NCBI GenBank assembly: GCA_913055735.1
Contig: CAJXKD010000001.1
Span: forward strand, 1,790,923-1,854,922
Direction: 5' to 3'
Length of the DNA stretch: 64,000 nt
From: an uncultured Rhodospirillales bacterium
Lineage (GTDB): Bacteria; Pseudomonadota; Alphaproteobacteria; Rhodospirillales; UBA2165
Shown here: positions 1-64,000 of the stretch, in pieces
How the letters are laid out: every line of letters starts with the position of its first letter
Position numbering within the stretch: position 1 is the stretch's first letter
Notes under the pieces: model-generated
Database searches by the model: none
Told to the model about the DNA's origin: nothing
The model's input: the letters and a program-made list of their open reading frames with translations, nothing else
Program-made: the position numbers and the translations under genes

Positions 1-455
1 GCCCACCGTGCGGGTTTCTCCTGGTCGTACTTCTCCGGCGGCGCCCAGGGCTTGAGGGCTTCCGCAAAGTCGCCTTCGGGTATCGCCAGCCCGGCGGGCA
101 CGTCCGGATCGTACATCCGTTCGCCATCGGTCATGTTCATGAGATGGCTTTTGCCCGACAAGGCGGTGCGGTAGCCATTGGCGCGCAGCAAATCGACGAA
201 GGTGTTCGATTGTAACGATAGGGGGAGACCATTGCCGCGTGCGCCGGTGACCGAAGGCAGGCGGCCGGTCATCAAGCTGGAACGGTTCGGCATACAGACG
301 GGGGAGGCGACGTAAAAACGGTCGAACCTGGAGCCGTTTGCCGCGAGGCGGTCGATGTTGGGTGTTTTGACAAGCGGATGGCCGCTACAGCCCAGATAGT
401 CGGCACGATGCTGGTCGGTGATGATGAACAGAAAATTCGGACGCTTGTCAGCCAT
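1..455 (-). CDS. Sulfatase-like hydrolase (5' part; runs off the left edge)
   Basis: Not in the ORF track. Manual minus-strand translation from ATG 455 gives MADKRPNFLFIITDQHRADYLG...VCMPNRSSLMTGR, containing the sulfatase CxPxR motif. GGGAG RBS upstream. Confidence 0.9.
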   Translation of the reverse strand, partial: MADKRPNFLFIITDQHRADYLGCSGHPLVKTPNIDRLAANGSRFDRFYVASPVCMPNRSSLMTGRLPSVTGARGNGLPLSLQSNTFVDLLRANGYRTALSGKSHLMNMTDGERMYDPDVPAGLAIPEGDFAEALKPWAPPEKYDQEKPARW

Positions 456-557
456 ATGGGCTGGTCTCCCTGATGAAACGGTCTGATGAACCGGTTGTCG
501 CCGCCGGTTTTTATGCGGCGAAACTATGATCAGGGGGCGGTATTCGGTCCAGTAGGA

Positions 558-594
558 TGACCGCTTATCGGACGTGATGTCCGTCTAACGGACA
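558..594. promoter_or_regulatory. Tandem IclR/PobR-like operator upstream of the sulfatase
   Basis: Perfect palindrome TGTCCGT-CTA-ACGGACA (578-594) plus a degenerate copy TGACCG-N5-CGGACG (558-574). Confidence 0.45.
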
Positions 595-638
595 ATAGGT
601 GATAGTTCACGCATTATTGGGGCGTCCACCTAGAGAGG

Positions 639-2504
639 TTAGGCGAGGCCGCGCTCCAACGCGCTGTTGAGACGTTTGGTGAAGGCGGACGGGTTGGCAA
701 TTTGTTCGCCTTCGATAATCCGTGCCTCGTCCACCAGCAGGTGCGCCATTTCGCTCACGGTCTCATCGTTAGCAGGGTCGTCCACAAGCTTGGTCAAACG
801 CCGGATCAATGGGTGTGAAGGATTAACTTCTAAAATGCGTTTGCTGGCGCCCACCTGCATATGTCCCTGCATCTTGAGCATCCGTTCTAGATGCAGGTCC
901 ATGTCACCGACATCGGCGACAAGGCAAACGGCGCTATCGGTGAGCCGCTCGGAAGACCGTACGTCCTTGATCTCGTCGCCGAGGGCATCTTTAAATCGGA
1001 GGATAAGCTCGGCGAGACCGCCGGCATCGGCCTTTTCAGGTTCCGGCGCGTCCTCTTGTTTATCGACGGCGAATTTACCGAGGTCAATGCCGCCGGAGGT
1101 CACCGACCGGAACCGCTTTTCACTGAATTCGCCGACGGTCGGAATCCAGAATTCATCGATCGGGTCGGTCAGCAGCAGAACTTCGACGCCCCGTGCGCGG
1201 AAACCTTCCAGTTGTGGGCTCGCGTTCAACGTTTCCGCATCGTCGCCGGTAATGAAATAGATTTCGTCTTGGCCCTCTTTCATACGGTCGACGTAGTCCG
1301 CAAGGGTCGTCCAGCCGTCGCTTGCCGTGCTGTGGAAGCGGGCGAGTTCCAGAATTTTCTCGTGGCTCGACGGATCTTCGTAGAGGCCCTCCTTGAGGAC
1401 GGCGCCAAAGTTTTCCCAGAAAGTGAGATACTCGTCGGGCGCCTTGTCGGCTTTCTTTTTCAGTTCCGAGAAGAGTTTGTTCACCACGGCGCTGCGGATC
1501 TTGGTGACCAGTAGGTTGTGCTGCAGCATCTCGCGGCTGACGTTCAGGGGTAGGTCTTCGGAATCGACAATGCCGCGCACGAACCGGAAGTAATGCGGCA
1601 TCAGCTCTTCGCATTCGTCGGTGATAAACACCCGTTTGACGAAAAGCTTCACGCGATGGCGGCGGTCCGGATGCATCAGGTCGAACGGTTGCGTCGACGG
1701 GATGAACAGAAGGGTCGCGTATTCGATCTTGCCCTCGGCTTTGGTGTGAATGGTGAGCCACGGATCGTCGAAGGTGTGGCCCACGTGGTGATAGAATTCC
1801 TTGTACTGCTCGTCGGTGATTTCGGTCCGGGGCCGGGTCCACAGAGCTGAGCCACTGTTGAGCTGGCTCTCTTCATCGCCCGACGTCAGGTAGATCGGGA
1901 TGGCGATGTGGTCGGAATAGGTTTTGATGATGTGACGCAGGCGGCTTTCGTCGAGATACTCGCTTTCGTCCTTGGCCAGGTGGACGACGACGGTCGTCCC
2001 TTGGCTGTCGCGTTCCGCCTCGTCGATGGAGAAGGCTCCCTTGCCATCCGAGGACCATTTCCACGCGGCTTCCTCGCCGGCACGCCGCGTAATGACATCG
2101 ACCTGTTTGGCCACGGCGAAGGAGGCGTAGAAACCGACGCCGAATTGCCCGATCAGCGCGGCGTCCTTCTTCGCATCGCCCGTCAGGCTTTCGAGAAATG
2201 CCGTGGTGCCGGAGCGTGCGATCGTCCCGAGGTTCTCGATCAGCTCATCCCGGCTCATCCCGATGCCGTTATCGGCAAATGTGAGACTGCGTTTCTTTTC
2301 GTCGATGGAAATGTCGATCCGAAAGCCGCCCTCGGGGGCCAGGTCCGGTGCGGTGAGGGCCAGATATCGCAATTTATCGCAGGCATCGGAAGCATTGGAG
2401 ACGAGCTCGCGGACGAAAATCTCTTTGTTCGAGTAAAGTGAGTTGACGACGATCTCCAGGATCTTCCCGACCTCCGCCTGGAAATTGAGTTTCTCCTCGC
2501 TCAT
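639..2504 (-). CDS. htpG: Molecular chaperone HtpG (Hsp90)
   Basis: FQAEV, SLYSNKEIFVRELVSNASDA, DNGIGM, IGQFGVGFY motifs. Likely start MSEEK at 2504. Confidence 0.97.
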   Translation of the reverse strand: MSEEKLNFQAEVGKILEIVVNSLYSNKEIFVRELVSNASDACDKLRYLALTAPDLAPEGGFRIDISIDEKKRSLTFADNGIGMSRDELIENLGTIARSGTTAFLESLTGDAKKDAALIGQFGVGFYASFAVAKQVDVITRRAGEEAAWKWSSDGKGAFSIDEAERDSQGTTVVVHLAKDESEYLDESRLRHIIKTYSDHIAIPIYLTSGDEESQLNSGSALWTRPRTEITDEQYKEFYHHVGHTFDDPWLTIHTKAEGKIEYATLLFIPSTQPFDLMHPDRRHRVKLFVKRVFITDECEELMPHYFRFVRGIVDSEDLPLNVSREMLQHNLLVTKIRSAVVNKLFSELKKKADKAPDEYLTFWENFGAVLKEGLYEDPSSHEKILELARFHSTASDGWTTLADYVDRMKEGQDEIYFITGDDAETLNASPQLEGFRARGVEVLLLTDPIDEFWIPTVGEFSEKRFRSVTSGGIDLGKFAVDKQEDAPEPEKADAGGLAELILRFKDALGDEIKDVRSSERLTDSAVCLVADVGDMDLHLERMLKMQGHMQVGASKRILEVNPSHPLIRRLTKLVDDPANDETVSEMAHLLVDEARIIEGEQIANPSAFTKRLNSALERGLA

Positions 2505-2863
2505 ATCCTGCGTCTCCTGCTGTTCCGTCGCTTGCCAGGCTTGGCCGGCGTTCGGCACCCGTGGCGTCGTAATTGGTGCATCCCCTAACTAGGGGCGGCC
2601 AAAATGTATCCCGGACCGAGGATTTAGCAAGGCCCGCCATGGGATATCCTCCGAGAGAAAGATACCGGGCTGCGAAGCGGCCGGTTTTGATGGGCGTCAA
2701 TGCAGACAAGGCGCGCGCCGTGTCCTGATGGCGTTTAAGCAGGGCCTCCGGAGTCGCATTCGATCCAGGTTTCTGCCAGACTAAATGGATAAGAATGGCG
2801 GCACCGGATGCGGACCGGAAGCCGGAGATCAAAGGTAACACCAGGCAAAGAAAAGGACCTTCG

Positions 2864-3229
2864 ATGGAAATCCCTGTGCAAATCAATTTTCACGACGTGG
2901 ACCATTCGGATGCGGTGGAGGCGCGCATTCGGGAGAAAGTGGAAAAGCTCGAGCAGTATTCTGATCGGATCATCGGGTGCCGCGTCACCGTCGAAGCCCC
3001 CCACAAGCATCACCACAAGGGCAAGCTTTACACGGTAAAGATCGATTTGACGTTGCCGGGTGGCGAGATCGTGGTTGCGCACGACAATCACGACGACCAT
3101 GCCCATGAGGACGTCTATGTGGCAATTCGCGACTCGTTCGAGGCCATGCGCCGGCAACTCAAGAAGCATGTCCGTCAGACCCGCGAGAAACAAACCAAAG
3201 CCGCGCGGCAAGAGAAGATGGGGGGTTAG
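2864..3229 (+). CDS. HPF/RaiA family ribosome-associated protein
   Basis: MEIPVQINFHDVDHSDAVEARIREKVEKL...HEDVYVAIRDSF is a typical HPF fold. AAGGA RBS before ATG 2864. Confidence 0.85.
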   Translation: MEIPVQINFHDVDHSDAVEARIREKVEKLEQYSDRIIGCRVTVEAPHKHHHKGKLYTVKIDLTLPGGEIVVAHDNHDDHAHEDVYVAIRDSFEAMRRQLKKHVRQTREKQTKAARQEKMGG

Positions 3230-3275
3230 TGCTTAGATCAACTCCCCTTTCCATGCCCCCTCTGCGGAGGGCGTA

Positions 3276-4001
3276 ATGTTTTCCTTTGGCCGTTCCCGTT
3301 CCGGCGATGGCGCGTCGAGTGGGCGCGCTAAGGATGATTTTGCCGCAGCGAGGGAACGGCTGCTGACGGAAATCGAATACGAAATGCGGGAAACGGTCGG
3401 GTATACCGGCCGGGGCCACTTGTCCGATCGTGTGCACCGCGCCATGGGCGAGGTGCCGCGCCATGAATTCGTTCCGGAAGAGGATGTGCAAAATGCCTAC
3501 GTCAATCGGGCGCGCGGTATCGGCTATGGGCAGACCATTTCGCAGCCTTATATCGTTGCGCTGATGACGGAACTGCTCGACCTCGAGCCAAGCGACCGGG
3601 TTTTGGAGATCGGGACGGGGTGCGGGTACCAGGCGGCGGTGTTGTCCGGTCTCGTGGCGGAAGTCTACAGCATCGAATTCGTTCCCGAGTTGGGTACCGA
3701 GGCTGGCGAAAGGCTCCGACGTCTCGGCTACGACAATGTCGAGGTGCGGATCGGCGACGGCCGTCTCGGCTGGCCTGAGAAGGCCCCTTTTGATGGGATC
3801 ATCGTGACCGCGGTCGCCGAAGATGTGCCGCAGCCGCTGCTCGATCAGCTCGCAAATGGCGGGCGTATGATGATCCCCTTGGGGGCCTCCTACGGGGCCC
3901 AGGATCTTGTGCTGGTCACCAAAGATGAGAACGGCGAGGTTTCCCACAAGGCGGTGCTCCCGGTGGCGTTCGTGCCCCTGGTGAAAGGCGCATCAGAATA
4001 G
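3276..4001 (+). CDS. pcm: Protein-L-isoaspartate(D-aspartate) O-methyltransferase
   Basis: VPRHEFV, GQTISQPYIVA, VLEIGTGCGYQAA, APFDGIIVTA motifs. Confidence 0.95.
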   Translation: MFSFGRSRSGDGASSGRAKDDFAAARERLLTEIEYEMRETVGYTGRGHLSDRVHRAMGEVPRHEFVPEEDVQNAYVNRARGIGYGQTISQPYIVALMTELLDLEPSDRVLEIGTGCGYQAAVLSGLVAEVYSIEFVPELGTEAGERLRRLGYDNVEVRIGDGRLGWPEKAPFDGIIVTAVAEDVPQPLLDQLANGGRMMIPLGASYGAQDLVLVTKDENGEVSHKAVLPVAFVPLVKGASE

Positions 4002-4084
4002 CGCGGTAGGCGGATAGCCCCGGATTTCTTGCGTGGCCGTATCTGCCCTTGCGTTGACGCCCTGAAACGCCGATCCTCAAGACC

Positions 4085-6583
4085 ATGCAGATCAATTCCG
4101 GCAGGCCGCGTGTGGTCGCCGTCCTCGGGCCGACCAACACGGGAAAGACTTATCTCGCGTTGGAACGTATGCTCGGTCATGACAGCGGTATCATGGGATT
4201 CCCGCTCCGCCTGCTGGCCCGGGAAAACTACGATCGCGCGGTAAAGATCAAAGGCGTGCGTCAGGTCGCGCTGATCACCGGTGAAGAAAAGATTGTTCCC
4301 CCGTACGCGAAATACTTTTTTTGCACGGTCGAATCCATGCCGTCGGGTATCCCGGCTGCATTTGTCGGCGTTGACGAGGTGCAACTGGCGGCCGATCCGG
4401 ACCGGGGGCATGTTTTCACCGACCGTATTTTGCGTGCGCGCGGCGACCAGGAAACCATGTTCATGGGATCTGATACGATCCGCGCGCGATTGCGCGAACT
4501 CGTGCCCGGGATCGAGTTTCAAACGCGTAGCCGGTTCTCAACATTGCGGTACGCCGGGCCTCGTAAAATCAACAGGCTCCCCCGTCGATCCGCTGTCGTT
4601 GCTTTTACCGCGAACGATGTTTACGCCATTGCCGAATTGATACGTCGGCAGCGGGGTGGGGCCGCCATCGTCATGGGCGCGCTCAGCCCGCGCACACGCA
4701 ACGCCCAGGTGGCATTGTTCCAAAGCGGCGATGTCGACTATCTCGTGGCCACCGATGCCATCGGCATGGGGCTCAACATGGATATCGACCATGTTGCCTT
4801 TGCGTCGCTGACGAAATTCGACGGAAGGGTTTCGCGGGCGCTGAGAGCCGACGAACTGGCGCAGATTGCGGGACGCGCCGGACGCCATATGAATGACGGG
4901 ACCTTCGGGACAACGGCGGACGCGGGCGAAATTCAACCGGACATCATCGATCGTATCGAGAACCATAAATTCGATTCTATTAAGGCTATTCATTGGCGCA
5001 ACGCTGCGCTCGTCTTCGATGATTTGCCGGCGCTTGAGCGAAGCCTCGCGGTCGAACCGCAGCGTTCCGGTCTTGTGCGGGTGCGTCCGGCACCGGACGA
5101 ATTGGCGTTGGCCGAGCTGATCCGCGCGCCGGATATTCGCCGCCTGGCAGACCGTCCGGAAACCGTGCGGCTGTTGTGGGACGTTTGTCAGGTGCCCGAT
5201 TTCCAAAAGATGGCGAGCGACACCCACGTTAATCTGCTGGGTCAAATCTATCGTCATTTGATGACACCGGCCGGTAAACTGCCGACGGATTGGGTCGCGC
5301 GCCATGTCGCGCAAATCGACAAAACAGATGGCGATATCGAAACCCTGCTCGGCCGCATCTCAAAAATACGGATATGGACCTACGTTTCGCATCGTGGCGA
5401 CTGGTTGACCGATCCGGACGAATGGCAAGGCCGCACCCGCGACATTGAAGACCGCTTGTCCGATGCGCTGCACGAGCGGTTGACCCAGCGTTTTGTTGAC
5501 CAGCGGACGGCCTTGTTGGTCCGGCGGTTGAAGGACCGGGACAATCTCAGTGCGCAGGTCGAAAAATCCGGCGATGTCATGGTCGAAGGGCATTATGTCG
5601 GCCGATTGGACGGGTTCCGGTTTATTGCGGATCAGACCGATTCGGAACTGGCGGGCCGCGCCGTGACCAATGCGGCATTGAAGGCGCTCGGTCAGGAAAT
5701 TCGGCGGCGGGTGAACGCTCTGGCGGTGGCCGGGGCTGACGAGTTGGACATCGCCGATGATGGTGCTTTGGTTTGGCAAGGCAGTATGGTGGCGCGGTTG
5801 GCGGCAGGAGCAGATATCCTGAGACCACAGGTCGTTTTGCCGCGCAACGGTCTGCTGGAAGCGGATATGCGCCAACGCATCGAACGTCATCTCGATGCCT
5901 GGATGCAACGCCGGATCGATGCGGATTTGGCGCCGCTGCGGGCCCTCGAACAGGCGGAATTATCCGGCGCGGTGCGGGGGATTGCGTTTCGGCTGGGAGA
6001 GAACCTCGGCAAGATACGCCGGCACGTCGTCGACGAACAGCTTTCAAGGGTAGAGGCCGCCGATCGGGCACGGTTGCGCAAACTCGGTGTGCGCATCGGC
6101 CGCGATATGATCTACATGCCGGCACTTTTAAAGCCCAAGGCCGCGCGTTTGTCGGCGCTTCTTTGGATGGTTCATCGCGGGCAGCGGAAAATGCCCGAGA
6201 TGCCGCCGGCGGGCCGCATGTCGATCAGGATCGATAAGGGCGCCGATTTCCGGTTTCTCGAAACGGTCGGTTACCGGGCCTGTGGTCCGTTGGCCATCCG
6301 GATCGATATTCTCGAACGCCTCTTGTCTCACGTATGGAAAACAGCGCCAAAGACCGGTGCGGCAATCGAACCGGCGATTCTCAATCTGGTCGGATGCAGC
6401 GAGGACGATCTGGCGAACGTTTTGACGTCTCTGGGATTTCGCCGCGAGAAAAGCGACAGCGGCGATGTTTTCAAGCCTGGGCGCCGGAAAAAGCAAAACC
6501 CCGGGCAAAAGCGCCGCGGCAAGGAGAGCGACAATGCCGACTCGCCGTTCGCGAAATTGCAAAGCATTCTGGCGGCGGAATGA
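4085..6583 (+). CDS. Suv3/MgpS-like SF2 helicase
   Basis: GPTNTGKT Walker A, DEVQ, VATDAIGMGLN, QIAGRAGR. Typical alphaproteobacterial helicase-S4-fdxA-carD context. Confidence 0.9.
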   Translation: MQINSGRPRVVAVLGPTNTGKTYLALERMLGHDSGIMGFPLRLLARENYDRAVKIKGVRQVALITGEEKIVPPYAKYFFCTVESMPSGIPAAFVGVDEVQLAADPDRGHVFTDRILRARGDQETMFMGSDTIRARLRELVPGIEFQTRSRFSTLRYAGPRKINRLPRRSAVVAFTANDVYAIAELIRRQRGGAAIVMGALSPRTRNAQVALFQSGDVDYLVATDAIGMGLNMDIDHVAFASLTKFDGRVSRALRADELAQIAGRAGRHMNDGTFGTTADAGEIQPDIIDRIENHKFDSIKAIHWRNAALVFDDLPALERSLAVEPQRSGLVRVRPAPDELALAELIRAPDIRRLADRPETVRLLWDVCQVPDFQKMASDTHVNLLGQIYRHLMTPAGKLPTDWVARHVAQIDKTDGDIETLLGRISKIRIWTYVSHRGDWLTDPDEWQGRTRDIEDRLSDALHERLTQRFVDQRTALLVRRLKDRDNLSAQVEKSGDVMVEGHYVGRLDGFRFIADQTDSELAGRAVTNAALKALGQEIRRRVNALAVAGADELDIADDGALVWQGSMVARLAAGADILRPQVVLPRNGLLEADMRQRIERHLDAWMQRRIDADLAPLRALEQAELSGAVRGIAFRLGENLGKIRRHVVDEQLSRVEAADRARLRKLGVRIGRDMIYMPALLKPKAARLSALLWMVHRGQRKMPEMPPAGRMSIRIDKGADFRFLETVGYRACGPLAIRIDILERLLSHVWKTAPKTGAAIEPAILNLVGCSEDDLANVLTSLGFRREKSDSGDVFKPGRRKKQNPGQKRRGKESDNADSPFAKLQSILAAE

Positions 6584-7002
6584 ACGTGCCGGCAATGATG
6601 GAAAACGGCGAAAACAGTTCCGGGTATGAGAGTCTCCGTATCGACAAATGGCTTTGGTATGCGCGGTTCGTAAAAAGCCGGTCCCTCGCATCCAAATTAT
6701 GCCAAAGCGGCAAAATGCGGCTCAACGGAGCGGCCATTGCCAAGTCGCACCAGGCGGTACATGTCGGCGATGTTCTAACGTTCCCCCTAGGGCCCCGTAT
6801 CCGCGTGATCCGTATCCTGGCTCTCGGCACCCGGCGGGGACCCGCGAGTGAGGCGCAGACCCTCTATGAGGATCAATCGCCGCCTCCTGAACGCCGGCCC
6901 GATGACGCTCCCGTATCTGTAGCGCAGGGACGCCGGGCCGCCGGGTCGGGGCGGCCGACCAAAACCGAACGGCGGGCCATCGATCGCCTTCTGGGGCGTT
7001 AG
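6580..7002 (+). CDS. S4-domain RNA-binding protein (Hsp15-like)
   Basis: RIDKWLWYARFVKSRSLA and GRPTK motifs. ATGA overlap with the helicase stop. Confidence 0.9.
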   Translation: MNVPAMMENGENSSGYESLRIDKWLWYARFVKSRSLASKLCQSGKMRLNGAAIAKSHQAVHVGDVLTFPLGPRIRVIRILALGTRRGPASEAQTLYEDQSPPPERRPDDAPVSVAQGRRAAGSGRPTKTERRAIDRLLGR

Positions 7003-7074
7003 GCCGCGCGGCGCGTAGAAAGGCCCTTTTTTCTTAAGGTTGATGCGTGGCTTTGTGGTGTGGTACCCAGCGCC

Positions 7075-7545
7075 ATGATCAACCGTTTTAAAGCCTTATT
7101 CACAGCAAGCAGCGGTGAAAACCAATCCATCAGCCGGAACGAGGAGCTCCAGTTGGCGGCTGCGGCGCTACTTGTCGAGGCGGCAAGCATGGACGGCGAT
7201 TTCGATGACGCCGAGCGGTCTCGGATCACGGAATTGCTGCAGAACCGGTTCGAATTGAGTGATGAGGAAACGGCGACCTTGGTTGGCGACGCCGAACAGG
7301 CCGTTCAGGAATCCGGCCAGTTGTACGGGTTTACGCGGGTGGTCAAAGACAGCTATACGCCCGAAGAGCGTATCGAAATGATCGAGATGCTGTGGGAAGT
7401 GGCTTATGCCGATGGCCGTGTCGACCATTTCGAATCCAATCTCATCCGCCGAATCGGGGGGCTGATTTTCGTATCCGACGTCGATCGGGGGGCGGCAAAA
7501 GGCCGTGTCATGGCGAGACTTGGCATCAAAGAGTCGGCAGTGTAA
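7075..7545 (+). CDS. TerB family protein
   Basis: LAAAALLVEAASMDG...LWEVAYADG..E..LIRR is the TerB pattern. Confidence 0.85.
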   Translation: MINRFKALFTASSGENQSISRNEELQLAAAALLVEAASMDGDFDDAERSRITELLQNRFELSDEETATLVGDAEQAVQESGQLYGFTRVVKDSYTPEERIEMIEMLWEVAYADGRVDHFESNLIRRIGGLIFVSDVDRGAAKGRVMARLGIKESAV

Positions 7546-7624
7546 GAAAGATAACGCCTTTGGCCCGGCGCCAAGACATAGGGCCATCTAAGACCAGGGG
7601 CAAAGCGTTAGTACGGAGAACACA

Positions 7625-7960
7625 ATGACATACGTTGTCACCGAAAATTGCATCAAATGCAAATACATGGATTGCGTGGAAGTCTGTCCGGTCGACTGCT
7701 TCTACGAGGGGGAGAACATGTTGGTGATCAGCCCCGACGAGTGCATCGATTGCGGCGTATGCGAGCCGGAATGCCCGGCGGAAGCCATTGTGCCGGACAC
7801 CGAGGACGGTTTGGACAAGTGGCTCGAGATCAATACCAAGTTTGCAGCGGCGTGGCCGAATATTACCGTTAAAGGCGAATCGCCTGCCGATGCGGACGAA
7901 TGGAAAGACAAACCCGGCAAGCTCGAGATGTTGAGCGAGAAGCCTGGCTCGGGAAACTGA
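7625..7960 (+). CDS. fdxA: Ferredoxin FdxA
   Basis: [26 protein letters not shown]...[12 protein letters not shown]. Confidence 0.97.
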
Positions 7961-8300
7961 AACCGGCCTTTTTCGGCGGTACGCGGTCGGTCGCGCGTGG
8001 TGTGGTTTCAGAATGTTGCAGGGGCTTTTCGGGGTGATTTCCGAAGAAGCCTTTGAAACACTACAATTTTCCTAAAAATTGTGGTATGTCATGTGTGCTG
8101 GCTCGGTAGAGCTAGGACTGATCCTTTGGGCTACGGGTGTCGTCCTGGGAAATTGATCCCCGTTACCTTGTCCAGGGTCATTTTTCTGATCGATCTTATT
8201 TTAGCGCTCCGGTTACCGGATAGGGTTAATGCACGCCGGTTCATGCCAACGTGATACGGCGGACCTAGCGCAAAGAACGAAGAGGACAGAGACGGAAATC

Positions 8301-9392
8301 ATGGCGACAAAGTCGACGAAGTCCAAGAAACAGACCAAGACGACCCGAGCGACAAAACCAGCCCGGACGACGAAGACGGCGAAACCGAGGCGGGCGACGA
8401 AGCCGGCGCGGGCCACCAAGGCTACGAAACCGGCAAGATCCGCGAGGGTTGCCAAGAAAAAGGCTGCGCCTGCGAAGTCGGCCAAGACGACAAAAGCGAA
8501 GAAACCAGCAGCCAAAAAGCCCGTGAGAGCAAAGAAGCCTGCGTCAACGACGAAGGCGAAGAGACCTGCGTCCGCTGCAAAAGCGGCAAAACCCTCGCGC
8601 GCCTCGAAAGCGACGAAAACCAAAAAGACGACGGCTAAGAGGACAACGGCCAAGAGAGTGACAGCAGCCAAGAAAGCGACGGCGGCTAAGAAAACAACGG
8701 CGGCTAAAAAAGCAACGAAATCCGTAAAAACGACGAAACCCGTAAAAACGGCAAAACCCACCAAGGTTGCCAAACCGACGACGGTGGCCAAACCGAAAAG
8801 GGTGGCGGCGCCCACAAAGACTGCAAAACCGGTAAAGGTGAAACAAGTGGAAGAAACGACAAAGCTGGCAACGGCGACTAAAACGAAGGCCAAGAAAGAG
8901 GAAAAGTTGGAGTTCAAGGCAGGCGATTTCGTGGTGTATCCGACCCACGGTGTCGGAAAAGTGACGGGGATCGAGAAACAGACCATTGCCGGCCATGATC
9001 TCAAATTGATTGTTGTGACGTTCGACAACGATCGGATGACCCTCCGTGTTCCCATGGATAAGATGGAAACGTCGGGGCTGCGCCGGCTAAGTACGCGCAA
9101 GGTGATGGATACGGCCCTTACGACCTTAAAGGGGCGTGCCCGGGTCAAGCGGACCATGTGGAGCCGCCGTGCCCAGGAATATGAGGCAAAGATCAATTCC
9201 GGCGATCCGGTCTCTATTGCCGAAGTCGTGCGCGATCTGCACCGTAATGTCGGACAGCCCGACCAATCTTTCAGCGAACGTCAGATCTATGAGGCGGCAT
9301 TGGAACGATTGGCGAGCGAGTTTGCCGCTGTCGACGGCACGGACAATGAAAAGGCGACGGAGAAGCTCGAACAGGTTCTGACCGCCGCCTGA
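8301..9392 (+). CDS. carD: CarD/CdnL transcription factor with a long N-terminal Lys/Ala/Thr/Pro-rich histone-H1-like extension
   Basis: The C-terminal ~160 aa is canonical CarD (FKAGDFVVYPTHGVG, MWSRRAQEY, QSFSERQIYE). It is preceded in frame by ~200 aa of KPA/AAKK repeats. Confidence 0.92.
   Translation: MATKSTKSKKQTKTTRATKPARTTKTAKPRRATKPARATKATKPARSARVAKKKAAPAKSAKTTKAKKPAAKKPVRAKKPASTTKAKRPASAAKAAKPSRASKATKTKKTTAKRTTAKRVTAAKKATAAKKTTAAKKATKSVKTTKPVKTAKPTKVAKPTTVAKPKRVAAPTKTAKPVKVKQVEETTKLATATKTKAKKEEKLEFKAGDFVVYPTHGVGKVTGIEKQTIAGHDLKLIVVTFDNDRMTLRVPMDKMETSGLRRLSTRKVMDTALTTLKGRARVKRTMWSRRAQEYEAKINSGDPVSIAEVVRDLHRNVGQPDQSFSERQIYEAALERLASEFAAVDGTDNEKATEKLEQVLTAA
8310..8849 (+). repeat. Low-complexity coding repeats (TKPAR, AKKP, TTAK/TAAKK, KPVKT)
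   Basis: Imperfect tandem 5-6 aa units visible in the translation. Confidence 0.85.
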
Positions 9393-9424
9393 TCGGAACC
9401 GCACCTTAACAAAATCACAAAGAA

Positions 9425-9451
9425 TTAGCGGGGCGTTAGCAATTGGTTAAC
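9425..9451. promoter_or_regulatory. CtrA-like box(es)
   Basis: TTAG-N7-TTAG-N7-TTAAC: three half-sites at 11-bp period. CtrA consensus is TTAA-N7-TTAA. Confidence 0.5.
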
Positions 9452-9532
9452 GTTCCGCTTTTCATATTTAAGCCACCAAAGGTGCATTCGATAAATCGGA
9501 TGCCCCATAAACCAGGGTGGGAAGTGATTTAG

Positions 9533-10333
9533 ATGGAAGCGGCTCAAAAGTTCGCTGTACTCAAAGCAGCAGGACGTTACTGGGCGGTCGGTGCCGTTCA
9601 CGGCGAAGCAGGCCGTCTGCAGAACCTTCATCACAAACTGGCCGGCAAGCTCCGGGATGGCGACAAGCTGGTGTATCTCGGCAACTTTATCGGCCGAGGC
9701 GAGGCGGTGATCGAAACCATCGACGAACTGCTGCGCTTCCGGCGCGACTTCCTTGCGCGGCCGCGGTCTCATATCAAGGATTTCGTCATGCTGCGCGGCG
9801 GCCAGGAGGAAATCTGGCAGAAGTTGCAGCAGATACATTTGGCGATGGATCCCTCCGCCGTCCTCGAGTGGATGTTGCGCGAGGGGGTCGCGCCAACCAT
9901 CGCGGCCTACGGCGGGCGCGCGGAGGAAGGCGCTTCGGCGATCCGGGAAGGCACCATGGCGCTGAACCGATGGACGTCCGGTCTTCGTCAAGCTGTTCAC
10001 GACCATGATGGACATACGCCCCTGATGTCGAGTTTGCGTCGTGCGGCGTATAGCGACGACGGCGGGCTTCTGTTCGTTCATGCAGGTCTCGATCCGACCC
10101 GGCCCATCGACGGGCAAGCGGACAGTTTCTGGTGGCGCTCAAGCGGCTTCGACGCCATTGATGCGCCCTATGGCACGTTCCGGCGGATCGTCCGCGGCTA
10201 TGATCGCCGCCATGCCGGGGTCAAAATCAATCCCTTTACGGCCACTGTTGATGGCGGGTGCGGTTTCGGCGGATCACTGGTAGCAGCTTGTTTCGATACC
10301 GTCGGCAATATGGTCGATCTGATCGAAGCCTGA
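9533..10333 (+). CDS. PPP/ApaH-like metallophosphoesterase homolog with degenerate metal-binding motifs
   Basis: The fold pattern is recognisable (GAVHG / GNFIGRG / LRGGQE / FVHAG / RGYD / VDGGC), but most metal ligands are substituted. Confidence 0.8.
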   Translation: MEAAQKFAVLKAAGRYWAVGAVHGEAGRLQNLHHKLAGKLRDGDKLVYLGNFIGRGEAVIETIDELLRFRRDFLARPRSHIKDFVMLRGGQEEIWQKLQQIHLAMDPSAVLEWMLREGVAPTIAAYGGRAEEGASAIREGTMALNRWTSGLRQAVHDHDGHTPLMSSLRRAAYSDDGGLLFVHAGLDPTRPIDGQADSFWWRSSGFDAIDAPYGTFRRIVRGYDRRHAGVKINPFTATVDGGCGFGGSLVAACFDTVGNMVDLIEA

Positions 10334-10336
10334 TCG

Positions 10337-10793
10337 GTGGCCAAATTTCCGAGGAAAGTCGTCTCCGGCGGTCAGACGGGCGTAGACCGGGCCGCTCTCG
10401 ATTTCGCCGCGGAAGCCGGTATCGAACATGGCGGCTGGTGCCCTCGCGGCCGGCGGGCCGAAGACGGCACCATCCCGAAAAAGTACCGCCTGACCGAAAC
10501 CGATAGCGACCGTTACGAGGACCGAACCCGGTTCAATGTCCGCGATTCCGATGGCACGTTGGTACTGACCGTCGGCCAACCGTCGGGTGGAACGCGGTTG
10601 ACCGTTCAAATTGCCACGGAGTTGGCAAAGCCCCTCCTTGTCATCGATTTGGATGACGAAACCGGCGCCGTCGCGTTAAACGATTGGCTGTCCGAAAACG
10701 CGATCGAAACGCTGAACGTCGCCGGTCCGCGCGAAAGCGGGCTCCCCGGCATCCGCGACCGGGCATTGGCGTACTTGCGGCGATACCTGCGTG

Positions 10794-10819
<26 letters not shown>
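10337..10819 (+). CDS. SLOG-family protein (circularly permuted YpsA, 'putative molybdenum carrier')
   Basis: VSGGQTGVDRAALD, GGWCP.GR.AEDG, RT..NVRDSDGTL, LNVAGPRES. Confidence 0.88.
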
Positions 10820-12277
<1,458 letters not shown>

Positions 12278-12281
<4 letters not shown>

Positions 12282-13201
12282 TCGATCAACTCGATTTGCT
12301 CCGGATGGGTAGCGTTGATCATAGGACCGTTATAGGAGTCCAGCCAACCGCGCACCCGCACCAACCGGCTTTTCCAGGTTGTGACGTCGACACCGTCGCG
12401 ATTGAATTGCCGAAGCCGATTTGGGGCGATGGATATGGTGAAGTCCGTGCGCCAATTGGGTCCAAAATTCAGATAGGCGCGGCCCCGGACGACCGCAACA
12501 TCAAAAACCCGGCCTTCCACCAATTGAAAGGTGCCGATATCGCCGCCGGCGTCTTCCGGCGTCCGGATGCGATAGAAGGCGTTGCGCCAAATACCTTTGT
12601 GCTCTTGTCGCGCCGTGCGCTCTTCCGTGAGCATCTCTGCGACCAGCGCCCGGTTGTCCGGAAAACTGTAAACCCGTGCCATTCCCCCGGCCAATAGGCG
12701 GCCTTGGACCCAGGTGCCGTCACCAAGATGGAGATGGGCGAGCAACCGGCCATGGCGGTCCATGCGCCGCCCGCCATAAGACAGGGTGACGGATTCGCCG
12801 CGCACCAGATCTTCCAAGGCCGCCTTGGCGTCATCGGCCAAAGGCCATTTGACGAAGTTCGGCCGGTCGAGCGGCAGTTTGGGGGCCTGGATGCCGACCA
12901 GCCGGATTTCGGAGGCCCGCCCGATGGGCTTTTTCATGACGACCGTGTCGCCGTCGACGACCGCGGCAACCGCGACGGTCTCGCCACGAACCAGCCCTTT
13001 ATTTTCCCCGGCATGCGCCGAAAATCCGCCGAACGCTAAGAGAATCGCAAGAAGCGAGCCGCTATACCGATAGGCTGCCGAAACACCGCGAGCTTCGCCT
13101 TTTGGCTGCGGAAAAAATCGGTATGATAGGATCATTCGCCTGATCATCTGCCTGAACATCCGTCTTGTCGTCGGAATGGGGAGGAATCCGGGCATCGCCA
13201 T
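12278..13201 (-). CDS. Thermonuclease (SNase) family protein with C-terminal OB-like domain
   Basis: VVDGDT, IRLVGIQAP, DRHGRLLAH, GMARVY. Start codon uncertain. Confidence 0.85.
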
Positions 13202-13222
13202 AAGAATTCCACGGTTAAATCA

Positions 13223-14188
13223 ATGATGGATGTTGCTTCTACCCAATATCAAATGTTTCCCGAGATTGAGCCCCATACCTCGGGCATGCTCGATCTCGAC
13301 GGGTATCATAAGATGTATTGGGAGGTGTCGGGCAACCCCGATGGGGCGCCTGTCTTGTTTCTGCACGGCGGCCCCGGGGCCGGCGCATCGGCGTCGCACC
13401 GGCGGTTTTTCGACCCCGAGCATTATCGCATCATCGTTTTCGATCAACGCGGCGCCGGCCGCTCGAAGCCCTTCGCCGACGTCGCCAAGAACACGACGCA
13501 GCATCTGATCGAGGATATCGAGAAGCTGCGGGAACATTTGAAGATCGAGGATTGGCTTTTGTTCGGCGGCTCGTGGGGCAGTTCTCTGGCGCTGGCCTAC
13601 GGCATCGCGCATCCCGAACGGGCCAACGGCTTCGTTTTGCGCGGCTTGTTTCTGTGCAGCCGGGACGAAGTAAATTGGTTCCTCGGCGGGGTCGCCAAGG
13701 TATTTCCGGAAGCGTGGCGCGATTTCATTACCTATTTGCCGGAAGAAGAGCGCCACGACCCGCTGACCCATTTCCATAAGCGGCTCGTCCATGACGATCC
13801 CGCGGTTCACGGACCGGCGGCGCGTATTTGGGCGCGGTTCGAAGGCGCTTGCTCGACGCTGCTCCCCAATCAGCGCAGTGTCGCCGGACTGGAGTCGGGG
13901 CGCGCCGCCTTGGCGCTTGCCCGGATCGAAGCGCACTACTTCATGCACGATCTGTTTCTGCCGGAGAACCATTTCTTCGACGAGCTTCACCGGATCAAAC
14001 ATATTCCGGCGGTGATCGTGCAAGGACGGTATGACATGGTGTGCCCGATCGGGACGGCCGATGCCTTCACAAACGCCTGGCCTGAAGCGGAATACATCAT
14101 CGTTCCCGATGCCGGCCATTCGGCGATGGAACCCTCGATCCGCTCCGCACTCGTCGCGGCTACCGAACGTTTCAAGACGCGTATCTAA
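13223..14188 (+). CDS. pip: Proline iminopeptidase
   Basis: LHGGPG, FDQRGAGRS, GGSWG, GRYD, DAGHS. Confidence 0.95.
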   Translation: MMDVASTQYQMFPEIEPHTSGMLDLDGYHKMYWEVSGNPDGAPVLFLHGGPGAGASASHRRFFDPEHYRIIVFDQRGAGRSKPFADVAKNTTQHLIEDIEKLREHLKIEDWLLFGGSWGSSLALAYGIAHPERANGFVLRGLFLCSRDEVNWFLGGVAKVFPEAWRDFITYLPEEERHDPLTHFHKRLVHDDPAVHGPAARIWARFEGACSTLLPNQRSVAGLESGRAALALARIEAHYFMHDLFLPENHFFDELHRIKHIPAVIVQGRYDMVCPIGTADAFTNAWPEAEYIIVPDAGHSAMEPSIRSALVAATERFKTRI

Positions 14189-14267
14189 TCGGGCGTTTCC
14201 AAACGCTTCTCTCTTGAAGGTTCATGATCTAAACTGATCCCCGGTTCTTCACAGGGGGAAAAGAATC

Positions 14268-14789
14268 GTGAGGCTCTGGGGCGCCCTTGGGGCGATTTTT
14301 ACCGCGATACCGCTGCTGCTGTCCGGTCCGCCGGCGCAGGCCGCCGATCCGGATTTCCTGTCGATCGGCGTCGGGTATTTCGATTTCAACCGTCAAAAAG
14401 ACGAAGGCGCCGAGTTCCGGATCGAATACCGCTCGGATATCGAGCTGTGGCATATTCGGCCGTTCGTCGCCGCTGCGGGGTCATCGTCGGGCCATGGCTT
14501 CATCGGTGCCGGCGTGCTGTTGGATATTTTTTTCGGCCGCCGCTTCGTCCTCACACCGAGCTTTGCGCCGCATTATTATTTCGGCGGTAACGACGATCTG
14601 GATCTCGGACACGAGGTGGAGTTCCGCTCCCAGCTCGAATTCGCTTACCGGTTCGATGACCGCTCACGTCTCGGGCTGGCCATCTCGCACTATTCCAATG
14701 CCGGGCTCGGCGACACCAATCCCGGCACGGAAACGGTGAGCGTCTATTATTCGCTGCCGCTTTCCAATATCGGCAGCCTCCTCGACTAG
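14268..14789 (+). CDS. Lipid A 3-O-deacylase (PagL-like) outer-membrane beta-barrel
   Basis: Signal peptide, EFRSQLE, SHYSNAG, NPGTE motifs. Confidence 0.8.
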   Translation: MRLWGALGAIFTAIPLLLSGPPAQAADPDFLSIGVGYFDFNRQKDEGAEFRIEYRSDIELWHIRPFVAAAGSSSGHGFIGAGVLLDIFFGRRFVLTPSFAPHYYFGGNDDLDLGHEVEFRSQLEFAYRFDDRSRLGLAISHYSNAGLGDTNPGTETVSVYYSLPLSNIGSLLD

Positions 14790-14807
14790 GCTCCCTTACT
14801 TTCCCGT

Positions 14808-15437
14808 TTATTTTCTGGGCGGAATGCCCGCCGCTACCGGATTGTCCTCGGGGCTTTTCCATTCGGTGACCACTTGCGCGTATTCGGCCCGGGCCCGTTC
14901 GCCCGGTTTCTCGGGTGCGCTACCGATATAGATCAGCGCAATGATTTCCGTGTCGGCGGCATGGCCGAGGGCGCGCTTGATGTCGGAATTGTAGACCGGC
15001 CATTCGGTCAGCCATTGCGCGGCGTATCCGAGGGCGTGCGCGCCATTGAGGATGTTCTGGCACAGGGCGCCGCCGGACAGCTTCTGCTCCATCACCGGCA
15101 CCTTGGCGATGCGTTCCATGTTGGGGTACGCGGTCACCACCAACAGGACGGGCGCGCGCTGCGGCCGGTCCCGTTCCACTTCGAGTTCTTCGTCGGTGGC
15201 GTCCGGATGCTCCTTCAGATAGGCCTGGGCGAAGACCTCGCCGAGGCGTCCCTGGGCCTCCTTGCGCACGATCTGAATGCGCCACGGGGCGCAGCGGCCA
15301 TGATCCGGCACCCGCAACCCGGCATTGATGATCTGGTCCAGTTCGGCGTCTGACGGGCCCGGCTCGGTCATGTCGCGCACCACCAGCGAGCGGCGGTTCA
15401 TCAGAAACTCAATCGGGTCCCAATTCTGGCTTGTCAT
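14808..15437 (-). CDS. Nitroreductase (YdjA-like)
   Basis: RRS, RVPDHG..PWR, RAP, WLT motifs. Start MTSQ at 15437 after GGAG. Confidence 0.9.
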   Translation of the reverse strand: MTSQNWDPIEFLMNRRSLVVRDMTEPGPSDAELDQIINAGLRVPDHGRCAPWRIQIVRKEAQGRLGEVFAQAYLKEHPDATDEELEVERDRPQRAPVLLVVTAYPNMERIAKVPVMEQKLSGGALCQNILNGAHALGYAAQWLTEWPVYNSDIKRALGHAADTEIIALIYIGSAPEKPGERARAEYAQVVTEWKSPEDNPVAAGIPPRK

Positions 15438-15512
15438 GGGGGCGTTCTCTCCGGTCTCTTCTGCTCTTTGGGGACCGTTTAGATAGCGGGCCCGACGGGA
15501 CGGATCAATCAT

Positions 15513-15535
15513 TATTTGCGAATCATTCTCAAATA
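15513..15535. promoter_or_regulatory. Fur-box-like inverted repeat
   Basis: TATTTGCGAAT-C-ATTCTCAAATA is an 11-1-11 palindrome with one mismatch. Its core resembles the 7-1-7 Fur box. Confidence 0.6.
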
Positions 15536-15653
15536 GAAGGGGCGTTTGTCCGGACATGGATGAGCGTCATTTCATTGCCGCGATACGGTTGCTATAACGC
15601 CCCCTAGACCAAATTTGGGAAGCAAACCTAAACAAATCTGGGAGGGCACCAGG

Positions 15654-15730
<77 letters not shown>

Positions 15731-15779
15731 TTTCATCCACCGGCCCGGTTGAGGCCGTATACAGCAAAAGAGTTCAGGA

Positions 15780-16598
15780 ATGAAAATCGGGGAGTTGTTC
15801 GACGTCACCGGTCTGGTGACCATCATCACGGGCGGGGCGAGCGGCATCGGTCTCGGCATCGCCGAGGCCATGGCGGAAAACGGCGCCAAGGTGTTTCTGT
15901 TCGATCGCAACGACGAAACGGTGCATGCCGAGGTCGAACGGTTGCGCGGCGACGGCTACGACGTACGCGGTGCGCTGGTCGACGTCACCGACGCCGACGG
16001 TCTGGCCGCCGCCTTCGATGCGGTGAAAGCCGAGGCGGGCCGCGTCGACGTGGCGTTCGTCAATGCCGGGATCGGCGGCGGGCCCGGATTCCTGAAAACC
16101 GACAACACCCGCAACACCGAGCGCCTGTTCGAGGATCTGCCGGTCGATCAATTGGAGGGCGTTCTGTCCGTCAATGTGGTGGGGGCGTTCCTGACCATTC
16201 AGCAGGCGTCGCGGATCATGCGCGAGCAGAAAGCGGGGCGCATCATCGTCACCTCGTCGGTCTCCGCCTTCCGGACGGAGCCGCATGTGGGAACGCCTTA
16301 CGTGGTGTCCAAGGGGGCGGTCGGGCAGTTGGTCCGCCAGGCGGCGTTCGAGCTGGCGCGCGAGGGGATCAACGTCAATGCCATCGCGCCGGGGCCGTTC
16401 ATCACCAATATTTCCGGCGGGCGGCTGCAGGACCCCGAGGTCCAGGCGCCGTTTGCCAAACTGATCCCCATGCACCGCATGGGCACGCCCGCCGACGTGC
16501 AGGGGCTTGCTCTGTTCCTCGCGTCACCGGCGTCGAGCTATATCACCGGCGCGCACATCTTTGTTGATGGCGGCGGTATGCTCGGCATCGCGGATTAG
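15780..16598 (+). CDS. SDR family oxidoreductase
   Basis: TGGASGIG, NAG, YVVSK. Confidence 0.92.
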   Translation: MKIGELFDVTGLVTIITGGASGIGLGIAEAMAENGAKVFLFDRNDETVHAEVERLRGDGYDVRGALVDVTDADGLAAAFDAVKAEAGRVDVAFVNAGIGGGPGFLKTDNTRNTERLFEDLPVDQLEGVLSVNVVGAFLTIQQASRIMREQKAGRIIVTSSVSAFRTEPHVGTPYVVSKGAVGQLVRQAAFELAREGINVNAIAPGPFITNISGGRLQDPEVQAPFAKLIPMHRMGTPADVQGLALFLASPASSYITGAHIFVDGGGMLGIAD

Positions 16599-16612
16599 AT
16601 ATAGGGGATGAT

Positions 16613-17635
16613 CTATCTTGTGATCTTCACGGCGACGGAATCCACGTTCATATCTTTCGGGTAAACATCCGCGTTGACGATGCGGTACGAAAGATAGGTG
16701 AACTCTCGCTTCTCACGTTCGATATATTCATAAAAGGCCCGGACTTCATCGTAATAGTATTCGTCGAACACAATGACGGTTCCTGGCACGATCAGATCGT
16801 GAAATTCCGACAAAATTGTTTGAGTCGCTGAATAAATATCACAATCAATATGGATAAATGCGGCCGGTTCGTCATGGTTGGCGACAAAAGCGGGCAGCGT
16901 ATCGGCAAACCAACCTTTGTAGAGCTGAACATTGGGCAGGACTTCGGGCATTTCGCCGTTGAGACTCAAATGCCCGACTGGATACTTATTCCAGGTCTCG
17001 GGCAGCCCCTCGAAAGAGTCAAAACCGTGGAACGTGATCTCGGGTAGCCGCGCCGCCATGAAATTAATCATACCACCCTTGTAGACACCCAATTCCGTAT
17101 ATAGCCCGTCGAATTCGACGGCGGCGAATGCGTGCTCAATATGAGCTTCCCAACTGTTGAAGACCCGCGCTTCGAGAAGCATTTTCCGATCATATGATTG
17201 GCTCAATTGGCGCCGCCTTTTTTCGAAGTCCTCGTATCGGGGGTCTTGCATGAAAACCGGGGGTGTTGTCAGCTCAGCAAGCGATTGTTGAACGATTTTT
17301 CCCAATGACTTCGTAAAGGTACGGGAAAGTATGACTTCTTCGGCTATTTTACCTTCGCCATTGCGTGCTTTCGCCTCGGTCATGTGCGTTTCTACTAGCG
17401 TATGGGCGGGCGGAAATTCGATATTCTTCATTCGGGCGAGATCGGCACAGATTTGGGCTTGTGTAATCGCGAGATCCTGACGGCCCATCAAGGCGTATGT
17501 CCTCGCGAGCTGGCGGCGTAGTTCGATATTGCCTTCATCCTCCTTGAGCAGGAGTTGGAGGACTTGCTCAGCCCAGCGGCAACCGCCGCCGGTATTCATG
17601 TCGCAAGCCAGTTTGAGAAGTTTTTGCTTCATCAT
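16613..17635 (-). CDS. TylF/MycF-like class I SAM O-methyltransferase with N-terminal TPR-like region
   Basis: ELGVYKG, GFDSFEGLP, KGWFADTL, IHIDCDIY, VFDEY. Confidence 0.8.
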   Translation of the reverse strand: MMKQKLLKLACDMNTGGGCRWAEQVLQLLLKEDEGNIELRRQLARTYALMGRQDLAITQAQICADLARMKNIEFPPAHTLVETHMTEAKARNGEGKIAEEVILSRTFTKSLGKIVQQSLAELTTPPVFMQDPRYEDFEKRRRQLSQSYDRKMLLEARVFNSWEAHIEHAFAAVEFDGLYTELGVYKGGMINFMAARLPEITFHGFDSFEGLPETWNKYPVGHLSLNGEMPEVLPNVQLYKGWFADTLPAFVANHDEPAAFIHIDCDIYSATQTILSEFHDLIVPGTVIVFDEYYYDEVRAFYEYIEREKREFTYLSYRIVNADVYPKDMNVDSVAVKITR

Positions 17636-17741
17636 CTCCAGTGGCCCAATGTTTATGGGAACGCAAACCATCGTCCAAAAGCGTTAATAAATATCTTTTG
17701 GTTCGGGTCGGCCGCCCTTGCCCGGCGGTTGATGGGGTCGG

Positions 17742-18767
17742 TTAGACTGACCCCAGCTCCCGGCGGACGATATCGGTCCCCGCGCCGAGGGCGCGCAGCT
17801 TGGCGGACGCCACGTCCCGCGGCAGCGGCGCGAGGCCGCAATTGGTGCAGGGCTGGAGCCGCTCCGGATCGACGAACTCCATCGCAGCGCGGATGTGGCC
17901 CGCGACTTCTTCCGGGGGTTCTGCCGTTTGCTTGGCGACATCGATGACGCCGACCAGCACGTCCTTGTCCTTGAGAAGGCCGAGGAGCGACAAGGGAACC
18001 TTGGAATTGGCGCATTCTAGCGAGACCTGATCGATGCGGCTGTCGTTGAGGGCCGGAAAGATCTCCTCGTACTGACGCCATTCGTTGCCGAGGCTCGTTT
18101 TCCAATCGATGTTCGCTTGGATGCCGTAGCCGTAACAGATATGAACGGCGATCTTGCAATTGACGCCATCGATCGCCCGATGCAACGCCTCGATGCCCCA
18201 ATTCTTGACGTCGTTCATGAACACGTTGAAGGCGGGTTCGTCGAACTGGATCACGTCGACGCCCGCGGCTTCCAGCTCACGGATTTCCTCGTTGAGAACC
18301 TCGGCAAAGGCCATTGCCATGTCGGCGCGGCTGCCGTAATGGCCGTCGGCGATGGTGTCGCAGATGGTCATCGGGCCAGGCAGGGTGAATTTGAGCTGGC
18401 GGTCGGTAACGCCGCGTGCGAAGGCAGCCTCCGCGCTATGGATGGAGCCCGGCCGTTTGATCGGCGCGGTAACTGTCGGCACATCGACGACGTAGCGGTT
18501 GTCGCGGATGCCCATCTTGGTTTTCTTCTGCCAATCGATACCTTGGATATGTTCGAGGAAGCCGTGAACGAAATGGACGCGGAACTGTTCGCCTTCGCTG
18601 ACGATGTCGATGCCGGCGGCCTCTTGCTCCTTGATCCATATATAAGCAGCGTCGCGCTTACCTTCTTCCAACTGTTCGCCCGACAGCTGCCAGGCAGGCC
18701 ACAATTTCTCCGGTTCGGCAAGCCAGGACGGCTTGGGCAGGCTGCCCGATATAGTGGTCGTCAGCAT
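17742..18767 (-). CDS. Single-barrel cobalamin-independent methionine synthase (MesD-like)
   Basis: GSLPKPSWLA, GEQ, LPGPMT, QFDEPAFN, HICYGYG, LEC, TNCG; Zn ligands present. Confidence 0.85.
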   Translation of the reverse strand: MLTTTISGSLPKPSWLAEPEKLWPAWQLSGEQLEEGKRDAAYIWIKEQEAAGIDIVSEGEQFRVHFVHGFLEHIQGIDWQKKTKMGIRDNRYVVDVPTVTAPIKRPGSIHSAEAAFARGVTDRQLKFTLPGPMTICDTIADGHYGSRADMAMAFAEVLNEEIRELEAAGVDVIQFDEPAFNVFMNDVKNWGIEALHRAIDGVNCKIAVHICYGYGIQANIDWKTSLGNEWRQYEEIFPALNDSRIDQVSLECANSKVPLSLLGLLKDKDVLVGVIDVAKQTAEPPEEVAGHIRAAMEFVDPERLQPCTNCGLAPLPRDVASAKLRALGAGTDIVRRELGSV

Positions 18768-18824
18768 GCGGTTTCTCCCTGTTTTGGTTTGCTGTAACCG
18801 TGATCGGTCATTTCAGCTTTCGTT

Positions 18825-20945
18825 TCAAGCAGGTTTGCCAGGACCAATGAAAGTGTCTTGCTGTGAGGGGGAGTGATTGGGGTTGCCGGACAGAGACGAA
18901 AGACCCGATCGCGTCAAACTTTGGCGAAGTAACTCCGCGTTTGTCTTTTCCATACGCGCGATCTTCACATTTTGTGCGTTCACCAGCCGTTCGAGGTTGT
19001 CCGCCCGTTCCAACGCCATGGCGAACCAATTGTTGGCGGATTTGTTGTCCAACCAAGTCGACAGAAGCCATTCGATCACGAGATCACTTTCGCTCGTATC
19101 GGCGTTTCCGGCTTTGAGATCATTGAGTTCTTGGAGAAAATGGAGGAAATCGCGATTGTGTCTTTGCGCCTCGACTGCGGCGACCATCTGTGTCCGCAGT
19201 TCGTTCATGCGGTTAAGGTCAGCTTTGTATGCTGCCAGCGGTTCGCCGAAATCGTAGGCGGCTGCTAGCCCGTCGAACCGACTCCGGCATACCTCGTATA
19301 CCTCAAGGTCCGGCGCCAGGGCCATTTTGAGCTTCATGCGAATCCGCTTCGGGATGATCCTATCGTCGAACTCGTTTTCGGCCATGACCGGAAGCAAAGG
19401 CAACTGAACCTCATCTGAGCCGAAGTGGGCGGCCATCAAGAAAACCGAAAGGGCGAACTGGTCATTCAAGCCGACGAAGTCAAAGTGCTGTTTAATATTG
19501 TCGATTGCACGCTCCAAGCGCGTTGTAATCGGCTCGTTCTTGTCGATCTCGTGATTCGGCTGGTCGGTGATAAAATCTCTTTTCTGATGAGCATAGAAGG
19601 CAAAGCTATCGGTAAGCATGTTGGGTATCTCGATTTCTTCCATCCGTTCCAACATCGCCTTTTCGGTAGGTGTATCGATCCCTAAGCACAACTCCTCAAA
19701 CATCCGCTTTAGCGGATTTGCGACGGATGTGACATAGACCGCGTCGCAGTCCAGGAAATCGTGAATGCCAAAGACATGCCCGCCAAAAACGATTTTGTCT
19801 GAAAGTGAAACGCCGTTGTTGACAGCTGACCAGGGGTCCAAGACGACTTCGCGGCCAACTTTTTCCGATCCGATTGTGTCAAACATGCGTTTGCACATTG
19901 ATTGCTCGTTGCCGACCAGAGCGATCAAGGCTTTACTTTGGTTGCGCGCAAGGGTGGCTCCGGCAACCGGAAATGTTTGGCTGTCGGGTACCCGGCTGTA
20001 GCTGAAATCAAGGTTTAGGGAATGAATTTCCTCGAGTCCGCCAGATTTCATCGCCGTTCGCCGATCGGCGTCGCTACCAATTCCGAGAATGCCGGTGGGG
20101 CCAACCGAGAATCGCTCGGTGATAATAAAATGTTCGCTGTTTAAGTGGTTGATCGGGTAATAGCGATCTCGAATAACCGAGGAATTCGGAAAAAATTTGA
20201 GCTCGCACGATAGCCGTGCCCTGTCCATCGCCGCCGACATATGCGTCTTGTGTGGGCACATGCCGGTAAAGACAAGGGCATCACCGAGTTCGACATCGGG
20301 CGTCCATAGCAATGCGCCCTCGAGTGCTTGGTTCGAGAGCTCCAAATTGTTTTTGTATGGGTAAATCGAGTTCGGTTCGGTTGGCAGGAGCTCGTCACGG
20401 GAGCCCGGCAAAAAAGTTAGAGAAGGCGCGACATCCGCACCGGCCAGATCGGGGGATAGGAGCAACCACACGATCATCATGGGACCATAGGTGTCAAGAG
20501 GGCAACACCGACTGTCCTGATGGAAAGGCTCCGCCATAGGTTCGGCAAGGAAATGCCCGTTCTCATCGGGAGACACATTGGAAACGTGTCGCAGGGCGGA
20601 ACAGTAAAGTGCGGGAAGCGACAGTTCCTGTGTATCCAACGCACCGGCAACGATAGGAAAAAGCGGTTTACTGCGGAGCAGGTTGATCAGGGGATAGGAG
20701 ATCGGCGTATTCGAATCATTGATCGGATAGTATAGACATCGGGGTGGCTGAAGGCTTCCGTTCGTTCGGGCCTGCGCGAAAATGCGCCGCCGTTCCTGAC
20801 GCAGGAACGCTGGGTCGATGGCATTCTTAAGTTGGATGCATTTGTGCGTTTTCAATGCCGCGATTGCGTCGGGAACGTTTGCCGACCGTGCATCGAAGAT
20901 TAAATGCCGGAAGTTTGCACTATCGCGCCGGAGCCCTTTTTCCAT
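18825..20945 (-). CDS. Hypothetical fusion: PhyH-like 2OG-Fe(II) dioxygenase domain, degenerate sulfotransferase-like domain and coiled coil
   Basis: N-terminal FHQD...GDALVF...PHKT...R.S. C-terminal GGH...NPLKR...FDFVGL...DLEVY pattern. Confidence 0.55.
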   Translation of the reverse strand: MEKGLRRDSANFRHLIFDARSANVPDAIAALKTHKCIQLKNAIDPAFLRQERRRIFAQARTNGSLQPPRCLYYPINDSNTPISYPLINLLRSKPLFPIVAGALDTQELSLPALYCSALRHVSNVSPDENGHFLAEPMAEPFHQDSRCCPLDTYGPMMIVWLLLSPDLAGADVAPSLTFLPGSRDELLPTEPNSIYPYKNNLELSNQALEGALLWTPDVELGDALVFTGMCPHKTHMSAAMDRARLSCELKFFPNSSVIRDRYYPINHLNSEHFIITERFSVGPTGILGIGSDADRRTAMKSGGLEEIHSLNLDFSYSRVPDSQTFPVAGATLARNQSKALIALVGNEQSMCKRMFDTIGSEKVGREVVLDPWSAVNNGVSLSDKIVFGGHVFGIHDFLDCDAVYVTSVANPLKRMFEELCLGIDTPTEKAMLERMEEIEIPNMLTDSFAFYAHQKRDFITDQPNHEIDKNEPITTRLERAIDNIKQHFDFVGLNDQFALSVFLMAAHFGSDEVQLPLLPVMAENEFDDRIIPKRIRMKLKMALAPDLEVYEVCRSRFDGLAAAYDFGEPLAAYKADLNRMNELRTQMVAAVEAQRHNRDFLHFLQELNDLKAGNADTSESDLVIEWLLSTWLDNKSANNWFAMALERADNLERLVNAQNVKIARMEKTNAELLRQSLTRSGLSSLSGNPNHSPSQQDTFIGPGKPA

Positions 20946-21217
20946 CAGGTATCAGCCTCCGAAAGTTTGGCGATGATCCGTTGTATTTCCGTTTGTCTTG
21001 GTATTTCTGGGAGACTTCGCAAATGTCTCAGAAAATGAATAAAATTTGGTTAGGTTAACTAGTTTGGAAACCTGCTTTTGGGCAGGCGCCCATAGTTTGG
21101 GCGGTCTGGGAAACCCCAAGAAATGCTTTGCGCTTGGATCGGTACGGTCTTGGGCGCTACGCTTAGCCGAGGTGATGAAAAACTAGGGCCGCGTAACGGC
21201 CGGCAGGGAGAGAGACA

Positions 21218-22825
21218 ATGAGCGAGGCGCAACGGTTCGATTATATCGTGGTGGGAGCGGGGTCGGCCGGTGCCGTGGTGGCCAACCGGTTGAGCGAGGA
21301 CCCCTCGGTCACGGTTTGTTTGTTGGAGGCGGGGCCGCCGGACAAGAGCCCTTATATTCACGTCCCCACCGGCGTCATGAAACTGCCCTATCATCCCAAG
21401 GTCAATTGGCGCTTCAATTCAGCGCCGCAGGAGCATATGAACGGCCGGCCCATTTATACGCCGCGCGGCAAAACACTCGGCGGCACCAGTTCCATAAACG
21501 CCATGGTCTATATGCGCGGCAACCACGGCGACTACGACGAATGGGCGTCGTTGGGGAATCCTGGGTGGTCCTATACCGAGGTGAAACCCTATTTCATCAA
21601 GGCGGAAAACAATGAGCAGTATGGCGATAGCGACTATCACGGAACGGGCGGGCCGCTGAACGTTACCTTCCCGAATATTCGCAGCCCGCTGGAGAAGGAT
21701 TTTGTTGCCGCCGCCCAATCGCTTCAGCATCGCCACAACACGGATTTCAATGGCGAGACCCAGGACGGTGTCGGTATCCACCAAGTGACGCAAAAGAATG
21801 GCCGCCGGTGGTCGACGTCCATGGCCTATGTCCGCCCCGCGATGAACCGGCCCAATTTCACCGTCATGACCGACGCGCAGGTGACCCGCGTCGTCATCGA
21901 GAATGGCCGCGCGACGGGGGTCGAACTGCCCGGCGGGCGTATTCTGCGTGCCGACAAGGAAGTGGTCGTTTCGGCGGGCGCAATCATGTCGCCCAAGATT
22001 CTCATGCTGTCGGGCATCGGCGATCCGGCCGACCTGATGCCGCACGGCATTCAGGTCGTGCACAACCTGCCGGGCGTAGGCAAAAATTTGCAGGACCATG
22101 TGGCCATCGGCGCTTTGGCGCGGACAAAGTCGCGGGTGCCCTGGGGCTGGTCCTGGCTCAAGGCGCCGTCACTTGCCTTCGATGTGTTGAAATATATCGT
22201 CGCCCGTAAGGGGTTCTTTGCCGCTCAACTTATCGAATCGGGGGGCTTCATGCGGACCGAGCCGGGGCTCGACCGTCCCGACATCCAGCTCGTCTTCGTT
22301 CCCGGCCATCGGGCGCCGCCGCCGCGGATGGTCGAGGTCGGACACGGCTATTCCTGCTTTGCCGTGTTGCTGAGGCCCAAAAGCCGCGGCACGGTGACCC
22401 TCGCCTCGGCGGACCCGTTCGAGCCGCCGGTCATCGATCCAAAGTTCTATTCCGAACCCGAGGATATGAACGTGCTGGTCAAGGGGCTTAAAGAATGCCG
22501 GCGGATTATCAATGCCGATGCCTTCAAGAAATATCAGCCGCGAGAAACCGCACCGGGCGACGCGTCCGATGAAGAGTTGAAGGAATATATCCGCAGCGTC
22601 GGCGGTACGATTTTCCATCCCGCCGGCACCTGCAAGATGGGCAACGACGCCATGGCGGTGGTGGATGCCCGATTGCGCGTGCGCGGCATCGAAGGATTGC
22701 GGGTCGCAGACGCCTCGATCATGCCGACCATCGTTGGCGGCAATACCAACGCGCCGTCGATTATGATCGGCGAGAAACTGTCGGACATGATCAAGGAAGA
22801 CGCACGCCAGCGAATGGCGGCGTAG
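21218..22825 (+). CDS. GMC family FAD oxidoreductase (choline/alcohol dehydrogenase-like)
   Basis: GAGSAG, RGKTLGGTSSINAM, GKNLQDH, FHPAGTCKMG, GNTNAP. Confidence 0.95.
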   Translation: MSEAQRFDYIVVGAGSAGAVVANRLSEDPSVTVCLLEAGPPDKSPYIHVPTGVMKLPYHPKVNWRFNSAPQEHMNGRPIYTPRGKTLGGTSSINAMVYMRGNHGDYDEWASLGNPGWSYTEVKPYFIKAENNEQYGDSDYHGTGGPLNVTFPNIRSPLEKDFVAAAQSLQHRHNTDFNGETQDGVGIHQVTQKNGRRWSTSMAYVRPAMNRPNFTVMTDAQVTRVVIENGRATGVELPGGRILRADKEVVVSAGAIMSPKILMLSGIGDPADLMPHGIQVVHNLPGVGKNLQDHVAIGALARTKSRVPWGWSWLKAPSLAFDVLKYIVARKGFFAAQLIESGGFMRTEPGLDRPDIQLVFVPGHRAPPPRMVEVGHGYSCFAVLLRPKSRGTVTLASADPFEPPVIDPKFYSEPEDMNVLVKGLKECRRIINADAFKKYQPRETAPGDASDEELKEYIRSVGGTIFHPAGTCKMGNDAMAVVDARLRVRGIEGLRVADASIMPTIVGGNTNAPSIMIGEKLSDMIKEDARQRMAA

Positions 22826-23148
22826 ATGTAGCTGTTTCCCAAACGCCGTTTCCCGCGGCCGAGCGGTGTATAGGTAGGGCCGGCACCGGGTCAGCGGGAC
22901 GCCGGCCCCCACGACAGTTTCGGACTTCTTATAGCTGAGGCCATCGATAATGATGGGTACAGCTGCGGCCCGTCTCCCCGTTATTATTCGTATTTTGAGC
23001 CAACGGATATGTTGGCCAACCGAACAATGTCACGCGACCGATGGTGTCACCAGATGTTATTTCGTTTTCGAAAGCGGATTTTCCGATGAGCGGGAGAATC
23101 GCTAAAAAAATTGTGGGAATTTGGATTCCGTTGTCCGCCTGACGGGCG

Positions 23149-23856
23149 CTAGCTGGTTTCGACGCCGAGCTTATAGCCGCTTCCCACCACGGTGAGAATT
23201 ATCATGGGTTCGCGCGGATCCTTCTCGATTTTCTTTCGGAGACGGCTAATCAAAACGTCGATTACGCGTTCCGACGGGCCATCATCGTCATGACTAATGG
23301 CGTCCAATAGGAAAGCGCGTGTTAAAACGCGGTTTGGCGCATTGACCAATGCCGATAACAAATTGAATTCGGCGCTGGTAAGAGGAATGGTTTCGCCAGT
23401 CGTGCGGCGCAAAACATGTCCTCCCAAATCGAGTTGAAAGTCGGCAAAGGATACTTTCTGGTTGGCGTTGGTCCCGTTGCTTGCTTCCGTGTCGGAGCGG
23501 CCAAGCAGGTTTCGGATACGTAGGACGAGTTCCTCCGGATCGACGGGTTTGTTGAGATAGTCGTCTGCGCCGACACCGAGAGCGGTAATTCGATCGTCAC
23601 GTCCTTTGCGCGCCGTTAACACGATGATCGGCGTTTTAGAGCGTGCCCGCACCTGCCGGGCCAACGTCAAACCGTCTTCGTCGGGCAGCGTTAGGTCGAG
23701 GAGTACAAGATCAATGGATTCGCCGTTGATCAAACCCAGCATTTCGTTCCCTGACGCAGCGACGGATACCCTGAATCCCTCTTTTTCCATGTAGGCAGCC
23801 AGGAGGGATTGAACGAATTCGTCGTCTTCAACGATTAGTAGATGAGGCTTCATCAA
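23149..23856 (-). CDS. OmpR/TorR-like response regulator
   Basis: REC domain (EDD, LLD, KP) plus winged-helix (LTSAEF, RVIDVLISRLRKKIE, TVVGSGY). Confidence 0.93.
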   Translation of the reverse strand: MMKPHLLIVEDDEFVQSLLAAYMEKEGFRVSVAASGNEMLGLINGESIDLVLLDLTLPDEDGLTLARQVRARSKTPIIVLTARKGRDDRITALGVGADDYLNKPVDPEELVLRIRNLLGRSDTEASNGTNANQKVSFADFQLDLGGHVLRRTTGETIPLTSAEFNLLSALVNAPNRVLTRAFLLDAISHDDDGPSERVIDVLISRLRKKIEKDPREPMIILTVVGSGYKLGVETS

Positions 23857-24190
23857 TGGCTCGCTTCATATTTGATACTTAATAGGTAATAACGAAAGAG
23901 CTAAAGCCAAAGCGACTGGGCGATAAAACCGATATTACGCTCAGGAAAAGTTGTTTCCGGCAATTTGACCGATTCGTGGTAATTTTTTGTGGCGATCCTA
24001 CCAAAGGTAGTAAAATCTTGGGGCTAGATGATTGAGGTCGACTGTTCATGGCGTTTTCGTAGATATCGGATGTCCGATAGTTACATATCGCTGGCACGAT
24101 GACTAAATATTACACCTATAAGGTGGAAAAAGGACTGATTTGGGTGGTCCTGCGAAAAATTGACGGGCAGGCAGGTGGTTAGCGGCAGAT

Positions 24191-27100
24191 ATGACGACGC
24201 CCCACATATCCTATCATCCGGGAGAGGTACACGAGACAGCTGGCGTATTCAAACGCCGGCATGTGCCGGTTCTCGCGATTCTGGTTGTCGGTGCCATTCT
24301 CGCGTTTCTTGCGTTTACCGTAATGGATCGAAGTGTCCGTGATCGGGCACAGTTTTTTTTCGATCAAGTGGCTGTTGATCGCCTCTCTGCGATTGAACAA
24401 AGCATCGAACTGAATATGGAAATGGTTCGGTCAGTCGTCGGTTTTTTCAACGGCTCTTCCGAGGTCAACCGAAACGAGTTCGGCATATTCACCTCACCGA
24501 TCCTATTCCGCCAACTCGGGTTTAGATCGTTCAGTTGGGTTCCTCGGGTGCAGGCGGCCGATCGAGCCGCTGTCGTTCAACGCGCGCATGAGGACGGCTT
24601 CCCCGACTTCAGGATTTTCGAGCGGTCCGAAAATGGAGAGACAAGGCAAGCGGCAATCCGCGAGCGTTCTTTCCCGATACTTTTCGTAGAGCCTATTTTG
24701 GGCAACGAGGACGTGCTCGGCCTTGATCTCGCCAGTGAATTTCACTCCTTACTCGATCTGCAGATTGCAGCTCGGAGCGGTGAAATATGGGTTGCCGCGG
24801 CAAGCCGGTTGACCGGGGAGGATGACAATCAATTTGCCGCCGACATCATCGCACCGGTCTATCTGCGGGGTAAGCCGTTGGATGGCGAGGATCTCCGACT
24901 CGAATATCTTCAGGGGTTTGTCATCGGAAAAATGCGTATCAGCGATACGGTTGAGATCGCTGTGCAGGAGCGGGTGAGCGTATCGGCGCCGATCGGAGCC
25001 GGTATCGATTACTATGTTTATGATCTGTCCGATGACGTTGACGGCGTTTTGCTCCACGTCGAAGAATCCATTCAGCGGCCGGACGCAGCTCCGGTTCTGA
25101 CCTTGTCGGAAGCGCGGCAAGGAATGCATCTCGCGCGCAACCTATTTGTCGGAGGGCGTCAATGGGTGGCTGTTGCGCGGCCGGTGGCGCCGAACTTTCT
25201 CCCCGGGGTGTTCTGGGAGCCCTGGGCGGCGGTTATCGCCGTGTTGGCGGTGGCGGCTTTGCTGGCACGTTTTATCAATATCGCCTTGCAGCGCCGTGAA
25301 TTCGCCGAATCCCTCGTGGCGGAGCGGACGGGCGCCCTTCATGCCTCGGAAAAGCGGTTCCAAGCGATTGCCGATGATATCCCTGACGGCATGATAACCA
25401 TTGACGAATACGGATTGATCGAAAGTTTCAACCCGGCGGCTGAAAGAATTTTTGGTTACGCCAGCGAAGAGGTCACCGGACGCAACGTCAAAGTGCTGAT
25501 GCCGGAAGAGGAACGCCGGCGTCACGATTCCTATCTGCAGAATTACAAGGATACCGGTAAAGCGGGCATCATTGGAAAGGGCCGTGAGGTTATCGGCCAA
25601 CGAAAGGATGGCACCACCTTCCCCTTGGATCTGACGGTCAGCGAAACCGATTTCGGGGGCCACAAGATATATACCGGTATCATTCGCGATATTACGGACC
25701 GGAAGACAACCGAAGCCGCTCTCGTTCAAAAAACGGAGTTGCTGACCCTGCTTCATTCGATCGCAGATACCGCTAACCAGGCGACCAAGCTGGATGACGT
25801 GATCCAGTTTGCGATCAATAGCATTTGCGCGTTTACGGGATGGCCCATCGGGCACGCCTATCTGCGCGATCCTGAGAACCCCGACATCCTGGTTTCCTCG
25901 GGTATTTGGCACATCTCCGATACGAAACGTTTCGATATCTTGAAACAGATTACCGAGGACACGGTTTTTCTCGTCGGTCAGGGATTGCCTGGAACAATTG
26001 TCGCCACCGGTCGGCCGCGTTGGTTTACCATCGAGGAAGCCGATGCAAATTTCCTGCGAGCCGAACTCAGTAACGATCTAGGCCTTTCTGCCGGATTCGG
26101 TCTCCCTATCATGGTCAAGGATCGCGCCATCGGCGTTCTCGAGTTTTTCAATCGGACCGCGGAAGCGCCAAGCAATGACCTCATGCAGGCGTGGATGCAA
26201 ATTGGCGGTCAGTTGGGCCGGGTTGCCGAGCGTTTCATGATAGATCAGATCAAGAACGAGTTCGTATCTACGGTTAGTCATGAATTACGCACACCTTTGA
26301 CGTCGATCCAGGGGTCGTTGGGATTGATCCGGGGCGGTGCCCTGGGTAGCGATCTGCCCGAAGACGTCAGCCGGATGATCGAGGTGGCGTACAACAATTC
26401 GGACCGGCTCGTCCGTTTGATCAACGACATCCTCGATATAGAAAAAATCGAATCCGGCAAAATGGAGTTCGTTTTCGAGAACCAAAGTGTGGCGTCCATT
26501 ATTCGTGAGGCGGTGGATCTGAATGCCTCCTATGCGGATCAGTATGACGTGACGATCAAGATCGAAGGCGATTTGCCGAATGTGGTCGTCAACGGTGACC
26601 ACGATAGATTGATGCAGGTTTTGGCTAACCTACTGTCAAATGCCGCGAAATTTTCACCCGAAGGTGGTATTGTGCGCATCGGTGCAAGCGTTAATGATGG
26701 CAAGGTGACGGTTCGGGTTGTCGACAATGGGCCTGGTATCGGCGACGAGTTCAAGGAACGCATATTCGGGAAGTTTGCTCAGGCGGATGCTTCCGATTCA
26801 CGGCAAAAAGGTGGTACCGGCTTGGGATTGAGCATTACCAAGGCGATCGTGGAACACCACGGAGGCGGCATCGGCTTCGAATCGCAAACCGGCCGTGGCA
26901 CTGAATTTTTCTTCTGGCTTCCGGTGTTGGATGTTTCTGCCGAAGCATTGGAAATAGCCGAGGATAATGCCGTTGGCCCCGCTACCCCTCGAAACGGCGG
27001 TCGGGCAAGACGCATTTTAATCTGTGAAGATGACGCAGACATCTCGATGCTTCTGACGATGATCCTGAAACAAGGAGGCTACGAGTCTGACGTTGCGCAG

Positions 27101-27727
27101 TCCTGCGCGGAAGCGCGGCGTCTTTTGGCGTCAAAAGATTATGCGGCCATGACGTTGGATCTGATTCTTCCTGACGAAGATGGTATTTCGCTCATCCACG
27201 AATTGAGAGCCGATATGCGTACGCAGGACCTGCCCATTGTCGTGGTTTCGGCCAAAGCGGAACAGGGGCGCAAGAAACTCAATGGTGATGTCATCGACGT
27301 TATCGATTGGCTGGGCAAGCCGATCGATAGCGCTCAGTTGAAGAGGGCATTGGATAAAGCAACACAATCCGGCGAGGGTAAGCCTCGCGTTCTTCACGTA
27401 GAGGACGATCCCAGTATTCGAAGCATTGTGGGAACGTTGATTAGCAAATCAGCGGTGGTGATTTCGGCCGGCACTTATGCCGAGGCCAAAAAAATGCTGA
27501 AAGAGGGCGGGTTTGATTTGGTGATCCTGGACCTCATATTACCTGATGGAAGTGGAGAAGATTTGCTGCCCCTCTTGCGGGACGGCGAAAATGGGCATAT
27601 CCCGGCAATCATATTTTCTGCCCGGGAGATGTCCCGCGAAACCGCCGAAAAAGTATCGGCATCGTTGGTTAAGTCACGCACGTCCAACGATCAATTGTTA
27701 TCCGCGATTCAAGCTGTGATCTCTTAA
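24191..27727 (+). CDS. Hybrid sensor histidine kinase CHASE-PAS-GAF-HisKA-HATPase-REC-REC
   Basis: Two TM helices flank a CHASE-like region. PAS (FNPAAERIFGY, RKDG), SHELRTPLTSI, N/G boxes, two receiver domains. Confidence 0.92.
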   Translation: MTTPHISYHPGEVHETAGVFKRRHVPVLAILVVGAILAFLAFTVMDRSVRDRAQFFFDQVAVDRLSAIEQSIELNMEMVRSVVGFFNGSSEVNRNEFGIFTSPILFRQLGFRSFSWVPRVQAADRAAVVQRAHEDGFPDFRIFERSENGETRQAAIRERSFPILFVEPILGNEDVLGLDLASEFHSLLDLQIAARSGEIWVAAASRLTGEDDNQFAADIIAPVYLRGKPLDGEDLRLEYLQGFVIGKMRISDTVEIAVQERVSVSAPIGAGIDYYVYDLSDDVDGVLLHVEESIQRPDAAPVLTLSEARQGMHLARNLFVGGRQWVAVARPVAPNFLPGVFWEPWAAVIAVLAVAALLARFINIALQRREFAESLVAERTGALHASEKRFQAIADDIPDGMITIDEYGLIESFNPAAERIFGYASEEVTGRNVKVLMPEEERRRHDSYLQNYKDTGKAGIIGKGREVIGQRKDGTTFPLDLTVSETDFGGHKIYTGIIRDITDRKTTEAALVQKTELLTLLHSIADTANQATKLDDVIQFAINSICAFTGWPIGHAYLRDPENPDILVSSGIWHISDTKRFDILKQITEDTVFLVGQGLPGTIVATGRPRWFTIEEADANFLRAELSNDLGLSAGFGLPIMVKDRAIGVLEFFNRTAEAPSNDLMQAWMQIGGQLGRVAERFMIDQIKNEFVSTVSHELRTPLTSIQGSLGLIRGGALGSDLPEDVSRMIEVAYNNSDRLVRLINDILDIEKIESGKMEFVFENQSVASIIREAVDLNASYADQYDVTIKIEGDLPNVVVNGDHDRLMQVLANLLSNAAKFSPEGGIVRIGASVNDGKVTVRVVDNGPGIGDEFKERIFGKFAQADASDSRQKGGTGLGLSITKAIVEHHGGGIGFESQTGRGTEFFFWLPVLDVSAEALEIAEDNAVGPATPRNGGRARRILICEDDADISMLLTMILKQGGYESDVAQSCAEARRLLASKDYAAMTLDLILPDEDGISLIHELRADMRTQDLPIVVVSAKAEQGRKKLNGDVIDVIDWLGKPIDSAQLKRALDKATQSGEGKPRVLHVEDDPSIRSIVGTLISKSAVVISAGTYAEAKKMLKEGGFDLVILDLILPDGSGEDLLPLLRDGENGHIPAIIFSAREMSRETAEKVSASLVKSRTSNDQLLSAIQAVIS

Positions 27728-27769
27728 AGGGAGGGGGGAAGCAGCTAACGCAAAGAAAGGTAGAAGGAA

Positions 27770-28162
27770 TTGTCCGAGAATAACCTGCAAAAAATTCTTC
27801 ATATCGATGATGAAGCGGATATCCGGCAAGTTGCCCGACTGGCTCTTGAAACGGTGGGTGGGTTTACCGTCGAGTCCTGTGCTTCCGGTGCCGAGGCGCT
27901 CGAACGGGTGAAGGAATTCGATCCCGATCTGATTCTGCTGGATGTCATGATGCCTGGTCTCGACGGTCCTGCGACCTTTCGCGCTCTCCGCGAGTTACCG
28001 GATTTAGGTGAGGTGCCCGTTATTTTCGTTACGGCGAAGGCGATGCCGTCCGAGCTCGAACGGTTTCGGGACATGGGCGCGGCGGGTGTGATCGCAAAGC
28101 CCTTTGATCCGATGACGCTCCCGGATCAATTACGGGAAATCTGGGACGAGAAAAGTGGGTGA
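27770..28162 (+). CDS. Single-domain response regulator
   Basis: DDE, LLDVMMP, T, KPF. Confidence 0.92.
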   Translation: MSENNLQKILHIDDEADIRQVARLALETVGGFTVESCASGAEALERVKEFDPDLILLDVMMPGLDGPATFRALRELPDLGEVPVIFVTAKAMPSELERFRDMGAAGVIAKPFDPMTLPDQLREIWDEKSG

Positions 28163-28499
28163 TATCGAACGAAAGTTCGAAGAGAAACTTGCCGACCTCA
28201 AGCTTCAATATGCCAAGAGGCTTGAAGAAAAACTCCAAGAATTTGAGCGGCTGTCCGTGTCGATGACCAGCGGGTCGGTAGATGATGATGGCTCGATACT
28301 AACCGAAATCCAGCAGAACGCGCATAAGCTCGCAGGCAGCGCGGCAACCTTCGGGTTCCCCGAATTGGGAGATGCCGCGGCAGATCTAGAGGAATTCTGC
28401 GTTCATTTGACCGCTGGCGGGGGCCCTGTCGGGCAGGATCAACGTGACCAGGTTGCCGAGCGGATTTCCGCCTTCCGGACGCTGATGTCCAAAGACTAG
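28155..28499 (+). CDS. Hpt phosphotransfer protein
   Basis: AHKLAGSAATFG motif. Confidence 0.9.
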   Translation: MGDIERKFEEKLADLKLQYAKRLEEKLQEFERLSVSMTSGSVDDDGSILTEIQQNAHKLAGSAATFGFPELGDAAADLEEFCVHLTAGGGPVGQDQRDQVAERISAFRTLMSKD

Positions 28500-28578
28500 G
28501 ACACCTGTCGCACCCGATGACCCCGTGTTACCCCGCACGGCCATGATTCTGCCAAAAGGGGCGCTCCCAAATTCAGAT

Positions 28579-28614
28579 AAAAAAAACCAGAATTTCGGGG
28601 GACCGAAATTCTGG
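28579..28614 (-). terminator. Rho-independent terminator
   Basis: Perfect 12-bp stem CCAGAATTTCGG/CCGAAATTCTGG with a 4-nt loop, followed by T8 on the minus strand. Confidence 0.9.
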
Positions 28615-28720
28615 CTGAAAGTTCATTGGGGGGGAATACGAGTAAACCTAGATCTGTTCAGTGAAGCAGTGGTCCACGGGCTGCAGGAAACTTGATCCAC
28701 GATAATTTCTGTCGCTGATA
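28579..28720 (-). ncRNA. Candidate small RNA (SuhB/MmgR-like architecture)
   Basis: A -10-like CTTATAT at 28730-28724, then ~140 nt ending in UUCCCCCCCAAUGAACUUU and a strong terminator. No credible ORF. Confidence 0.45.
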
Positions 28721-28819
28721 GAGATATAAGCATGCGTTGTTAGCCGCGAATAAACGTCGTATTGCTGCGGTGTTAATAAGTGTTAACGGGGGAGGAGAAA
28801 CCGGGCCTGCCGGTTGGTG

Positions 28820-29071
28820 CTATTTGGTCTCGGCTTTTTTGGCGCCGGCCATGAACTGGGACATGAAGGATTTCTGCATGCTTTCCCAGGCCTCTAACCC
28901 TGTCGGGAGCCACATTTTGGCCAGGGTTTCCGCATCCGCGCTTTCCAGGTATTCGGTCATGCGCTCCTGGACGATCTTCATCATCGCGGCCTGGAACCCT
29001 TCAACATTGGGCCAGCCGAAGAAGGCGCGCGCCTCTTCCGGGGTGCAGTCGATGTCGATCGTGAATTTCAT
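28820..29071 (-). CDS. DUF6489-like small protein
   Basis: MKFTIDIDCTPEEARAFFGWP motif; lies 45 bp downstream of phaC. Confidence 0.8.
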   Translation of the reverse strand: MKFTIDIDCTPEEARAFFGWPNVEGFQAAMMKIVQERMTEYLESADAETLAKMWLPTGLEAWESMQKSFMSQFMAGAKKAETK

Positions 29072-29116
29072 GCCCCAATCCTCTGATTATGGCTTCTCTT
29101 GGTCTCCATGCGGCGT

Positions 29117-31015
29117 CTAGGACCGGACTTTGACGTAACTGCCCGGTGCCGCTTCGATGATTTTCAGCTTCCCATCCCCTGGCTTGCGGGCCGGAACCTG
29201 GTCACCCGATTTCGGACCAAGCCAGTTATCCCAGTCCGGCCACCACGAGCCTGGCGTTTCGGTCGCGTCTTCGAACCAAGCGTCGAACTCATCATGGGTT
29301 TCGTTCTTATCGTTGGTCCAATATTGGTACTTGTTCTTCGACGGCGGATTGATCACGCCTGCAATGTGCCCGGAGCCGGCCAGCATGAAGCGTTTGGGCC
29401 CACCATACAGTTGGGTCGCTTTGAACACTGACGTTGCCGGGGCAATGTGATCTTCCTTCGACGCCTGGATATAGACGGGAATCTTGACGTTCTCCAAATC
29501 AACCGGCTCGCCCAAGACCGAAAAGGAGTTGGGTTTGGATAATCTGTTGTCCTGATACATGCTGCGCAGATAATCCAGCAGCAACTGTGCGGGAAAACGC
29601 GTGGAGTCGGCATTCCAGAACAAAAGGTCGAAGATCGGCGGCTCCTTGCCCATCAAATAGTTGTTGATCATGAAGTACCAGATCAGGTCGTTTGCCCGGA
29701 GCAGGTTGAACGTCGCCGCCATGGCGGCGCCATCGAGATAGCCCTTCTTGCGGACTTGTTGCTCCAAGAGGTCGACTTGCTTTGGATCGGTAAATAGGAG
29801 CAATTCGCCCGCTTCGGTAAAGTCCACCTGCGCCGCGAAAAAGGTGGCTGCGGTAATCCGGTCATCACCGTGGGCACCCATATAAGCCAATGCAGATGCG
29901 AGCAAAGTGCCGCCGATACAATAGCCGATGGCACTAACCTGTTTTTCGCCGGTGGCCTGCTCGACCGCGTCGAGGGCTGTAAAAATCCCGTCGCGGATAT
30001 AATCGTCGAAGCTCTTGTCGGCGAGACGTTCGTCGGGGTTTACCCAAGACATGACGAACACCGTATAGCCTTCGTCAACGGCCCACTTGATGAACGAATT
30101 GTCGGGCCGTAAATCGAGGATATAGAATTTGTTGATCCACGGCGGGATGATCAGCAAAGGCTCCTTAAAGACTTTCTCCGTGGTCGGCTCGTACTGGATC
30201 AACTGGAACAGTTCGTTTTGAAAGACCACCGCGCCTGGGGTGACGGCGACATTCACGCCGACCTCGAAGGCATCCATGTCGGTTTGGCGGATGGTCAACT
30301 GGCCGTTACTGCGTTTCAAATCCTCGGCAAAGTTCTGCATTCCCTTGACCAAATTCTGGCCTTTGGTGTCGGCGGTTTCCCGCAGCACCACGGGGTTGGT
30401 CAGGGCAAAGTTGCTTGGGCTTAACGCATCAACGATCTGACGGCAGAAGAAGTCGACTTTCTGCAGTGTGTCGGGATCGACACCTTCGATGCCGCTGCAG
30501 ATCTTTTTCATCCAGTTGGTGTTCAGCAGGTAAGCCTGCTTGATGTAGTCGAATACCGGGTTTTCTTCCCAGGCGGGATCCTTGAAGCGGTTGTCACCGG
30601 GTTCGGGCTCGGCAACAGGCTCTGCTTCAGCGTTCTGGTTGAGGAGCCGCTGAGTCGTATTCAGCCAAAGGGACTGATAGTCGCGCAACAACTCCATCTG
30701 TGCTTCAAGCAAGGTGCCCGGATCAATCAATTTGCCGGCATTGAGATCAGGTAAGGGCGTTTTCCCAAAGAGCTGGCCAAACGCTTCGGGTAGAGCGGCC
30801 CCGGCGTTGCCGTTTCCATTGGTAGGGGTGAAGTTGGACCAACTATCCGCCCAATTGGTCATGGCTTGCTGATAGGCGGCCGCCATTTGCCCCATACTTT
30901 CGGCGAAACCCTCGGTAAAGCTGCTGGCAAGCCCGGCCGCATCCGCAGCCGAACCGCCCTGCGGTTTGTCCTTTTGCTTTTTGTCGCCTTTTTGATCTTT
31001 GGGGCGTTTGGCCAT
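29117..31015 (-). CDS. phaC: Class I poly(3-hydroxyalkanoate) synthase
   Basis: DNRF, PPWINKFYILDL, lipase box GYCIGG, EDHIA, SGHIAG, GSWW. Confidence 0.97.
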   Translation of the reverse strand: MAKRPKDQKGDKKQKDKPQGGSAADAAGLASSFTEGFAESMGQMAAAYQQAMTNWADSWSNFTPTNGNGNAGAALPEAFGQLFGKTPLPDLNAGKLIDPGTLLEAQMELLRDYQSLWLNTTQRLLNQNAEAEPVAEPEPGDNRFKDPAWEENPVFDYIKQAYLLNTNWMKKICSGIEGVDPDTLQKVDFFCRQIVDALSPSNFALTNPVVLRETADTKGQNLVKGMQNFAEDLKRSNGQLTIRQTDMDAFEVGVNVAVTPGAVVFQNELFQLIQYEPTTEKVFKEPLLIIPPWINKFYILDLRPDNSFIKWAVDEGYTVFVMSWVNPDERLADKSFDDYIRDGIFTALDAVEQATGEKQVSAIGYCIGGTLLASALAYMGAHGDDRITAATFFAAQVDFTEAGELLLFTDPKQVDLLEQQVRKKGYLDGAAMAATFNLLRANDLIWYFMINNYLMGKEPPIFDLLFWNADSTRFPAQLLLDYLRSMYQDNRLSKPNSFSVLGEPVDLENVKIPVYIQASKEDHIAPATSVFKATQLYGGPKRFMLAGSGHIAGVINPPSKNKYQYWTNDKNETHDEFDAWFEDATETPGSWWPDWDNWLGPKSGDQVPARKPGDGKLKIIEAAPGSYVKVRS

Positions 31016-31031
31016 GGAATTGTCCTTTGGG

Positions 31032-31754
31032 TTAATACATGTGCTGGCCGCCGTTCACGGACAAGGTGGAGCCCGTAATAAATCCGGCGTCGTCGGCAAC
31101 CAGAAAGAGGATGGCGCGGGCGATTTCCTCGGCTTTGCCCAGGCGGCCAACCGGAATCCTCTCGACGATCTTCTCCAGGACCCGTTCGGGAACGGCGGAA
31201 ACCATATCCGTGTCGATATAACCCGGTGCTACCGCGTTCACGGTGATCCCGATCGCGGCGCCTTCTTGGGCGAGGGCCTTGGTGAAGCCGTGAATGCCCG
31301 ATTTGGCGGCGGCGTAGTTGACTTGGCCATATTGACCGGCTTGTCCATTGATGGAGCCGATATTGACGATGCGGCCGAACTTACGCTCGCGCATGCCTTC
31401 GATCACTGCCCGGCTCATGTTGAAGCATGACCCCAAGTTGGTATCGATAACCGCTTGCCAATTTTCGGGGGTCATTTTGTGCATGGTCCCGTCACGGGTA
31501 ATCCCGGCATTGTTGACCAGCACCTCGACGGGACCGAGATCATTGGTGACCTGGGCGACGCCTGCGATGCAGGCATCATAGTCCGAAACGTCCCATTTGT
31601 AGGCGGGAATGCCAGTTTCGTCGGTAAACTGGCGTGCACGCTCATCGTTTCCGCCGTAATTCGCGGCGACTGAATATCCGGCGTCGCGTAGTGCTTTGCT
31701 GGTGGCGCCCCCGATACCGCGAGTTCCGCCCGTAACAATGGCTACTTTGCCCAT
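31032..31754 (-). CDS. phaB: Acetoacetyl-CoA reductase
   Basis: TGGTRGIG, NNAGITRD, GQYGQVNYAAAK, NGGQHMY. Confidence 0.96.
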   Translation of the reverse strand: MGKVAIVTGGTRGIGGATSKALRDAGYSVAANYGGNDERARQFTDETGIPAYKWDVSDYDACIAGVAQVTNDLGPVEVLVNNAGITRDGTMHKMTPENWQAVIDTNLGSCFNMSRAVIEGMRERKFGRIVNIGSINGQAGQYGQVNYAAAKSGIHGFTKALAQEGAAIGITVNAVAPGYIDTDMVSAVPERVLEKIVERIPVGRLGKAEEIARAILFLVADDAGFITGSTLSVNGGQHMY

Positions 31755-31902
31755 TACTCATTCTCCCCAAGCTTTTGTGTTTCGGCGGTTTCGTCCGCCC
31801 AAACTTTTTCGTGAATAAATTCCACGCTCAAAAATCTAACATCCGCCCCGCTTCGCGGAAATCCGAATCATTTGTGATTTTTATGACAGGCGGTGTGGAT
31901 GG

Positions 31903-31941
31903 AAACAAAAAGAGCGTGGAACCGATACCGGCACCACGCTC
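31903..31941 (-). terminator. Terminator after the phasin gene
   Basis: Stem GAGCGTGG/CCACGCTC followed by TTTTTGTTT on the minus strand. Confidence 0.75.
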
Positions 31942-31964
31942 AATTCAGGTTCCATGACGTCTGA

Positions 31965-32507
31965 TTAGGCGTTCAGGAAAGGTTTGACGAAAGATTCAAC
32001 CGTGCCGTCTACGCGGCTTTTTACCGGCTCGAACGTCTTTACCGCCGTATCGGTGGCAATTTTGTTGAGCTTCGTGGTTTGGGCGATCGCCTGGTTCAGG
32101 GACTTATTCACAGCTTCGATCTGCAGATCGATAAACTCTTGCGGGGTCTTGGCCGCGAAGACCTTTTGGAGAACGTCCATGCCCTCGGTAGTCGATTCCT
32201 TGGAGAAGGACATGACCTGCTCGTAGTAGGCTTCGGCGCCGGCAACGGCGGCCGAGGACGCGGCCGAGACAGCCTCGAGGTTGTCCTTGCCGTAGGTCAT
32301 CAGCTTGTCATAGGACGTTTTGGTGACGTCCATTTGCTCTTTGCCCATGGCAGCGGCGTTTTTGTAGCCTTCGGCAGCCGCTTCTGCGCCCATGTTCATG
32401 GCGGTTTTCAGCGTTTCCTGGCTCACCGAGGCAAGCGTTTCGATGGTCTCGGCGGCCGCTTCAGCGGTATCTTTGGCCACCGTGGTCTTGGCTTTAGTGG
32501 TGCTCAT
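31965..32507 (-). CDS. phaP: Phasin (PHA granule protein)
   Basis: GKDNLEAV...AKTPQEFIDLQ...FEPV phasin pattern; AGGAG RBS. Confidence 0.9.
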   Translation of the reverse strand: MSTTKAKTTVAKDTAEAAAETIETLASVSQETLKTAMNMGAEAAAEGYKNAAAMGKEQMDVTKTSYDKLMTYGKDNLEAVSAASSAAVAGAEAYYEQVMSFSKESTTEGMDVLQKVFAAKTPQEFIDLQIEAVNKSLNQAIAQTTKLNKIATDTAVKTFEPVKSRVDGTVESFVKPFLNA

Positions 32508-32535
32508 TTGATCAGCTCCTACAGTCACAACGGTA

Positions 32536-32637
32536 ATTTTGCGTGACAGAAATTTTTGCGATGCAAAAACATAATAGTCCAAGGATTTCCCGTGTCAATG
32601 GCTTTTTTGCATTGCAAAATATTTTGCAGTACAATAT
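32536..32637. promoter_or_regulatory. Cluster of PhaR-type operators (TGC-N3-GCA) between phaP and phaR
   Basis: TTTTTGCGATGCAAAAA (32553-32569) and TTTTGCATTGCAAAA (32605-32619), plus degenerate TTTTGCAGTACAAT and TTTTGCGTGACA. Confidence 0.8.
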
Positions 32638-32765
32638 ATTTTGTCAAGTATGGCAGACTGGTTCGTCTGTAACCGGCCGGTAGCCTCGGAAAAGCCCAGG
32701 AATCCTCTTGAATCCCCTGGGGTCCCCCGGGTCCGGCTCTCGGAAAGCCAATAGAGGACCGCCCC

Positions 32766-33386
32766 ATGCCCAAAGGCCAGGTCAACCCGGACGACCCCAT
32801 TATCATTAAGAAATACGCCAACCGCCGGCTGTACAACACGGCGGTTGCCGAATTCGTGACCCTCGATGATCTCTACACGATGGTTAAGGAGGGCCGGCAG
32901 TTCGTCGTCCGCGACGCCAAATCGGACACGGATATCACCACGTCTATTCTGGCCCAGATATTGGCCGAGGAAGAGGGACGGGGGAACAATCTGCTGCCGC
33001 TCAACTATCTCCGTCAGCTTCTGAGTTTTTACAACGAGGGGGTCGGGCAGTATCTGTCGACGTACCTCGACCAGAGCATGGAGAATTTCTCCAACAATCA
33101 GCAGCAGATCATGAAGCAGATGCAAGATATGTTCGGCGGTGCCGGCGCTCTGCAGCAGATCAACGAGATCAACCGCCGCAATATGGAAATTTTCCAGAAA
33201 TCACTGGCGATGTTCGGTACGCCGAACGCCGCCTCCGGCAACGGTGCCCACGGCAATGGGAACGGGGCAGTTGCCAGCGAAGAGGCGCAAACGCAGATCA
33301 AGGACCTCGAGCAACAAGTGGCGACGCTTCAGCAACAACTCGACGAACTTTCCAAAGACACGGATGAACTTTCTGAAGACAAGTAA
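32766..33386 (+). CDS. phaR: PHA synthesis repressor PhaR
   Basis: IIIKKYANRRLYNT...VTLDDL...DIT..ILAQI. Confidence 0.96.
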   Translation: MPKGQVNPDDPIIIKKYANRRLYNTAVAEFVTLDDLYTMVKEGRQFVVRDAKSDTDITTSILAQILAEEEGRGNNLLPLNYLRQLLSFYNEGVGQYLSTYLDQSMENFSNNQQQIMKQMQDMFGGAGALQQINEINRRNMEIFQKSLAMFGTPNAASGNGAHGNGNGAVASEEAQTQIKDLEQQVATLQQQLDELSKDTDELSEDK

Positions 33387-33425
33387 CCCCACGCAGTAGA
33401 TCAACAATAAGGGGCTAGTCCCGTC

Positions 33426-33869
33426 ATGGATGACACAACAATCAAACGTACGTACGCTTTCGAAGAGATCGAGGTCGGCATGACCGGCGAGTATTCACGG
33501 GTTCTGACCGCTGCGGATATCGAGAAGTTCTCAGAGGTTTCGGGCGACGTGAATCCGATCCATCTGGATGACGCTTACGCCAAGTCGTCCATTTTCGGTG
33601 AACGTATCAGCCACGGTATTCTGACCGCCGGCTACATCTCGGCAACGTTCGCCAATGAATTTCCCGGACCCGGCTGGATTTATGTCAACCAGTCTCTGCG
33701 CTTCAAAGCGCCGGTGAAAATCGGTGATGAAGTTCACACTCAGGTCACCGTGGCGCGCTGTGTCCCGGAAAAACAGTTCGTTGAATTCAAGACCGTGTGC
33801 AAGGTTGGGGATGCGGTCGTTCTCGACGGCGAGGCGACCCTCATGGCGCCGCGCCTGGTCACAGGCTAA
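33426..33869 (+). CDS. MaoC family (R)-specific enoyl-CoA hydratase (PhaJ-like)
   Basis: SGDVNPIHLD, RISHG, PGPG, F.APV. Confidence 0.88.
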   Translation: MDDTTIKRTYAFEEIEVGMTGEYSRVLTAADIEKFSEVSGDVNPIHLDDAYAKSSIFGERISHGILTAGYISATFANEFPGPGWIYVNQSLRFKAPVKIGDEVHTQVTVARCVPEKQFVEFKTVCKVGDAVVLDGEATLMAPRLVTG

Positions 33870-34004
33870 GAAAACCAGTTAATCTGGTCGGGCGGCGTAT
33901 CGAGCCGCGAACAATGAAGATCCCGTCGAAGGGCGGGGCACCAAAGGAAGATCAGAGGGAAGAACGGCGATGGCCTCGGAGCCGTCGTCTTTGAGGAGGA
34001 AAAC

Positions 34005-35189
34005 GTGGCACAGGATAATGATATCGTCATCGCCGGTGCGGCCCGCACCGCCATCGGCAGTTTCGGCGGCGGCCTTTCGCCGCTGGCCAGTCATGAATTG
34101 GGCGCCATTGTCATTGCTGAGGCCCTGAAGCGGGCGGACGTCGATCCCGCCGATGTGGCCGAGGTGGTGATGGGGCAGGTTCTGTCGGCTGGCGTCGGTA
34201 TGAACCCGGCGCGTCAGGCGGCGATGGCGGCGGGTGTCCCGAAAGAGAGGACGGCCTACGGCATCAATCAGGTGTGCGGATCTGGCCTCCGAACGGTGGC
34301 GTTGGGTGCGCAGGCGATCAAGGTCGGCGATGCCGACATCGTTGTCGCCGGTGGTCATGAAAGCATGTCCAATTCCCCGCACTGCGCTAAGCTCCGTGAC
34401 GGCACGAAGATGGGTCCCGTCGAGTTCGTCGATACCATGATCAAGGATGGCCTGTGGGACGTCTTCAACGGCTATCACATGGGCAACACGGCGGAGAACG
34501 TGGCCAATCAATGGCAGATTACCCGCGAACAGCAGGATGCTTTCGCCGCCGACTCCCAGGCACGTGCCGAAGCCGCCCAAAAAGCCGGTAAGTTTGCCGA
34601 CGAGATCATCGCGGTGACGGTCAAAAACCGCAAAGGCGACATCGTCATCGACACCGATGAGCATCCCCGGCACGGGACGACGGTCGAGTCTCTCGCCAAA
34701 CTGCGTCCTGCATTCGACAAGGAAGGAAGTGTGACGGCCGGCAATGCGTCGGGAATTAACGACGGCGCGGCGGCGACCGTGCTGATGACAGCGGCCGAAG
34801 CTCAGAAACGCGGGATCAAGCCATTGGCGCGCATCGTATCTTGGGCGACCGTCGGGCTGGATCCGTCGATCATGGGCGCGGGGCCGATCCCGGCAAGCCA
34901 GGCGGCGCTCGAGAAAGCAGGATGGACCGTCGAAGACCTCGATCTGATCGAGGCCAATGAAGCCTTCGCGGCGCAGGCCTGTGCCGTTTCCAAGGAGCTG
35001 GGCTTCGATGGCGACAAGGTGAATGTCAATGGCGGGGCCATTGCTCTCGGCCATCCCATTGGTGCGTCGGGCACCCGCATTCTGGTGACGCTGTTGTATG
35101 AAATGCAACGCCGCGACGCACATAAAGGCCTCGCGACGCTGTGTATCGGCGGCGGCATGGGCATCGCCATGTGCCTTGAGCGCGACTAA
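34005..35189 (+). CDS. phaA: Acetyl-CoA acetyltransferase (beta-ketothiolase)
   Basis: [24 protein letters not shown]; GAGGAGG RBS. Confidence 0.96.
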
Positions 35190-35256
35190 CGGGGCGTCCG
35201 CCTAGAGATCAGTCCGGCGCCATTTTGCTTTTGTGGGAAGGTGTGAAAAGGCGCGG

Positions 35257-35928
35257 TCAGTCGCGGCCGTAATATTTCTCGCCGATCTTGATGCGCTCGC
35301 GGCCCTGGGAAACCCGGTGGGCGTTGGTGTCGCGTAGCGAATAGACGCAGCCGCAATATTCCTGCTGGTAGAATTGCTCTTCTTTGGAGATTTCCAGCAT
35401 GCGCTGCGCTCCACCTTTCTTGCGCCAATTGTGCGTCCAGTAGGAAAGCCCGGGATAGCGGACGGCGGCACGCTCGCCGCAGCCGTTGATCTGCTCCAGG
35501 TTCTTCCAGCGCGAGGTGCCGAGCGTGCTGGTAAAGACCTTGAAGCCGTGTTCGACGGCATAAAGCGCGCTGCGTTCGAACCGCATATCGAAACAGGCCG
35601 TGCACCGCGCGCCGCGCTCCGGTTCCCATTCAAGCCCTTTTACCCGCTCGAACCAATTGTCGGTGTCGTAATCGAGATCGACGAACGAAACGCCCAGCTT
35701 TTCGGCGTGGCGTTTATTCTCGTCCTTACGCAGTTCGTATTCGCGGCGGGGGTGGATGTTGGGATTGTAGAACAACACGTCGTAGTCGATTTCGGACCGC
35801 GCCAGTTCGTTCATCACGTCGCCGGCGCAGGGCGCGCAGCAGGAATGGAGTAGCAGCCGCGTCTCGCCCCCCGGCGCGGTAAGCGTCGGACGGTCGTCGG
35901 GATCGGTGGGGCTCTTCGTCTTGTTCAT
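35257..35928 (-). CDS. queH: Epoxyqueuosine reductase QueH
   Basis: [30 protein letters not shown]. Confidence 0.92.
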
Positions 35929-36219
35929 CAGCGGAACACTTCTGCAGCGGCTCGATTTTGCTCCTCGTGCGGCTGTATACCCTGCCCCGGCGCGGCGGCG
36001 CAATCCCCCGCAAAATGATGGGGCGGACAAATACCCGATATTCTTAGTCACATGTGGATAGAATATTTTGTTTAAAAACAATAGCATAGAATATATTATA
36101 CAGATTTTAGTTAATCAAATAAGGTGGCAGATTGTGGGCGCTGAAAGCGGTTGTCACATTGATTAACTATAAAACGTATAATTATAGCTGCTTCTCTCAC
36201 CGTGGCAGACATTCTCTCG

Positions 36220-36271
36220 GTAACTTTTTATTAACCATTTGCCGCAAGATTGCACCTAACAAAAGGTTAAC
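36220..36271. promoter_or_regulatory. Two CtrA-like boxes
   Basis: GTAA-N7-TTAACCAT (36220-36238) and CTAA-N7-TTAAC (36256-36271). Confidence 0.6.
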
Positions 36272-36362
36272 AGGCCAGGATTCCCGCCGTTGCCGCTATC
36301 GGTCGCGTGTTAAGGGAAACCGGTTTCACCAAGGCTAGGCATCTATGGCAGGGAGGACCGCC

Positions 36363-36845
36363 ATGGCTCATAAACCCCGTGAAGGGTTTTGGATTTCCGT
36401 TTTGGCGGTGGGTGCCCTCTGTGCCTTTCTCGTCCCCATCCTTTTAGCGACATTTGCCACCCGCGACTCCCAGGCAGCGGATCAGGCGGGCCGTAACCAC
36501 GTATCCGCGTCCGTGGCCGGGTCCGGCACTGGGGCAGCCGTCGGCGAGAAATGCGGCGATCGCGCCTGGATCGTCGAGGCTCTTGGCGGGGAGCATGGCG
36601 AGGTTTGGCAGTCCAGCGGCCAATCGGCGGCGGGCATGGTGATCGAACTGTTTACCTCGCCGGCGGGAACCTGGACCCTGATTATAACCCGGCCCGACGG
36701 CGTTGCTTGCCTGCTGGCCACGGGGAAGAACTGGTCCGGAGTGCCGGGCAAGCTTGGCGGGAAAATGCCCAGATTCTCGGATGGTCCTGCGGCCGGCGCG
36801 TCACAGGGCCGGGAACTAGGCCGTCCGGCTCAAACAGCGGCCTAA
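36363..36845 (+). CDS. Conserved hypothetical exported protein
   Basis: N-terminal TM/signal, C.DR..IV..L...GE...ELF.S..GTWT....PDG.AC...G..W pattern; GGAGG RBS. Confidence 0.75.
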   Translation: MAHKPREGFWISVLAVGALCAFLVPILLATFATRDSQAADQAGRNHVSASVAGSGTGAAVGEKCGDRAWIVEALGGEHGEVWQSSGQSAAGMVIELFTSPAGTWTLIITRPDGVACLLATGKNWSGVPGKLGGKMPRFSDGPAAGASQGRELGRPAQTAA

Positions 36846-36850
36846 ACTGT

Positions 36851-36878
36851 AAAAAGCCTTGTTACGGCAAGGTTTTTT
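36851..36878 (+). terminator. Rho-independent terminator
   Basis: AAAAAGCCTTG-TTACGG-CAAGGTTTTTT. Confidence 0.75.
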
Positions 36879-37118
36879 CCCCATTTGGGAAATTGAAGGT
36901 TAACGGTGGGCGACAGATAATTGATTCAACAAGCCCCTCAGGCGTGGTATACATCCGGCGACCGGATACCGCTGTCGACGTGCCGTTGAACAAAGCCGGA
37001 AACCCTTGCAGCCGATAGGCCGAGTATGGCCCGCACTGGCGCTGGGGAAAGGCATTGGGGGAAATGGCTTGGGGTGCGGAGAGACCGGCAAGCGAATCAA
37101 ATAACGGCTCGAAGCGGC

Positions 37119-38465
37119 ATGAAAGAAAAAACTCTGCTCTTGATGAAACGCGTCCCGTGGGCGGCCGTGCTCATTCTTGTGTCGGTTCTTCCCATTTTGG
37201 TTCTCGATTTCCGGCCGTCGGGCGCGGCGTTGATTCCCGATGCACTGACCTCTGGCACGGATATTGAAACCGCGTCCCTCCCGGAAGCGACCGAGCCGAT
37301 CGTCGAAGCGCCGCAGCTGGAGGAGGAGACGGGGCCCATCACTGTTAGCCGCACGCTGCATATCGGCCGTGGCGACACGCTCATGAAGTTGCTGACCAAG
37401 GCCGGTGTCGACCGCCGCGATGCGCACAACGCCATTGAAGCCCTCCGCGATCACTTCGATCCGCGCCGCTTGCGTCTCGATCACCAGGTTGTTGTCGATT
37501 TCGAATATCCGCGTGACGATCCGGACGCCCAATCCTTTGCGGCGCTGACCATTCGCCCAGATCGGCTCCATGCGGTCGTGGTGAGCCGTGTCGATGACGG
37601 CTTCAAAGCGCAGAAGACCAAGAAAGAGGTCAACCGTGGCCTTGTTCGCGCCGACGGCGTAATCAAATCGAGCCTCTATGTGGCCGCCACCAAGGCAGGC
37701 GTTCCGCCGGCGGTTCTGGTGGAATTGGTGCGTATCTATTCCTGGGATCTCGACTTCCAGCGCTCCATCCAGCCGGAGGATCGGTTCGAGGTCATGTACG
37801 AGCGCTATGTGACCGAGGACGGTAAAGCCGTTCGCTATGGCGATATCCTTTACGCCAATCTGGTGCTTCAGGGTGAGCCCCATATGCTTTACCGGTATCA
37901 ATCCAAGGACGGAAATTTCGTCGATTATTATGACGAAAACGGTAAAGGCGCGCGCAAGGCTTTGATGCGGACGCCCATCAACGGGGCCCGGTTGTCATCC
38001 GGCTACGGTGTTCGCCGCCATCCCATCCTCGGCTTTAACAAGATGCACCGGGGGGTCGATTTTGCCGCGCCCAAGGGGACGCCCGTCTATGCCGCCGGTA
38101 ACGGCACCATTGTCTATCGTGGCCGCAACGGCGGTTACGGCAACTACGTTCGCATCCGCCACAATGCCGAATTCTCCACCGCTTATGCCCACCTCAACGG
38201 GTTCTCCGCGAAGGCGCGCAAAGGCGCCCGGGTGAAGCAGGGCGATGTCATCGGATATGTCGGCTCGACCGGCCGATCGACCGGGGCGCACCTTCACTAC
38301 GAGATCTTGCGGCGCGGCCGGCAGGTCAATCCCATGCGGGTAAAGATGCCGTCCAGTGAAACATTGGCCGGTGCCGAAATGAAGCGGTTCCAATCCGCGC
38401 GTGTGCAGATCGATGCGCAACTCGCGGCACTGCCGCACAGCACGCAGGTTGCCGAAAGCAACTAA
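37119..38465 (+). CDS. M23 family peptidoglycan DD-endopeptidase
   Basis: HRGVD, YGNY, YAHL, HLH motifs. Start uncertain (37026, 37119 or later). Confidence 0.92.
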   Translation: MKEKTLLLMKRVPWAAVLILVSVLPILVLDFRPSGAALIPDALTSGTDIETASLPEATEPIVEAPQLEEETGPITVSRTLHIGRGDTLMKLLTKAGVDRRDAHNAIEALRDHFDPRRLRLDHQVVVDFEYPRDDPDAQSFAALTIRPDRLHAVVVSRVDDGFKAQKTKKEVNRGLVRADGVIKSSLYVAATKAGVPPAVLVELVRIYSWDLDFQRSIQPEDRFEVMYERYVTEDGKAVRYGDILYANLVLQGEPHMLYRYQSKDGNFVDYYDENGKGARKALMRTPINGARLSSGYGVRRHPILGFNKMHRGVDFAAPKGTPVYAAGNGTIVYRGRNGGYGNYVRIRHNAEFSTAYAHLNGFSAKARKGARVKQGDVIGYVGSTGRSTGAHLHYEILRRGRQVNPMRVKMPSSETLAGAEMKRFQSARVQIDAQLAALPHSTQVAESN

Positions 38466-38494
38466 GGAAACACAGTCGGATAGAAAGGCGGCCG

Positions 38495-41092
38495 TTAGGC
38501 CGCTTCCGCCGCGACCTCTACCCCATTGATGGAAAGGCCAGACCCGCTCGCGGTCACGCGGACCGTGTCGCCGTCGGAAATCTTATCCTCGAGCAACATG
38601 GCCGCTAACGGGTTTTCCAGGTTGCGCTGGATCACCCGCTTCAAGGGCCGCGCGCCATAGACCTGATCGTATCCGGCATCGGCCAGCCATTTCAGCGCGC
38701 CGTCATCGAGATCGAGCGAAATCTTACGATCTTCCAGGCGCTTCCGCAGACGGTCGAGCTGGATGTCCACGATGCCGCCCATGTGTTCGCGGAACAACCG
38801 GTGGAACAGGATGATCTCGTCCAACCGGTTGAGGAACTCGGGGCGGAAGGAGGCTCTGACGATCTCCATCACCTGATCGCGTACCTCCGTCGAATCGTGG
38901 CCCTCCTCCTGTGCGGCAAGAATCTCCGCGCCGAGATTGGAGGTCAGGATGATCAATGTGTTGCGGAAATCCACCGTCCGGCCTTGACCGTCGGTCAAGC
39001 GACCGTCGTCCAACACCTGCAGCAGGATATTGAAGACGTCCGGATGGGCTTTTTCGATCTCGTCGAACAGGATCACCTGATAAGGCCGGCGGCGGACCGC
39101 TTCGGTCAGCGCGCCGCCTTCCTCGTAGCCGACATAGCCGGGCGGTGCGCCGATGAGCCGGGCAACCGCGTGCTTCTCCATGTACTCGGACATGTCGAGC
39201 CGCTGCATGGCGGTTTCGTCATCGAACAGAAATTCGGCGAGCGCCTTGGTCAACTCGGTCTTGCCGACACCCGTTGGACCGATGAACAGGAACGACCCCA
39301 ACGGCCGCTGAGGATCGCCCAGCCCGGCGCGGGCGCGCCGGACGGCATTTGAGACGGCGGCTAGGGCTTCTTTCTGACCGATGACCCGTTCCGCCAGCAC
39401 ATCTTCCATGTGAACGAGCTTCTCACGCTCGCCCTGCAACATCTTGTCGACGGGGATACCGGTCCATCGCGAGACGACAGCCGCGATTTGCTCCTCAGTC
39501 ACCGTCTCCTGAACTAGCTTGTGCTCCTCGGCGGTCTCGGCGGCTTGGAGCTTTCTTTCTAGCTCGGGGATTTCGCCGTACTGGAGCTCGCCCGCTTTTT
39601 CGTATTGCCCATCGCGGAGCGCAATCTCCAGATCGATGCGGGCCTGGTCGAGTTCTTCTTTCACCTTATGGGTGGCGGCGATTTCGTCCTTCTCCGTCGT
39701 CCATTTGGCCGTCATGTCGGCCGATTTGGCTTCGAGGTCGGCGAGTTCTTCGTTCAGCTTCTCCAGCCGGTCCTTCGATGCCTTGTCCTCTTCCTTCTTG
39801 AGGGCCTCGCGCTCGATCTTCAACTGAATGATCCGGCGGTCCAACTCGTCGATATCCTCGGGCTTGGAATCCACCTCCATGCGCAGCCGGCTGGCGGCTT
39901 CGTCGACCAGGTCGATGGCCTTATCAGGCAGAAACCGGTCGGTAATGTACCGGTTGGAGAGCACAGCCGCCGAGACCAGAGCGCCATCGGTAATGCGGAC
40001 CCCATGATGCAGGTCGTACTTTTCCTTGATGCCGCGCAGGATGGAAATGGTGTCTTCCACGGTCGGCTCGGAAATGAACACCGGCTGGAACCGCCGTGCG
40101 AGCGCCGCGTCCTTTTCAACATGTTTGCGGTATTCGTTGAGGGTTGTGGCACCGACGCAGTGCAACTCGCCGCGTGCCAAGGCCGGTTTGAGCAGATTGG
40201 ACGCGTCGATGGCGCCTTCCGCCGCGCCGGCACCGACCAACGTATGCATTTCGTCGATGAACAGGATGATCTCGCCCATGGAATCGACAACTTCGTTGAG
40301 CACGGCCTTGAGGCGTTCCTCGAACTCGCCGCGGAATTTGGCGCCTGCCAATAGCGCCCCAAGATCGAGCACGATCAGGCGTTTATCGATAAGTGCCTCG
40401 GGGACGTCGCCGTTGACGATCCGCTGCGCGAGTCCTTCGACGATGGCGGTTTTACCAACGCCGGGCTCACCGATCAGGACGGGATTGTTTTTGGTGCGGC
40501 GCGCCAGCACTTGGATGGTGCGGCGGATTTCCTCGTCGCGGCCGATCACCGGATCGAGCTTGCCGGACCGCGCTTCCGCCGTCAGATCGCGGCCGTACTT
40601 CTTGAGAGCGTCGTAGCTGTCCTCGGCCGTCGCGGAATCGGCCTTGCGACCGTGGCGCACGTCCTCGATTGCCTTGTTCAGGTTCTGAGGGGTGACACCG
40701 GCGTCGGCGAGCACCTTATGAGAGGGCGTGCCGGGCAAGATGGCGAGTGCCAGCAACAGCCGTTCGGCGGTGACGAAGGAATCGCCGGCCTTCTCAGCCA
40801 GTTCCTCGGCTTGGGCCAAGACCTTGGTCAGTTCCTGCGACACATAGACTTGACCGGCACCGGCGCCTTCCACCTGGGGCAGGCGTTTCAATTCTTCGCT
40901 AACATGCTGGTGGGCTTGGGTCGGGTTGCCGCCCGCTGCAGTAATAAGGTTGGATGCCAACCCCTCCTTGTCTTCCAACAACACCTTCAAAAGGTGCTCC
41001 GGTGTCAGTTGCTGATGGGAAAGACGGCTGGCCGTAGTCTGCGCGGACTGGATGAAGCCCCGAGAACGCTCGGTGTATTTTTCGAAATCCAT
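38495..41092 (-). CDS. clpB: ATP-dependent chaperone ClpB
   Basis: Two AAA modules ([16 protein letters not shown]), GYVG loop, coiled-coil M domain. Confidence 0.98.
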
Positions 41093-41250
41093 TTGGATCC
41101 ACCTTTACTTCGACAAGGCAATTCGCCCCTATTATAAGGCAACGAACCACCCCTCATTAGATGGGTAACGATGCTACCTTAAATATGTCGTGCCCGCAGG
41201 CGGCTGCAAGTGGGAACAGACGGCATTTTGCACCCCGGGATTCCGCAAAA

Positions 41251-42009
41251 ATGGCTGTAATGATCAAAAAACTCTACCGTTACCCCGTTAAGGGCATGAC
41301 GGCGCAACCCCTGGATCGCGTCGATTTGGAGGTCGGTCGCGAGATGCCATTCGATCGCGCCTACGCCCTGGCCCGCTCAAATACGGCATTTGATTCCGGC
41401 CATCCCACCTGGCTTGCCAAGACCAACTTCCTCATGTTGATGCGGGACGAGCGCATGGCGGAGATCGAGGCGGGCTTCGATCCGGCGACGAAGACCTTGT
41501 CCCTTTCATTGGAAGGCCGCGCTCTGGCGGAAGGTTGTCTGGATGACGCGGATGGCCGTGCCCGCATCGAAAACGCCGTTGCCGACGTCTTGGGACTGGG
41601 CGAGAGCGAACGGCCGCGACTTGTCGCGGCGCCGGGCCATACCTTCTCCGATTATGATGCCAAGGTCATATCGCTGATCAATTTGGCGTCGGTCGAGGCG
41701 CTTGCCGAGGTCATGGGTGAACCGGTCGATCCCCTACGGTTTCGGGGAAACCTCTATGTCGAGGGGGCGGCGCCATGGGCGGAGTTCGATTGGATCGGCC
41801 GGCAGATCAAAATCGGCGGTGTTGTGCTGGAGCCTATCCACCGCACCAAGCGATGCGCGGCAACCAACGTGAACCCGGTCACCGCCGCGCGGGATCTGAA
41901 CATTCCGAAGGCGCTGCAGAAAACCTACGGACATATGGATATGGGAATTTACGCGCGTGTCGTTGCGCCCGGTACCATCGCCCCAGGCAAAAGTCTCGAA
42001 ATCAGCTAG
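41251..42009 (+). CDS. MOSC domain protein
   Basis: YRYPVKG, DR.YAL, RFRGN, RC. Confidence 0.9.
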   Translation: MAVMIKKLYRYPVKGMTAQPLDRVDLEVGREMPFDRAYALARSNTAFDSGHPTWLAKTNFLMLMRDERMAEIEAGFDPATKTLSLSLEGRALAEGCLDDADGRARIENAVADVLGLGESERPRLVAAPGHTFSDYDAKVISLINLASVEALAEVMGEPVDPLRFRGNLYVEGAAPWAEFDWIGRQIKIGGVVLEPIHRTKRCAATNVNPVTAARDLNIPKALQKTYGHMDMGIYARVVAPGTIAPGKSLEIS

Positions 42010-42026
42010 CGTTCGCTGAAAAGGCC

Positions 42027-42680
42027 TTAAAGCGCGATCTGATCCGGTGTTTCGTCGGCATCGCTGCTTGCGGCTTCCGCTTTATCCGCGGTTTTCTCGC
42101 CGTCCGACCCACCGTCGGCGGCAATTTCCACCACTTCGCCGGATTTCTCCCCACTACCGTTGTTGGCGCCGTTGTTGCGGCCAGCACCATTGGCGCGGCT
42201 CCTCCGGGACGGCCTCCGACCGCCATTTGATCCGTTGCCGTGGGAACGATCGGGCGTTTCGCTGCTCTCGGCCTGTTGCTCCTCGCCCTGTGAGGCGCTC
42301 TGCGGGGCTTCGTTCGCGCCGCCGTTGCTCTGCGCGGCGACGTCCGTGCCCTCGTTCGTTTCTTCATCTTGTTGATTGTCGTCGGCGCGGTTGTCATGTC
42401 CGCCATTGAAGCGGCGGTTCCGCTGGGCGTCGCTATTCCGCTCTGCGTCGGCGTTCAAAATGCGGAAATAATGTTCGGCGTGTTGGAAGAAGTTTTCGGA
42501 GGCGATCCGGTCGCCCGAGGACAAAGCGTCCCGTGCCAACATCAAATATTTCTCATAGACCTGCTGGGCGGTCCCCCGAACGCGTCCCTCAGGGCCATTG
42601 CTATCGAAATTATTGTTGCGCGGTTGACGTTTGCCGGTCCCGCGATTACGGCCTCGACGGGGATTGGAACCCTGTTTCAT
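42027..42680 (-). CDS. DUF4167 domain protein
   Basis: FDSNGP..RVRGTAQQVYEKYL.LARDA..SGDR...EN..QHAEHY.R. Confidence 0.92.
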   Translation of the reverse strand: MKQGSNPRRGRNRGTGKRQPRNNNFDSNGPEGRVRGTAQQVYEKYLMLARDALSSGDRIASENFFQHAEHYFRILNADAERNSDAQRNRRFNGGHDNRADDNQQDEETNEGTDVAAQSNGGANEAPQSASQGEEQQAESSETPDRSHGNGSNGGRRPSRRSRANGAGRNNGANNGSGEKSGEVVEIAADGGSDGEKTADKAEAASSDADETPDQIAL

Positions 42681-42895
42681 GACATCCAATTCTACTGGTT
42701 TCGCCGGTTAAGTCCCCCGGCCTGCGCAATCCTCCTCGGTGGCGGTTCCAGCCGCCGGCCCCGGGTTCGCAAACGCTTTTCAGGGGAGGGGTTTTCCCGC
42801 TTTCCGCGGTGCATCGCAATTCCTGCGTGCCAACGCCCACACCGCAAAATTAACCATGTGCGGCGAATATTCCAACTACGGAATCCAAATTAATG

Positions 42896-43783
42896 TTATA
42901 TGCGGGCAACTGTTGCCAAAATGCAACGATCAATTCCGGCCAAATCCTTTCGGGTTTCGCATATTCCCAAGCCATGCTGTTTCAGCAGCGAGGAAATCGC
43001 TCTTTCCTGCCCTTGCCCGAACTCCAATGCCACGATTCCGTTCGGGGTCAGCAAGCCGGTAAGAGCGGGGATCAAGGTGCGGTAGACGTCCAACCCATCC
43101 GTTCCTCCGACGAGGGCCTCACGCGGTTCGAAATCGCGCACTTCGGGGTCGAGACCGGCCCAGTCGGCCTCGGACACATAAGGCGGATTGCACAGGATAA
43201 GATCGAAACGGTCCGAAACCGCCTCCGACCAATCGCTGTACAAAAATGTAGCGCGGCTATCCAAGCCGAGGGCCGCGGCGTTCCGCCGGGCAACATCCAA
43301 GGCGGCGCGGCTTATATCGACGCCAATACCGTGCGCGGATGGAAATTCGTGCAGCATGCTGAGGAGCAGGCATCCGGTGCCGGTTCCCAAATCGAGAATC
43401 GTTTGGGGTGGCTCGCGGTCTGTAAACCGGTCCAGCACGGCTTCGATCGTGGTTTCGGAATCGGGCCGCGGCGCCAAGGTGTCCCGGGTGACATGGAATG
43501 CAAGGCTCCAGAATTCCCGGCTCTCAAGGATTTGAGCGACCGGCTCGCAAGTGGCGCGGCGCCGGATCATCTCGTCGAAACGGGCGACTTGCTCCGGACG
43601 CAGTATTTTTTCCGGGTGTCCGACGATGTCGGATGTCGTACATCCGATGGCACGCTCAAGCAACAATCGGGCGTCCAGCCCGGCGCTGTCGATGTCCGCT
43701 GCAACGAGAACGGCTCGGCCGCGCGCCAACGTTCCGCCGATTGTCGTTTCCGGCTTTGCCAATGTTGCGGCCCCTTCGCTCAT
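42896..43783 (-). CDS. prmC: Release factor glutamine methyltransferase
   Basis: [19 protein letters not shown]. Start MSEG overlaps the prfA stop. Confidence 0.95.
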
Positions 43784-44847
43784 GACATGGCGGCCAGTTT
43801 CTCTGCCTGATCTTCGGTGGCGAGCGCGTCGACCAGTTCGTCGAGGTCGCCTTCCATAATCCGATCGATCTTGTAGAGGGTGAGGTTGATCCGATGATCG
43901 GTGACGCGGCCCTGCGGGAAATTGTAGGTGCGGATGCGTTCCGACCGGTCGCCGGAACCGACTTGGTTTTTCCGGTTTGCCGCCCGCTCGGCTTCGCGTT
44001 CCAGGCGCTGCGTCTCGTACAGCCGGGAGCGAAGCACCTTCATTGCCTTGGCGCGGTTCTTGTGCTGCGACTTTTCGTCCTGGCACTGTACGACGATGCC
44101 GGTCGGAATGTGCGTAATGCGTACCGCGCTGTCGGTTTTGTTGACGTGCTGCCCGCCGGCGCCCTGGGCGCGGTAGGTATCGACCCGGAGATCCTTGGTC
44201 TCGATTTGGACATCGAATTCCTCGGCCTCGGGCAATACGGCGACGGTCGCGGCCGACGTATGGACGCGGCCTTGTGATTCCGTTTCCGGGACGCGCTGGA
44301 CGCGGTGAACGCCGGATTCGTACTTCAAGCGGGCGAAAACCCCACGCCCCGAAATGGTCGCCATCGCTTCCTTGTAGCCGCCGATACCGGTCTCGCTCAG
44401 GCTGATGACCTCGAATTTCCAATTGTTGGCTTCGGCGTAGCGTTGATACATGCGGAACAGATTGGCCGCAAATAATGCCGCTTCATCGCCGCCGGTGCCC
44501 GCCCGGACCTCGAGAATGGCGTTGCGATCGTCGGCTTCGTCCTTGGGCAGCAACAAAAGCTGAATACTGTGTTCCAACTCGGGCAGCTTGGCGGTGAGCG
44601 TTCGATGCTCCTCTTCGGCCATTTCCTTGACCTCGGCATCGCCGTCGGCCATCAGCTCCTCGAGATCGGCAATTTCCTTCTCCACCGCGCGCAGTTCCTC
44701 AACCGCGCTGACGATGGCCGTCAGATCGGCATATTCCTTTGACAGGCGGGCATATTCTTGGCCCTCCAATTGGGTCTGGCCGGCGAGCATATCGCGCAAC
44801 TCATGGTGCCGCGATACCACGACGGCCAGCTTATCTTCGATCGACAT
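43780..44847 (-). CDS. prfA: Peptide chain release factor 1
   Basis: PET recognition motif, GGQ. Confidence 0.98.
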
Positions 44848-44849
44848 GG

Positions 44850-46067
44850 TTATAAGTCTCCGTTCCCCCGCCCGAACAGCCAGCGGAATAGCTTGGGGAA
44901 CCAGGCAACAGGGCCTTTTCTTTTGGATTGCGTCCGGTCGGCGGCGAGGCGATCGATCAATAATCGAGTGGCTGTGTCGGCATCGCCGCCGGAATCGGAA
45001 ACCGCCTGCCGGCGGGCTTCCTCGATACGCTCTTTTCCGTGGCCTTTAAGATAGGCAGCAACTTCACGTTCCAAAAGGGTCCAGCCGACTTCGGAATCGG
45101 CGGCGCGTAACGCACGGCCCTCGGTGGCGACCCGTTCGAGATCGTCGAGGGTATAGCGGAAGGCATCCTCGAGTTGGTCGACCGCCGGATCAACGTCGCC
45201 GGGCACGCCCGTATCGATCAACAGAACCGGCTTGTGGCGCCGAACGGCGATCGCCTTCGTCATTTGCTCGACATCGATGCAGTAGCGGCGCGTATTGAGG
45301 GCCGTGATCACGATGTCCGATTTGGTTAAAAGGCGCGGCAGCTGATCGAACGTATCCATATGGCAATTGAGCGCGCGCGCCATACGCTCGGCGCGCTGTT
45401 CCGATCCATGCACCACCGTCAGATCGGCGAGGCCCGCTGCCAGCATGTCACCGGCGACGACCTCTCCCATCTCTCCGACGCCGACCAGCAGACCGGTGCA
45501 GCGGGACAGGTCGCCGTGCAAATCTCGGGCGACCCTGATCGCGGCGCCCGAGATCGTCGCCGGGCGTTTGTCGAAGCCGGTCTCCCTGTTGACGCGTTCC
45601 GCGGCCTCCAAGGCCGCCGCCATCAACGCGCGAAGGCCGGGGCCATCCATGCCCTCCTCGGCGGCGCGGCGGTGGCTCGTCCGCAGTTCGTTGGAGAAGC
45701 GCGGCTCGCCGATGACGACATCGTCGAGAGCGGCGGTGGCGGCAAAAAGGTGGCGTACCGCCTCGCCGTCGGTGATGACGTACATCTGATCCTTCAACAG
45801 GGTCGGGTCCAGCCCCGCGTGATCGGCCATCAATTGCGCGATCCCGGATGCGGCCTTTTCGCAATCGCTGTGAAGCGCCAGGATCTCGACCCTTTCGGGC
45901 GTCGAAATCACCAGGGCTTCGTTGATATCGGCGGCACGTAGACCGTCGACGAAACCATGCATTTCCGTTTCGTCGATGAACAGCCGGTCGCGGACCGTCA
46001 TGGATGACGTCCGGTGATTTGTGCCGACCACCAAGGGCCGTTCTTCAAATGTGCTCGATTCGACCAT
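44850..46067 (-). CDS. Glutamyl-tRNA reductase homolog, predicted catalytically inactive
   Basis: HemA architecture (VG.NHR, HLF, GEP, GVGEMG, ID.GVP.DV), but STCNR is replaced by STPER. Confidence 0.85.
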
Positions 46068-46073
46068 GGCAGA

Positions 46074-47318
46074 TCAGCGGTAACGCGCGAGATGCTCCTC
46101 CATTGCGTCCCATGATACTTCGGATTGCTCTCCGGTGACCATGTCTCTGACGGTGCCGGAGCCACGGTTCAACTCATCGTCGCCGATCAGGATCGCGGCG
46201 CAGGCACCCAGCTTGTCGGCCCGCTTCATGCGTTTGCCCAAGTTGCCGGAATACCCCAGTTCGACGGAGAAACCTTTGCCGCGCAGTTTCTGTGTGAGGG
46301 TCATGGCGAACCGTTGGGCGGCATCTCCCATGGGGATAACGGCGATGGGCCCCGGCACAGCCTCGCCTTCGTCGACCAGGAGCGACAGGCGCTCGACGCC
46401 CGCGGCCCAACCGACGCCCGGCGCTTCGGGGCCGCCCATCTGTTTCGATAATCCGTCATAGCGACCGCCGGCGAGCACCGTTCCTTGGGCGCCCAGTTCA
46501 TTGGTGGTGAACTCGAATGCCGTATGGCAGTAATAATCGAGACCGCGCACCAGCTTCGGGTTGATCTCATAGGGAATGCCCAAGTCATCGAGCCCAGTGC
46601 AAACGTCATCAAAGAATGTGCGAGAGGCCTCGTTGAGGCTGTCGTTCAACCGGGGCGCGTCGGCGATGATCGCGCGATCCCCTTCGTCCTTGGAATCGAG
46701 AATACGCAGAGGGTTGCGTTCGAGCCGCATGCGGCTGTCTTCCGACAACTTGCTTTCGTGCTGTTTCAGATAGGCAACCAGTTTGTCGCGATAGGCGGCG
46801 CGGCTTTCAGTATCGCCCAAGCTATTCAGTTCCAGCGTCACCTTGTCGGCAAGCCCGAGCTCGCTCAGGATTTGCTGGGCGAGAGCGATGGTTTCTATAT
46901 CGGCGATGGGGGCGGCGACGCCCAGCAACTCGATGCCGACCTGCCGGAACTCGCGCCAACGGCCTTTCTGCGGGCGTTCGTAGCGGAACATGGGGCCCCG
47001 GTAGAACAGTTTCAGCGGCAGATCCTGTTGCAGCCCGTTGGAAATCAGGGCGCGCACGATGCCCGCCGTGCCTTCGGGCCGGAGGGTGATCAGATCGCCA
47101 CCGCGGTCTTCGAACGTATACATTTCCTTGGTGACGATATCGGAGGTATCGCCGAGGGTGCGGCTGAACACCTCGGTGAACTCGAAGACGGGCGTGGTAA
47201 TCTCGCCAAAGCCGTAAAGGCCGGCGACATCATAGGCCGTTTCCTCCACGCGCCGATAGCGGCGGTTGTCGTCGGGCAGAATGTCGTGGGTGCCGCGGAC
47301 CGGGTTTAGGCGTGCCAT
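46074..47318 (-). CDS. hisS: Histidine--tRNA ligase
   Basis: RGTHD, LRPEGTA, FRYERPQKGR, RGLDYY, GGRYD. Confidence 0.98.
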   Translation of the reverse strand: MARLNPVRGTHDILPDDNRRYRRVEETAYDVAGLYGFGEITTPVFEFTEVFSRTLGDTSDIVTKEMYTFEDRGGDLITLRPEGTAGIVRALISNGLQQDLPLKLFYRGPMFRYERPQKGRWREFRQVGIELLGVAAPIADIETIALAQQILSELGLADKVTLELNSLGDTESRAAYRDKLVAYLKQHESKLSEDSRMRLERNPLRILDSKDEGDRAIIADAPRLNDSLNEASRTFFDDVCTGLDDLGIPYEINPKLVRGLDYYCHTAFEFTTNELGAQGTVLAGGRYDGLSKQMGGPEAPGVGWAAGVERLSLLVDEGEAVPGPIAVIPMGDAAQRFAMTLTQKLRGKGFSVELGYSGNLGKRMKRADKLGACAAILIGDDELNRGSGTVRDMVTGEQSEVSWDAMEEHLARYR

Positions 47319-47480
47319 CGGGGCGGGTGTCCTTTCAATCGCGCCGAATGAGTATCAAGTCGATAGATGGGTGCCGTCGCCGGCAAACCGGGCGGTTATA
47401 GCCCATGGCCGGTCCCACTGAAAGCGATCAGCGGTAAAGGCTGGATATCGAAGCGTGAGAGGACGGAGCGGCAAGCCGCC

Positions 47481-48755
47481 CTATTCGACGACCGCTTGGC
47501 CTTGGCGCAGCTTCTCGGCATCCAGGGCCACGTTACGCCGGACCACGCCCGTTTCGCCGATGGACGGAACGACGTCACCGTTGACCGTGATCTCGAGGGC
47601 GCCGGCATTGCCGGTCATCAGGATCAGGCCCGCGCGGTCGGGTACTTCGTAGAAATCGCCGCCACGCAACAGCTTGGTCATGACCAACTGGTCGGAATTG
47701 CCGTCGCGGATTTGCACCCAGCTGTCACGCAGGGCGCGCACGACGATCTGCTGTCCGGCGGGTGCCGCGGCGACCTGTTCGGATCGCGTTTCCTCGACGG
47801 TTGCCTCGGGTTGCTGTGGGGTTTCGGGTTCCGCTGCGGGTGTTTCGGTCTCTTGTTGGGCGCTTTCCGGGGCGGGCAGGGCTGCGACCGTTTCCGGGAC
47901 CGGCAATGCGGGTGGCGCCGCCTCTTCCTGCGGCTGCGGCCGCACGGCGGTGGCTGTCTCGGGCGCCCGGACGACGGGAACCTCCGCTTCCGGTGTCGTT
48001 TCCGGTGCAGCTACCGGTGTGCGGACCGTCGCTTCCGGCGCGGGCGCCGCTTCTGCGGGTTCCGGTGTGGCGGGTGGCGTGCTTTCAACGGGCGCCACGG
48101 AAACGGTTTGCGTCTCTTCCGCAGGTGCCGGTTTTGGTTCGGGCTCTTTCGCCTTGACGGGTTCGGGTTCCGGGGCCGGCGGCGTTTCCGTTTCTTCCAC
48201 GGCGGGCGCATTGGCCATGGCCGCGGTCGGTGTGCTCGGGCGCGGGGCCGCGTCTTCCGCCATCGGCGGCATTTCGCTGACCGCACCGGTGTCGCTATCC
48301 TCCGCCTGAAGATTTTCGGGAACGGGCGGCACCGGGTCCGTCACAAAGCGGTCCTGGGTCGACACGAAATACCAGCCGCCATAGCCGGCAATGGCAATCA
48401 GCAAGGCCGCCATCAAAATGGCGCCACGCGGAATGCCGTGTTCCGGGATGAAGGACGGAAACGCCAGTTCCTGGGTTTTCTGCTCGACGGTACCGGTCGT
48501 GTCCTTGAAGCGGCGGACGACCTCTTCGCCATCCAGACCGAGATACTCCGCATAGCCCCGAATGAACCCGACCGCATACGCATGACCGGGAAGATCGTCG
48601 TACCGGTCTTCCTCGATGGCTTCCAGGTAAGGGTACCGGATACGCAACGTCGCCGCGACGTCCGCCAGTTCCTCGCCGCGGCGCAGTCGCGACGCCCGGA
48701 GCAATCCGCCAATACCGCCTTTCCGGCCTTCGTTTATGTCGGGTTGAGTATCCAC
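47481..48755 (-). CDS. rodZ: RodZ-like protein (HTH-TM-linker-DUF4115)
   Basis: N-terminal HTH (LRIR..YL.AIE..Y..GFIR.YA.YLGL), TM, Pro/Ala/Glu linker, SWVQI...GNAGAL. Confidence 0.88.
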   Translation of the reverse strand: MDTQPDINEGRKGGIGGLLRASRLRRGEELADVAATLRIRYPYLEAIEEDRYDDLPGHAYAVGFIRGYAEYLGLDGEEVVRRFKDTTGTVEQKTQELAFPSFIPEHGIPRGAILMAALLIAIAGYGGWYFVSTQDRFVTDPVPPVPENLQAEDSDTGAVSEMPPMAEDAAPRPSTPTAAMANAPAVEETETPPAPEPEPVKAKEPEPKPAPAEETQTVSVAPVESTPPATPEPAEAAPAPEATVRTPVAAPETTPEAEVPVVRAPETATAVRPQPQEEAAPPALPVPETVAALPAPESAQQETETPAAEPETPQQPEATVEETRSEQVAAAPAGQQIVVRALRDSWVQIRDGNSDQLVMTKLLRGGDFYEVPDRAGLILMTGNAGALEITVNGDVVPSIGETGVVRRNVALDAEKLRQGQAVVE

Positions 48756-48986
48756 GGGCTATCCTCTAAAGGCCCAGCTCTTGCACGCCGCGCCCATCTA
48801 TCCGGTTTGCGAGACCCGAGACGGCGCCTAGACGCCGGGAATCCCAGGATAAATAGCTTGGCCGACGGCAGGACGGCCAAGTTGAAAATCGGCTGAGGGT
48901 TATACGTTCCAACAACGTTAATACTCTACTAGCAAGGGTATAGCCACTCAAGTTGTCTTTATAGATCAATGATGACTTACGATTCC

Positions 48987-51263
48987 TTAAATAATCACTC
49001 CATGATCGAGCGCGAAATCACGCAGTCGCTGGCGAATGCTGTGATCGGAAAGGTCCTGGAGGGACACGAGATAGCGCTCCAGGGACTCCAAATGCAGGCT
49101 GCGGATCATGGTTTTGATGGGGCCGATGGCGGACGGCATCATCGATAGGCTACGAACGCCGATGCCGATAAGGGCCATGGCGTCCAAAGGCCGCCCCGCT
49201 ATCTCTCCACAAAGGCTCAAGGGCACATTCGCTGAATTGCACTGCTCCACGAGGTGGCGGAGGAACGCCAAGCCGCCGGGAGATAGCGGATCGTAGCGGT
49301 CGGCGAGCCGTGGACTTCCGCGGTCGCTGGCAAACAGGAATTGGAACAGGTCGTTGCTACCGACCGAAATGAAATCGACTTTTTTCAACAACGCGGGCAG
49401 TTGAAAGGCAAGGGCGGGCACCTCGAGCATGGTGCCGACCCGCAATGTGGCCGGCAGGGGGCGGGACCGTTGGGCCGCGCGTTCCAATTCACGTTCCAGA
49501 AGCGCTTTCGCGGCGTCGAACTCGGTAACCTCGGCGATCATCGGGAACATGATGGTTAGATCGCGGCCCGCCGCCGCCCGGATCAGAGCACGGAACTGGT
49601 GGCGGATCAGAACCGGCTGGTCGAGGGAAACGCGGATCGCCCGCCACCCCATGGCCGGGTTCTCCTCGGCGGCACCGCTCCAATAGGGGAGGTTCTTGTC
49701 GCCGCCGATATCGAGCGTGCGGAAAACGACGGGTTTGCCGTCGCTGAATTCGAAAATGCGTTCATAGAGAGCCGCTTGCCGGTCCACATCGGGAAACTGG
49801 GTGCTCTCCATAAAAGGAATTTCGGTGCGGTAGAGACCGATGCCGTCGGCACCGGTATCGATCAAACTCTGCAGATCGGCGAAAAGTCCTGCGTTGATGT
49901 TGAGCGATACCGCCATGCCGTCCCGCGTTTCGGCGGGAACGTCACGCAACGCGGCATAGACTTCCATCTGCTGCGTGCGATCGGCCAGCGTTTCGACGTA
50001 AGCGTGGTGGATATCCTCCGACGGGCGGATGTGAACTTCGGCGCTGTCGCCGTCGATAATGACTTGATCGCCGGCAACGACGGCATCCAATACACCCGTC
50101 GCCCGGCCCACGACGGGGATATCCAGCGCGCGCGCGACGATGGCGACGTGCGTGGTCGCCGATCCTTCTTCGAGAACAAGGCCTCGCAGGCGTTCCCGGT
50201 CGTAATCGAGCAGTTGTGCCGGTCCCATGTTGCGGGCGACCAGGATCATGTCGTCCGGGAGATCCTCGGTCGGGCCGACTTGCGTGGTGCCCGTCAGGTG
50301 TTGCAGCAGCCGGTTGGCCAAATCTTCGAAATCGTGCAGGCGTTCGCGCAAATAAGGGTCGCGCAGGTTGCGGAAACGGGCACGGGTGTCGCTGTCGACC
50401 TTTTCGACGGCCGCTTCCGCGGTCAGACCGGTATCGATAGCCTCGCTGATCCGCGCCAGCCAGCCGGCATCTTCGGCAAACATGCGGTAAGCCATGAGAA
50501 TTTCGCGATGCTCTCCGTCGGCAACGTCGCTTTGCTCGAGCATCTCATCGATCGCACCGTGCAGATCGGCGACCGCTTTTTCCAATCGGCCGTGTTCGGT
50601 CTCGGGGTTTTCGGCAACCAGGGTGGTGATGGCGACACGCGGGTTGTGCAGCACCGCTTCGCCGATGGCGAGGCCGCCATTCAGCCGCACGCCTTCGACG
50701 GTAATAGGTTGCAGAGTAATGCCGTCGACCGCCTGCATTTCGTCGCGGCTGACCAACTGGCCGCCGGCGATGAGTTCCGCGAGGACCATCGCCACGGTTT
50801 CGAGGGTTTCGACTTCCTCGTCGGTGTAGTTGCGCCGGGTGCGGTTCTGGACGGCGACAACGCCGAGCACACGGCCGCCGCGCAGGATCGGCACGCCCAT
50901 GAGGGAATTGAAGATTTCTTCACCGGTCTCCGGCCGGTAGGCGAAACTGGGATGGGATTGCGCTTCGGGTAGCGCGAGCGCCCGCGCACCCGCCGCGATG
51001 GTGCCGATCAAACCTTCGCCGATCCGCAAGCGGGTATTGTGGACGGCCGACGGTTTCAGGCCGGTGGCGGCGAACAACTCGAGGATTTCACCCGCGCGCA
51101 GGATGTAGAGGGAACACACTTCGGCGACCATGTCGGTCGCGATGATACTGACGATCCGGTCAAGGCGTTCCTGTGGCGCCTCGTCGGCGGCGCCGACGGC
51201 CATGACGTCGCGAACCCGCGCGAGAAGGCGGCGCGACCCGGTCAGCATTGGTGCACGTGCCAT
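48987..51263 (-). CDS. ptsP: PTS enzyme I-Ntr (GAF-PtsP)
   Basis: GAF domain, THVAIVAR phospho-His, GLYRTE, SVGSNDL, CGE. Confidence 0.96.
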   Translation of the reverse strand: MARAPMLTGSRRLLARVRDVMAVGAADEAPQERLDRIVSIIATDMVAEVCSLYILRAGEILELFAATGLKPSAVHNTRLRIGEGLIGTIAAGARALALPEAQSHPSFAYRPETGEEIFNSLMGVPILRGGRVLGVVAVQNRTRRNYTDEEVETLETVAMVLAELIAGGQLVSRDEMQAVDGITLQPITVEGVRLNGGLAIGEAVLHNPRVAITTLVAENPETEHGRLEKAVADLHGAIDEMLEQSDVADGEHREILMAYRMFAEDAGWLARISEAIDTGLTAEAAVEKVDSDTRARFRNLRDPYLRERLHDFEDLANRLLQHLTGTTQVGPTEDLPDDMILVARNMGPAQLLDYDRERLRGLVLEEGSATTHVAIVARALDIPVVGRATGVLDAVVAGDQVIIDGDSAEVHIRPSEDIHHAYVETLADRTQQMEVYAALRDVPAETRDGMAVSLNINAGLFADLQSLIDTGADGIGLYRTEIPFMESTQFPDVDRQAALYERIFEFSDGKPVVFRTLDIGGDKNLPYWSGAAEENPAMGWRAIRVSLDQPVLIRHQFRALIRAAAGRDLTIMFPMIAEVTEFDAAKALLERELERAAQRSRPLPATLRVGTMLEVPALAFQLPALLKKVDFISVGSNDLFQFLFASDRGSPRLADRYDPLSPGGLAFLRHLVEQCNSANVPLSLCGEIAGRPLDAMALIGIGVRSLSMMPSAIGPIKTMIRSLHLESLERYLVSLQDLSDHSIRQRLRDFALDHGVII

Positions 51264-51348
51264 ACTTAGCCTCTGCGATTTTCGACCGGCGTAAATGCCA
51301 TCACGGCAGCAGCGATGCCGGCAAAATCAACTCTTGTGGCCGAAAGAC

Positions 51349-52584
51349 TCAGCTTTCTTCTTTCGGGCTATCATCAAGCCCGAAGGCCGTGTGAAGCGCC
51401 CTGAGTGCCAATTCGAGATAGTCTTCGGACACCAGGACGCTCACTTTGATCTCAGATGTGGAGATCACTTGGATGTTTATGCCTTTTTCCGCAAGCGCCG
51501 TGAACATGGTTTTGGCAACGCCGGCGTGACTCCGCATGCCGACACCGACGACCGAGACTTTGACGACGCCGGAATCGGCGATCAATTTTTCACACTGCAA
51601 ATCGTTCTTGGCGCCTTCGAGCAGGCGGACGGCCGCATCGAGATCGCCGCTGGCGACGGTGAAGGTCAGGTCAGTCGCCTTGCCGTCTTCAGAAACGTTC
51701 TGGACGATCATATCTACATTGATATTGGCGTCTGCCAATGGACCGAAGATGTTCGCGGCGACACCCGGTTGGTCGGCCGCACGCAAAAGGGTGATCTTCG
51801 CCTCGTCCCGGCTGTAGGAAATCCCGCTGACAACCTGCTGTTCCACGATTTTATCCTCGCTTACTACGAATGTTCCGGGATCGTCGACGAAAGTCGAGCG
51901 TACTTGTACCGGAACCCTTAGGTTCATGGCCAGTTCCACCGAACGCGTTTGCAAAACCTTGGCACCGAGGGATGCCATCTCGAGCATCTCTTCATAGGTA
52001 ATTTGCTCGAGTTTGCGTGCTTTGGGGACGATGCGGGGATCGGTCGTATATATGCCGTCCACATCGGTATAGATGTCGCATCGGTCCGCTTTCAGCGCGC
52101 CGGCCAAGGCAACGGCGGACGTGTCCGACCCGCCGCGTCCGATGGTCGTGATTCTATTGTCCGGCCCTAACCCTTGGAAACCGGCGACGACGGGAACCTC
52201 GCCCGCCGCCATACGGCGGCTCAACTCGTCGGTTTCGATCCCTTGAATGCGGGCCTTGCCGTGGGCACCGTCGGTGCGGATGGGAATCTGCCAGCCGAGC
52301 CAGGAGCGCGATTGCACCCCGAGGTCCTGCAGAGCCAAGGCCATCAGGCCGGCATTGGCCTGCTCGCCGGTCGCGACGACCGCATCGTACTCGCGGGCGT
52401 CGAACATGGAGCTGATCTGGCTGGTAAGCTCGACCATGCGATTGGTCACGCCCGCCATCGCTGACACGACGACCGCGATTTCATGACCGGCATCGACCTC
52501 GCGTTTGACTCGCAGGGCCGCGTGCTTGATGCGCTCGACGTCGGCAACGGACGTCCCACCGAATTTTTGAACAATTCGTGCCAT
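51349..52584 (-). CDS. lysC: Aspartate kinase
   Basis: VQKFGGTSV, GRGGSD, DPR, two ACT domains. Confidence 0.97.
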   Translation of the reverse strand: MARIVQKFGGTSVADVERIKHAALRVKREVDAGHEIAVVVSAMAGVTNRMVELTSQISSMFDAREYDAVVATGEQANAGLMALALQDLGVQSRSWLGWQIPIRTDGAHGKARIQGIETDELSRRMAAGEVPVVAGFQGLGPDNRITTIGRGGSDTSAVALAGALKADRCDIYTDVDGIYTTDPRIVPKARKLEQITYEEMLEMASLGAKVLQTRSVELAMNLRVPVQVRSTFVDDPGTFVVSEDKIVEQQVVSGISYSRDEAKITLLRAADQPGVAANIFGPLADANINVDMIVQNVSEDGKATDLTFTVASGDLDAAVRLLEGAKNDLQCEKLIADSGVVKVSVVGVGMRSHAGVAKTMFTALAEKGINIQVISTSEIKVSVLVSEDYLELALRALHTAFGLDDSPKEES

Positions 52585-52838
52585 TACGGATGAACCTTGT
52601 CGATTTCCCGCCGCTTGATAATCTCGCTGACGGGTTGTCCCGCGACCGGGCCGTTTGCTCGGCCCGGCGGGCGCGCGTATACATACTCTTTCGGTCATGC
52701 GGGCGCAAGGGAATCGGCGCTAAATCGCTGAAAAACCAAGGCTTGCGATGACCGAGCAACGGCGCGCATTGTTGTGGGTCAGAGAAACCGTAATCCGTAC
52801 CGGGTCATTCCATGGTTCATCCCGATCCAGCTCCAGAA

Positions 52839-53588
52839 ATGAATTCAGCCCGCCAATCGGCGACGACGGCGGCGCAAGACGAGGTCGAACGGTTTGCCGC
52901 ACAAGCCGACGACTGGTGGGACGAAACCGGCATCTTTGGGCAGCTGCACAAGATCAATCCGGCGCGGATCACGTTTATCCGAGATCATTTGTGCGCCCAT
53001 TTCGGCCGCGATCCAATGGCCATCGATTCTCTGAAAGGCCTCACGATCGTCGATATCGGCTGCGGCGGCGGGCTGCTGACGGAGCCCATGGCGCGTTTGG
53101 GCGCCGAGGTCACGGGCCTCGATGCCGCCGCCGAGGGCATTGTGGCGGCGGCGGCGCATGCGCGCGAAATGGGATTGTCCATCGACTACCAGACGGCGTT
53201 GCCGGAAGATCTCGCCGCCACCGGACGGACCTTCGACGTGGTGCTGAACATGGAAGTGGTGGAGCATGTTGCCGATCCGGCCGCGTTTTTCGCCGCCGCC
53301 GGGGCGCTTGTCCGTCCCGGGGGGGCTATGGTCGTTGCGACCCTGAACCGGACAATAAAGTCATTGGCGCTCGCCAAGATCGGCGCGGAGTATCTGTTGC
53401 GCTGGGTGCCACCCGGTACCCATGATTGGCGCAAGTTCGTCAAACCGTCGGAGCTCGCGCGCCATTTGCGCCGGGAAGGGTTCTCCGTCGTCGATCTCAA
53501 GGGACTGGTGTATCACCCGGCGGCCGATGAGTGGTCGCTGGGCGACGACGTCGATGTCAATTATTTGATGGTTGCCGTCAAAGACTGA
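52839..53588 (+). CDS. ubiG: Ubiquinone biosynthesis O-methyltransferase
   Basis: WWD..G....LH.INP.R, DIGCGGG, EVVEHV, GTHDW.KF. Confidence 0.95.
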   Translation: MNSARQSATTAAQDEVERFAAQADDWWDETGIFGQLHKINPARITFIRDHLCAHFGRDPMAIDSLKGLTIVDIGCGGGLLTEPMARLGAEVTGLDAAAEGIVAAAAHAREMGLSIDYQTALPEDLAATGRTFDVVLNMEVVEHVADPAAFFAAAGALVRPGGAMVVATLNRTIKSLALAKIGAEYLLRWVPPGTHDWRKFVKPSELARHLRREGFSVVDLKGLVYHPAADEWSLGDDVDVNYLMVAVKD

Positions 53589-53601
53589 ATGGCGTGATCC
53601 G

Positions 53602-54027
53602 TCAGGATGCCTTGCGCTTGCGGCTGGGTGTGGGAACGGGGGCGACCGGGATTTCCTCTTCGACCAGTTCCTTGACCTCGGCGAGGGTCGCCTCGCCGTA
53701 AATGTCACGTTCCTCTTTTTCGCCATAGTGAATGGCGCGCGCTTCCTCGGCGAACTTCTCGCCGACATAGTCGCAGTTCTCCTCCACATGTTTGCGCATC
53801 ATGTTCATCACTTGGCGGACCTGTTTGGCTTTTTCGGGCAGATCGGCCAACTCGCCGCCCGAGCGGGAGTTCAACCGCGGTGCCATGATCGCTTTTTCAA
53901 TTTTGGTGTCGCCGCATTCGGGGCATTCGACGGCACGTTTCTTGGCTTGCCGGTCAAAGGACTTGCTGTCCTTGAACCAGGCTTCGAATTCATGCTTGTT
54001 GGCGCAACGCAGGCTGTAGACAATCAT
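53602..54027 (-). CDS. DUF1178 family protein
   Basis: MIVY.LRC...H.FE.WF...CP.CG...YVG..FAEEAR.IHYGE. Confidence 0.92.
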   Translation of the reverse strand: MIVYSLRCANKHEFEAWFKDSKSFDRQAKKRAVECPECGDTKIEKAIMAPRLNSRSGGELADLPEKAKQVRQVMNMMRKHVEENCDYVGEKFAEEARAIHYGEKEERDIYGEATLAEVKELVEEEIPVAPVPTPSRKRKAS

Positions 54028-54199
54028 TTGTTTTAATAAGCAGCTTGTTTTGATCGGTCGTCGCTTATTTTATCCAGCCGGTCAGCCACCGGACCACGTG
54101 GGCATTTGAAATTACCGGTTTGTTCGGCGGGCGACCAGTATATTAATTTAGGCAGCTTGCCAACGTTTTGCATCTGCCTCTGCGCGGAATGGCCCATAG

Positions 54200-54766
54200 G
54201 TGATTGATTCTTCCCACACCCACGGAGACCCCGTTGCCTGGGTCCGGCGTTTCCAAACCTTGATCCCGGCCGGCGGCATCGTTTTGGATGTGGCGTGTGG
54301 CAATGGCCGCCATAGCCGCTTTCTCGCCAAGCTGGGTTATCGGATATGTGCGGTCGATCGGGATGTCTCTGGCGTCGAGGATTTGATCGGAACGGCAGGC
54401 ATCGAGGTCGTGGAGGCTGATCTCGAAACCCAAAGTTGGCCGTTTGCCGGTCGAACCTTCGACGGAATCGTCGTGGTCAACTACTTGTACCGGCCACTCG
54501 TTCCGCACCTCCGCTTGGCGTTGGCCGACGGCGGCGTGCTGATCTATCAGACCTTCGCGCGCGGGAACGAAAAATACGGACGCCCGCGCAATCCCGACTT
54601 CTTGCTCCAGGACGGCGAACTGTTGGATATGTTCGGTGATGGGCTGAGGGTGGTCGCCTACGAAAGCGGGTTGGTCGAAGGTGAGACCCCGGCCGTGGTG
54701 CAACGGCTGTGTGCGATTAACCGTGCGCCTGACGCCGAGGTGCCGCCGGTTCTGCCCCTTCGGTAG
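54200..54766 (+). CDS. Class I SAM-dependent methyltransferase
   Basis: LDVACGNGRH, ADLE, VNYL.R, GRP.NP.FLL. Confidence 0.85.
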   Translation: MIDSSHTHGDPVAWVRRFQTLIPAGGIVLDVACGNGRHSRFLAKLGYRICAVDRDVSGVEDLIGTAGIEVVEADLETQSWPFAGRTFDGIVVVNYLYRPLVPHLRLALADGGVLIYQTFARGNEKYGRPRNPDFLLQDGELLDMFGDGLRVVAYESGLVEGETPAVVQRLCAINRAPDAEVPPVLPLR

Positions 54767-55616
54767 AGGTAACGTCGTATGTCCGGTCGTGGGTGAGCGC
54801 GGGGATCTTGCGCCGTGCCTCACCGACCTTGGCAAGATCGATGTCGGCGGTGATGACACCGACGTTCTCGCCGCCATCGGCTATGACCGTTCCCCATGGA
54901 TCGACGATCAAAGAATGGCCGAATGTTTGGCGGTCCTCGGCATGGGTGCCGCATTGCGCCGGTGCAATGATGAAGGAGCCTGTCTCGATGGCGCGGGCCC
55001 GCTGCAGCACATGCCAATGGGCGTCACCCGTCACCTTGGTAAAGGCGGCCGGAACGCACAGCACGTCGGCCCCGGCTTTGGCGAGATCGCGGTAGAGATA
55101 GGCGAAGCGCACGTCATAACAAATGGATAGGCCGAACCGGCCCCACGGCGTTTCCGCGACCACGGCTTTGCCGCCGGGCTCATAGGTGGCGGATTCCTTG
55201 TAGGTTTGCCCGTCGCCTACTTCGACGTCGAACATGTGGATCTTGTCGTAGGTGGTAGCGACATTCCCCGCCGGATCGAACAGGTAGGACCGGTTGGCAA
55301 TCCGTCCACCCGGCAGATCGGCCGGCCGCTTGATGGCGAGCGAACCGATCAGTAGCCATGCACCGGTTTGGCGCGCGGCATCGGCGAAGACGGGCAGGCC
55401 GGGATGATCGCCTTCAAAGGGTGTTTTCGCGATCATCGCGTCGCTGTCCGGCTCGATCATGCCGGTGCATTCGGGTGTCGCGATGAAATCGGCGCCTTGG
55501 GCAGCAGCCTCGAAGATCAAATCGCGCGCGGTATGGATGTTGGGCTCGAGGTCGCGTCCGACGTTCAGTTGAATGCACGCGGCTTTGAAGCCGGTCATGT
55601 CCGGACCCCCGGCCAT
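54717..55616 (-). CDS. Carbon-nitrogen hydrolase (Nit1-like, deaminated glutathione amidase)
   Basis: TPE, YDKIHMFDV, ICYD.RF, RARAIE; start 55616 or 55598. Confidence 0.92.
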   Translation of the reverse strand: MAGGPDMTGFKAACIQLNVGRDLEPNIHTARDLIFEAAAQGADFIATPECTGMIEPDSDAMIAKTPFEGDHPGLPVFADAARQTGAWLLIGSLAIKRPADLPGGRIANRSYLFDPAGNVATTYDKIHMFDVEVGDGQTYKESATYEPGGKAVVAETPWGRFGLSICYDVRFAYLYRDLAKAGADVLCVPAAFTKVTGDAHWHVLQRARAIETGSFIIAPAQCGTHAEDRQTFGHSLIVDPWGTVIADGGENVGVITADIDLAKVGEARRKIPALTHDRTYDVTSTEGAEPAAPRRQAHG

Positions 55617-55623
55617 CGTCCGC

Positions 55624-55890
55624 TTAGGCGGCGGGCTGGTTTAAGAGGGGATCGAGTTCGCCTTTTGCGTCCAAAGCATAGAGTTCATCGCACCCTCCGA
55701 CGTGTTTATCGTCGATAAAAATCTGCGGCACGGTATAACCGCCATTGGCGCGCTGCTCCATTTCCTTGCGGCGACCTGGATGCAGCATCACGTCGATTTC
55801 CGTGAACTCGGTGCCCTTTTGCTTCAACAGATTCTTTGCCCGGTAGCAAAAGCCGCAAAACGGCGATGTATAAATCTCAACCTTGGCCAA
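55624..55890 (-). CDS. grxC: Glutaredoxin 3
   Basis: CGFC, TVPQIF, GGCD. Confidence 0.95.
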   Translation of the reverse strand: MAKVEIYTSPFCGFCYRAKNLLKQKGTEFTEIDVMLHPGRRKEMEQRANGGYTVPQIFIDDKHVGGCDELYALDAKGELDPLLNQPAA

Positions 55891-56026
55891 CTTCTTGTCT
55901 CCCGCGCCGATCTCTGCGGCGCCGAAATATCATTGCTCGGTAATGTACATAATATAGCTGGCCCAGTCCCAGTGGCCAGCCACATCGACGTTATCCCCTG
56001 TTTTCTGGGGCAAATTCTCGACCGAT

Positions 56027-56800
56027 CTAGGTTTCCGTGCGGACGACCCGGGCGAGCGTGAGGACGTCGACCCCGGTGGCGCCCGCCCGCGTAAGTGGCC
56101 GGATGCAGGCCGCGGCGGTCTCGCCGGTGGTGAGCACATCGTCGATCAGCAGGACCCGTTTTCCCGAAACCTGTTGTGCCATTTTGCCGGATGCGATGGC
56201 GCCCGCGAGGCGCCGCCGCCGGGCCGAGCGATTGAGCCGCCCGAGGGACGGGGTGGCGCGCCGGCGGGTGAGCGCCCGTTCGACGACCGGCAAGCCGGTT
56301 TCCTTCCCTAGCGCCTGGGCGAGCAAGGCCGACTGGTTGTAGCGGCGGCGGAACAGCCGCGTCCAATGAAGCGGTACCGGCACCAACACGTCGGCCTCGG
56401 CGATCAGATCGCTTCCTGCACGCGCCAACCATTTGCCGAAGGCAGCTGCCGCGTGGGTCGCATCCGCATGCTTGAAGCGGAGGACGAGATCGCGGCTTGC
56501 GTCGGTGTAAACGAACACCGCGCGCGCCCGGCCGTAGGGTGGAGATTCCTTGAGACACGCACCGCAAAATGCATCCGGTCCCGTTTCATGGGCGAACGGT
56601 GTACCGCAAGCGGCACAAAAGGGGGGCGCAATGAAAGTCACCTCGCGCCAGCAATCGGCGCACAACGTTCCCGGTGTGTCGACCAACGCCCGGCATTTGA
56701 GGCATTGAGGGGGGAACAGCGTATCGACAAACCGCCGCGCAACGGCCAAGAGCCACGTCGGCGAGGAAGAAATCGACCGGTTATCCGTTGCGCTGTCCAT
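56027..56800 (-). CDS. ComF family protein
   Basis: Double zinc ribbon, VPVPLH, RRYNQS, LIDDVLTTG. Confidence 0.92.
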   Translation of the reverse strand: MDSATDNRSISSSPTWLLAVARRFVDTLFPPQCLKCRALVDTPGTLCADCWREVTFIAPPFCAACGTPFAHETGPDAFCGACLKESPPYGRARAVFVYTDASRDLVLRFKHADATHAAAAFGKWLARAGSDLIAEADVLVPVPLHWTRLFRRRYNQSALLAQALGKETGLPVVERALTRRRATPSLGRLNRSARRRRLAGAIASGKMAQQVSGKRVLLIDDVLTTGETAAACIRPLTRAGATGVDVLTLARVVRTET

Positions 56801-56862
56801 GACGCATTTAACCGCGCTTTCGCCGACGCGACAATCGGGACGCTTTGTGCCATAAGGTCGCC

Positions 56863-57759
56863 ATGGCGCCACCCGAAAAGACTTCCGATGCGATGACCGT
56901 CTTCGACCGCTATGCGGTGCGTCTACATCGTGATCGGTCTGCCCGAAATTTCGGCGAGTTCGATTTTCTGTTCCGCCATGTCGGTGCGGCGCTTATCGAC
57001 CGTCTGCAGGACATAACCCGCGACTTTCCGCGTGTTCTCGATCTCGGCGGACGGGACGGTTTTCTTTCAGAACTCATTGCCGGGCACAACGGCATCGAGA
57101 ACGTCGTTCGGTGCGACCTGTCGGAAGCCTTCATGCACGATGGGGGCGGCTTGCGAGTCGTTGCCGACGAAGAGTTTGTGCCTTTCGGGCCGGAAAGCTT
57201 CGATCTGGTCGTCAGCTGCCTCGATCTCCATTGGGTCAACGATTTGCCGGGAACGTTGGTGCAGCTTCGCCAAGTCCTGAAACCGGACGGCCTGTTCCTG
57301 GCGGCAATGTTTGGCGGCAATACGCTGTCCGAGTTGCGGGCATCCTTGATCGCCGCTGAGACGGAAACAATGGGCGGCGCGGGACCGCGGGTGTCGCCGT
57401 TTGCCGATGTACGCGATGCCGGCAATTTGTTGGTGCGGGCCGGGTTCGCGCTCCCTGTCGCCGACAATTTCGAGGTGACGGTTTCCTATGCCGATCCCTT
57501 AAAGCTGATGCGCGATTTGCGCGGCATGGGCGAAAGCAATGCCGTGCGTGCCCGGCAACGTGGGTTCACGCGGCGGGATGTTTTGGCGCGGGCGGCGGCG
57601 CACTATCAGGACCGCCACGCCGATGCCGACGGACGTGTTCCGGCGACCTTCGAGGTGATTATGCTGACGGCTTGGGCACCCCATGCCGCACAGCCGAAAC
57701 CTCTGGCACGCGGCTCCGGGCAGATATCGCTTGCCGACGTGCTGAAGGAAGATAAATAG
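56863..57759 (+). CDS. SAM-dependent methyltransferase (BioC/NDUFAF5-like)
   Basis: VFDR, LHWVNDLPG, LKPDG, RVSPF, LRGMGE, P..RGS. Confidence 0.88.
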   Translation: MAPPEKTSDAMTVFDRYAVRLHRDRSARNFGEFDFLFRHVGAALIDRLQDITRDFPRVLDLGGRDGFLSELIAGHNGIENVVRCDLSEAFMHDGGGLRVVADEEFVPFGPESFDLVVSCLDLHWVNDLPGTLVQLRQVLKPDGLFLAAMFGGNTLSELRASLIAAETETMGGAGPRVSPFADVRDAGNLLVRAGFALPVADNFEVTVSYADPLKLMRDLRGMGESNAVRARQRGFTRRDVLARAAAHYQDRHADADGRVPATFEVIMLTAWAPHAAQPKPLARGSGQISLADVLKEDK

Positions 57760-57784
57760 AGACCAATTGAAAGAAGTTTGTTCC

Positions 57785-58483
57785 ATGCAGTTCCACGCCC
57801 CGCTCATCCGCGGCACCCTCATCAAACGCTATAAACGCTTCATGGCCGATGTCACCTTGGAGGACGGGTCCGTCGTGACCGCCCACTGCGCCAATTCGGG
57901 AACCATGTTGAGCGTCAACGAACCGGGAACGGAAGTGTGGTTGTCGCCGGCGCAAAACCCGGACCGCAAACTCAAATATACCTGGGAACTGATCCGTATC
58001 GGTGACGCACTGGTCGGCATCAACACCCAGCATCCGAACAAGATCGTGGCTGAGGCGATCGAAGGTGGCACGGTTCCGGAACTCGCCGGTTACGAAAATT
58101 TGCGCCGCGAAGTGAAGTACGGCAAAAACTCCCGCATCGACATTTTGCTCGAGGATGCGGGCAAACCGGATTGTTTCGTCGAGATCAAGAACGTCACCAT
58201 GAAGCGCGCCGACGTCGCCGAGTTTCCCGATGCGGTGACGGCGCGCGGCACCAAGCATTTGGGCGAGCTTGCCGATCAGGTGGCCGAGGGGCACCGGGCG
58301 GTGATGTTCTATCTCGTGCAACGCGGCGATTGTGACCGTTTCACCCTGGCCGACGACATCGATCCCACCTACGCGGAAGCCCTGCACAAAGCCCGGAAGG
58401 CGGGGGTCGAAATATTGGCCTATGATTGCCGGGTGGATACCGACGGCGTCGCCGTCTCCCGCCCGGTCGAAATCGCGCTGTGA
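57785..58483 (+). CDS. sfsA: DNA/RNA nuclease SfsA
   Basis: RYKRF, HC.N.G, SRID, EIK.V, FPDAVT.RG.KHL. Confidence 0.95.
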   Translation: MQFHAPLIRGTLIKRYKRFMADVTLEDGSVVTAHCANSGTMLSVNEPGTEVWLSPAQNPDRKLKYTWELIRIGDALVGINTQHPNKIVAEAIEGGTVPELAGYENLRREVKYGKNSRIDILLEDAGKPDCFVEIKNVTMKRADVAEFPDAVTARGTKHLGELADQVAEGHRAVMFYLVQRGDCDRFTLADDIDPTYAEALHKARKAGVEILAYDCRVDTDGVAVSRPVEIAL

Positions 58484-58630
58484 GAGCCGGCTTCAGACCA
58501 CTCGGACTATTAACCGCCTGTTGAGTGGCGGCGGCTAAATTACCGGATATATGAGGTGAACCGATAAGGGGTCGGCAACGGCCCATGGGTGTGGTTTAAT
58601 CCGCGCCGGCATCAATGGAGATCGAACCAG

Positions 58631-59425
58631 GTGGACGCTGAACCGAGAAGCATAAAAATCCATTCCGAAGCGGATTTCGAAGGTATGCGCAAGGCTGGCC
58701 GGCTGGCCGCCGAGACGCTCGACTTCCTCGCCGACCATGTGAAACCCGGCGTGACGACGGGCGAGTTGGATCAACTCGGCGCCGAGTTCGTCGCCGCGCG
58801 CGGCGGCGTCTCCGCGCCGCTGAACTATCGCGGCTTTCCGAAATCTTTGTGCACCTCGGTCAACCATGTCGTCTGTCACGGTATTCCCGGCGACAAGGTC
58901 TTGGCCGAAGGCGACGTCATCAACATCGACGTGACACCCATCGTCGATGGTTGGCACGGTGATACCAGCCGCATGTTTTACGTCGGCGAGGTGAGCATCA
59001 AGGCCAAGCGCCTGATCGACATCACCTATGAGGCGATGATGCGCGGCATCGAAGTGGTGCGCCCCGGCGCGACCGTGGGCGATATCGGCCACGCCATCGA
59101 AACCTTCGTCCGGCCCTATCGCTATTCCATCGTGCGCGATTTTTGCGGCCACGGTGTTGGCCGCATCTTTCACGATGCGCCGAACATTTTGCACTTCGGC
59201 AGTCCCGGCGAAGGGCCGCTTCTGCGCCAGGGCATGTTCTTCACGGTCGAGCCGATGATCAATGCGGGCCGCCCCGAAGTGAAGATCCTCAGCGACGGCT
59301 GGACGGCGGTCACCAAGGACCGTTCGCTGTCGGCGCAGTTCGAGCACACCATCGGCGTGACCGAGGACGGCTGCGAGATCTTCACCCTCTCGCCCGCGGG
59401 CCGCGACCGGCCGCCTTACGACTAA
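58631..59425 (+). CDS. map: Methionine aminopeptidase
   Basis: CHGIP, NIDVT, HGD, GHG, EPM, QFEHT. Confidence 0.96.
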   Translation: MDAEPRSIKIHSEADFEGMRKAGRLAAETLDFLADHVKPGVTTGELDQLGAEFVAARGGVSAPLNYRGFPKSLCTSVNHVVCHGIPGDKVLAEGDVINIDVTPIVDGWHGDTSRMFYVGEVSIKAKRLIDITYEAMMRGIEVVRPGATVGDIGHAIETFVRPYRYSIVRDFCGHGVGRIFHDAPNILHFGSPGEGPLLRQGMFFTVEPMINAGRPEVKILSDGWTAVTKDRSLSAQFEHTIGVTEDGCEIFTLSPAGRDRPPYD

Positions 59426-59447
59426 GTCTGGCGGCGGGGCGGCTGCC

Positions 59448-60128
59448 ATGTCCGAAAAGCCCCATTACGTTGGCCATCGCAACCGGCTACGCGAACGCTT
59501 CCTGAACGCGGGCGGCGACGCGCTTCCCGATTATGAAATGCTGGAACTAATCCTGTTCATGGCGTTGCCGCGCGGCGACGTGAAGCCGCTCGCCAAGCGG
59601 CTGATCGCGCGTTTCGGCTCCTACGCCGAGGTCATCAGTGCCGATCCCGACGATCTCAAGTCCGTCGACGGGGTGGGCGATGCGGTGGTTGCATCCTTGA
59701 AAACGGTGCGCGACGGCGCGCTTAGGCTGATGCAGCAGGAATTGGTCGGACAGCCGGTGATCTCGTCCTGGCAGGCGCTCAACGACTATTGCCGCGCGGC
59801 CATGGCGCGGGAAAAGAATGAGCAGTTCCGCCTGTTTTTCCTCAACCGCAAGAACGTGTTGATCGCCGACGAGGTGCAGCAGCGCGGCACCGTCGATCAA
59901 ACCTCGGTCTATCCGCGCGAGGTGGTCAAACGGGCCTTGGAATTGGGGGCGACGGCGATCATCATGGTGCACAACCATCCGTCGGGCGATCCCGAACCGT
60001 CGCCGGGCGACGTGGAGATGACCAACGAGGTCAAGGAAACCGCGGCGCGGCTGGGGATCACCCTGCACGATCATGTCATCGTCGGGCGCAACGGCTCGAC
60101 GAGTTTCAGAAGCATGGGGCTATTGTAA
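59448..60128 (+). CDS. radC: RadC / JAB domain protein
   Basis: GHR.RLR, HhH, HNHPSGD..PS..D, DH. Confidence 0.95.
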   Translation: MSEKPHYVGHRNRLRERFLNAGGDALPDYEMLELILFMALPRGDVKPLAKRLIARFGSYAEVISADPDDLKSVDGVGDAVVASLKTVRDGALRLMQQELVGQPVISSWQALNDYCRAAMAREKNEQFRLFFLNRKNVLIADEVQQRGTVDQTSVYPREVVKRALELGATAIIMVHNHPSGDPEPSPGDVEMTNEVKETAARLGITLHDHVIVGRNGSTSFRSMGLL

Positions 60129-60141
60129 AAGGAGGCAAAGA

Positions 60142-60462
60142 ATGTTCGCTGAATTGGTAAAACTGAAACTGCCTGATGGCTGGACGCGGGAAGACGCGGC
60201 GAAGGATACCTGGAATGCGGTGCCGCGCTGGAAAGCCAATCCCGATCTGATCCGCAAGCACTTCATGCTCGGCGAGGACGGCCACCTTTACGGCTTCTAT
60301 CTGTGGAAATCGAAAGAAGCGGCGCAGGAAGGGCACAATAAGGAATGGCAGGAAATGACCAAGGAACGCACCGGCGCCATGCCGGAGTTCAGCCATTTCG
60401 ATGTGATGATGATTTTGGACAACGAGACCGACGCGGTCGACGAATACGAACCGGCAGCGTAG
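60142..60462 (+). CDS. YdhR-like dimeric alpha+beta barrel protein (putative monooxygenase)
   Basis: P.LIRK.F, GFYLW.S.EAA, DN motif; AAGGAGG RBS. Confidence 0.7.
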   Translation: MFAELVKLKLPDGWTREDAAKDTWNAVPRWKANPDLIRKHFMLGEDGHLYGFYLWKSKEAAQEGHNKEWQEMTKERTGAMPEFSHFDVMMILDNETDAVDEYEPAA

Positions 60463-60517
60463 TATAGTTCCAACGACAATAAGTCTAGATAATAGGACTA
60501 TATGCGGAGGACGAAAA

Positions 60518-61387
60518 ATGGATGGTGGCGCAAGCGGCTCGACGGTTCGGGTCAAAAAATTCGGGGTCCATCTGGGCGCTGAGATCAGCGGGATCGACCT
60601 GACCCAGACGGTAAGTGACGCGGACATCGCGGTCGTTCGGGACGCCCTTCTCGAGCATCAGGTGCTGGCGTTTCGCGATCAGGACATTACGCCACAACAG
60701 CAGATGGCGTTCGGCGCCCGCTTCGGTGAGTTGAGTGTCCATCCCATCGCGCCGCATGACGAGGAAATCCCCGAACTCATCGTATTCGACAACACGCCGG
60801 ATAATCCGGCGATGTTCACCGACAATTGGCATTCGGACGAAACCTTCCGCGAGGCGCCGCCGTTGGGGACGATGTTGCGCGCCATCCAGGTGCCAGAGAT
60901 CGGCGGCGATACGCTGTTCGCCAGCATGACGGCGGCCTATGAAGGGCTGAGCGACAAGATCAAACATCTGATCAATGATCTCGAAGCGGTGCATGACGTC
61001 AAACTGTTCCGCCTCGGCTTCACCGATGATGACGAAGGTCGCGAGCAGGAAAAATACATCAACGAAAACTTCCCCAAGGTCATCCATCCGGTGGTGCGCG
61101 AGCATCCCGAAACCGGCCAGAAAATTCTGTTCGTCAATCCGCACTTCACTTTGCATATCAAGGGAATGAGCGAACTGGAGAGCCAGTCGCTGTTGGCGAT
61201 CCTCTATCACCAGGCGGAGATTCCCGAATACCAGATCCGCCACAGGTGGGAACCGAACACGATGCTGTTCTGGGATAACCGCTCGACCCAGCACTACGCG
61301 CCGCACGACTACACGGAGCGCCGCTTCCTGCACCGCATCACCATCAAAGGCGACCGCCCTTACGGGCCTGGACAGAAACCGGCCTAA
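60518..61387 (+). CDS. TauD/TfdA family 2OG-dependent dioxygenase
   Basis: GAEI.G.DL, WHSD, GGDTLF, HPVVR.HPETG, WDNR.TQH, R. Confidence 0.93.
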   Translation: MDGGASGSTVRVKKFGVHLGAEISGIDLTQTVSDADIAVVRDALLEHQVLAFRDQDITPQQQMAFGARFGELSVHPIAPHDEEIPELIVFDNTPDNPAMFTDNWHSDETFREAPPLGTMLRAIQVPEIGGDTLFASMTAAYEGLSDKIKHLINDLEAVHDVKLFRLGFTDDDEGREQEKYINENFPKVIHPVVREHPETGQKILFVNPHFTLHIKGMSELESQSLLAILYHQAEIPEYQIRHRWEPNTMLFWDNRSTQHYAPHDYTERRFLHRITIKGDRPYGPGQKPA

Positions 61388-62295
61388 TTTTTCGGCACGA
61401 TAACGCCGTCATCGAGCATCTGGTCGAAATTGGCGCTGATGTGCCGGAGCAGCATGGCGAGCTGGTGATCGCGCAAGGTATCGTCGCGGAACCATTTCAT
61501 GAAATACGGCAGTTCGTGGCGGTCGCCGATGGCGAGCTTGCCCCGGTTGACGATTTGATGGCGGCCATCCCGCGAGGTGGCGTGCACGACCGTAGCCCGG
61601 GTGGTTCCAGCGGTGACGACGGGCGTTTCTTTTTTTCTGCGAACTTTGATTTTGCCCAGCGCATCCCCGTGCAGGTTCCATTCGAGGCTGTCGAGGAGTT
61701 CGACGGCGAACGCGTCGCTGTGGGCGAGAACATTGAAGGCGTTCTGCTCGAACAGAATTTCATCGTGATCGACCGCGTTCGTGACGCCGGGCCAGCGGTC
61801 GAAGAAATCCTTGTTGGTGCAGATGAAGACACCCGAATTGAGGTACGGCAATCCAAGATCGATCCCGTGGCTGGAGAGAAGCGCGGCAAAATCAGGCATC
61901 GCGAATTCTTCGAGGAAGCCCTTTAGGGCCGGGTATCCGTAGTCTGCCGCGACGAACAGATCGGCCTTGGACGGCGCCGCCACCAGCGCGTTCACTTTCG
62001 ACGAGATGTCGCCCAGGACAAGGGTGTCGGCATCCAGCCACACGACGGCGTCAGCGTGTAGCGTCTCGACGTAGGTGCCGAGAGCTGCCTTGCAAGCCCA
62101 GGGGTGGGCGTTTTCGAGGTCTTGAGGTTGCCGCAACAACCAACCCTGACGATCGAGATAGGCGCATTGCGGCGACGTCATGCCGAAATCGCAGATGTGC
62201 AAATCGATATCGGTATGTGCCTTCAGGCTTTCGCGCAGGGCGAGGGCGGTGACGAAGAAATCTGCATTCCCCCCGGTGACATAGGCAATGGTCAC
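61384..62295 (-). CDS. GT-A fold glycosyltransferase (GT8-like)
   Basis: WLDAD, LNSGVF, EQ..FN, WN motifs. Confidence 0.7.
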   Translation of the reverse strand: MTIAYVTGGNADFFVTALALRESLKAHTDIDLHICDFGMTSPQCAYLDRQGWLLRQPQDLENAHPWACKAALGTYVETLHADAVVWLDADTLVLGDISSKVNALVAAPSKADLFVAADYGYPALKGFLEEFAMPDFAALLSSHGIDLGLPYLNSGVFICTNKDFFDRWPGVTNAVDHDEILFEQNAFNVLAHSDAFAVELLDSLEWNLHGDALGKIKVRRKKETPVVTAGTTRATVVHATSRDGRHQIVNRGKLAIGDRHELPYFMKWFRDDTLRDHQLAMLLRHISANFDQMLDDGVIVPKN

Positions 62296-62380
62296 GTAAT
62301 ACTCCAGATGGCCGGTCTTATTTCCGCAACTCTAACGGGGGCGACATGGATAGGAAACTCATCGTTGTCCCGTGACGACG

Positions 62381-63145
62381 TCAAGTGCGGCTGATGGAAA
62401 CCCCTCCATCGACCAATAAAGCGGTGCCGGTCATGAAGCTCGACGCCTCAGACGCAAGATAGAGCACCGATTGCGCAATCTCATGGGGTGTTGCCGAGCG
62501 TTTGAGCGCGTGAAGGCTGTCGATAAAAGCTTTCGCTTCCGGCGTATTGGCGACGGTGCGGCCCATGGGCGTATCAGTGCCACCGGGTAGGATGGCGTTC
62601 ACCCGGACATTTTTCTTCCCGAATTCGGCGGCGAGAACTTTGGCAAGCCCGATCAGTCCCGCCTTGCTGGCGCCATAGGCGGACATGCCAGGGAAGCCGA
62701 CCGTATAACCTACAAAGCTTGCGGTGAAGATCAGCGAGCCTCCACCTCTTTCGATCATCGCCGGCACCTGATATTTGGCGCCGAGAAAAGCGCTCGTCAG
62801 GTTGGTGTCGAGCGTGCTGTGCCATCCAGCTATCGAGATGTCGTCGACGGGTGCCATCTCGCCGAGCATTCCGGCGTTGTTGAAGGCAATGTCCAACCCC
62901 CCGTATTCCCCGACAGCCAACTCAACGATGGCTGCCGCGGTAGTCTCCTCTTTGACGTCACCGGTATAGGCGATGGCCGTGCCCCCCAAGCCGATTATTT
63001 GGCCGACCAAGCTGTCCAGCTCTTTTTGCCGCTGCGCGACGGCAACGACCTTGGCTCCTTGGGTTGCGAACAGTTTCGCGGTTGCGAAGCCGATCCCGGA
63101 ACTGGCTCCCGTGACGATGGCAACTTTTCCAGCCAATGCAGACAT
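62381..63145 (-). CDS. SDR family oxidoreductase
   Basis: TGASSGIG, NNAG, YGASK, VDGG. Confidence 0.92.
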   Translation of the reverse strand: MSALAGKVAIVTGASSGIGFATAKLFATQGAKVVAVAQRQKELDSLVGQIIGLGGTAIAYTGDVKEETTAAAIVELAVGEYGGLDIAFNNAGMLGEMAPVDDISIAGWHSTLDTNLTSAFLGAKYQVPAMIERGGGSLIFTASFVGYTVGFPGMSAYGASKAGLIGLAKVLAAEFGKKNVRVNAILPGGTDTPMGRTVANTPEAKAFIDSLHALKRSATPHEIAQSVLYLASEASSFMTGTALLVDGGVSISRT

Positions 63146-63237
63146 TTCCCACTCCCTCGCAATTAATTTTGGAAAGGGGAAAATGGCGGCCCGGAATGTG
63201 TGGCGCACTCCGGTTCTTGCGGCCTCCGAGATATTTG

Positions 63238-64000
63238 TTATCGGAAGATGTGGATGTTCCCCAGGAACTGATCGATGCAGGCGTCCCACGAGTATGTCAG
63301 GGCATGGGCCCGGCACCGGTCCGGATCGATGTTCAACGCCCTTTCCGTTGCCCCCGCGAGGTCTTCGTCCAGGACGCCGGCACCGGAGCCGTCGACGACG
63401 TCGAGGGGGCCGGGCACGGGGAAGGCGGCAACGGGCACGCCCGAGGCAAGCGCCTCCAGCAGCACGAGACCGAAGGTGTCCGTGCGGCTCGGGAAAACGA
63501 AAACGTCGGCGGCGGCAAAATGCATCGCCAGGTCTTCGCCGGTTTTCATGCCGACGAATTGCACGTCCGGGTATTGGCGTTCGAGCGAGGCAAGCTGCGG
63601 ACCGTCGCCCACCACATACTTCGTTCCCGGCAGGTCGAGGGCGAGGAAAGCTTCAATGTTTTTTTCCACGGCGACCCGGCCGCAATAGAGGCTGATGGGG
63701 CGCGGTCCCTCCAGGAAGTCCTTGGCGCGGGGACGGAACAACTCCGTATCCACGCCGCGTGACCACCGTTTGATATTGGTGATTCCCCAGGACTTGAGGT
63801 CGTTTTCGATGGTCTGTGTGGCGACCATGACGCCGCTCGACGGTCTGTGGAACCAACGCATGACGGCATAAGAGATGGAAAGCGGCAAGCGGATACGGGC
63901 GTGGACGTATTCGGGGAAACGGGTGTGAAACGCCGTCGTGAAGGGATAGCCGCGTTTCAGGCAATGACGCCGCGCCGCGAAACCGAGAGGGCCTTCGGTG
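63238..64000 (-). CDS. GT4 family glycosyltransferase (3' part; 5' end is beyond the window)
   Basis: RGVD, GRVA.EKN, VGDGP, FPS.TDTFGLV.LEA.ASG. Confidence 0.9.
   Translation of the reverse strand, partial: TEGPLGFAARRHCLKRGYPFTTAFHTRFPEYVHARIRLPLSISYAVMRWFHRPSSGVMVATQTIENDLKSWGITNIKRWSRGVDTELFRPRAKDFLEGPRPISLYCGRVAVEKNIEAFLALDLPGTKYVVGDGPQLASLERQYPDVQFVGMKTGEDLAMHFAAADVFVFPSRTDTFGLVLLEALASGVPVAAFPVPGPLDVVDGSGAGVLDEDLAGATERALNIDPDRCRAHALTYSWDACIDQFLGNIHIFR

What the first reader, a model, noticed from the sequence alone, without database searches (positions are those of the whole stretch)
44850..46067. Intact but apparently catalytically dead glutamyl-tRNA reductase embedded in the hisS-prfA-prmC operon
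Seen: the codons around 45885-45915 read S-T-P-E-R-V-E where GluTR has S-T-C-N/D-R-x-E. The substrate loop reads [15 protein letters not shown] instead of LDS.V.GEPQI.GQ(V). The NADPH motif (GVGEMG) is kept, the frame is unbroken for 405 aa, and spacing to hisS (6 bp) and prfA (2 bp) is tight. Established: that Cys is the thioester nucleophile of HemA, and most alphaproteobacteria make ALA with ALA synthase instead. Inference: coordinated loss of the catalytic and glutamate-binding residues with no frameshift decay suggests a retained pseudoenzyme. It may act as a tRNA(Glu)/NADPH-binding regulator, a heme-pathway scaffold or a translation-linked factor.
Basis: partly seen in the sequence, partly recalled or inferred. 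Interest (0 to 1): 0.75.

Follow-up and report, generated by a model that had tools for sequence, protein, structure and literature searches.

The report
Catalytically dead glutamyl-tRNA reductase, conserved
This marine alphaproteobacterium keeps, next to its release-factor gene, an intact relative of the first enzyme of the glutamate route to haem that has lost its catalytic cysteine, and a whole clade of relatives has kept this dead version under selection, so it probably has a second, non-catalytic job.

Summary
Window 44850-46067 (-) encodes a 405-aa glutamyl-tRNA reductase (GluTR/HemA) homolog. It has Pro (CCC) where the thioester cysteine sits and a remodelled glutamate pocket. The GxGxxG motif is intact, and the gene is packed between hisS and prfA-prmC.

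The loss is ancient, not an assembly error or fresh decay:
- All 23 genomes of the same family with a readable N-terminus lack the Cys (P/D/T/I/K/S/G/V/H/N).
- All 14 genomes from other families of the order keep STCDR.
- The Cys-less proteins form essentially one clade.
- dN/dS within that clade is 0.06-0.23, like hisS and prfA.
- A ~94%-identical environmental relative shows 24 synonymous changes among 30 visible changed codons and no indels.

Relaxation is confined to the pocket positions. The dimerisation domain (PF00745) is also lost, while the Rossmann domain and an N-terminal motif are as conserved as before, or more.

The genome has ALA synthase and hemB, no second GluTR and no hemL above cut-off. 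The Cys-keeping alphaproteobacterial GluTRs are likewise mostly orphans: ALAS present, no hemL. They sit in the ancestral hemA-prfA position.

Verdict: a retained GluTR-derived pseudoenzyme. I found no paper describing it. Its function is unknown; a binding or regulatory role is inferred. Interest is moderate to high.

The parts
44850..46067 (-). gtrL: 405-aa GluTR (HemA/GtrR) homolog without the catalytic Cys
   Evidence: ORF. GlutR_N + Shikimate_DH. TIGR01035 234.2 bits > 209.55. AF2 model pLDDT 88.6. Best fold match 1gpj, E 5e-24.
45885..45905 (-). Residues 55-61, S-T-P-E-R-V-E, in place of S-T-C-N/D-R-V-E; Pro57 codon CCC at 45897-45899
   Evidence: DNA read. Alignment to 4n7r. Codon. Column counts.
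45684..45728 (-). Residues 114-128, [15 protein letters not shown], in place of LDSxxxGEPQxLGQxK (remodelled substrate loop)
45465..45482 (-). Residues 196-201, GVGEMG (Rossmann GxGxxG), kept
   Evidence: G196 58/58, G198 56/58 and G201 56/58 in the Cys-less clade.
45402..45410 (-). Residues 220-222, H-G-S, where GluTRs of other classes have N-R-T
   Evidence: out-group N12/R12/T12 of 12; H in 57/58 Cys-less and 146/194 Cys-keeping proteins.
44853..44921 (-). Residues 383-405: low-confidence C-terminal tail not shared with relatives. It carries a GGAG 10 nt before the prfA ATG.
   Evidence: pLDDT 47-56-39 in the last blocks. Clade consensus ends about residue 382. GGAG read by eye.
46074..47318 (-). 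hisS, histidine-tRNA ligase; 6 bp upstream of gtrL
   Evidence: TIGR00442 480.3 bits > 286.75.
43780..44847 (-). prfA, release factor 1; starts 2 bp after the gtrL stop
   Evidence: NF001859 532.8 bits > 400.
42896..43783 (-). prmC (hemK), RF glutamine methyltransferase; its start overlaps the prfA stop
   Evidence: TIGR03534 273.8 bits > 199.1.

Best explanation
The gene is the vertical descendant of the proteobacterial hemA (glutamyl-tRNA reductase) in its ancestral place just upstream of prfA-prmC. In an ancestor of this marine Rhodospirillales-like family the enzyme lost its thioester cysteine. The glutamate pocket then drifted and the C-terminal dimerisation domain eroded. The rest of the protein stayed under purifying selection as strong as on hisS. 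That rest is an N-terminal G-A-x-H-R-S-S...R-D-R motif and the whole Rossmann domain. The protein therefore can no longer make glutamate-1-semialdehyde; ALA comes from ALA synthase. It is kept for a job that needs no catalysis.

Shown: homology, loss of the nucleophile and pocket, the age of the loss, selection, operon position, and an ALAS-based genome.

Inferred, about 0.4 given the above: it acts by binding. The likely ligands are a nicotinamide dinucleotide in the conserved Rossmann domain and/or tRNA(Glu) or a protein partner. It would be a probably monomeric regulatory or adaptor protein, made in fixed ratio with HisRS, RF1 and PrmC through translational coupling. The catalytically dead HisRS paralog HisZ, which serves as a regulatory subunit, is the model. 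Which ligand and which target is not known.
For: - Homology and fold.
- Cys to Pro with CCC.
- Only one GluTR homolog in the genome. ALAS 671 bits. hemB present. Best hemL-like hit 263.6 bits against a cut-off of 527.3, and 378 against 486 for NF004856.
- Relatives: 39 of 41 genomes carry the gene. All 23 family genomes with a readable N-terminus lack the Cys, and 14 of 14 genomes from other families of the order keep it.
- One clade: 38 of 38 with SH-like support 100; 67 of 68; 28 of 28 with SH-aLRT 98; 25 of 28 once the pocket columns are dropped.
- dN/dS in 13 within-clade pairs is 0.058-0.227. The same pairs give 0.036-0.228 for hisS and 0.026-0.179 for prfA.
- A ~94%-identical relative in two runs shows no indels over the whole gene. 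It has 24 synonymous changes among 30 visible changed codons.
- Relaxation is limited to pocket columns, while G15, H18, S21, R26, G196, G198, H220, C235, H236, D285, P289 and D291 are 56-58 of 58.
- PF00745 is absent in 26 of 29 Cys-less and 0 of 90 Cys-keeping database homologs.
- The order hisS-gtrL-prfA-prmC holds in 102 of 118 loci; the other 16 are cut by locus ends.
- The gtrL stop to prfA start gap is <=20 bp in 38 of 41 Cys-less loci.
Against: - No experiment bears on activity or binding.
- Position 57 is often Thr or Ser (25 of 58). In theory these could form an oxyester, but not in this protein, which has Pro.
- The Asn-Arg-Thr stretch after strand 2 is replaced by His-Pro/Gly-x in the whole alphaproteobacterial group. 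I recall this stretch as the 2'-phosphate-binding motif. NADPH binding itself is therefore not assured.
- The gene was cleanly deleted between hisS and prfA in 3 of 5 alphaproteobacteria examined that lack it. It is missing from 166 of 201 genomes sampled in the class. Whatever it does is therefore dispensable in most lineages.
- The Cys-less clade evolves about 1.8 times faster than the Cys-keeping one (median path 2.01 against 1.10), so constraint is partly relaxed.
- dN/dS pairs are kin, not independent. ORFs were taken stop to stop, so a few upstream non-coding codons are included.
Confidence: 0.72

Rival explanations
1. It is still an enzyme, but with new chemistry. One option is an NAD(P)H-dependent oxidoreductase acting on another substrate in the remodelled pocket. 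Another is a GluTR that uses a different nucleophile.
For: The Rossmann domain, including GxGxxG, is very well conserved. Clade-specific residues have replaced canonical ones: D121 in 48/58 for E, R129 in 39/58 for K, R123 in 28/58 for Q. Sub-clades have their own conserved motifs, such as STTD[LI]TE with GDTQLLGQLRS.
Against: No residue is shared at position 57 (T18 I8 D7 S7 G6 V4 and others of 58). The neighbouring Arg59 is itself lost in 21 of 58. G126 and Q127 are kept in only 24 and 23 of 58. A common new active site at this place would be expected to be conserved across the clade. The window protein has Pro, which is not a nucleophile. Its other cysteine near this region, C69, is not conserved.
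Confidence: 0.15
2. The protein has no function. The open frame is kept only because ribosomes translating it are needed to express prfA-prmC (translational coupling), or because the DNA or RNA carries signals for the operon.
For: Gaps are very tight: 6 bp after hisS and 2 bp before prfA. The gtrL stop to prfA start gap is <=20 bp in 38 of 41 Cys-less and 91 of 103 Cys-keeping loci. The likely prfA ribosome-binding site lies inside the gtrL tail (by eye).
Against: Coupling needs an open frame, not a sequence. Yet dN/dS is 0.06-0.23 with dS up to 2.8. In the nearest relative 24 of 30 visible changed codons are synonymous. About 40 positions are invariant or nearly so across a clade whose members are only 35-60% identical. 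Synonymous sites are free, so the constraint is not on the RNA. Lineages that lost the gene simply joined hisS to prfA.
Confidence: 0.06
3. It is an artefact or a gene in early decay: an assembly error at the Cys codon, or a recently inactivated hemA on its way to loss.
For: The Pro codon could not be inspected in independent contigs, because the difference table was cut before that position. The protein listed at 100% identity (P0001) is the window's own.
Against: CCC differs from TGC/TGT at two or more bases. All 23 readable family members lack the Cys, with many different residues. The frame is intact everywhere except a split copy in G035. Selection is strong.
Confidence: 0.02

Closest known systems
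Canonical glutamyl-tRNA reductase (HemA/GtrR), e.g. Methanopyrus kandleri 1GPJ, Arabidopsis 4N7R/5YJL, and the hemA of other Pseudomonadota classes
   Same: Same catalytic-domain and Rossmann-domain architecture plus spinal helix. Best fold matches are 1gpj (E 5e-24), then 5yjl, 4n7r and 5che. Same place directly upstream of prfA: 30 of 30 hemA loci from other classes.
   Different: No catalytic Cys. That Cys forms the thioester with glutamate (PMC7242693, passage in the C5 section; PMC6399207, introduction passage). The pocket loop is changed. N-R-T is replaced by H-G-S. No PF00745 dimerisation domain is detected. TIGR01035 scores 234 bits here, against 374-514 for the other classes. No hemL partner above cut-off, and ALAS is present.
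Cys-keeping 'orphan' GluTR of ALAS-bearing Alphaproteobacteria (Terasakiella, Telmatospirillum and Magnetospirillum loci; the Rhodospirillum rubrum gene of PMC4684066)
   Same: Same hisS-gtrL-prfA-prmC locus. Same group-specific residues: H184, H220, C235-H236, R260, G290. Same genomic setting: of 34 GluTR-bearing genomes sampled in the class, 27 have ALAS and only 2 have hemL above cut-off.
   Different: These keep C57, R59, S116, E121, G126, Q127 and K129 in 190-194 of 194 and keep PF00745 in 90 of 90. They may still be active. Expressing the R. rubrum gene in R. sphaeroides about doubled ALA, from 12.4 to 25.9 mg/g (abstract and sections 3 and 10 read; no enzyme assay).
HisZ, the catalytically inactive HisRS paralog that serves as regulatory subunit of ATP phosphoribosyltransferase (analogy only; its role is recalled, the family name is seen)
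   Same: An enzyme of aminoacyl-tRNA metabolism that lost catalysis and is kept as a binding or regulatory protein.
   Different: Unrelated fold and pathway. For the protein here no partner or ligand is known.

Membership tests
Glutamyl-tRNA reductase (HemA/GtrR, TIGR01035 / PF05201+PF01488+PF00745) | N-terminal GlutR_N domain followed by a Shikimate_DH-type NADP-binding domain | tested here: met
   PF05201 1.7e-27 (residues 14-163); PF01488 7.8e-27 (residues 179-313).
Glutamyl-tRNA reductase (HemA/GtrR, TIGR01035 / PF05201+PF01488+PF00745) | Score above the curated equivalog cut-off | tested here: inconclusive
   TIGR01035 scores 234.2 against a cut-off of 209.55 and matches only profile positions 2-340 of 416. 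The other six GluTR equivalog models are far below their cut-offs, e.g. NF000744 at 201.9 against 429.
Glutamyl-tRNA reductase (HemA/GtrR, TIGR01035 / PF05201+PF01488+PF00745) | Active-site cysteine that forms the thioester (S-T-C-N/D-R) | tested here: not met
   Pro57, codon CCC. Cys is present in 194 of 194 Cys-keeping alphaproteobacterial proteins and 12 of 12 out-group proteins.
Glutamyl-tRNA reductase (HemA/GtrR, TIGR01035 / PF05201+PF01488+PF00745) | Conserved pocket loop L-D-S-x-x-x-G-E-P-Q-x-L-G-Q-x-K (its role in glutamate binding is recalled, not read here) | tested here: not met
   S116D, Q123R, G126N, Q127E and K129R in the window protein. L114, D115, G120, E121 and P122 are kept.
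Glutamyl-tRNA reductase (HemA/GtrR, TIGR01035 / PF05201+PF01488+PF00745) | NADPH site: GxGxxG plus N-R-T after strand 2 | tested here: inconclusive
   GVGEMG is kept. N-R-T is replaced by H-G-S. Binding was not assayed.
Glutamyl-tRNA reductase (HemA/GtrR, TIGR01035 / PF05201+PF01488+PF00745) | C-terminal three-helix dimerisation domain (PF00745) | tested here: not met
   No PF00745 hit at E <= 1. The model has the spinal helix 307-358, one helix 363-382 and a low-confidence tail. PF00745 is absent in 26 of 29 Cys-less homologs.
Glutamyl-tRNA reductase (HemA/GtrR, TIGR01035 / PF05201+PF01488+PF00745) | Works with GSA aminomutase (HemL) in a C5 pathway | tested here: not met
   No hemL above cut-off in the genome (best 263.6 against 527.3). 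ALAS scores 671 bits.
Glutamyl-tRNA reductase (HemA/GtrR, TIGR01035 / PF05201+PF01488+PF00745) | GluTR fold | tested here: met
   Foldseek 1gpj, E 5.2e-24, TM 0.65, 393 columns.
Pseudoenzyme (catalytically inactive homolog kept by selection) | Clear homology to an active enzyme family | tested here: met
Pseudoenzyme (catalytically inactive homolog kept by selection) | Essential catalytic residue(s) missing | tested here: met
Pseudoenzyme (catalytically inactive homolog kept by selection) | Intact and under purifying selection after the loss | tested here: met
   dN/dS 0.058-0.227 in 13 pairs inside the Cys-less clade. 24 of 30 visible changed codons are synonymous in the nearest relative. No indels.
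Pseudoenzyme (catalytically inactive homolog kept by selection) | Measured lack of the parent activity and a demonstrated other role | not testable with these tools
   Needs an enzyme assay, delta-hemA complementation and genetics.

The most novel reading that the evidence does not exclude
GluTR has an ancestral second, non-catalytic function tied to translation, for example sensing or holding tRNA(Glu), or acting on RF1/PrmC expression or activity. That function would explain why hemA sits directly upstream of prfA across Pseudomonadota. It would explain why about a sixth of alphaproteobacterial families keep an orphan GluTR after switching to ALA synthase. The Cys-less clade would then be a natural separation-of-function mutant in which only that second function survives.
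Probability: 0.22. Interest if true: 0.8.

Novelty: new variant of a known kind. Interest (0 to 1): 0.6.

Why it matters
GluTR is the committed and most tightly regulated enzyme of tetrapyrrole synthesis in most bacteria, archaea and plants. It is one of the few enzymes that use an aminoacyl-tRNA outside translation. A large, old clade keeps the protein after losing the nucleophile, the pocket and the dimerisation domain. That shows the scaffold is useful for something else. It also gives a clean handle, free of confounding haem auxotrophy, on two questions. One is why hemA and prfA are linked so persistently. The other is what the many 'glutamyl-tRNA reductase' annotations in ALAS-using Alphaproteobacteria really mean. 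In practice, these genes are currently auto-named glutamyl-tRNA reductase (names) and would mislead pathway reconstructions.

Tried and rejected
- Homodimer prediction (complex prediction, two copies, alignment A2): score 0.04 and 0.02, no verdict. It is not used as evidence either way.
- Sequencing runs: no RNA holder listed. Run X1 covers only 14 of 30 bins at low depth.
- The rows for the Pro codon in the X2/X3 contig were not shown, because the difference table was cut after 40 of 96 rows. Independent read support for CCC could therefore not be checked.
- Papers not held: the review I looked for under PMC5312243 and Moser et al. 2001, PMC125327. The roles of individual glutamate-binding and NADPH-binding residues are therefore recalled, not read.
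- Literature searches for a Cys-less or pseudoenzyme GluTR, or for orphan GluTR in Alphaproteobacteria, found nothing on the subject. The one 'pseudoenzyme' hit concerns TrpC-TrpF of a protist.
- Earlier findings of this scan: nothing near this place and nothing by sequence.
- A simple link between a GSAM-like paralog and Cys state was considered and dropped. From the rows, hits of 250 bits or more occur in 11 of 25 family genomes and in 8 of 14 Cys-keeping genomes of the order (my count).
- The promoter/terminator scan gave no more sites than shuffles.
- Apparent long fused frames (852 aa in G010, 872 aa in G155) and gaps of -1074 and -127 bp are artefacts of stop-to-stop frames or match run-on, not fusions.
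Full report
**1. What is there**

Window 44850..46067 (-) is an uninterrupted 405-codon ORF with an ATG start.
- It matches Pfam GlutR_N (residues 14-163, 1.7e-27) and the Shikimate_DH-type NADP domain (179-313, 7.8e-27). It does not match the GluTR dimerisation domain PF00745.
- It passes the TIGR01035 hemA cut-off narrowly (234.2 against 209.55 bits) and only over profile positions 2-340 of 416. It fails all other GluTR equivalog models.
- Against solved structures it aligns to M. kandleri GluTR (1gpj, 2e-29) and Arabidopsis GluTR (4n7r, 4e-22). In the latter alignment '[11 protein letters not shown]' lies on 'vlstcnrmeiy'.
- Read from the DNA, residues 55-61 are STPERVE. Codon 57 is CCC. 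Residues 114-128 are [15 protein letters not shown] and residues 196-201 are GVGEMG.
- hisS (TIGR00442, 480 bits) ends 6 bp upstream. prfA (533 bits) starts 2 bp downstream. The prmC (274 bits) start overlaps the prfA stop.

**2. Why the Cys matters**

The active-site cysteine of the N-terminal domain attacks the glutamyl-tRNA ester bond. The resulting thioester is reduced by NADPH. A third domain of three helices makes the V-shaped dimer into which HemL docks. Sources: PMC7242693, passage in the C5-pathway section; PMC6399207, introduction passage. The roles of single glutamate-binding residues are recalled only, because the structure paper is not held.

**3. The genome does not use this gene for ALA**

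- The genome (3.73 Mb, 3 contigs, 94.8% complete) has one GluTR homolog, this one. The other four matches are Rossmann-only hits of 23-29 bits.
- It has a 5-aminolevulinate synthase at 671 bits against a cut-off of 338.55 and hemB.
- It has no hemL above cut-off. The best candidate is a 427-aa class-III aminotransferase. It scores 263.6 against 527.3 on TIGR00713 and 378 against 486 on NF004856. A divergent GSAM-like paralog is therefore a caveat.

**4. The loss is shared by the whole family**

- Of 41 genomes (own plus 40 relatives), 39 carry the gene. The misses are G017 (66% complete) and G034 (95% complete).
- I read the motif in every copy whose N-terminus was available.
  - All 23 genomes of the window's family lack the Cys. 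The replacements are P, D, T, I, K, S, G, V, H and N. G006 is cut by a contig end.
  - All 14 genomes of other families in the order have S/A-T-C-D-R and LDSxxxGEPQxLGQxK. G038 has only a C-terminal fragment and was not fetched.
- Among 80 named loci from public genomes, 15 lack the Cys and 65 keep it. The 15 are all uncultured marine 'Rhodospirillales/Rhodospirillaceae' MAGs. The 65 include Terasakiella, Telmatospirillum and Magnetospirillum.

**5. One old clade**

- FastTree, 128 rows (12 out-group rows from other Pseudomonadota classes): the 38 Cys-less rows are one clade with support 100, one change.
- 277 rows, adding 119 database homologs and 30 class-level loci: 68 Cys-less rows need two changes. 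These are a clade of 67 (support 83) and the singleton P0006, which has Trp.
- IQ-TREE, LG+G4, 67 rows: all 28 Cys-less rows are one clade, SH-aLRT 98.
- With the pocket columns left out: 25 of 28 stay in a clade with support 99 that holds the window, two changes.
- In the 1.84-billion-protein library, 12,323 proteins match at E <= 0.001. Of the best 150 cluster representatives, 115 have the Cys, 28 lack it and 7 do not cover the site.
- On a FastTree of 154 rows these need six changes, with a main clade of 25 rows at support 89. So there may be several further, smaller losses, or long-branch scatter. I did not resolve this.
- The window's nearest relatives (57-60% identity) have Asp at the site.

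**6. It is under selection**

- NG86 dN/dS in 13 pairs inside the Cys-less clade is 0.058-0.227.
- The same pairs give 0.036-0.228 for hisS and 0.026-0.179 for prfA.
- Fifteen Cys-keeping pairs give 0.054-0.391.
- Window against its nearest genus gives 0.207, but dS is 1.7 and so saturated.
- Caveats: the pairs are kin, and ORFs were taken stop to stop.
It covers the whole stretch with 101 differences and no indel.
- The table shows 40 of the 96 listed differences. Thirty-two of these fall in the gene, 24 of them at third codon positions. They change 30 codons: 24 synonymously and 6 conservatively.

**7. What relaxed and what did not** (194 Cys-keeping, 58 Cys-less and 12 out-group distinct rows)

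| Pocket column | Cys-keeping (of 194) | Cys-less (of 58) |
|---|---|---|
| C57 | 194 | none; T18, I8, D7, S7, G6, V4 and others |
| R59 | 194 | R37 |
| S116 | 193 | S31 |
| E121 | 194 | E9, D48 |
| G126 | 190 | G24 |
| Q127 | 194 | Q23 |
| K129 | 190 | K2, R39 |

- Elsewhere the Cys-less clade is as conserved or more: G15 58, H18 57, S21 58, R26 58, Y96 57, A103 58, G120 58, H184 56, G185 58, G196 58, G198 56, G201 56, H220 57, C235 57, H236 57, D251 58, R276 58, P280 58, D285 58, P289 58, G290 58, D291 57, D309 58, L310 58.
- The whole alphaproteobacterial group differs from other classes at several Rossmann positions. N-R-T becomes H-P/G-x, P-R-D becomes P-G-D, and F184 becomes H. Cofactor use may therefore already have changed before the Cys was lost.
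- The clade's path length from the alphaproteobacterial ancestor is about 1.8 times that of Cys-keeping rows (median 2.01 against 1.10, pocket columns excluded).

**8. The dimerisation domain went with it**

- Using the precomputed Pfam domains of 119 database homologs crossed with Cys state:
  - Cys with PF00745: 90.
  - Cys without PF00745: 0.
  - No Cys and no PF00745: 26.
  - No Cys but with PF00745: 3 (P0006, P0011, P0013; P0006 falls apart from the main clade).
- Median length is 403 aa against 431 aa.
- The AlphaFold model (pLDDT 88.6, pTM 0.72) shows both globular domains, the spinal helix 307-358, one further helix 363-382 and a disordered tail.
- Foldseek ranks 1gpj first (E 5e-24, TM 0.65), followed by the Arabidopsis GluTR entries.

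**9. Context in evolution**

- In 30 of 30 hemA loci from other Pseudomonadota classes, prfA is the next gene downstream on the same strand. The alphaproteobacterial gene is therefore the vertical remnant of that operon, with hisS added upstream.
- The order hisS-gtrL-prfA-prmC on one strand holds in 102 of 118 loci. The other 16 are cut at locus ends and none contradicts it.
- Coupling to prfA is tight in both groups.
- In a sample of 201 alphaproteobacterial genomes, 35 have a GluTR-family match at E <= 1e-30.
- Of the 34 other than the window's, only two have hemL above cut-off (G163 and G194). These two have the canonical STCNR and N-R-S/T and lack ALAS. Twenty-seven have ALAS.
- Five have neither above threshold: G155, G159, G167, G176 and G178 (completeness 87, 95, 68, 79 and 94%).
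- Among the 40 relatives plus the own genome, ALAS is above cut-off in 37 of 41 and hemL in 1 of 41. That one is G037, with 6% contamination.
- So even the Cys-keeping proteins are mostly orphans. They may still be active. The R. rubrum gene about doubled ALA when expressed in R. sphaeroides, though without any enzyme assay (PMC4684066, abstract and sections 3 and 10).
- In 3 of 5 alphaproteobacteria lacking the gene, hisS sits directly upstream of prfA-prmC, which indicates a clean deletion.

**10. Explanation and rivals**

- Best supported: a GluTR-derived pseudoenzyme retained for a non-catalytic role.
- The conserved parts point to binding of a dinucleotide and/or tRNA(Glu) or a protein. 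The lost dimer domain suggests it is probably monomeric. It is made together with HisRS, RF1 and PrmC. This last step is inference.
- A new enzymatic activity is less likely, because the pocket is not conserved within the clade.
- 'ORF kept only for coupling' is contradicted by the amino-acid-level constraint with free synonymous sites.
- Error or fresh decay is contradicted by the clade-wide pattern.

**11. Novelty**

Eight full-text searches found no description of a Cys-less GluTR or of orphan GluTRs in ALAS-using Alphaproteobacteria. Subscription journals and supplements are not covered. Databases name these proteins 'glutamyl-tRNA reductase'. I rate this a new variant of a known kind.

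Noticed in passing
window 46002-46067 (-), residues 1-22: The database copy of this protein (P0001, 383 aa, 95% of the query covered) appears to start 22 residues later, at Met23 by my inference. That would cut off the conserved first strand [10 protein letters not shown] (G15 and H18 are near-invariant). The start at 46067, 6 bp after hisS, is the better call.
   Followed up: partly
L008:1234-2517 (-) = G000:C1, about 1.558 Mb: The genome holds a 427-aa GSAM-like class-III aminotransferase. Its best model is NF004856 'glutamate-1-semialdehyde 2,1-aminomutase' at 378 bits, below the cut-off of 486. Similar sub-threshold paralogs of 250-394 bits occur patchily in relatives. Their function is unknown. 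They are the main caveat to calling the GluTR homologs orphans.
   Followed up: partly
Genomes G163 and G194 (loci L162, L171): Two small-genome alphaproteobacteria (1.6-1.7 Mb) have a canonical GluTR (STCNR, N-R-S/T, 301-362 bits) plus hemL at 600-606 bits, and no ALAS at E <= 1e-100. They look like true C5-pathway users within the class.
   Followed up: partly
Genomes G155, G159, G167, G176, G178: Five GluTR-bearing alphaproteobacteria show neither ALAS (E <= 1e-100) nor hemL above cut-off. G159 (95% complete) has a 394-bit hemL-like gene. They may use a divergent aminomutase.
   Followed up: no
L051 (G035:C49:9000-16200): In G035 the Cys-keeping GluTR homolog is split into two frames, matching query 5-181 and 170-380. 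No ALAS match was found in this 85%-complete genome. It is either a frameshifted copy or an assembly error.
   Followed up: no
Locus L191 (G164) and proteins P0139, P0166, P0178, P0179, P0186, P0195, P0225, P0233, P0252, P0253: There are further Cys-less GluTR homologs beyond the window's family. G164 (Gly at the site) lies in another family and joins the main clade. About ten cluster representatives fall outside the main clade on a FastTree. This suggests up to about five more losses, or long-branch scatter.
   Followed up: partly
window 47481-48755 (-), 42027-42689 (-), 48987-51263 (-), 41161-42009 (+): Neighbours of the operon: a RodZ-like protein (HTH_25 + RodZ_C) with a long Pro/Ala/Glu-rich linker, a DUF4167 protein, a GAF-domain PEP-utilising enzyme of the PtsP type, and a MOSC-domain protein.
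   Followed up: no
Alignment columns of residues 184, 220, 235-236, 260, 290: The whole alphaproteobacterial GluTR group, Cys-keeping or not, has H184, H220, C235-H236, R260 and G290 where other classes have F, N, G-H, S/T/N and R. This cluster of His/Cys changes in the Rossmann domain predates the Cys loss. It might mean a changed cofactor or a metal site.
   Followed up: no
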